NCBI GenBank assembly: GCA_048882505.1
Contig: JBHLRO010000004.1
Span: 20,193-52,192, forward strand
Length of the DNA stretch: 32,000 bases
Origin: Candidatus Thorarchaeota archaeon
GTDB lineage: Archaea > Asgardarchaeota > Heimdallarchaeia > Hodarchaeales > Hodarchaeaceae
Reading direction: 5' to 3'
The translations under genes and the position numbers were made by a program. Below are positions 1-32,000 of the stretch, piece after piece; the stretch's first letter is position 1, and each line of letters opens with the position of its first letter. The notes under the pieces were generated by a model. That model saw only the letters and a list, made by a program, of their open reading frames with translations. It searched no databases and was not told the DNA's origin.

Positions 1-731
1 TCGAGCCAGACGTCCTCGTCGATATCCTTATAGTAGTGAATAAGATGTTGGAATTCATGGGCAATAACATCGAAATTGCCACCGTTAAGGTTATTATAAC
101 CTTGAACGCCATCAATGTTAAGAATCTCAGCGTAATTGGATTTTGGTCCGCTTTGTTGATGGTGTGGATCAAAGAATCCTGCCACGTAACTTCCCCCCCC
201 GCCTGAACCGTCAATAATATCGAAGATTAAAATAATTATCTTGTTATTAAGATCAACGTCCGGTGGCCCTCCAAAGAAGGATGTCAGTTCCGGATAGATT
301 ACGGTCTCAAACGAATCGTTCATATTGTTGATGATTGGCATAGGGAACTCAGTCAAAGTGAGGTTTGAATAGTAAAGCGCGTTTGTCCCCACTTTATGAA
401 GAGTGGCGTTTATGATATAGAAATTCGTACTGGAGGAGGACACGTCTCTTACCCAGAACGTTTTTGTGGTTGCAAATGGTTCATTTAACCTATTTACCGA
501 GCTACGGGGGTTTGTTGACGCCTCTTCTTCATTGAAACTTGATGTAATCGAATTTGTGGCCTCTACGTATTTCTTAGATTCCACGAAGTTTAAGGAAGAT
601 ACATCCTCGCTCTGAGCACCATGGATATTAGTTGTAGAAAATGATGTACTGGCTATCCAACCTGTGGATAGAATGAGTAGTGTTAGTAAAAATGAAAAAA
701 TCGCCGTTAACCGCAATGGGGAAATCTCCAA
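1..731 (-). CDS. Secreted zinc metalloprotease, hyicolysin (M30)/neutral-protease-like; partial, runs off the window start
   Basis: My own translation of the minus strand from TTG at 731 (in-frame TAA at 743-741). It gives an N-terminal hydrophobic signal (LRLTAIFSFLLTLLILSTG), then PDVDLNNKIIILIFDIIDG...YVAGFFDP...SNYAEILNID...VIAHEFQHLIHY...DVWL, containing an HExxH motif. Not in the ORF track. An alternative TTG start lies at 716. Confidence 0.85.
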   Translation of the reverse strand, partial: MEISPLRLTAIFSFLLTLLILSTGWIASTSFSTTNIHGAQSEDVSSLNFVESKKYVEATNSITSSFNEEEASTNPRSSVNRLNEPFATTKTFWVRDVSSSSTNFYIINATLHKVGTNALYYSNLTLTEFPMPIINNMNDSFETVIYPELTSFFGGPPDVDLNNKIIILIFDIIDGSGGGGSYVAGFFDPHHQQSGPKSNYAEILNIDGVQGYNNLNGGNFDVIAHEFQHLIHYYKDIDEDVWL

Positions 732-798
732 GAATCGATGTTAGATTCATTCTGAGGGAAGCACAGTTTACGCTTTGAAAAACCTAATCTTTCTCAAA

Positions 799-816
799 CC
801 TTAAAAGGTTAGTTTC
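799..816 (-). promoter_or_regulatory. Putative archaeal BRE-TATA promoter (GAAACTAACCTTTTAAGG) for the metalloprotease
   Basis: Purine-rich BRE-like segment followed by TTTTAAG, 68-85 nt upstream of the start at 731. A near-identical motif lies at 8408-8426. Confidence 0.5.
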
Positions 817-859
817 GGTTGAAATGATCCATTCGTGGCTGAGGGTTTTGGTTCTGCAT

Positions 860-1567
860 CTAAAGGTAGCTGTCCTCTATAATACGCCCATCCTCCATTT
901 TTATGAGTCGCATTCCCGGTTCTAACATCTCTTCATCGTGGGTTACACAGATGATTGTTTTTCCATGTTTCTTGTTCAATTTCCCTAGAAGTTGCATAAT
1001 CTCGTGACCTGTTACCGAATCTAGATCACCTGTGGGTTCATCAGCTAAAATGACTTCAGGGTCGTTAGCCAAAGCACGTGCGATCCCTATCCGTTGTTTT
1101 TCTCCTCCCGACAATTCATGAGGAAAATGATCCTTCCTGTTCTCTAAGTTGACCAGTTCGAGTAATTCTAGAGCCCGTACCTCACGTTTTTTGCGTTTAA
1201 TCCCCGCAATCATCATAGGAAGCTCTATGTTTTCTTGGGCGTTCAGTACGGGATGTAGGTTGAAAAACTGGAATATAAATCCTAGTTTGTGTCGCCTAAG
1301 CATGGCGCGTTCTTTATCACTCAGAGCAGTCAGATCCTCGTTATCGACCTGAACAATTCCAGCTGACGGGCGTTCCAAGCCAGCCAACACGTTCAAAAGA
1401 GTGGATTTCCCCGATCCAGATGGACCCATGACCATAATATACTCATTTTGGTGAACAGTCATCGTGATGTTATTCAAAGCATCAATCGTATGAGTCCCTA
1501 CGGTGTAACGTTGACTTACTGCTTCCATTTCGATTAGCGGAGTTTGTTGTTGTTTACTCGTGCTCAA
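860..1567 (-). CDS. ABC transporter ATP-binding protein, LolD/MacB-type
   Basis: Walker [17 protein letters not shown] signature, Walker B ILADEPT, VTHD H-loop. The ORF track starts at GTG 1579. TTG 1567 is preferred because GAGGTGA (1582-1576) sits 8 nt upstream of it. Confidence 0.95.
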
Positions 1568-2435
1568 CAGGATGATCACCTCTGACTGGAATAATCGTTG
1601 CCAGACCGTTTCTCATTTCTATTTTAATATGGTTTTTGATCCCCGCTTCTTGAAGTATATCAGATGGTATCCGGAGATTCCCATGATCATCAACATAAAT
1701 CACTTCTTCTCGATGTACCAAGGAGGAGGATGGATCAATCGCACGGTGTAAGCCCACAATACGACCATCAAGAATACGCATAGCTTTAGTGGTCATATTC
1801 GCGAAACGATTATCGTGAGTCACTACAATAATCGTTTTGCCCAGGTCTCTATTTAGTTCTTTGAAGTACTCAATTATCTTAAATGTTGTAACGCTGTCCA
1901 ACTCTCCGGTGGGCTCGTCGGCGAGTAATATACTGGGATCATTGGCTAACGCTACCGCAATCCCAGCCCGTTGGGCTTCTCCCCCTGATAATTGGAAAGG
2001 TTTGTGGTTTATACGCGCTTCCAAGCCAACCTGCTTGAGAAGTTGTTGTGCCCTCCTTTTCTGATCGTGTCGACTGATTTTTCCAGCAATTTTCATGGGA
2101 AGCATGACATTTTTCAACGCGGTCAAGTTCCATACTAGATTTCGCTCTGGCAATTGGTAAAGAAAGCCAACCTTCCGTCTCCGGTAATCGGTCAGCTGCC
2201 TGGTTTTCATTTTGTTTATGGCTTCTCCACCTAGAATGATTTCACCCGAAGATGGCTTATCAATGCCTCCTATGAGATTTATTAGCGTAGACTTTCCACT
2301 TCCGCTCGGTCCAATGATGGCAATGAGGTCTCCCTCGTTTACGCTGAGTTCGACGCCTCTTAGAGCAGGAATCTGGATTTTGCTTTGTTCTTCAGTATAC
2401 AGTTTGATTACATCATTACATTCTAAGAATGCCAT
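1554..2435 (-). CDS. ABC transporter ATP-binding protein, LolD/MacB-type, with C-terminal AbrB/SpoVT-like extension
   Basis: [31 protein letters not shown]. The C-terminal YVDDHGNLRIPSDILQEAGI matches the swapped-hairpin pattern. Confidence 0.93.
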   Translation of the reverse strand: MAFLECNDVIKLYTEEQSKIQIPALRGVELSVNEGDLIAIIGPSGSGKSTLINLIGGIDKPSSGEIILGGEAINKMKTRQLTDYRRRKVGFLYQLPERNLVWNLTALKNVMLPMKIAGKISRHDQKRRAQQLLKQVGLEARINHKPFQLSGGEAQRAGIAVALANDPSILLADEPTGELDSVTTFKIIEYFKELNRDLGKTIIVVTHDNRFANMTTKAMRILDGRIVGLHRAIDPSSSLVHREEVIYVDDHGNLRIPSDILQEAGIKNHIKIEMRNGLATIIPVRGDHPVEHE

Positions 2436-2436
2436 T

Positions 2437-5391
2437 TTATTCTACCTTTAGAATTCTTGAAATGTCCCTTCTTGTTGCCATATAGGCTGGAATAACAGTT
2501 CCGATTCCAGCTGCAAGCAGGATAGCGAGGATGATATTTATGAGGAACTCGATAGGATAGGTGACTACCATCGGGGGCACCGTCTGGCCTAATTGCGTAA
2601 CCTGTAAAAACATTGCCACAAAGTACGCCCCCGTCACTGTACCAATTAGGGCTCCAAAAGCCAAAATCATAATCGCTTCAACCAAAAAAGACTGACCAGT
2701 TTGTATACGGGTCATACCAAGCGCTCGTTCAACTCCAATTTCTTTACCGCGCTCAACAAAGGTAAAGAAAGCAAACATCACGATACCGATGATCGACACG
2801 GCCATACAGGCTATGAGATCTGTGTTAAGAATGGAAAGGCCGAATTTCCTTCCAAAACTTGTCTTGAAATCCCTGTAGGCTAACCCTGGGCTCTGCGGTA
2901 TTACGTGTGTAAGATTGGTGATCTGGTCTACTGTGAATTCAAGATTTGACTCTGAATCAATTTTCCCAAGGTGTTTTGCTGAAATAGAATTTAAGTAATT
3001 AGAGTCGTTTAATCTTTCAAACATCCCCAAACTTCCTACAAGCCAGAAATTCCTAGAAACATCGTACCATGGTTGGGGATAAAGCGTCGGCCAAGAATAA
3101 AAAGTTCCTCCAACCCGAAATGTGATTGTTTCAGTAAATATCGAACCATTTTCGAACCGAATTGAAACATTTTCTCCTATGGTTTTCGGCATAGAACTGA
3201 CCCCTAGATTCTTTTCATATATTATAACGGTCTGATTATCAACCAATTCCTCCATCAAGGTAGATAGAGAGCTACTTAATATGAAACCGGCATCTGGGTT
3301 TACTGTAAGGGCATAGGTTCTCGGATCAACAAACAAAAACGAATATCGTTGATACTCATATCCATATGTCTCGTAATTGCCAAAATAAGTTGTTGATATA
3401 CTGGTTAGGTGAGATATGTTAGATTGAAAGATATGATAGAGGGTCTGATTTGAGGCGGTTGGGTCACTAAGAGTAACATCAGCGCCTTCCGCATAATAAA
3501 TCTGTGATCTGGTAGACTCATCCATAGAAAAGATGAGAGACGATGAAAGGATTGAAAAAGACAAGGCCAGGGTTACGAGTAACACCGCTCTGTTGGCAGC
3601 TTGTTTATGGCGAACGATATTTCGTACTGAAAAGGCATTGATTCCCCCTCCTGCTTGCCAGAAGAAATCTGAGAGCCTAGACATTAAAAAAGGAAAAGTA
3701 CGAGCTATCATCATAATCGTGCCAAAAAACATGAAAAACGGCGCCGGAATCGTCAACAAGCCCAAGATCGGGTATATTGCAGCGAGCAACGGTGCAATCT
3801 CCTCTCCTGACATAAGTTGACGGTATATTGTCATCATGAGTACCCATGTCCCCGTACCGATCAAAAAAATGAAAACATCAAGGTATTTTCGTTTCCAGAA
3901 GGGATCACGTTTTTCAATGGGGATTTGGGTTTCAGTAATGTCTTGTCTACTCATCCTGATGATCCGCCCCAAATTAAGCAGAAAAGCAAGAATTATTCCC
4001 CAGCTGATTAAATCTTGAACCATAGACACTGTTGCTCTCACTGGAATCGGTTCACTCCCAAATTGAAGAAAATCAGAGGAACGCATGACAATGTCCGTGA
4101 AAATCAAACTTACGACAAAACCAATCCCTGTAGCGATAACCGTGGAGATTACCACTTCAACTAGGAGAAGCAAGAACACCTGCCACGAGGAACCACCTCG
4201 AGTCTTAATAATTCCAATTTGATCTTGATATTGTTTTCTAACAAGACCGAATGAATAAACGACCAGATATAGTGCGATTGCGACAACTGGGAAAGTTACT
4301 AACAACAGAACCACAATTAAACCAAAGATTTGAAGTTGGAAGAATTCCATTTCTTGTTGGAGGGGGGAATAGATATAGAAATTTTCGAGAACAGCGTAAA
4401 ATTCTTGCTCTAGCGCTCGAATGAAACTTTTTAACTTCCCAAGCTCCTCCCCCACGACATATGCATTAAATTTCGAGTGATCGAGGCATAATTCGCCGAC
4501 CATGCGGTAATCATAGCCAAACTGGGTATCAGTTTCAGTAAATTCTGATATGGTTGTGTTTAGCATGTGTGGGGTTGAAAGAAATCTGGGCGCATCAGCA
4601 CCAACACCGTCAAGGTATTTTCGCAGCAAATTTGTTATTGGACCTTCTACTGGCCGAAGGAAATCACCATAATAGTAATGCTCCAAAATAACGGGATATT
4701 CCAGCATTCCAACTATCTTAACAGTCTTATTGATCACGTTATCCTCTTGTCCTTTAGTAAATGTAATTTGTTGACCCAATGTATAGTTTTTCCATCGTTT
4801 CATCCATTCCCATCCATCATAGGGAAAATTTTCAGCCCGAATCATAATCACTTCATCTGTTGTCCGGGGAATTCTGCCATTTCCAGTGCCATTCAGAATG
4901 GATGCAACCTCTGCATAAAAATCAGGTTCAGATGACGCGGAAAGCTCAGTATAGTCCCGTTCAACTTTTTCTGGAGCATCGCCATAAGTAACGTTCACCC
5001 ATACTCCCAAACTTAATGTCGTGTACCATCGGTAGTCCGACATATATTCCCCGTAGCCTGTCGACGAGATTGCGGACTCCACTATTGAATCAAAAATTCC
5101 ATACGATGTTAGCAAACTATTGGCGTTAGAAGAGGGTATTCCGCCTTCCAGCCCAGGATATTCCACCGTCCCTTGTATCCGAATATCCGCATCATTGAGA
5201 TCTAGACTTCGGGATACTGTTTCTTCAAACAATTCTGATTGGTACGAATTGATCATTATGCTATTTTGCGCTAAAATCGTGAGAGCAAGAACTAAGCCAA
5301 TCATTGTTGGGAAGATTAGCCGTTTGTTGCTTAAAACGAGCTCATATACGATAATTAGATGATCTATCGCTCTGATTACTGGATTCTTCAT
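2437..5391 (-). CDS. FtsX/MacB-like ABC permease (984 aa, duplicated architecture)
   Basis: N-terminal TM, large extracellular domain, TM cluster with IGIIKTRGGS, second extracellular domain, and a C-terminal FtsX-like segment (ERGKEIGVERALGMT...EA). Adjacent to the ATPases. Confidence 0.9.
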   Translation of the reverse strand: MKNPVIRAIDHLIIVYELVLSNKRLIFPTMIGLVLALTILAQNSIMINSYQSELFEETVSRSLDLNDADIRIQGTVEYPGLEGGIPSSNANSLLTSYGIFDSIVESAISSTGYGEYMSDYRWYTTLSLGVWVNVTYGDAPEKVERDYTELSASSEPDFYAEVASILNGTGNGRIPRTTDEVIMIRAENFPYDGWEWMKRWKNYTLGQQITFTKGQEDNVINKTVKIVGMLEYPVILEHYYYGDFLRPVEGPITNLLRKYLDGVGADAPRFLSTPHMLNTTISEFTETDTQFGYDYRMVGELCLDHSKFNAYVVGEELGKLKSFIRALEQEFYAVLENFYIYSPLQQEMEFFQLQIFGLIVVLLLVTFPVVAIALYLVVYSFGLVRKQYQDQIGIIKTRGGSSWQVFLLLLVEVVISTVIATGIGFVVSLIFTDIVMRSSDFLQFGSEPIPVRATVSMVQDLISWGIILAFLLNLGRIIRMSRQDITETQIPIEKRDPFWKRKYLDVFIFLIGTGTWVLMMTIYRQLMSGEEIAPLLAAIYPILGLLTIPAPFFMFFGTIMMIARTFPFLMSRLSDFFWQAGGGINAFSVRNIVRHKQAANRAVLLVTLALSFSILSSSLIFSMDESTRSQIYYAEGADVTLSDPTASNQTLYHIFQSNISHLTSISTTYFGNYETYGYEYQRYSFLFVDPRTYALTVNPDAGFILSSSLSTLMEELVDNQTVIIYEKNLGVSSMPKTIGENVSIRFENGSIFTETITFRVGGTFYSWPTLYPQPWYDVSRNFWLVGSLGMFERLNDSNYLNSISAKHLGKIDSESNLEFTVDQITNLTHVIPQSPGLAYRDFKTSFGRKFGLSILNTDLIACMAVSIIGIVMFAFFTFVERGKEIGVERALGMTRIQTGQSFLVEAIMILAFGALIGTVTGAYFVAMFLQVTQLGQTVPPMVVTYPIEFLINIILAILLAAGIGTVIPAYMATRRDISRILKVE

Positions 5392-5444
5392 TTTCCTTTT
5401 CGCCTTAAATTCGTGGAGAACTGGGATAATTCCAAACTAGTAGC

Positions 5445-8327
5445 TTATTCCACCTTTAAAGTTCGTGAAATGTCTTTTCTTGTAGAGAGGTAGGCAGGGA
5501 TAACTGTTCCGATTCCTGCGGCAATCAGAATCCCTAAGATTATGACCGATAGGACTGGAATTGGATAAGCGACAGCTGATGGTGGGATGGTTTCACCAAG
5601 ATGAGTTACCTGAAGAAACATGGAGACAAAATACATTCCGCTGATGGTACCTATAATAGTCCCAAAGATGAGGATCATGATTGCTTCGACCAGGAAGGAC
5701 TGGGCGGTTTGACCCTGAGTCATTCCGAGAGCCCTTTCAACGCCAATTTCCTTTCCACGTTCAACATAGGTAAAAAAGGCAAACATGACAATGCCAACTG
5801 TAGCCACAGCCATACAGACAATGAGATCGGCGTTAAGAACAGATAGAGAAAAAATCCTACCGAAATCAGCTTTATATTCCTTAAAACGTAAGGCCGGAGC
5901 TATTGGTTCTTTATTGGTAAGATTTGATATTTGTTGTACCGTAAATTCTAAATTTTGATCAGAATCAATCCTACCAAGGTATTTTGCGGATATTTGGGAA
6001 AGGTAATTGGATTCATTTAAGCTTTCGAATAATCCTAGGTTGCCTATGATCCAGAAATAATCGGTTGGGAAGTACCACGGTTGGGGATAGAATGTCGGCC
6101 AATATCGAAATGTCCCTCCAATTTTGAACGAGAGGCGTTCGGTGAGTGATGCATTGGTGAAACGGATCGAGATATTATTTCCAATGGACATACTATTAGC
6201 ATAAAGATTCTCCTCGTACACTAGAACCGTCTGGTTATCGGCCAATTCGTTCATCAAGCTACTCAAAGGACTACTAAGTCGATAACTAGAATGCATGAAC
6301 GCCGTGCTAGCATAGGTATCAGGGTCAACGAATAAGAACTGGTAAACCCTGGATGCATAGCCATAGCTTACACACCTCGCCTGGAATGTCGTTGAAGTAC
6401 TGGTTAAATGTGACACGTTTTGTTGAAGGATCGTAGACAGAGAGCGATCGGAAGCTATCGGATCTGTGATGGTGATGTCAGCCCCTTCAGCATAGTAATA
6501 GCGTAGTCTTTCTGTTTCATCCATTGAAAAGATAAGAGAAGATGAGAGGATTGAAAAGGATAGTGCCAGAGTTACAAGCAACACGGCCCTATTGGCGGCT
6601 TGTTTATGCCTGACTATATTGCGTATGGAGAAAGCATTAATCCCCCCTCCGACTCGCCAGATAATTTCCGATAATTTCTGCATCAAATAAGGGAAAAATC
6701 GGGCGATTACCATTATAGTTCCGAAAAAAATGAAGAAAGGGGCAGGTATCATCAAAAGTGCCAAGAAGGGCGCTATCGCAAGGAACAGCGGAGCTATCTC
6801 CCTGCCAGACGTAGATGCTTCCATAACAGACATCATTAAAACCCACGTTCCCGTGCCGATCAAGAACATAGCGACATCCAAGTAGCGCCGTTTCCATAAC
6901 GGATCACGTTTTTCTGTTGGAACCTGAGTCTCTATAATATTTTGTCTGCTCATCTTGACTATTCGAGTGAAATTGAGGAGGATAGCAAAGAAAATCCCCC
7001 ATAGAACCAAATTTTGAACCATCGATATGGAAACTTTGACTGGTACAGGATCTCCTTCAAAGAGTAGAAAATCCGAGGAGCGAAGGATAACTTCTGCCAA
7101 ACCCAAGCTTGCCAAGAATCCAAATCCTGTGGCAACAACTGTAGATACTATTATTTCGGTCAAAAGAATAAAAAATATCTGGAATGAAGAACTACCGCGC
7201 GTCTTTATAATCCCAATCTGTGCCTGATATTGACGTCGGACAAGCCCAAAAGAGTAAATCACAAGGTATAAGGCAATCGCAATTACGGGAAGACTGACAA
7301 GAAGGAGAATGACGATCAATATCATTATTGAACTCTGAAGATATAGGAGGTTTCCCAAGAGCTGCGAATGGATATGTGTATCAAACAAAGGTTCTTCTAA
7401 AAAGGTTCTGTCTAGTTCTTGTAGGAAACGTCTTAATTTACTTATTTCGCCCGTGACGTCATATGAGTTGAATACTGAGTAATCAAGATCTATCTCACCG
7501 ACTATCGTACACTGGTAGTCATAAACTTCTGTATTTACGACATATTCGGTAATGGTTTCGTTAAGGAATTGTCTTGTTGAAAGGAATCGATAATCTCCCC
7601 ACATATAATCAAAATATCTTGTTAAAAGGGTTGTTGTTGTCCCGAATGGTTGACCTGAATTATCATACTCCAGAATTCCAACAATTGTAACCGTTTTATT
7701 GAATCCCCCAGCTTCATATAATTCATATCCGATTGATATCATCACTTCATCGGAAATCGCGTAATTTTGCCATAATTCCTCTTGATAAGGATCCCCCATC
7801 AATGGTCGAATTAAAACAACTTCGTCAGAAGAGCTAGGAAGTCGACCATTTTCGGTTGTATTCAGAATAGAAGCAATTTGAGCGTAAAAGACCGCTTCCG
7901 AGGAAGCCAGCATCTCTGAATATCTGGATAATTCCTGACCTGAATTATTTGACATTATTTCAAGGGCTAACCGCGTATACCAACGTCTTTCTGATATATA
8001 GTTCCCATATTTTACTAAATCTATTGCCTTCTCAACGTGCGTATTAAACGCGCTATAGTTTGTTAGTTTGTTGGCAAAAGAAAGAGAGGATCCAGGATAG
8101 CCAGCTCTTTCTTCAATACGAATATCTCCTTCTAGCCTATCTATATCAAGCATCTTTTCTAAGATTTCAGACGAGTACGAATCGATCAAGACATTCGAAT
8201 GTGATACGATGGCAAGAGCAATAACCAGGCCCACCATGGTTGGAAAAAAGAGGCGTTTATTACATAGGACCAGTTCATAAACTACGACAAGCTGGTCACC
8301 CAACCACGCCATTGGACTGATTTTCAT
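5445..8327 (-). CDS. FtsX/MacB-like ABC permease (960 aa), tandem paralog of 2437..5391
   Basis: Same architecture. Shares identical segments such as NIVRHKQAANRAVLLVTLALSFSILSSSLIFSMDE and VERGKEIGVERALGMT. SD-like GAGGTAGGAAGG lies just before the ATG. Confidence 0.9.
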   Translation of the reverse strand: MKISPMAWLGDQLVVVYELVLCNKRLFFPTMVGLVIALAIVSHSNVLIDSYSSEILEKMLDIDRLEGDIRIEERAGYPGSSLSFANKLTNYSAFNTHVEKAIDLVKYGNYISERRWYTRLALEIMSNNSGQELSRYSEMLASSEAVFYAQIASILNTTENGRLPSSSDEVVLIRPLMGDPYQEELWQNYAISDEVMISIGYELYEAGGFNKTVTIVGILEYDNSGQPFGTTTTLLTRYFDYMWGDYRFLSTRQFLNETITEYVVNTEVYDYQCTIVGEIDLDYSVFNSYDVTGEISKLRRFLQELDRTFLEEPLFDTHIHSQLLGNLLYLQSSIMILIVILLLVSLPVIAIALYLVIYSFGLVRRQYQAQIGIIKTRGSSSFQIFFILLTEIIVSTVVATGFGFLASLGLAEVILRSSDFLLFEGDPVPVKVSISMVQNLVLWGIFFAILLNFTRIVKMSRQNIIETQVPTEKRDPLWKRRYLDVAMFLIGTGTWVLMMSVMEASTSGREIAPLFLAIAPFLALLMIPAPFFIFFGTIMVIARFFPYLMQKLSEIIWRVGGGINAFSIRNIVRHKQAANRAVLLVTLALSFSILSSSLIFSMDETERLRYYYAEGADITITDPIASDRSLSTILQQNVSHLTSTSTTFQARCVSYGYASRVYQFLFVDPDTYASTAFMHSSYRLSSPLSSLMNELADNQTVLVYEENLYANSMSIGNNISIRFTNASLTERLSFKIGGTFRYWPTFYPQPWYFPTDYFWIIGNLGLFESLNESNYLSQISAKYLGRIDSDQNLEFTVQQISNLTNKEPIAPALRFKEYKADFGRIFSLSVLNADLIVCMAVATVGIVMFAFFTYVERGKEIGVERALGMTQGQTAQSFLVEAIMILIFGTIIGTISGMYFVSMFLQVTHLGETIPPSAVAYPIPVLSVIILGILIAAGIGTVIPAYLSTRKDISRTLKVE

Positions 8328-8340
8328 CCTTTCCTACCTC

Positions 8341-8370
8341 ATTATACTGCCAAGGGCCCTTGGCTATAAT
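8341..8370. promoter_or_regulatory. 30-bp quasi-palindrome (operator or 5'-UTR hairpin) upstream of the ABC operon
   Basis: ATTATA-CT-GCCAAGGGCCCTTGGC-TATAAT: a perfect 16-bp core (8349-8364) with complementary flanks, 14-43 nt upstream of the start at 8327. Confidence 0.55.
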
Positions 8371-8407
8371 TTATTTTTGGTACATTCTTTTACACTAGGG
8401 ATTTTTT

Positions 8408-8426
8408 CCTTAAAAAGGTTAATTTC
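8408..8426 (-). promoter_or_regulatory. Putative BRE-TATA promoter (GAAATTAACCTTTTTAAGG) for the ABC operon
   Basis: Archaeal BRE/TATA-like sequence that matches 799-816 with one mismatch and one indel. Confidence 0.5.
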
Positions 8427-8621
8427 TCTGCATAAGATATTTGGCTGGCAAAGAATTCTGCTGAAGGAATAGGCACATGATGGAACCCCAGAATGATATT
8501 CCCATTAAAAATCGATTCTTTCGAACACCTCCTCAAAAATGTTTCCAAGGATCGGAAAATTTGGAGAGAACTGTGTATCTGACATTCTCATTGAATTAGG
8601 CTTGACTAGACGACAAAATGC

Positions 8622-9161
8622 TCATTTGAAAAGGTACACCATGATACCAAGTCCACAAAAAATACTGCCGGACAATTGCATAATCCAAAACCAAGCTAGC
8701 TCGGCAGTGGGTCTTTCACCATCAGTGACAAGATATTTGGATCCCCAGGCCTCTATTCGTTTACCAATGGATACTCGATGGTTAGCAGTGACATAAATAG
8801 CGGATGTTTTTTCCCCAAAAAGAAATCCAGCAAGATAGATGGGTTCTAATCCTGAAAATAAATCGACAAGATAATGTGCGGCTAACGCGTTTACAAACAG
8901 GTTGATTTCAGGATAAAGGGAGTAAGGAAATAGAATCCATAGCGCAAGGATAAAAATATAATCATGTGTAGCTTTGCGAGCGCTCGAACGGGGAATCCTC
9001 AGGGTGATAAAAAAAGCTTCGAGATAATCAGGCAGTTGACTCCCAATCAGAATGAGCAAAATCTGGACAATTGTAAGTTCAGGGGCATCAAAGAGTGTGA
9101 ACCAGAAAAAGAAAAGGCCAAAAGTCCACTCAGTGTGCTTTAACGCTTCCAAAGAATTCAC
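8622..9161 (-). CDS. YdjM-like membrane metal-dependent hydrolase, partly degenerate
   Basis: Hydrophobic, with motifs KH, GSQLPDYLE, RKATH and AHYLVD. The GTG start overlaps the stop of the upstream paralog. Confidence 0.7.
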   Translation of the reverse strand: MNSLEALKHTEWTFGLFFFWFTLFDAPELTIVQILLILIGSQLPDYLEAFFITLRIPRSSARKATHDYIFILALWILFPYSLYPEINLFVNALAAHYLVDLFSGLEPIYLAGFLFGEKTSAIYVTANHRVSIGKRIEAWGSKYLVTDGERPTAELAWFWIMQLSGSIFCGLGIMVYLFK

Positions 9162-9670
9162 CCGAAATAGAGAATGATTCCCAGAATAAGAATCCAGGTG
9201 CCAATGATAGTCTGGAGCCAGAACCAGGATAGTTCGTCACCTATATTCTCTGATCCTATATAGGCACCCTTCAGGATTTCTCTAACCCATCCCCCAATCA
9301 TGATCGACTGTTCTTTAGTTACAACACAAATTCCGCCCTTATGGGTCCAAGGGGAGAAAAGGTAGACGGGGGTTCTACCCGCTAAAATGTCTTGCAAGAG
9401 ATGAAGTAATGATCCCAAAAGGAGAAACTGGAGAAGCGGGTAGAGCGTGGATAACAATGCCAATCCCAAGATAAAAAAAACGGTATGGGATAATTCTCGA
9501 TGGCCGATCGAAAAACGTTTTCCCGAAAAGAGTAACAAATCAAACAAATCAGGAAAAACGGATCCCAAACCCAATAGCAGAAATTCCAATCCCCCTAGAG
9601 GTTCACCCAGAATCCCGAATATTATCAGACTGATTCCTAATGTCCATTCGAGATGTGCAATAGGTTCCAA
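9158..9670 (-). CDS. YdjM-like membrane metal-dependent hydrolase
   Basis: AH, GSVFPDLFD, HRELSHT, LHLLQD, PVYLFSPW: the typical H / PDxD / HRxxxH / HxxxD ligand pattern. Confidence 0.8.
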   Translation of the reverse strand: MEPIAHLEWTLGISLIIFGILGEPLGGLEFLLLGLGSVFPDLFDLLLFSGKRFSIGHRELSHTVFFILGLALLSTLYPLLQFLLLGSLLHLLQDILAGRTPVYLFSPWTHKGGICVVTKEQSIMIGGWVREILKGAYIGSENIGDELSWFWLQTIIGTWILILGIILYFG

Positions 9671-9892
9671 GCGAATTCTCTTCTCCAGTAAATCGTGGGG
9701 CCTTATCTGTATGATTTCGAGGAGTCTTCACGAGCTTTCTTATAACTTCCAGTGACATATCCGTACAAGGCTCTAAATCCAAGAAATAAGTTCTCTTAAT
9801 GAAACCAAACACATCCATGAATGTATCACTTTCTGGAAGCCCTACAAATATGAATGCATAATTTTATATCTCTCAGAAAAAGGGATTTAGTG

Positions 9893-11692
9893 ATGGAGCA
9901 GGTAACCGTCGTTTTCCGGAATATATGCGCCCCAGGACCCTGTAATTATCGATGCATTACCTTATGCCCCGTCAACATGACAGGAAAGAAAAGTAAACCT
10001 ATTCTCGTCCCCAAAGCCATCAAATTGAGAAAACAATCAGCTATTCCCACTATTGATCCAAAATACTGTATTAATTGTGGGATTTGTGTTAATGCATGTT
10101 ATATTGGAGCAATTAAATCGGTGAATATCCCTGGAGAAATGGAATCATGGCAACCTACACATCAGTACCACGAATCTCAGTTTCGTCTTTTCGGATTACC
10201 CACATTAAGTCCGGGCACCATCGTAGGAATTATTGGAGAGAATGGAATAGGTAAATCAACACTACTTGACATACTTGCGGGAAAATTGCAGCCAAATGGG
10301 GGAAAATTCACTTCTGATGCACATCACGAATTTCTCACTTCCTTACGAATCCCCGGAATGTCTCATTTTCTAGAACAGGTTAATTCTGGTGAAATGACAG
10401 TTACGTTTAAAAAACAGGACTTGACGTTCCTCAAAGATAAAAATGATACACTTCGTTCCCTAATGAGTGATGTTCCTATTGAAGATAAACAGATCATAGA
10501 TTTGCTTCAGCTCCGCCCTCTTCTTGACAAATCTACCTCCGTTGCAAGTGGGGGCGAGCTTCAACGTATTGCGATTGCTCTAACCCTACTTCAGCCCGCG
10601 GATGTCTATCTCCTAGATGAACCCGCAACATATCTCGATATCCAACAGCGCTTAGAACTGGTCCGAGCTCTTAAAGTCAAACTCAATGACTCCAGAACCA
10701 TTGCTGTTGTTGAACACGATATCTCTGTTTTGGATTACTGGTCGGATCATATTAATATCTGTTGGGGTTCACCGCATGTCTATGGGGTGATTTCTAGGAC
10801 ATTGTCCGTCAAAAAAGGGCTGAATTCGTTCTTAACAGGGTGGCTTAAGGAAGAAAATATTCATTTTCGTCGACGTGTTATTACCTTCAAAAGATCCGTT
10901 AAAGAGCGAGCTTGGAAGGATCGGATGAGATTAGATTGGCCCGAGGTACAGATAAAGTTAAACGGATTCTCTTTAGATGTTACCTCTGGGAGCACATATC
11001 AGGGCGAAATCCTAGTTATCCTCGGCGAGAATGGATTAGGAAAGACCACTTTTGCCAATTTACTGGCTGGTAAGATTCCAGGTCATAGCATCGAGATGGC
11101 AGCAACTATTAGCTATAAACCACAGCAAATCACAAAAGAATTCGATGTTACTGTACAAAGATTTCTTCAAGAAGTAACGGGAAAATTTCTTAACGCCAAA
11201 TTTTGGAAATTGCAGCTACTTAATCCATTAGGTATCAATCACTTTATGGAACGGAATATGAGGGAGTTGTCAGGAGGAGAAACGCAACGTGTATTTATTG
11301 CGGCATGTCTTGCCCGAGACGCACAGTTATATATCCTAGATGAACCATCTGCATTTTTAGATGCATTAGAGAGAACAAAAATCGCTTCCGTGATCCGGAA
11401 CCAACCGAAAAGAAATCCTTCCTGTTCGGTAATGACAATAGAGCACGATATTCAACTAGCGGATTTTACCGCGGATCGCATCATGATTTTTGAGGGCAAT
11501 CCTGCCTCTTATGGAGAAATGATTGCTCCCATGTCTAAAAGAAATGGAATGAATCGGTTCCTGAAACACCTAGGAATAACTTTTCGCCGAGATCCTGAGA
11601 CTGGACGGGCAAGAATCAATAAGGAAGGTTCTCAGATGGATAAACGGCAAAAAGAATTGGGGGAGTACTATTATACCCTTGAAAAAACCTGA
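9893..11692 (+). CDS. rli: Ribosome recycling ATPase ABCE1 (RNase L inhibitor homolog)
   Basis: N-terminal 8-Cys Fe-S domain (CAPGPCNYRCITLCP...CINCGICVNAC), two NBDs (GENGIGKST, GENGLGKTT) and C-terminal TFRRDPETGRARINKEGS...GEYYY. The ORF track starts at 9854; ATG 9893 gives a more typical N-terminus. Confidence 0.93.
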   Translation: MEQVTVVFRNICAPGPCNYRCITLCPVNMTGKKSKPILVPKAIKLRKQSAIPTIDPKYCINCGICVNACYIGAIKSVNIPGEMESWQPTHQYHESQFRLFGLPTLSPGTIVGIIGENGIGKSTLLDILAGKLQPNGGKFTSDAHHEFLTSLRIPGMSHFLEQVNSGEMTVTFKKQDLTFLKDKNDTLRSLMSDVPIEDKQIIDLLQLRPLLDKSTSVASGGELQRIAIALTLLQPADVYLLDEPATYLDIQQRLELVRALKVKLNDSRTIAVVEHDISVLDYWSDHINICWGSPHVYGVISRTLSVKKGLNSFLTGWLKEENIHFRRRVITFKRSVKERAWKDRMRLDWPEVQIKLNGFSLDVTSGSTYQGEILVILGENGLGKTTFANLLAGKIPGHSIEMAATISYKPQQITKEFDVTVQRFLQEVTGKFLNAKFWKLQLLNPLGINHFMERNMRELSGGETQRVFIAACLARDAQLYILDEPSAFLDALERTKIASVIRNQPKRNPSCSVMTIEHDIQLADFTADRIMIFEGNPASYGEMIAPMSKRNGMNRFLKHLGITFRRDPETGRARINKEGSQMDKRQKELGEYYYTLEKT

Positions 11693-11734
11693 AACACTGT
11701 ATGAAGCACTCTCTAAGCGAACCATTCTCCTAAC

Positions 11735-12922
11735 TTAACCTAAAAAGGGAAACACCATCTGAAAAAGCTCAGAAGGGACAGGTAAACACAGGATAGCCAA
11801 ACCTATCGAGAGAATCGCAATAATTTTACGGCCCGAGCTAACCTGAGAAACATCATCAAGTGGTCCAGCGTGCCCCGTTTGTGAATAAAACATAATAATA
11901 AGCAGAGCAAAAAACCAGAATCCCAGTATAACCATGAATCCTGCTGATATGTATGTCAAGGTTTTATGGTGACGTTCATCAAAAAGGGCTCGCGCAACAT
12001 GGCCTCCATCTAGCTGCCCGATTGGGATAAGATTCAGGCCCGTTAGAAGAAAACCTATGTACCCTGCGATCGCCAAGGGATTCAGAAAAACTTCTACTCC
12101 GCTTTGAGAAGTCGGTAGGATTATAAAGGCTAGCAATTCAAATAGGAGAATTCGAAAGCGAGATTCGCTAAATAGTCTGAAATCAAGTGCTAGGGGATCC
12201 TCCAGAAGTTGGATTGGTACCTCGGTTAATGGAATCACAGTTGATAGAACCAAACCCAATACTGAGAAGATTAGCGCGGGTACAAAACCAAAGAGCGGCC
12301 CTGCTAAACCTACATCAAACAAATCATTGCGAGATTTGGTCGGAGTTTTTTGGGTAATGAAGGCTCCGAAAGTCCCGTAACCAAATGGTATAGGGAGAAA
12401 ATACGGAAAACTGGCCTTAATACCGTGCAGGCGAGATGCAACCATATGTCCTAGTTCATGGATCCCAACAATGCCAATTAAGCCCACTGTGTAGAACAAA
12501 CCTGTTTCTATGGGACTTAAACTTGGGTTAACTTGACGCAGAAAGTTCCAAAGCATTAGACCCACAAAAAAAACGGATAAGACTGTCAAAGCGAACAATA
12601 TTAACGGCGTTTTCCAATTTTGTCCCGTAACTAATCGTTTATCAGTGTGAGGAAAAATATAGAGAACTCCACGAGATTTTTCGGTGGGATGAGAACGTAG
12701 GATTGGGACGTACCCTATCTTCTGAAGTTGTGAACTGACAGCTTCCATATTCTCGGATAGATCGCTTCGGCGAAGTACTTCATATGAGGGTATAGCTTGC
12801 ACTGGAAAAGGCTGGTTTTGCGGACCTAGAGCTCTATAACTAACTGAGGTCACCGTAAAATATTGAGAAACCAGGCCATCGATTTGTGAAAATATCCAAT
12901 TATTCATTGAATTGTTAAACAT
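11735..12922 (-). CDS. Site-2 protease, peptidase M50 family
   Basis: HELGH zinc motif, FDVGLAGP, NLIPIGQLDGGH (NPDG-type) and multiple TM segments. Confidence 0.92.
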   Translation of the reverse strand: MFNNSMNNWIFSQIDGLVSQYFTVTSVSYRALGPQNQPFPVQAIPSYEVLRRSDLSENMEAVSSQLQKIGYVPILRSHPTEKSRGVLYIFPHTDKRLVTGQNWKTPLILFALTVLSVFFVGLMLWNFLRQVNPSLSPIETGLFYTVGLIGIVGIHELGHMVASRLHGIKASFPYFLPIPFGYGTFGAFITQKTPTKSRNDLFDVGLAGPLFGFVPALIFSVLGLVLSTVIPLTEVPIQLLEDPLALDFRLFSESRFRILLFELLAFIILPTSQSGVEVFLNPLAIAGYIGFLLTGLNLIPIGQLDGGHVARALFDERHHKTLTYISAGFMVILGFWFFALLIIMFYSQTGHAGPLDDVSQVSSGRKIIAILSIGLAILCLPVPSELFQMVFPFLG

Positions 12923-12993
12923 AGTCGGATTCCAAAAGAGATAATCTACTATAACTTTCTATGACACACTTAAAATGACTAGTTAACGAGAAC

Positions 12994-13004
12994 AAAAAGA
13001 AAAA
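12994..13004 (-). terminator. Oligo-T terminator after the GTPase cluster
   Basis: TTTTTCTTTTT on the minus strand, 11 nt after the stop at 13016. Confidence 0.5.
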
Positions 13005-13015
13005 CTTCTGTCGAT

Positions 13016-13945
13016 TCAACCTTCTGTAATCGACTTTAATTGCGAGGAAAACGCCAATACTTTATTGTATAGGGATGCAATAGGTTCGTTTTTCTCTTTC
13101 AAGCGGTCTTTTGGAAATCCAAAAAACAAGGCCAAGGAATTCTCCAAAAATCGAATAACGAAAACATGTCGATCTGCTTCTAATAGGATAGAATTGGAAC
13201 TTTGGGTATCAGAATTGGATAGACGCTGGGCTACCGCATCGAAAAATTGTTTTACCTCCGAAAGGGATATGTGATCAAACCGAGACACATTTTCTACCTG
13301 TGTCAAGGGTGCTCCTTCTTTGGTAAATATCTGGGCCATGTCTGCATCGTTGTGATGAATAAAAGTTTCCAACAATGGTCTTAACGTTTTACGGGCGCCT
13401 GAAGCCTCTGAATAAACATCACCCATTGCACGAAAGATCGTGTCTGAAAAAACAGAGGTTTCGTAATAACGTACTGATTGCTTTACCCCTGCGGAAAGAT
13501 AATCAGATATTGTTCTCCGAACCTCCCCTTTCAGATGTTTTGGGACTAGATCTGCCTTATGTTGGAAAAGAAAAACGGTTGCAGAGGGGCTATATTCACC
13601 AAGTTTCTTGATCGACAAATCCAAATAGTATTTGGCTCTGGAAATATCAGGAATTTTGATGGAATCAACCACGAATACAAGGGCTTTAACTCCGCTAAAG
13701 ATGAATTCGGATAGCTCACCTGTGAAGCGATCCAGAAACGCAGTTTGGCCCCCTAAATCAAAGATTGTAAGTTCTGTACCGGCAATAGTCTTTTGCTTTC
13801 TTTCATAATCTATGGTCGCGTGATAAGGTTCCTCTTTGGACGGGATTTTACCCTCTGTCACAACGCGAATTATGGTAGATTTGCCGCTTTCTGCCAACCC
13901 CAAGATAAGTACTTTTGAAGATTTTTTCCTTGTAAGATATGACAT
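13016..13945 (-). CDS. Rag/Gtr1-like small GTPase with C-terminal roadblock/longin-like domain
   Basis: G1 GLAESGKST, G2 YHATIDY, G3 DLGGQ, G4 HKADL (Rag-type His), G5 ETSV, plus a ~120-aa C-terminal alpha/beta domain. Confidence 0.85.
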   Translation of the reverse strand: MSYLTRKKSSKVLILGLAESGKSTIIRVVTEGKIPSKEEPYHATIDYERKQKTIAGTELTIFDLGGQTAFLDRFTGELSEFIFSGVKALVFVVDSIKIPDISRAKYYLDLSIKKLGEYSPSATVFLFQHKADLVPKHLKGEVRRTISDYLSAGVKQSVRYYETSVFSDTIFRAMGDVYSEASGARKTLRPLLETFIHHNDADMAQIFTKEGAPLTQVENVSRFDHISLSEVKQFFDAVAQRLSNSDTQSSNSILLEADRHVFVIRFLENSLALFFGFPKDRLKEKNEPIASLYNKVLAFSSQLKSITEG

Positions 13946-13979
13946 CTATTTGCACACACCCTGATTGTTCTTGGAATTA

Positions 13980-14780
13980 CTAGACCGTCTCTAAGATTAC
14001 CCCAAGCTTTTCTAGGATCATCTCGCGCTCCAAAGGATCTTGAACATCTCTGATCTCCATTGCGTTTTTGAACCGAGACGAGTTTAAGTTTGATGCATGT
14101 TTACTTGCTAGAAAGAATTGTCGTTGAGAGACATCTTCTGTCATCTTCAACAAAATAATACGCTTAATAACGAGGTTACAAATAATCAAGATAGGATATT
14201 GGGTCAAACTCCCGTTAATGGGTAGTTCTAATAGTTCTCCCTGATTGTTTACATGGAAAAACTCGAGTCCCCCCTTACTTGGAAGATACACGGGTTCTTT
14301 TTCAGGAGAAACAGGTTCGATAATCTCTGTACTCTGAGACACATCCTGAATGCGGCTTAAAACACGTTTCATAATCGTAGGATTTGATAAAACATTTTCT
14401 TCACGGATTCCTACAGCCTCTGTTTTCAGAGTGGCTTCAATTGCACTATGTCGCTGAAAAATTTCGTCCCGCATTTTTGAATCAAATAACAACCAGATAG
14501 TGGATTCTCTTCCGTGTTGATCGATCCGAATATCCTTTGTATCCGTTGGGATGACAGTAAAGGACATGGCAAGAGCTTCTAAGGTCGGAGTGTCCGGGAC
14601 GGGGATCGAACCATGAAGACGATAGTGTTGTTTCTCCGCTACTGTTCCTGCTCCCATGGAAAGGATCGTCATGCCTATTACGGATAACTTTACCGTTGTG
14701 TCTTCTGGCAGCTCAGATAAGTTCAAAAGAGGAAATGGCCCCATGTCTGTCATCGTTGTAACCACAAGTCCATTAATCAT
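13980..14780 (-). CDS. Hypothetical protein: putative longin/uDENN-like N-domain plus gelsolin-like C-domain
   Basis: Intact 266-aa ORF with operon-like spacing (18 and 34 nt). N-terminus VVTTMTDMGP; C-terminus FHVNNQGELLEL...RQFFLASKHASNL. Domain calls are by eye only. Confidence 0.6.
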   Translation of the reverse strand: MINGLVVTTMTDMGPFPLLNLSELPEDTTVKLSVIGMTILSMGAGTVAEKQHYRLHGSIPVPDTPTLEALAMSFTVIPTDTKDIRIDQHGRESTIWLLFDSKMRDEIFQRHSAIEATLKTEAVGIREENVLSNPTIMKRVLSRIQDVSQSTEIIEPVSPEKEPVYLPSKGGLEFFHVNNQGELLELPINGSLTQYPILIICNLVIKRIILLKMTEDVSQRQFFLASKHASNLNSSRFKNAMEIRDVQDPLEREMILEKLGVILETV

Positions 14781-14798
14781 TGTTGTTGTCTCCTGGGT

Positions 14799-15722
14799 TC
14801 ATTGAAGCGCTTCTACGAATTCCATGCATACCTTTTCTGCTTCTGGATAGGACATTGTACCTAATTTAAATCGAGACAGTTTGCCAATAAGCACCAGAAT
14901 TCGGTCGGGTGGAAGTATGATCGAAATATTTAAGAAATCTTCCATTCGTTGGATGTTAATCTTGAGCTCTGGAGGAAATTCAAAAACTTCATTGGCCGCA
15001 AGGAAACGAACTATTTGAGGGCCTACATTTTCTTCCCAGGAAGGTGTTTTTCCTGCTGCCGCCAAGAGTTTGTAATTGTTACGTGACAATATGTAGGCAC
15101 CAGAAAAACCAAGGCCTTTCATTTTCTCGTTAATTATCTTACGGAACTTGATCTCGTCAACTTTAGTTTTATCTTCGATGCCAATAGATCCTTTCCTTTC
15201 ATTGGTTTTTCTGATGATCTGGGTAAAAACAAGATTCGTTATTCGCTGTTCATCAGCGCCCTTCAAACTAACGATGTACGTTGAGATTTCTTTCGGATAA
15301 ATATCGTGTAGCTGATTTAGAAGGGTATCTTTTATCTTCTGCCTTTCCGCTTCATTTGTGATCAGGTGGCCTCGGTTTAAGATTAGCAGTACTTGAAGAT
15401 CATGGTTTTCCTTGTCTGTGAAATTCTTTATTATCCCTTGAAAATCCGCCGCTGTGTCATCCAGTCTCTGATAGGTTATGTCATGAATGTAAATTAGTGC
15501 ACCTGTTTTCATTAAGACTTTGTGCTCTAATGTCGGAAGGATGGCGGTAACATATGAGTCTTCACCCCTTTTTCTAGCAGAAGTTGTTATTAAATCATAG
15601 TAGTAAACATTCTCTCTTATTCCAAGATCGGGTTCAGTTTTTCCTAATTTCATCAATTGGTTAAAAAGCAGATCCTTTCCTGAGTGAGATAAGCCAGCGA
15701 CCGCAATTAAATTCCTTTTCAA
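14799..15722 (-). CDS. Degenerate Rag-like GTPase (pseudo-GTPase) with C-terminal roadblock-like domain
   Basis: G1 GLSHSGKD, no DxxG, G4 position NRGH, and a retained ALIYIHDIT strand. The C-terminal FSGAYILSRNNYKLLAAAG is roadblock-like. TTG start. Confidence 0.7.
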   Translation of the reverse strand: MKRNLIAVAGLSHSGKDLLFNQLMKLGKTEPDLGIRENVYYYDLITTSARKRGEDSYVTAILPTLEHKVLMKTGALIYIHDITYQRLDDTAADFQGIIKNFTDKENHDLQVLLILNRGHLITNEAERQKIKDTLLNQLHDIYPKEISTYIVSLKGADEQRITNLVFTQIIRKTNERKGSIGIEDKTKVDEIKFRKIINEKMKGLGFSGAYILSRNNYKLLAAAGKTPSWEENVGPQIVRFLAANEVFEFPPELKINIQRMEDFLNISIILPPDRILVLIGKLSRFKLGTMSYPEAEKVCMEFVEALQ

Positions 15723-15843
15723 TTTTATACCCCCGTTGTACTTGGAAGCGGAACTAAACTTCGTAATGCGTCAATGAGGTTTTTTCGCAAGATTATACCT
15801 CAACCAGAGTGCAGATGGTAGATTGAAATCTAATGTAAGATAT

Positions 15844-16857
15844 TTACGCTACAGGTTGGAGCATACCTTCCAATTGATTAGATACCAGCTTGACAGTTTC
15901 TTCAATATCCACCAAAGATCTAGTTTCGAGCATTGATTTTTGGTCAGTACCAAGAAGGAGTAGTAAATAATGAGGTTTCACTTTAAACTTGAATACCATG
16001 GCGTTTCCAACCCGTTTCAGCTCCGTATTCGAGCCAGCTTTTAGATTTTTTTCATTGGCTTTTTCCATAATCTCTAGGAGTCGACGAATTTCTTCTAGTT
16101 GGGCATCCGATCCTTGAACAAGAAACTCTGGATCTTCCGAGGAGATTAAGAGTACTTCGTCCAAACGATTCATGAACTTAACCGTATGTAACACTTGTTG
16201 GATAGGACGTAGTCTTAGGCGGCGTTGTATCGCTTCTAAATCTGCTTCTTCTTCAATCTCCTCTGCTTCTGGAATGATTTCGCTAGCTTCCGCAGTGATT
16301 CGTTTAAATGCTTCATGAATTGAGTTATCGTAAATTGAGGTCTGAAGAAACGTAATATTCTTCGTAGCCACAGCATCTTGAAACATTTCCATCAAGAACT
16401 CCATTCTTTCGGCCCTTTGAGTTAGGTCGGGAAGTAAATCCGTCTTGTGGAGTAAAATATATACTGCAGGCTGTACATCTGACATTTCTTCTAATCTGGA
16501 TACGCCTTCAACAAAGGCCTTTAGGCTTGCGGGAAATTTCTCTGGCGTACTGATGTCACAGATAAAAACTAATACAGCAACGTTACTGAATATGAAAGAG
16601 CTCATGCTACTCAAAAACCGCTTTAAAAAAACCTCCTGGCCTCCCAGATCCATCACCGTAACAGGTTCATCGGCCACTTGCTCGATCTGTCGCTCGTAAT
16701 TAAGTGTAGCTGAGTAGTTCTGTGTTTCCTCTGGGGTTTTCCCCCCAAATACAACATCACGGATTGATGTTTTACCTGCTTGTGAAAGCCCCAAAAGAAT
16801 AATCTTTCGACTTGCGCTAGTTTTCAATTGTTTTAAATAATGTGACACGCTTATCAC
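15844..16857 (-). CDS. Rag/Gtr1-like small GTPase with acidic linker and C-terminal roadblock/longin-like domain
   Basis: G1 GLSQAGKTS, G2 YSATLNY, G3 DLGGQ, G4 HKTDL, G5 QTSIYD. An alternative GTG start at 16848 follows an SD-like GGGTGA. Confidence 0.87.
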   Translation of the reverse strand: MISVSHYLKQLKTSASRKIILLGLSQAGKTSIRDVVFGGKTPEETQNYSATLNYERQIEQVADEPVTVMDLGGQEVFLKRFLSSMSSFIFSNVAVLVFICDISTPEKFPASLKAFVEGVSRLEEMSDVQPAVYILLHKTDLLPDLTQRAERMEFLMEMFQDAVATKNITFLQTSIYDNSIHEAFKRITAEASEIIPEAEEIEEEADLEAIQRRLRLRPIQQVLHTVKFMNRLDEVLLISSEDPEFLVQGSDAQLEEIRRLLEIMEKANEKNLKAGSNTELKRVGNAMVFKFKVKPHYLLLLLGTDQKSMLETRSLVDIEETVKLVSNQLEGMLQPVA

Positions 16858-17083
16858 CCTGACAAAACACGATTCATTGTCTTTGGACCGTATATGGTCG
16901 AAGGGGGGAGTTATTCGATTAGAATCAAATAAGCTTTCAGACCATGCGATGTGTGATACAAAGCCTTAATAAAGCTCACGTTTCCGAGTATTTGGTGTTT
17001 TCATACAAGAATCGAGGTTGAGGCTTCCATCTCCTAATCTTCCCTAAAAAAGCGATCATTTACGATGCTGGAAGTGAATTTCC

Positions 17084-17422
17084 GTGCAATTCAACCGTGA
17101 AGGCATTTTATGCGAGAATAGCTGTCGATTCTTTCGATGTTCAGAAAGGTTTATGAAAATTACCTGGAGAAACAATCAAAAGATAATTCTATGCAAAATG
17201 GTGGAGGGGGATGAATGCATCGGATATAAATGTAAATTTGCAGTATGTGGATTTCGGCCGCCTGCCCTTGAGATCGATACTGGAGCATGCTTGGAAAAGA
17301 AAAAAAACCGGGCACCCAAACGAATTCCACCAAAACACGTAAGTGACGACGATCCCTTACGCTATCGTAATCTACTTGACAAAAAATTGCAGAAGGGATT
17401 TAAAATTAAAGATTATTACTGA
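17084..17422 (+). CDS. Small Cys-rich (8 Cys) basic hypothetical protein, probably metal-binding
   Basis: CENSCRFFRC...CKMVEGDECIGYKCKFAVC...GAC with a Lys/Arg-rich tail. Divergent from the GTPase cluster. Confidence 0.7.
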   Translation: MQFNREGILCENSCRFFRCSERFMKITWRNNQKIILCKMVEGDECIGYKCKFAVCGFRPPALEIDTGACLEKKKNRAPKRIPPKHVSDDDPLRYRNLLDKKLQKGFKIKDYY

Positions 17423-17430
17423 TATGCCCT

Positions 17431-17455
17431 TTTTAAATGCGTACGCAATTTAAAA
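17431..17455. repeat. 25-bp quasi-palindrome
   Basis: TTTTAAAT-GCGTACGC-A-ATTTAAAA, perfect except for one extra A. Confidence 0.5.
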
Positions 17456-17508
17456 TGAACAAAATCACTTGAAAAGATAGGAATTAATTTACCGTTTGGT
17501 GCAAACAG

Positions 17509-17790
17509 TTGGAAGAAACAGAATCAATATACTACATAATTCTCTTGGCAGCAGCTCTTTTTATGGTTCCTAACTCGCAAGATAATCTCCTATCATTGTT
17601 GATTTTGGGAGCAAAAGTTTTTTTGGCCGTTGCTATGATCTTAATAGCAGTAAAAAACATCCCATTTTTCACGCCATATATTCCAATAAGCTTAGGAGAC
17701 AATATTATCAAACTATTAGCCTGGATTGGAGTTTTGATTGTAGGGATTTTATTGATTATCAGCAGTTTACTAAGCATTGTGCCAAATTAA
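17509..17790 (+). CDS. Small membrane protein (about 3 TM), hypothetical
   Basis: 93-aa hydrophobic ORF filling the gap between clear genes; TTG start. Confidence 0.6.
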   Translation: MEETESIYYIILLAAALFMVPNSQDNLLSLLILGAKVFLAVAMILIAVKNIPFFTPYIPISLGDNIIKLLAWIGVLIVGILLIISSLLSIVPN

Positions 17791-17978
17791 GAGATTTCAA
17801 GGATCAAAAAAACACTTGATCACGAAAGGCAAGATCCCCTTTTCTTGGTAGCTGATTCACGAATCTGGTCAACCATCCTCATGGGACAGGGTAGATAAAT
17901 GAGAAGGAATAGTTCAGATTAGGGTATTGTGCCAGAAAAGATCCTAAGAACCATTGAAATTAAAACAACAATGCCATC

Positions 17979-19118
17979 TTAATCAGAAACTAAAAATTTA
18001 TCCAATTTGTTCTTCGCTCTTACTCGTTCGGAACGATGACGTTCGAGGAAGGCATTTATTTTCTGAATTAAGTACTCCTTTAGTTCACCTGTCAAGAGGT
18101 CTCCATTACGATAATCTTCTTCGAGTTGTTGAAGCTTCTTGTCGTCTGGCTCAAAGAAGATCTTCAACCACTGGAAACTTACATCAATGTCAGGGTCTCC
18201 GCCCTTTTTGCGGTGTTCCTTTATACTTACTTGACCCCCTGAGAAAGCGTACTTAGTAATTTTCGTTCGTACCATTTCGGGATCATCAGTGACATAAACT
18301 GTCGAATTTGGGTCTGATGCTGACATTTTACCATCGATTCCTCCTAAAGGAGGAATGAATTTGCATTGGATATTCGCTGGTTTGTAAAACCCTAGTCGAG
18401 GCAAGACATCTCGCGCAAGTCGGAAATGTGGATCCTGGTCGATGGCATGAGGAATGAGACATGGGACATTTTTTCCCTGACGAAGGCTTTCAAGAATTGC
18501 TGGAACAGCTTGGATGCTCGTATAAAATATCGATCCAATATTCATGGAGTTATCAAATCCAAAGGACGCTTTAACTGTCGAAAAAGTAATTTTCTTTGAA
18601 ATAGGGAGTGCTGCCTTATAAAAGGTCTTTGCATTATCTGTATCGATTAAAATTTCAGTCTTATGGGGATCGAATCCTAGAGCTATAACGTCCAGAGCAT
18701 TATCCCGTGCATATTCGTATGTTTGGGCCATATCAAGCTTATTATTGAACAGGAACTTCTCATCATCAGTCAATTGAAAGATCAATTTTACATCAAACTG
18801 GTCCTGTAACCATTTGGTGAAAACCCACGGCACTAAATGACCTAAGTGACAATATTCACTGGGACCTCTTCCTGTATAGAGATGAAATTCATTTCCCTTT
18901 TCATATTCGTCGAAGATCCAGTTCATATCGCGATGGGTGAAGAAAATCCCTCTACGAAGCATGAAATGGAGATCACCCCGTATATGTTTTTTGAAACGGA
19001 CAAGCAATGCCTCGTCAATGGGTTCGGTTCCGAACTGTTGAACGAGTTTATCATAATCAACACGTCCTCGAACATCCCATGGGGTGACAACGAAGTCCTC
19101 ATTACTAGGCCTATCCAT
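17979..19118 (-). CDS. trpS: Tryptophanyl-tRNA synthetase, archaeal/eukaryotic type
   Basis: VTPWDV N-terminus, YTGRGPS, HLGH (HIGH motif), AIDQDPHFR, KMSAS (KMSKS motif), KYAFSGG. Confidence 0.97.
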   Translation of the reverse strand: MDRPSNEDFVVTPWDVRGRVDYDKLVQQFGTEPIDEALLVRFKKHIRGDLHFMLRRGIFFTHRDMNWIFDEYEKGNEFHLYTGRGPSEYCHLGHLVPWVFTKWLQDQFDVKLIFQLTDDEKFLFNNKLDMAQTYEYARDNALDVIALGFDPHKTEILIDTDNAKTFYKAALPISKKITFSTVKASFGFDNSMNIGSIFYTSIQAVPAILESLRQGKNVPCLIPHAIDQDPHFRLARDVLPRLGFYKPANIQCKFIPPLGGIDGKMSASDPNSTVYVTDDPEMVRTKITKYAFSGGQVSIKEHRKKGGDPDIDVSFQWLKIFFEPDDKKLQQLEEDYRNGDLLTGELKEYLIQKINAFLERHRSERVRAKNKLDKFLVSD

Positions 19119-19220
19119 ACATTCAAAACTCCTGATTCATTGGTGATGACTCCTTCCAGAGAATGAAGTGACAATAAGCTTCGATAAGGCAGGAAAGCAT
19201 TTGGAGATGAAGATTAACCT

Positions 19221-19250
19221 AAAGAAAAAAGCTGGTGGATGTCCACTAGC
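19221..19250 (-). terminator. Hairpin plus U-tract between the MFS gene and trpS
   Basis: Minus strand reads GCTAGTGG-ACAT-CCACCAGC followed by TTTTTTCTTT (8-bp stem with one A.C mismatch). Confidence 0.6.
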
Positions 19251-19394
19251 GCCGAATTCCAGTCCAAAACGTTCTCATCTCCAGTTTTTTGGCAACATTC
19301 TCTGTTTTTAAATCTCTTTTGATAACCAAATTCACGATCTTCTTATTTATTCATAGAATTCTGCCCCAAATAATTTCGTGGCAGATTGGCCGTT

Positions 19395-20819
19395 TTACGT
19401 TAATTTATGTGCAAAATGATAGAATCCGCTGGTTTCATATAAGAATAACATGATGATGATTACAGCGATCATACTCAGTCCAAAGCAGAATGTGAGAACA
19501 CCCAGGATCCCCTGAAAACCCCAGAACACACCTCCTACAACGGTACCTAGGATTGATCCCGAAGAAGTGATCGCTTGAGTTAAACCCATTTCACGACCTC
19601 TAGCCCCTTCTTCAGTTACATCTGTTATCAGTCCTAAAGAGCTGGATGCAAAGCAGGCCGCACTGAGAAGAAATACAACCAGTGACAAAATAATAATGGG
19701 GGGAGGGATCCCAATCGGGAATCCTGGAACGAACTCTAGCGATTTTGAGGTAAATATATCAATTGGATGATAAACTATATCGATCACCTCTTGGGGAGGA
19801 AGTTTGAGAATTGCTGAGAGCATAACTACCAACAGACTCATTCCAACCACACCTAAAACCAGGAATGGCTTTCGTCCAATTCGATCAGATAATCGGCCTA
19901 TTGTAGGTTGCGCGAGTCCCATGATTCCAGCGCCTACAAGAAACAAAACCCCCAGTTCAGATGAATAATCAATATAGCCTTCAAGGAGTACGGCCGGAAG
20001 AAGATAGTTTGTTGCGGCCCCTGTGAGTGTAGAGTATGCCAGCCACGCTATAGCGAACTTTTGAAATTGCTTGTTTTGCAGGCTTTGAAGAACCGTTGTG
20101 AATGGATTGATTCCACCAGATTCGGCGATGGCATCTCCCATACCTTTTGTTTCAGTTTGACGAGGTTCTTTAAATCGGAATAGATACAAAGCCGTGGCGG
20201 CCAGCATAATAATCATGAAGAAGAAAAAGGCGTTTTCACCAAACAATCCCCAGGCAAAGCTGCCCAATAAAAATCCACTTGCGGCTCCTGCTGATTTCGC
20301 CAAATAGAATTTTCCCATGGTTTCTCCATGATTCTTTGCTGGTGCAATGTCTGCAAACATGGCTAGAACTGGCCCCGCCATCATGGCTGCCGCCAATCCC
20401 TTCAATCCATGAGAAAATGCCAAGATTAAAAAGTTCCATTGGGAATCCGCATAATTTACAAAAAGTAGTGGAAAGGGAACAAAAGAAATCGCAGCTGCAG
20501 CTGTTCCAATTATGAGCAAACGACGACGTCCTAGGATATCTGAAAGCGAACCAAAATAAGAAGATGTCGATAGAGATACCAAATAATAAATCGTTAGAAC
20601 GACTGGAAATTCAAAACTTGTTGATTGTCCATTTTTGAGGAGCGTTATAAAGTAGAAATTCAGAGTTATCGCAGACGATGAGAATGCACTTTCCGTTACC
20701 GCTACTGCGAGTAGAAGGAGGAGTTGTTGCTGACGTAGGATATAGGTAATAGGTTGACCAAAGAATTCCAATGTTCCTTTTGTGTATTTAGATATATCTG
20801 AAATTGAACGGCGTAGCAC
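19395..20819 (-). CDS. Major facilitator superfamily transporter
   Basis: About 12 TM segments, with MFS motif A in both halves (GSLSDILGRRR, GRLSDRIGRKP). Confidence 0.92.
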   Translation of the reverse strand: MLRRSISDISKYTKGTLEFFGQPITYILRQQQLLLLLAVAVTESAFSSSAITLNFYFITLLKNGQSTSFEFPVVLTIYYLVSLSTSSYFGSLSDILGRRRLLIIGTAAAAISFVPFPLLFVNYADSQWNFLILAFSHGLKGLAAAMMAGPVLAMFADIAPAKNHGETMGKFYLAKSAGAASGFLLGSFAWGLFGENAFFFFMIIMLAATALYLFRFKEPRQTETKGMGDAIAESGGINPFTTVLQSLQNKQFQKFAIAWLAYSTLTGAATNYLLPAVLLEGYIDYSSELGVLFLVGAGIMGLAQPTIGRLSDRIGRKPFLVLGVVGMSLLVVMLSAILKLPPQEVIDIVYHPIDIFTSKSLEFVPGFPIGIPPPIIILSLVVFLLSAACFASSSLGLITDVTEEGARGREMGLTQAITSSGSILGTVVGGVFWGFQGILGVLTFCFGLSMIAVIIIMLFLYETSGFYHFAHKLT

Positions 20820-20992
20820 TGAAAGATCGTCCAGATTTAATGATAACGGACGATTAAATAATTGGTTCTAATATGTAACGCTTTTTTTTCTCATTCAGAA
20901 GAAAAGGAATGCCCTTCTGAAAGAGCACCTAGATACGTCTTAGAGGCCAATATAGGGATAGTACTAAGTGTTTCGATTTTCCTGATTCCGAG

Positions 20993-22513
20993 TTAGTCAT
21001 ATTCTGCTAATAAATCTGCAATTGAGACTTCCTTTGTTATCATCTCTCCCAGACCGTCGAAAATCGAAATCGAATAGGCGCTTTCTTCTCCTAATCTAGG
21101 TACTTCGAAATCTAGAGCCTCTACAGGGAACCATTCTCGGACTTCTCTTTCCCACGAATGTGGTTCAAAGAGACCACCCTCTAGGAGGTTGATTTTAATC
21201 AAGACATGTTCAAGAACTTTCCCACTGCGATTCTGTAGAGAAATCCTTAGATTACGTTTATTCTCTGACAAGGCCACGTTGGTGACTCGGACGATTCGTC
21301 GTCTCAACTTCCGTTCCTTGTCACTGAGTGATGCGGCCGCTTGATCCTCTATCTGTTTTCTAGGAAGGGAAACAGGCGTATGAAAAGCGTATGATCGGCG
21401 TCGAGTGGCGTTATAGAGTTGGATCTTCTTTTTATTAGCTAGGTTTAAGATGGGATTAAAATTTTTCAGTGGTTCCAGTTCAATGTAACCTAGAGTAGCT
21501 GCATCCTGAAGTATTTCCATTCCTAATCCAGTTCTTACTATAACTGCATTAGAACCATCAGGAGCTCCCACAGAACCCACAGCTATGTCTGCATTTTCTG
21601 CGGTTAGATCTACACAATACCAACACGATGAACTTCTGAGGTGGTCTAGATCATGCACCGAATAGCTTAATACATCGCCAGCTCCTTCCTTAGGAATGAA
21701 ATGAAACTTCCCCTTTGAAATGGTCATTTTCTTTATATCTTCCATAGGCATCTTGTTTTCCACCTCTAGGAAGTGTTTCAACCGATCGTAAGAAAATGCA
21801 TCCATACAGAATAGACCGATTTTCAAAACAGAGCTTCGCATGAACAATCGGACAAGCCCATAGGGAGAATTTTGCATCTTGTTAACAGCATCAATATTAC
21901 AAGGACAACCAACAAATGCCACGCTATGCATTCCTGATCGAACTGCATCCAATAATTTTCCCACAGCTTGAGACTGGCTGTATATGGATCCTGCCGAGGA
22001 AAGTACGTCTTCCTCACTCTGAGCTATTATCGGCTTGGGTTTCCAGGGTACAGCGGGATCCTTAACGGTCGTTACCGCCCCATCTATCATATTCTCTCGG
22101 ATTAAGTAAAGCAAGAGACTCGTGACAACGCCGCCGTCCTGTCCCTTTTCCTTCGCTTCTGGTAACAGTGAGCGAGCCTTAAATGCATCGATGAAGTTTC
22201 CTATCAATTGTGGAGTTGTCGTGACAGTCTTTGGACATTGATGAAAGCATACTCCACATACCGTACACTTTCCAGTTAAGCGGGGTCGATCATTCACCAT
22301 TGACAAGGCATGTTCTTCACAAGATGCAATACAGGCCCCACATGTTGTGCAAAGGCCAGTCTCGATCACTTGTTTCTTCAAAGTGGCGAATTTGGCCTTT
22401 TTCCCTTTAAGACGCCGTGTTGCTAGACGATAACTTGCTGAGGATGCGGAATTATCTTGAATCTGGGTCATCTTGGTTCTGAACGACCGTTCCTTTGTGT
22501 GCATATAAATCAT
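20993..22513 (-). CDS. Coenzyme F420 hydrogenase/dehydrogenase beta-subunit (FrhB/FdhB) family protein with N-terminal 2x[4Fe-4S] ferredoxin and C-terminal extension
   Basis: CTTCGACIASC, CTVCGVCFHQCP, GQDGGVVT, SAGSIYS, GCPC, IGLFC, CWYCVDLTAENADIAVG. The true start may be one of the downstream Met codons. Confidence 0.88.
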   Translation of the reverse strand: MIYMHTKERSFRTKMTQIQDNSASSASYRLATRRLKGKKAKFATLKKQVIETGLCTTCGACIASCEEHALSMVNDRPRLTGKCTVCGVCFHQCPKTVTTTPQLIGNFIDAFKARSLLPEAKEKGQDGGVVTSLLLYLIRENMIDGAVTTVKDPAVPWKPKPIIAQSEEDVLSSAGSIYSQSQAVGKLLDAVRSGMHSVAFVGCPCNIDAVNKMQNSPYGLVRLFMRSSVLKIGLFCMDAFSYDRLKHFLEVENKMPMEDIKKMTISKGKFHFIPKEGAGDVLSYSVHDLDHLRSSSCWYCVDLTAENADIAVGSVGAPDGSNAVIVRTGLGMEILQDAATLGYIELEPLKNFNPILNLANKKKIQLYNATRRRSYAFHTPVSLPRKQIEDQAAASLSDKERKLRRRIVRVTNVALSENKRNLRISLQNRSGKVLEHVLIKINLLEGGLFEPHSWEREVREWFPVEALDFEVPRLGEESAYSISIFDGLGEMITKEVSIADLLAEYD

Positions 22514-22797
22514 CTGTTTTCAATGGTTAAAATACGACACCTAAACGGTCAGATTCACACGATTACGCGGCTAAATCTAATGAACATCAAAAAACAAAAC
22601 TTTGGTAGGATTTTTCCCTTCATAATGTTCTGACTACACATTTCACTGCATTTGGTGTCCCTTTTTGTGTGTATCTACGGTCTGACATGATGTGTGGGCA
22701 TAAGACTCAAATAATTATTGTACGAAACACCTTAAATCTTAAAAGATCCACCGAGAATTAAACACGTAACTTCTTGGAAAAACGAGGATATCGAAAA

Positions 22798-23301
22798 ATG
22801 GATGAAAAGTGGCGTGTAACCCCAAAAAGGATTGGACGGAGTCGAAAAATTCAGGTACGACAGTTTGAGCCAGAGGAGATCTTCATCGAATATGAACTGG
22901 AAGTAAAAGACCCATCCCACCGAGAAGAGGCGATAAAGGAAGCAACTAAACTTGCTGTTGCATATCTTGATTCTGAAGAGCAGAAATTAAGGGGAACCTC
23001 AGAGAGAATCGATTTATCATCCACCAAACAACAGGGCCCTCCTCCGGCCGAATATTCACTGCGCATTACGGATGAAGGAAAAAAACTTGGGAACTTTAAG
23101 TTGAAGCCTTCTGATGACCTTCAATTTGCAAACTTCCTGCATTTATGGTTTGATAAAGACAAGGGTGAAATCTATGTTGGGTATCTAAGGAAGGATACCG
23201 GGGACTTTAAGTTTAAAGCCGAGAATAAAGAGATGCTAGAAAAATACGGGATTAAAAAGGGTGTTCACTTTCGGACGATCAGAGTAAATGCAAAAGAGTG
23301 A
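22798..23301 (+). CDS. Hypothetical soluble protein
   Basis: Protein-like 167-aa ORF. ATG 22798 follows GAGG (the ORF track starts at TTG 22774), and an oligo-T tract follows the stop. Confidence 0.7.
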   Translation: MDEKWRVTPKRIGRSRKIQVRQFEPEEIFIEYELEVKDPSHREEAIKEATKLAVAYLDSEEQKLRGTSERIDLSSTKQQGPPPAEYSLRITDEGKKLGNFKLKPSDDLQFANFLHLWFDKDKGEIYVGYLRKDTGDFKFKAENKEMLEKYGIKKGVHFRTIRVNAKE

Positions 23302-23308
23302 TTTTTTT
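23302..23308 (+). terminator. Oligo-T terminator
   Basis: T7 immediately after the TGA at 23301. Confidence 0.45.
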
Positions 23309-23390
23309 CCTTCAAAAACCTAGACAATCGGAACATGATTAGGGAGGAAATGGCCAGTTCAAATGCGAAAAGGCATCATTGGACAGAAGA

Positions 23391-24299
23391 TCACGTCTTG
23401 GTGATAATCATGGATAAATATCCCACTACTGAACTCATGGGCCCGCAAGTCATTCCACTTGTGGCATAATTCAAGACTTTTGCAGACTTGGCTCCAAGAC
23501 TTTCCGTACAAGAAAGCAAAACCATGACTGGACCTAATCCACACATTGAAATTTTATTCTTCCGGACAACCTCCTCCAAAGAACTTGGATTTCGATTTAC
23601 CAGAGACTTAATAGCAAGTTTGTCGAGTGAGGAAACCTGTTCATGATTTAAGGATGGGAGATAGTTGCCGTGCGTCATATCCGAACTCGCGATCGCCACG
23701 GTGGTATTTTCTAAATTTTCTGCTCTTATAGCTTCGGCCAAATACTGGCCTAAAGCTTGTGCAAAACTGAACGGAATACGACCAACTGCAATTGGGGCAA
23801 TTCTAAAATCTTCAAAAATATCTTGAAGGAAAGGTATCTGTAATTCAATGGAATGTTCTTCCCGATGAGCAATCTCATCGAAATCTATGTGCTTCGCTAA
23901 ATCTCCGGCTAAGCGATTCTTATTACTTACCACCCTCGAAAGAAAGGATTTGTTCAAAGCAACCTCTCCTAGTGGTGTGTTCCAAGCGTCATGGGAGGCA
24001 ACAGAAACCTCGGGGCCAAGATCTGTGTGCTTATTTCCAAGTAAGATGACTGTATCAATACTTCTCCGGTCTTCGGCTAAAGATAAGAATCCATGGGCGG
24101 CCGTTGGTGCGGAACAAGCATACCCCGCGTGAGGTGAAATTAATCCTAGGATCTCTTTTTTATCTTTTCTCACATCTTTTGACGGTGGTCGCTTGCCTGG
24201 GCCTACCGAATGGAGATACATATTCTCTAGCTCTCTGATCAATCCTTCTTTATATCCTGCGTACCAACTCCCAGCCCTAATTGGCTCTCGTACTATCAT
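23391..24299 (-). CDS. MEMO1 family protein (AmmeMemoRadiSam system protein B)
   Basis: REPIRAGSWY, SPHAGY, GNKH, EHSIELQIPFLQ, ASSDMTH, MCG; the metal-site residues are retained. Confidence 0.93.
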   Translation of the reverse strand: MIVREPIRAGSWYAGYKEGLIRELENMYLHSVGPGKRPPSKDVRKDKKEILGLISPHAGYACSAPTAAHGFLSLAEDRRSIDTVILLGNKHTDLGPEVSVASHDAWNTPLGEVALNKSFLSRVVSNKNRLAGDLAKHIDFDEIAHREEHSIELQIPFLQDIFEDFRIAPIAVGRIPFSFAQALGQYLAEAIRAENLENTTVAIASSDMTHGNYLPSLNHEQVSSLDKLAIKSLVNRNPSSLEEVVRKNKISMCGLGPVMVLLSCTESLGAKSAKVLNYATSGMTCGPMSSVVGYLSMIITKT

Positions 24300-24557
24300 T
24301 TTCAGACCTATGTCCGAGGTGGTAATCCAAGTTCTTTAATCTTTCTTCTTCTACATTCCAAGCTTCAAAAAATCCCCAATCGCAACTCATTCCAGTTCGA
24401 AACCTATCTAAAAGAAGGATCCTCTTAATCTACTGGTCATCCTAGTGTTCGAAAATCCATTAATCACAAATATGGTGTCATTAGGCTTCGCAGATGAAAG
24501 CTTTGCGCAGCTGTTCATATCAATGCCCCAATTTGCCTGGTGTAAGGTGAGTCTTGG

Positions 24558-25517
24558 TTGAAGACGAAGGTAATCCTGATCGGCCGCCTAGCGGATAAAT
24601 TAGATTTGATTATTACTGATAGCCTTGGTAAGCTAACCACGAAAGATAGGGTAGTCACGAGCGTTGAAGCTCGAGACGTTATACGATCTTTTGATGGGAT
24701 GCTCTACCATGTCGCTTATGGATTGGTTCGCCTTGGTGTGCCGCCTACTGTAATTTCCCAGGTAGGACGGAACTTTGATTGGCATTTTCGCCCTCATTTG
24801 GAGGGATTAGGTATGGATCTAAGAGTATTTACGGATTCTGAGAAAGAAACCGCGTGTAGCTATATGTTAACGGATAAAAATGGCCATTCATTACTGGTCA
24901 ACCAACAAAATAGTTATCGTTTCTTCGCAGAACAACAACTTAAAGAAAAAATCTCATCTCAAGATTTGAAAGGATATTCCGCGGGTTTCGTTGCTACTGG
25001 AAAAGCTGAAGCTGATATAAAGTTTATAGCCGAGTTAGCAACTTATAATCGTTTTCTCCCTCTGATCTATTCCCCTGATGAAAATGTTAATGAACTAACC
25101 AAGTGGAAACTTGAACCCATCTTCAAGACAGTCGCGCTGCTGATTTGCCGTGAAGAGGAATTGCTGATAATTGAGAACCGATTGGGTAAATCACGAACTG
25201 AAATGTTAAGCCAGTTTAATACCTTAAAATATATTGTCTCAATAACCGATAGAACCAAAATCGTTGTACATGAAGAGAAAGCAGCTATGAAAATTTCTGA
25301 GGGGCCTGCAGATGAAATCAATAGTAAAATGGGTTGGGAAAACGCCTTCAGGGCCGGGGTGATTTTTGGGGTCGCAATGAAGAAACCTATCGAAGAAGCA
25401 GCGAAATTAGGTTCAGCTCTGGCCTCATATGCAGTCGAACGAAAAAAATATTCTCCCAGTCCCGAACAGATTGCACTTCGTGCGTTTGAGGTAAAAAGCA
25501 TCCGACAACAAATATAG
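24558..25517 (+). CDS. PfkB/ribokinase-fold protein (nucleoside-kinase-like) with degenerate catalytic motif
   Basis: Fold markers VAYGLVRLG, VGRNF, TACSYMLTD and AFRAGVIFG...EEAAKLGSALASYAVE, but GWEN where GAGD is expected. SD AGGTGAG lies upstream of the TTG. Confidence 0.75.
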   Translation: MKTKVILIGRLADKLDLIITDSLGKLTTKDRVVTSVEARDVIRSFDGMLYHVAYGLVRLGVPPTVISQVGRNFDWHFRPHLEGLGMDLRVFTDSEKETACSYMLTDKNGHSLLVNQQNSYRFFAEQQLKEKISSQDLKGYSAGFVATGKAEADIKFIAELATYNRFLPLIYSPDENVNELTKWKLEPIFKTVALLICREEELLIIENRLGKSRTEMLSQFNTLKYIVSITDRTKIVVHEEKAAMKISEGPADEINSKMGWENAFRAGVIFGVAMKKPIEEAAKLGSALASYAVERKKYSPSPEQIALRAFEVKSIRQQI

Positions 25518-26418
25518 TCAGAAGGGAGAATGGGGAAGTGATAAGAGATAAAATGATCGCTATTACTCGTGGGACTGAAGCACTCTGACCCAACACCTTT
25601 TCTTCCTGAAATACTTTGGATACTAAGAAGAACATCAATGGAAGATCAAAAACTGACACCAAAGAGGAAGAAATAAATTCTGTTACACCATAAAATGAGT
25701 TACCATCAGTTAACGGGGGAAATATGGCTGAAAGAGTGATAAACGCCAAATTAATGCATATATGATAAGAAAAAGATAAAATTCATTTGGAGTTGGATCT
25801 AGAAAGGCAAGTGAAGAACCAGCAGCAAAATATAGGTAAATGATGAACAGAACGAAAAAACCGCGAATATATATGACTTTAAGAGCCAGGAACGCTTGTT
25901 TTGAGATATATAATCTCTTTGGGCATATTCATCGTTCTTAACCATTTTTCTGGGTTTTTCGTATTAATCAATCATAAAATCCACCACAAATTGATGTTAC
26001 TTTCTGCAGACATAGATTCCATAGAATAGGTTTTGACTACTTTAGAGAGGAAATCTCTGCTGATCCTAGGATTTCTCAAAAAACTTCTAAGATTGTCTTT
26101 TATTCCGCGCAGAAAAAATGGCGCGATCGACCTGATTTAAAAGGAGATAATATTCAATACCCTGATATAGATCCATTTCTTATCATGAATCATGGACTCG
26201 AGAGTTGTTCTACTTGGAGGTGATTTGGTGGTCAAATTCAGATTCCATAATCACTTCCTTGTATCGAAGGGTTTAAAAAGGCCTAGGACGTGCAAGGATT
26301 CTTAGGTTATAATCCTCATTAGGAGATGTACCAAAGGTTATTGATAATCCTAATAATTCATGGCTACACCCTGAAGCCACGAGGTCGGGACAATACGTAT
26401 TAAAGTCGGGAAAACAAA

Positions 26419-27117
26419 GTGCAAAAGGATACCTCTTCGATTCGCGCACACTTGTCAGCAGGTACAAAGCTTCGAGCAAAGATCGTGCTTATAGGTGACG
26501 GTGGAGTCGGTAAGACTGCCCTACGCAGGGCATGGTTAGGTGAAGGATTCAAAACAGAGTACCTTATGACCATCGGTGCCGATTTTGCTTCGAAAGAGAT
26601 GTCGGTCTATCATTCTGAATCGAAGCAATCCTATGATTTGAAATTCCAAATTTGGGATTTAGCAGGACAACCCCGGTTTAAGGCAGTACGGGACCTATAT
26701 TACCGTGGGGCCATGGGGGCTCTGTGTTTCTTCGATATTACCAATCCCGAATCCTATCAGAATCTGGTGGAATGGATAAAGGCTTTTTGGTCATTGAATG
26801 GACATGGCAAGAAACCATTCATAATCGTTGGGGCCAAGGTTGATCTACGTGAGAGCCCTGCTTTTCCATCACAGGTTGCCTCAAAACATGGGAAAACCTA
26901 TGCTGAAGAAGTAACTAAGTTTACTAAACACAAGTTCGGTTTTTCTGTGAAATATATAGAAACATCTGCCAAAGAAAACATTAATGTAGATGACGCTTTT
27001 CTCTTTCTCGCACGAGAAATAATCTCAAATTATATCCATCAAGAGAATATTAAACGAGATAGGAAAACCAGCCAGAAACGTATGATAGAACGCTCTGTTA
27101 GATATTCCAGAAATTGA
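26419..27117 (+). CDS. Rab-like small GTPase (Ras superfamily)
   Basis: G1 GDGGVGKT, TIGADF, KFQIWDLAGQ, RFKAVRDLYYRGA, G4 GAKVDL, G5 ETSAK. No C-terminal Cys prenylation motif. Confidence 0.92.
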   Translation: MQKDTSSIRAHLSAGTKLRAKIVLIGDGGVGKTALRRAWLGEGFKTEYLMTIGADFASKEMSVYHSESKQSYDLKFQIWDLAGQPRFKAVRDLYYRGAMGALCFFDITNPESYQNLVEWIKAFWSLNGHGKKPFIIVGAKVDLRESPAFPSQVASKHGKTYAEEVTKFTKHKFGFSVKYIETSAKENINVDDAFLFLAREIISNYIHQENIKRDRKTSQKRMIERSVRYSRN

Positions 27118-27384
27118 ACGAGCCGTTTACTAGTAGAAAAGGTTGTGTCGGTTAATATAGGGCAGGAGTTCTCAAGAATGGTTTTTAGCTAGTTCCTGGA
27201 GTTCTTATTCTTCAATATACGAAAGGAGCGATTTGACAAGCTCCTCAATTGGTTAACCGAGGAAATCAATATTCGGATGGATTATAGCTCCTTGTCAACA
27301 ACTAGTCACATTGATTAAGAAAATATGTACTTTGAAATGTATACAATTTGGGTTTTTTCGGGAAACCAAGGGCGGTGATTTGGT

Positions 27385-29502
27385 GTGAAAACGCGGAAAA
27401 GGGAGTTTTTGGCTCCATTAATTTGCTTCGGTATAATAATTACCTTAATTGCCCCAGATATAATAATAAATGGTAATAAGGCCACTTTAACAGATTCTAG
27501 CTTCGGAAAAAGAAAAATTGGTATGGAAGGAAACGTTACACCACTCGTGATCATTGATCCCAATTCCAAATTGATTCGTACTCTGACTGGCCATTCTTCG
27601 ACAATCTGGAGTGTCGTTTTCCACCCAAATGGAAGAATGCTTGCATCTGCATCTGCTGATAACACAGTAAAGCTTTGGAATGCGAGCACAGGCTCCCTTA
27701 TTCGCAACCTAATGGGTCACACATCCGCGGTCTACTGCCTAGATTTCAGTCCCTCGGGAGATGTTCTAGCTTCAGGTTCGTTTGATCGGTCAATCTTGCT
27801 CTGGAATGTCTCATCGGGCCAAATTATAGAAAATCTTACCGGTCATACAGCTTCCGTATGGAGTGTTTCGTTTAATTCTGCGGGAACCCTTTTAGCTTCA
27901 GGCTCGAGCGATAATAACATCAAGGTTTGGGACATTCAATCAGGAAAAACGATTGCAAACATCACCGGACATACTGATTCAGTTAGAACTGTTGCTTTCA
28001 GTTCATCAGATATCCTTGCTTCAGGGTCATATGACAATTCGATTATCATCTGGGATATTTCAAATCAAACCCCAATTCATACGATTGAGAACCATTCAGA
28101 TGGCGTTACAAGCATTGATTTTCACCCCCAGGACCCGCTATTGGTATCTGGTTCTTTTGACCGTGGTGTCTATCTAAACGATGTGAATACAGGGGAACTC
28201 ATCCTAAACTTAACCTCACACACAGGCTGGGTGAGAACCGTTAAATTTAGTCCAGATGGCATGCTTTTGGCATCTGGAGGGAGTGACAGAAGTCTTTTAT
28301 TTTGGAATACTTATCCCGCTCCCTCACAGCCAAAAGGGGAGCTTATTGGAAATTTAACTGGACACGAATCACCCGTATTGAGTATTTCTTTTAACTCATT
28401 AGGTAATAGCCTTGCTTCGGCATCAGCTGACAGTACAATAAGAATATGGAACATTACTGATCTAGATTCAGACGGGATGCCTAACCACTGGGAACAAGAA
28501 AATGGGTTATTCCCAGGAGATCCATTGGACAGATTGGAGGATCCCGATAATGACCAATTACCTAATTTACTAGAATACCAATTCGGGACATCTCCTTCTA
28601 GCGCAGATAGCGATTCGGATCTCATGCCTGACGGTTACGAATATGAGAATGGTCTAAATGGGAGTGTTCAGGACTCAAATGATGATCCTGACAATGATGG
28701 ACTCACCAATCTTCAGGAATTTCGATCTTCAACTAATCCACACGATCCTGACAGCGATGATGATGGATGGAACGACAATATCGAAATTATCTGGGGGACA
28801 AATCCAAATGATAAGGCATCTAATCCACCAATTCTGATTGTAACTTTGACCATGGCTTTTGCTGTTCTTGTCGGCGCAAGTTACACTATTGTACGCTATA
28901 TGCCACAAATAAGAAGCAAACTTTCTACTGCTGGAAAAACGCTGCGTGGAAGCCTTTCTCCTAGATCTACTACCTGGATGTCGGATTTGAAGAGCGGCAA
29001 GGCAATTCCGATCAAACAACTGGCTGATACTATTGGAAAGAAACCATTGGATATACCGAAATTTGCCAAAGCAACAATCGAGAAAGAAATTTTCATAGAT
29101 AAACGCCTCGTTATCCGTTCACAGATGCTTCTCCTATCCCCTCTCCCTCCAAAAGATGTAACCTGCCAGGTTTGTTTAACCGAAATTACAGAACGCCACT
29201 ATTTTCAGTGCCTTGAATGTAAGAGGTACATCTGTATCTCCGATTACGTGGATTTACAGAATGTCGGTCGTACAGGATGTCCCAATTGTTCAGGCAGATT
29301 ACAGGCATTCCCATTTACATGTTCCGCCTGTAATCTTGATTTTGGCTCCGTTGAAGAGCTCACAAGGCAGGAACGATGCCCTCTATGTGGATACACATTA
29401 CCAAGCCAATCTATGATTGTTACCTCTATAACGAAGGGGATAAAAGCCTCTATTCAAGCTGATATAAGTAGGGAATCAATCGATGACGGAAAAAAGGCTT
29501 GA
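27385..29502 (+). CDS. Single-pass membrane protein: signal, 7 WD40 repeats, Asp-rich TSP3-like repeats, TM, cytoplasmic RING-like and zinc-ribbon Cys motifs
   Basis: Seven GH...WD-type repeats, five DxDxDG-like units, TM ILIVTLTMAFAVLVGASYTIV, and C-terminal CQVC/CLEC/CISD/CPNC plus CSAC/CPLC. Confidence 0.88.
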   Translation: MKTRKREFLAPLICFGIIITLIAPDIIINGNKATLTDSSFGKRKIGMEGNVTPLVIIDPNSKLIRTLTGHSSTIWSVVFHPNGRMLASASADNTVKLWNASTGSLIRNLMGHTSAVYCLDFSPSGDVLASGSFDRSILLWNVSSGQIIENLTGHTASVWSVSFNSAGTLLASGSSDNNIKVWDIQSGKTIANITGHTDSVRTVAFSSSDILASGSYDNSIIIWDISNQTPIHTIENHSDGVTSIDFHPQDPLLVSGSFDRGVYLNDVNTGELILNLTSHTGWVRTVKFSPDGMLLASGGSDRSLLFWNTYPAPSQPKGELIGNLTGHESPVLSISFNSLGNSLASASADSTIRIWNITDLDSDGMPNHWEQENGLFPGDPLDRLEDPDNDQLPNLLEYQFGTSPSSADSDSDLMPDGYEYENGLNGSVQDSNDDPDNDGLTNLQEFRSSTNPHDPDSDDDGWNDNIEIIWGTNPNDKASNPPILIVTLTMAFAVLVGASYTIVRYMPQIRSKLSTAGKTLRGSLSPRSTTWMSDLKSGKAIPIKQLADTIGKKPLDIPKFAKATIEKEIFIDKRLVIRSQMLLLSPLPPKDVTCQVCLTEITERHYFQCLECKRYICISDYVDLQNVGRTGCPNCSGRLQAFPFTCSACNLDFGSVEELTRQERCPLCGYTLPSQSMIVTSITKGIKASIQADISRESIDDGKKA
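27583..28455 (+). repeat. Seven tandem WD40 coding repeats (about 42 aa each)
   Basis: Repeated LTGH...LASGSxD..I..W units in the translation; boundaries are approximate. Confidence 0.85.
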
Positions 29503-29528
29503 ACCACATGAAACTTCTGATTCTGTTG

Positions 29529-29535
29529 AAAAAAA
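29529..29535 (-). terminator. Oligo-T terminator
   Basis: T7 on the minus strand, 1 nt after the stop at 29537. Confidence 0.5.
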
Positions 29536-29536
29536 G

Positions 29537-30478
29537 TCAAAGCAACTCATTGATCAAGTCAGCTAGTTTGTCCATTTTTACCAAGATATATTGAAGTGGC
29601 GAGACCTTCCGAGCGATCCCAGAGAGCATTAGTTCTGACTTAATCTTTTGAAACACAAACATGTATTCATTGGTTTCTAATGTTGTTTTCAAGGTCTGGT
29701 TGGACGCGAATTCATTGCTAATTCGATCGTAATTTGAAAGCCAAAGATTGGCAGGAATAATAATCCTGTTTGCCATTGGGCCTTCTTCAAAAACGGGAAG
29801 ACCGTCTTCAGTATAAACAGTAACTCCTGATAACTCCTCGTTCATTTCAATGAATTCCTGTATTGTCTGAGATACATCCTTCCCTTTTGTATTCTTTATT
29901 ACGAGCGTTTGAATCAAGTCTCCGACTGCTTGGTGTACTGAATTGTCGAAGATTGAGGTTTGATAGTACTTAATCTCTATTTCGCAGTCCTTCGGCGGGA
30001 TAAAGAAATCTTTCAACGTTTTTATTACTTCATCCTGCATCTGAGGAAGCAGAAGGTCTGCCTTATGGAAAAAACAAAAAGCAATCGCATCATGGGAAAA
30101 TTCACTCAATCTATTAATTGCATGGTCAAAATAGAACTTTGAAGTAGAAACCTGATCAAAATTACTTACATCTACGACCCAAACCAAAATTTGAACATCG
30201 GAGAATATGAATTCCGCCTGTTCACCAACAAAAACGGAAATAAAGCTCTCCTGGCCCCCACAATCAAAAATCTGAAAGGCAGAATCGACAACGCTTTTCG
30301 TTGAACGGGTATAATTGATCGTAGCATGATAATCCATCACTTCATCCGGAGTCTTTCCCTCAAAAACAACTGATCGTATACTACTCTTACCCGATGCGCC
30401 TAATCCCATGAATAAAACTTTTTGTGGTAGAGGGGCAGTTTTCAATGGTGATCTCCACTTTCTTGACTGATCCAACAA
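29537..30478 (-). CDS. RagA/Gtr1-like small GTPase with C-terminal roadblock domain
   Basis: G1 GLGASGKSS, G2 YHATINY, G3 FDCGGQ (as in RagA WDCGGQ), FIFSDVQILVWVVDV, G4 HKADL, G5 QTSIFD. C-terminal LSGVTVYTEDGLPV is roadblock-like. Confidence 0.9.
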   Translation of the reverse strand: MLDQSRKWRSPLKTAPLPQKVLFMGLGASGKSSIRSVVFEGKTPDEVMDYHATINYTRSTKSVVDSAFQIFDCGGQESFISVFVGEQAEFIFSDVQILVWVVDVSNFDQVSTSKFYFDHAINRLSEFSHDAIAFCFFHKADLLLPQMQDEVIKTLKDFFIPPKDCEIEIKYYQTSIFDNSVHQAVGDLIQTLVIKNTKGKDVSQTIQEFIEMNEELSGVTVYTEDGLPVFEEGPMANRIIIPANLWLSNYDRISNEFASNQTLKTTLETNEYMFVFQKIKSELMLSGIARKVSPLQYILVKMDKLADLINELL

Positions 30479-30605
30479 AAACCAAATTATGTCTGGTTTA
30501 TAACGCTATCTCAATAAGATTATAGAACGTTTTATATTTCACCTAACCCTGTGTTATAAGAATTTCAGAGCATTTATATTGCCGAATAATGTGGGTGTGT
30601 CACAG

Positions 30606-30616
30606 TATAAAAGGTT
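30606..30616. promoter_or_regulatory. TATA-like element in the divergent intergenic region (TATAAAAG on plus, AACCTTTTATA on minus)
   Basis: Reads as a TATA box in both orientations between the head-to-head GTPase genes. Several other TATA-like strings lie in 30497-30580. Confidence 0.35.
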
Positions 30617-30670
30617 CTCAAAAGGCCACTCTCCTTGCTCAGAAGGATAACGTCTCAGGATCAATAGATT

Positions 30671-32000
30671 ATGTCAGACTGGGTGTCTCATGCTGATATC
30701 AGTGCTCGATTAGGATATAAGATCTTGTTAGCTGGACTAAGTGAGGCTGGCAAGACCGCAGTCAAACGAATATTCTTTTTAAAACAATCTACGGCAGATG
30801 TGGATAGTTTAGGTGCCACTATCAACTATGAACGCATGACAATGAACATTAAAAATACTCCCGTGACGATCGTAGATCTGGGCGGCCAAAAAATCTTTCT
30901 CAAACGATTTCTGAACAATTTCAGCCCATTTGTTTTCAGTTCTGTAAGATCGTTTATTTTCCTTATCGATGTGGCGAATAAGACCTCACGGAACAGTGCG
31001 ATCCAATATTTTTGCGGTTGCTTGGAACGATTAGAGGAATTTTCACCCAAAGCGAACGTATTTGTTTTTCTCCATAAAAATGACCTGGTTCGGAATCTTC
31101 CCAATTATGAAAGTATACATTCTCAGCTGAAAGAACAATTCCAGCTGGAATACAAAACCGGTAATTTGCCCTTCTTTCGTACAACAATCTATAAACCTGA
31201 GACTGTAATCCGGAGTTTTGGGCGTATTTTTGAGCTCTCGTCGCCAGAACTGGCTGAAAGCGAGTTCGTTGATCATGAAAGGATTGGAACAATCGAAGAA
31301 TATGTGAAAGAGAGCATGGTTATTAGGAAAGAAGTTGAAACAGTTGAACGAGCTCAATTGGGAGGAACCCCTCAGGATGAGCTTCCATTAACCCCCTTTG
31401 ATGCCACAGTAATCAGACAATCATCTCCCTCGCCTCTGGCCGGGCATAAGACGGTAGGTAAATCAGAAGTATTATCTAAGCTTCAAAATCTGATGAGAGA
31501 TGCAACCAAGGTTGAGAAACCAAAGGAAGCAGATGACCTAGTTCTAGATAAACTACAGCATCTAATGAAAAAGGCGGTGAAACCAGAGGGTATTGATCAA
31601 GTCCAAGCTACGGGGAAAGTGCAAGAAACTATGGTAGATCATCGCGAACCTTTAATTGAAGATGTACCTTCTCCTAGTTCATCAGTTTCAGAGGTCGTCG
31701 GGAGCGATTTTCAGGTTGAAGAGGAGCCGGGCGAAATCACTTTTATCGATGACGATAAAGAAAATCAGATATCTCATCTAATCAGTTTTTATGACGTTGA
31801 GAAAGATCAAGCAGTGAGAATTGTTGAGCTTGGGTACGCGGATTTGTTTGAATCTGTTGCAGCAACCTCTGCCGTAGATATACCGCTGATAATCGATGTG
31901 CTCTTAAAATATCTGCCCTTAATCTCTCATCAAGTTGATGTGAGCAATTTAAATAAGGATCGTCTCTTTCTAATCTTTTTTGCGATTATGAAGGGCGATC
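30671..32000 (+). CDS. Rag-like small GTPase with long low-complexity linker and further C-terminal domain; partial, runs off the window end
   Basis: My own translation from ATG 30671: MSDWVSHADISARLGYKILLAGLSEAGKTA...GATINYE...DLGGQ...HKNDL...RTTIY. The frame stays open for 443 codons to the window edge. Not in the ORF track. Confidence 0.9.
   Translation, partial: MSDWVSHADISARLGYKILLAGLSEAGKTAVKRIFFLKQSTADVDSLGATINYERMTMNIKNTPVTIVDLGGQKIFLKRFLNNFSPFVFSSVRSFIFLIDVANKTSRNSAIQYFCGCLERLEEFSPKANVFVFLHKNDLVRNLPNYESIHSQLKEQFQLEYKTGNLPFFRTTIYKPETVIRSFGRIFELSSPELAESEFVDHERIGTIEEYVKESMVIRKEVETVERAQLGGTPQDELPLTPFDATVIRQSSPSPLAGHKTVGKSEVLSKLQNLMRDATKVEKPKEADDLVLDKLQHLMKKAVKPEGIDQVQATGKVQETMVDHREPLIEDVPSPSSSVSEVVGSDFQVEEEPGEITFIDDDKENQISHLISFYDVEKDQAVRIVELGYADLFESVAATSAVDIPLIIDVLLKYLPLISHQVDVSNLNKDRLFLIFFAIMKGD

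What the first reader, a model, noticed from the sequence alone, without database searches (positions are those of the whole stretch)
13980..14780. Putative longin/uDENN plus gelsolin-like fusion inside the GTPase cluster
Seen: the N-domain starts with a hydrophobic strand then TDMGP, comparable to the strand-x-GP start of NPRL2/FLCN/C9orf72-type longin domains. A Pro/Glu linker follows. The ~95-aa C-domain (13980-14273: LEFFHVNNQGELLEL...ILIIC...RIILL...VSQRQFFLASKHASNL...EIRDVQD) follows the strand/helix order of single gelsolin domains but lacks the usual WxG. Known: Asgard gelsolin-domain proteins regulate actin. Inference: an adaptor linking Rag-like GTPases to the actin cytoskeleton. Both domain calls are by eye.
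Basis: inference. Interest (0 to 1): 0.75.

Follow-up and report, generated by a model that had tools for sequence, protein, structure and literature searches.

The report
Longin-gelsolin protein in Rag GTPase operon
An Asgard (Hodarchaeales) archaeon encodes, between Rag-type GTPase genes, a protein that joins a folliculin/NPRL2-style longin domain to a stripped-down gelsolin domain, which suggests that the Rag-regulator pairing of eukaryotic nutrient signalling predates eukaryotes and may have been tied to actin.

Summary
ORF 13980-14780 (-) encodes a real, conserved 266-aa protein with no Pfam hit.

**Fold.** Both domain calls made by eye are confirmed by structure prediction.
- Residues 1-152 are a longin domain. 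The best matches are a Loki longin (Z 12.9), then SMCR8/C9orf72, Lst4 and FLCN (Z about 11).
- Residues 170-266 are a gelsolin domain. The best match is Thor ProGel (Z 11.8, 87 of 88 residues).

**Motifs.** The longin carries the GP motif that marks GAP-type longins. It also has an invariant D-x-R-I-x3-G-R loop. The gelsolin domain lacks WxG and the Ca2+ ligands.

**Context.**
- The order Rag, pseudo-Rag, this gene, Rag is kept wherever the flank allows in 20 Hodarchaeales genomes.
- Relatives at 38-41% identity still sit beside a Rag gene.
- Natural fusions to the downstream Rag type exist.
- A paralogous GP-longin lies next to a canonical two-domain gelsolin in about 18 genomes.

**Reading.** The best reading is a Rag regulator, probably a GAP, with a gelsolin module of unproven role. 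Actin binding was not tested.

**Novelty.** The architecture and the operon link were not found in the held literature. First readers of this scan noted the same architecture in two other genomes.

The parts
13980..14780 (-). LonGel gene: 266-aa longin-gelsolin protein (P0001), stop codon included
   Evidence: ORF. 69 homologues. AF2 model, mean pLDDT 80.
14325..14780 (-). N-terminal longin domain, residues 1-152, order beta-beta-alpha-beta-beta-beta-alpha-alpha
   Evidence: Secondary structure. VIA Z 12.9 to 8yqg, 11.3 to 7o2w_A, 11.2 to Lst4, 11.0 to FLCN chain 6nzd_H. Atlas shape matches to NPR2, C9orf72 and NPRL3.
14736..14741 (-). GP motif (G14-P15) in the loop before strand 2
   Evidence: Translation. 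At least 90% conserved in 58 diverse relatives. Described as the mark of GAP-type longins in PMC12290439.
14508..14534 (-). D83-I-R85-I-D-Q-H-G90-R91 loop between strands 4 and 5; candidate arginine finger
   Evidence: Translation. D83 and R85 are invariant, G90 and R91 at least 90% conserved, in 58 sequences. hhalign places this loop over the D-P-x-x-R-G loop of PF11704-positive Asgard longins.
14274..14324 (-). Pro/Glu-rich flexible linker, residues 153-169
   Evidence: pLDDT below 50 at residues 155-167. Variable in length and sequence among homologues.
13983..14273 (-). C-terminal gelsolin-fold domain, residues 170-266, without WxG or Ca2+ ligands
   Evidence: VIA Z 11.8 to Thor ProGel 7c2f (87 of 88 residues, rmsd 2.3, 20% identity); Z 9.4-10.4 to adseverin, gelsolin, villin, fragmin and 2DGel. 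Profile versus PDB: the best hit is 7c2f_B, E 0.012. HMM hits an own-genome PF00626 gelsolin, E 3.4e-4. Alignment.
13016..13945 (-). RagD: Rag/Gtr1-type GTPase 34 nt downstream; the likely client
   Evidence: Pfam Gtr1_RagA 3.6e-31. Intact GxxxxGKS, DLGGQ and HKAD motifs. Downstream Rag genes of remote relatives and the Rag part of fusions P0075 and P0106 match this paralogue best.
14799..15722 (-). Pseudo-Rag: degenerate Rag-like protein 18 nt upstream
   Evidence: Weak Gtr1_RagA (5e-4) and SRPRB hits. P-loop GKD, no DxxGQ, NRGH in place of HKxD. Conserved at 42-50% identity in the other species' loci, 93% in the near-identical L006.
15844..16857 (-). RagU: second Rag/Gtr1-type GTPase, first gene of the cluster
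   Evidence: Pfam Gtr1_RagA 1.2e-34. 35% identical to RagD with intact G motifs. Conserved wherever the locus reaches far enough upstream.

Best explanation
The gene encodes a two-domain regulator of Rag-family GTPases, called LonGel here.

Longin domain. It belongs to the same structural class as the catalytic longins of FLCN, NPRL2 and SMCR8, and carries the GP motif. It most likely docks on the Rag-type GTPase encoded immediately downstream (RagD), and perhaps on its paralogue RagU. It probably stimulates GTP hydrolysis with an arginine from the invariant D83-x-R85-I-x3-G90-R91 loop next to the GP motif.

Gelsolin domain. It is Ca2+-independent and ProGel-like, joined by a flexible linker. 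It is an accessory module. It may tether the Rag module to actin filaments or monomers, or it may pack on the GTPase.

What is shown: the two folds, the motifs, the conserved operon, and the natural fusions.

What is inferred: physical binding to RagD, GAP activity, which arginine is catalytic, and any actin contact.
For: Folds:
- AF2 model, mean pLDDT 80.
- In an unbiased VIA search the N-domain scores Z 12.9 to 8yqg, 11.3 to 7o2w_A (C9orf72-SMCR8 complex), 11.2 to Lst4, 11.0 to FLCN and 9.2-9.6 to NPRL/FNIP. SNARE, adaptor, TRAPP, Mon1-Ccz1 and DENND longins score 7.4-8.5.
- The C-domain scores Z 11.8 to ProGel and 9.4-10.4 to other gelsolins.
- The Atlas shape search returns NPR2, C9orf72 and NPRL3, plus an Asgard cluster in which 23% of members hit Pfam Folliculin.

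Motifs:
- GP is at least 90% conserved. D83 and R85 are invariant across 58 diverse relatives.
- PMC12290439 defines GP plus an Arg finger as the hallmark of GAP longins and of some Asgard longins.
- hhalign against PF11704-positive longins of the same genome gives 88.6% (local) to 95.5% (global) probability, with GP and the Arg loop in register.

Link to Rag:
- All 20 Hodarchaeales species loci carry the pseudoRag-LonGel-RagD core. RagU is present in every locus that reaches far enough upstream (19 of 20). Gaps here are 18 and 34 nt.
- Relatives at 38-41% identity sit next to a Gtr1_RagA gene in 3 of 4 long contigs.
- P0075 is a single ORF of LonGel plus Rag.
- P0106, seen in two assemblies, joins the gelsolin-like domain to the Rag domain by about 8 residues.
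- The Rag parts of the fusions and the downstream neighbours match RagD best.
- A paralogue in the same genome is flanked by two Rag genes.
Against: - There are no biochemical data.
- No Pfam family hits the protein, and PF11704 does not reach it.
- In the hhalign alignment the FLCN-type finger column falls two residues after R85, so exact equivalence of the arginine is not established.
- There is no DENN domain and no second longin gene in the operon, unlike the eukaryotic heterodimeric GAPs.
- AF2 on the natural fusion gave confident domains but pTM 0.49 with disordered linkers, so no fixed longin-to-G-domain packing was predicted.
- Longin and roadblock platforms are more often GEFs or scaffolds than GAPs.
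Confidence: 0.55

Rival explanations
1. LonGel is a non-catalytic adaptor. The longin end holds a Rag-like GTPase and the gelsolin end binds actin, so that Rag state positions or remodels the actin cytoskeleton.
For: - The C-domain is homologous to ProGel, which binds actin at the G1/cofilin site and bundles filaments.
- It is structurally closer to actin-binding gelsolins (Z 9.4-11.8) than to the Sec23 gelsolin-like domain (Z 8.5).
- In the same genome a paralogous GP-longin gene lies directly upstream of a canonical two-domain gelsolin (PF00626, 8.9e-23). That pair is kept in about 18 genomes.
- The genome has a bona fide actin, about 60% identical to eukaryotic actins.
Against: - WxG, the GD/DE Ca2+ ligands and the G-x-E-P-x-x-F motif of the genome's own gelsolins are all replaced.
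- PF00626 does not reach the domain.
- The invariant Arg loop plus GP motif argues for catalysis rather than mere adaptation.
- In P0106 the gelsolin-like domain stays attached to the Rag domain by about 8 residues while the GP-longin is replaced by another longin-like domain. This suggests the C-domain itself is a Rag-associated module.
Confidence: 0.3
2. The gelsolin-fold domain has nothing to do with actin. It is a GTPase-contacting or self-association module, as in Sec23/24, where a gelsolin-like domain is part of a GAP for the Arf-family GTPase Sar1. LonGel would then be purely a Rag regulator.
For: - Sec23a's gelsolin-like domain is matched at Z 8.5 over 96 residues. [quoted passage not shown]
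- Short linkers tie the domain to the Rag G-domain in natural fusions.
- The hallmark gelsolin sequence motifs are lost.
- The role of the Sec23 gelsolin-like domain in Sar1 contact rests on my own recollection of Bi et al. 2002 and was not checked here.
Against: - Matches to actin-binding gelsolins are clearly better than the match to Sec23.
- The recurrent pairing of this longin class with a canonical gelsolin points to actin.
- No arginine in the C-domain is invariant across remote relatives.
- AF2 did not pack the domain on the G-domain in the fusion.
Confidence: 0.3
3. The longin domain is a GEF or scaffold platform, like Ragulator, Mon1-Ccz1, TRAPP or MglB-type roadblock/longin dimers, rather than a GAP.
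For: - Most longin and roadblock platforms act as GEFs or scaffolds (PMC10933270).
- The closest solved match, 8yqg, is a dimeric Asgard longin of unknown activity.
- Mon1-Ccz1 and TRAPP longins are also matched, at Z 7.4-8.2.
Against: - The GP motif is reported as absent from non-GAP longins (PMC12290439).
- GAP-type longins score 2.5-3 Z units higher than GEF-type longins.
- An invariant arginine lies in the loop where FLCN-like longins carry theirs.
Confidence: 0.2

Closest known systems
Catalytic longin subunits of eukaryotic longin GAP complexes: FLCN (with FNIP), NPRL2 (GATOR1), SMCR8 (with C9orf72)
   Same: - Longin fold, Z 9.6-11.3.
- GP motif before strand 2 and a conserved arginine in the strand 4-5 loop (PMC12290439).
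- A Rag-family GTPase as the genomically linked partner.
   Different: - There is no DENN domain; a gelsolin-fold domain follows the longin instead.
- No second longin partner gene lies in the operon.
- No Pfam Folliculin or NPR2 hit.
- The arginine loop is D-x-R-I-x3-G-R rather than D-x-x-A-R-G.
- Activity is untested.
GP-motif Asgard longins noted by the 2025 Traffic paper (PMC12290439) and the solved Loki Roadblock-Longin domain 8yqg
   Same: The same class of Asgard longin, with GP motif and arginine. 8yqg is the best structural match (Z 12.9) and shows GP in the HMM alignment.
   Different: - That paper does not mention a gelsolin domain or Rag gene neighbourhoods. It leaves open whether ArfR or Rag GTPases are the partners.
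- 8yqg has a roadblock domain N-terminal to the longin, not a gelsolin domain C-terminal to it.
Asgard mini-gelsolins: ProGel, 1DGelX, 2DGel (Akil et al. 2020, PMC7444086)
   Same: - A single gelsolin/cofilin core domain.
- Closest to ProGel: Z 11.8, 20% identity, top PDB sequence hit at E 0.012.
- No Ca2+ sites, as in ProGel.
   Different: - The domain is C-terminal to a longin domain. This architecture is not among the three described.
- WxG and G-x-E-P-x-x-F are lost.
- The gene lies in a GTPase operon.
- Actin binding is unknown.
Sec23/Sec24 gelsolin-like domain in the COPII GAP for Sar1
   Same: A gelsolin-fold domain within a regulator of an Arf/Rag-superfamily GTPase. Matched at Z 8.5.
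   Different: The match is weaker than to actin-binding gelsolins. The Sec23 architecture (zinc finger, trunk, barrel, helical domain) is absent, and there is no longin domain in Sec23.

Membership tests
Longin domain fold | beta-beta-alpha-beta-beta-beta-alpha(-alpha) order with a five-stranded sheet | tested here: met
   AF2 element order E4-11, E14-20, H26-42, E55-61, E64-77, E91-100, H101-123, H134-149. Z 12.9 to 8yqg, with many longins at Z 7-11.
GAP-type longins (FLCN / NPRL2 / SMCR8 / C9orf72) | GP motif at the end of the loop before strand 2 (PMC12290439) | tested here: met
   G14-P15 in TDMGP. At least 90% conserved in 58 relatives. Aligned with GP of PF11704-positive Asgard longins.
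GAP-type longins (FLCN / NPRL2 / SMCR8 / C9orf72) | Catalytic arginine finger beside the GP motif | tested here: inconclusive
   R85 is invariant and R91 at least 90% conserved in the strand 4-5 loop. hhalign puts the FLCN-type R two columns after R85 and a second R on R91. No residue-level superposition was possible.
GAP-type longins (FLCN / NPRL2 / SMCR8 / C9orf72) | Sequence membership in Pfam Folliculin (PF11704), NPR2 (PF06218) or C9orf72-like (PF15019) | tested here: not met
   No Pfam hit for P0001 or for 24 relatives, even at E 10. The PF11704 genome scan hits four other proteins, not this one. Only remote profile similarity was found.
GAP-type longins (FLCN / NPRL2 / SMCR8 / C9orf72) | Longin followed by a DENN domain, and heterodimer with a second longin-DENN subunit | tested here: not met
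   The C-terminal domain is gelsolin-fold, not DENN. No second longin gene lies in the four-gene cluster. Oligomeric state was not tested.
GAP-type longins (FLCN / NPRL2 / SMCR8 / C9orf72) | GAP activity on a Rag or Arf GTPase | not testable with these tools
   Only genomic linkage to RagD-type genes and natural fusions.
Gelsolin/cofilin core domain | Mixed sheet packed against a long helix and a short C-terminal helix | tested here: met
   Element order E172-177, E183-186, E197-202, E207-212, H219-236, E242-246, H249-265. Z 11.8 to 7c2f (87 of 88 residues, rmsd 2.3). All the other C-domain matches listed are gelsolin-family or Sec23.
Gelsolin repeat (Pfam PF00626) | Hit to the family HMM above its cut-off | tested here: not met
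   No hit. Indirect links only: the C-domain profile hits ProGel at E 0.012 and an own-genome PF00626 protein at E 3.4e-4, in register.
Gelsolin repeat (Pfam PF00626) | Type I and type II Ca2+-binding residues and the WxG turn | tested here: not met
   In the alignment with the genome's own gelsolins, GD, the acidic pair at the helix start and WxG are replaced. ProGel also lacks Ca2+ sites.
Gelsolin repeat (Pfam PF00626) | Binds actin | not testable with these tools
   The complex-prediction job with the genome's actin was not folded by the tool.
Asgard gelsolin architectures ProGel / 1DGelX / 2DGel | Gelsolin domain alone, N-terminal to domain X, or duplicated | tested here: not met
   Here the single gelsolin domain is C-terminal to a longin domain. 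The three published architectures are listed in PMC7444086.

The most novel reading that the evidence does not exclude
Before eukaryotes arose, Asgard archaea already ran a Rag GTPase switch with a folliculin/NPRL2-type longin GAP, and that GAP was physically coupled to actin through a gelsolin domain. The ancestral output of Rag signalling would then have been cytoskeletal or membrane remodelling rather than TOR control. The DENN domain of the eukaryotic longin GAPs would be a later replacement of the gelsolin module.
Probability: 0.25. Interest if true: 0.88.

Novelty: new variant of a known kind. Interest (0 to 1): 0.72.

Why it matters
Eukaryotic nutrient sensing depends on Rag GTPases switched off by longin-domain GAPs (GATOR1, folliculin).

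A 2025 survey found GP-motif longins in Asgard archaea. It could not say which GTPases they serve. An earlier structural study found that in a Loki strain the GTPases are not in operons with their regulators.

This locus gives a concrete, testable pairing. One longin protein is locked in gene order with one Rag paralogue across a whole order and is sometimes fused to it.

It also adds a fourth architecture to the known Asgard gelsolin-domain proteins. Together with a second conserved longin-gelsolin gene pair, it raises the possibility that early Rag-type switches talked to actin.

All components are small soluble proteins, suited to direct biochemical and structural tests.

Tried and rejected
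- Complex prediction of the C-domain (A3) with the genome's actin (A5). It gives no evidence either way.
- RNA evidence: no RNA holder listed among sequencing runs.
- Search for longer fused forms by word index: none found, which is weak evidence. Fusions were found instead through the exhaustive representative search.
- PDB sequence searches with whole-protein, N-domain and wide N-domain profiles gave no FLCN, NPRL2 or SMCR8 hit.
- Pfam on the protein and on 24 relatives: nothing meaningful.
- PF11704 genome scan: hits other proteins only.
- ESM Atlas feature search: only the protein's own cluster.
- AF2 of the natural LonGel-Rag fusion P0075: domains confident, but pTM 0.49 and disordered linkers, so no inter-domain arrangement could be read.
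- The search for related loci with the diverse alignment A2 failed for lack of a conserved stretch. A1 was used instead.
- Three remote homologues lie on contigs too short to show neighbours.
- I could not obtain residue-level structural superposition or model coordinates, so the choice between R85 and R91 stays open.
- Two papers on Arg fingers, PMC10050129 and PMC6393612, were not held.
- A literature search for the Sec23 arginine finger in the gelsolin-like domain found nothing, so that point rests on memory only.

Full report
**The gene.** ORF 13980-14780 (minus strand) encodes 266 aa.
- It has no Pfam hit even at E 1.
- It has 69 near-length homologues at 49-89% identity, all annotated as hypothetical proteins of Heimdall/Hodarchaeales MAGs.
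- An exhaustive search adds remote relatives down to about 25% identity.
- The start codon agrees with the homologues' N-termini.
- Among close orthologues the N-terminal half is much more conserved (about 59-75% identity) than the C-terminal half (about 45-55%).

**Fold.** AF2 with 30 homologues gives mean pLDDT 80. It shows two confident domains separated by a disordered Pro/Glu linker at residues 155-167.
- Residues 1-152 have the longin order beta-beta-alpha-beta-beta-beta-alpha-alpha.
- Residues 170-266 run beta-beta-beta-beta-alpha-beta-alpha.

**Foldseek** already returned longins (8yqg at 3.7e-5, and GATOR1 chains from 1.3e-4) and gelsolins (ProGel, TM 0.79).

**An unbiased VIA-align search over 48,161 chains** gave the following (the same picture appears).

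| Domain | Match | Z |
|---|---|---|
| N | Loki Roadblock-Longin 8yqg (139 aligned) | 12.9 |
| N | 7o2w_A (C9orf72-SMCR8 complex) | 11.3 |
| N | Lst4 | 11.2 |
| N | FLCN | 11.0 |
| N | GATOR1/SEA and FNIP2 chains | 9.2-9.6 |
| N | VAMP7, adaptor sigma/mu, Mon1-Ccz1, sedlin, COPI zeta, DENND and roadblock proteins | 7.4-8.5 |
| C | Thor ProGel (87 of 88 residues, rmsd 2.3, 20% identity) | 11.8 |
| C | adseverin, gelsolin, villin, fragmin, Asgard 2DGel | 9.4-10.4 |
| C | Sec23a gelsolin-like domain | 8.5 |

A shape search of the ESM Atlas gave eukaryotic NPR2, C9orf72 and NPRL3. It also gave archaeal longin-GTPase fusions and a Heimdall cluster in which 23% of members hit Pfam Folliculin.

**Longin motifs.** In 58 diverse relatives that share only 14% mean column identity:
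- D83 and R85 are invariant.
- G4, D12, G14, P15, G57, P60, G90 and R91 are at least 90% conserved.

The 2025 Traffic paper (PMC12290439) reports that the GP motif before strand 2 occurs in FLCN, NPRL2, SMCR8 and C9orf72 but not in non-GAP longins. It sits next to the arginine finger, and 15 Asgard longins share both features.

The genome also holds four longins that do hit Pfam Folliculin. They carry (D/N)-P-x-(A/V)-R-G.
- hhalign of the LonGel-type profile against them gives 88.6% (local) to 95.5% (global) probability.
- GP aligns on GP, D83 on their D, and R91 on their second R.
- Their finger R falls two columns after R85.

So an invariant arginine sits in the right loop, but which of R85 or R91 is the finger is not settled.

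**The gelsolin domain at sequence level.**
- The C-domain profile's best PDB hit is ProGel, end to end, at E 0.012.
- Its HMM, run on all ORFs of the genome, hits a PF00626-positive gelsolin (E 3.4e-4) and a weakly positive one (1.3e-5), both in register with the Pfam match.
- Aligned with the genome's own gelsolins, LonGel has lost WxG, the GD and acidic Ca2+ ligands, and the G-x-E-P-x-x-F motif.
- ProGel likewise lacks Ca2+ sites. It binds G-actin only weakly (Kd about 337 uM) but bundles filaments. The published Asgard architectures are ProGel, 1DGelX and 2DGel only.

**Context.** The flanking genes are RagU (15844-16857), a degenerate pseudo-Rag (14799-15722) and RagD (13016-13945).
- The two Rags have intact G1, G3 and HKxD motifs and share 35% identity.
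- All 20 species-level Hodarchaeales loci carry the core pseudoRag, LonGel, RagD. RagU is present in every locus that extends far enough upstream (19 of 20). An M50 peptidase follows further downstream where the contig reaches.
- Here the gaps around LonGel are 18 and 34 nt.
- Of four remote LonGel relatives (38-41% identity) on long contigs, three sit next to a Gtr1_RagA gene. Two of these have a RagD-type gene downstream on the same strand; the third has a divergent neighbour that matches another Rag paralogue best.
- P0075 is one ORF of LonGel plus a RagD-type Rag.
- P0106, present in two assemblies, has a different, non-GP longin-like N-domain. It is followed by the LonGel-type gelsolin domain and, after about 8 residues, a RagD-type Rag.
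- A paralogue in the same genome is flanked by two Rag genes.

This answers, at the genomic level, the question left open in PMC12290439. It contrasts with the report that in strain MK-D1 GTPases are generally not in operons with longin or roadblock genes.

**A second longin-gelsolin link.** Another GP-longin paralogue (263 aa, with a coiled-coil tail) lies between an 863-aa membrane protein and a canonical two-domain gelsolin (PF00626, 8.9e-23). This trio is kept in about 18 genomes of the same GTDB genus. The genome has one bona fide actin. This is the best indirect argument that the longin-gelsolin combination has to do with actin.

**What could not be shown.**
- The complex prediction with actin was not folded by the tool.
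- No RNA runs were listed.
- AF2 of the natural fusion gave confident domains but no confident packing: pTM 0.49, with linkers at 155-167 and 270-281 disordered.

**Conclusion.**
- Architecture and Rag linkage are solid.
- GAP activity through the arginine loop is the most likely mechanism, at about even odds.
- The role of the gelsolin module is open. I put actin tethering at roughly one in three. Packing on the GTPase, as in Sec23, is about equally likely.
- In the held literature I found neither this architecture nor the operon.
- First readers of this scan noted the same architecture in two other genomes, and the four-gene cluster here.

Noticed in passing
window 14799-15722 (-): Rag-like pseudo-GTPase. 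The P-loop ends in GKD, the DxxGQ segment is deleted, and NRGH stands in place of HKxD, yet the 307-aa frame is conserved (42-50% identity in the other species' loci, 93% in the near-identical L006). It is absent from the remote LonGel-Rag loci, so it looks like a Hodarchaeales-specific addition.
   Followed up: partly
L033 107-5074 (G000:C33:2106-7073): Conserved same-strand trio: an 863-aa membrane protein with a roadblock-like cytoplasmic tail, a 263-aa GP-motif longin with a coiled coil, and a canonical 386-aa two-domain gelsolin. It is kept in about 18 genomes of the genus.
   Followed up: partly
L032 194-5004 (G000:C1:25193-30003): A second LonGel-like paralogue (304 aa from its first start codon: a 5'-shortened longin with the D-x-R-I-x3-G-R loop, a weak gelsolin-like middle, and an extra C-terminal domain). 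It is flanked by two Rag-type GTPase genes.
   Followed up: partly
L040 1-4434, L064 1-4102, L063 6582-9783, L066 2964-7380: In remote LonGel-Rag loci a giant protein gene (2,700 to 4,800 aa; Laminin_G_3 or DUF2341 where annotated) lies next to the pair on the opposite strand. This echoes earlier notes on a surface receptor with a folliculin-type tail beside Rag genes in this genome.
   Followed up: no
L040 5001-6647 (P0106): A natural three-part protein: a non-GP longin/roadblock-like N-domain (weak Fuz_longin_1 hit), a LonGel-type gelsolin domain, and a RagD-type GTPase with a roadblock tail. It shows the gelsolin-like module travelling with the Rag domain independently of the GP-longin.
   Followed up: partly
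window 17084-17422 (+): A Cys-rich 112-aa ORF with no Pfam hit, divergent from the Rag cluster. It is conserved at the same position in 13 of the 20 related loci (49-84% identity).
   Followed up: no
L009 (LJUQ01000002.1): A contig titled 'Bacteroides sp. SM23_62_1' carries the complete Asgard Rag, pseudo-Rag, LonGel, Rag cluster at 68-81% identity. It is probably a mis-binned Asgard contig.
   Followed up: no
G000:C2:281497-282837, C6:54851-55747, C9:124212-127031, C10:95218-125424: Four other proteins of this genome hit Pfam Folliculin (best E 1.3e-4) and carry (D/N)-P-x-(A/V)-R-G. One is the C-terminal tail of a 10,069-aa ORF.
   Followed up: partly
PDB entry 9m28, seen: A solved 'monomeric Rag-like small GTPase from Asgard Lokiarchaeota (LokiRagM)' exists, released 2026-03. 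No paper on it was found in the held library.
   Followed up: partly
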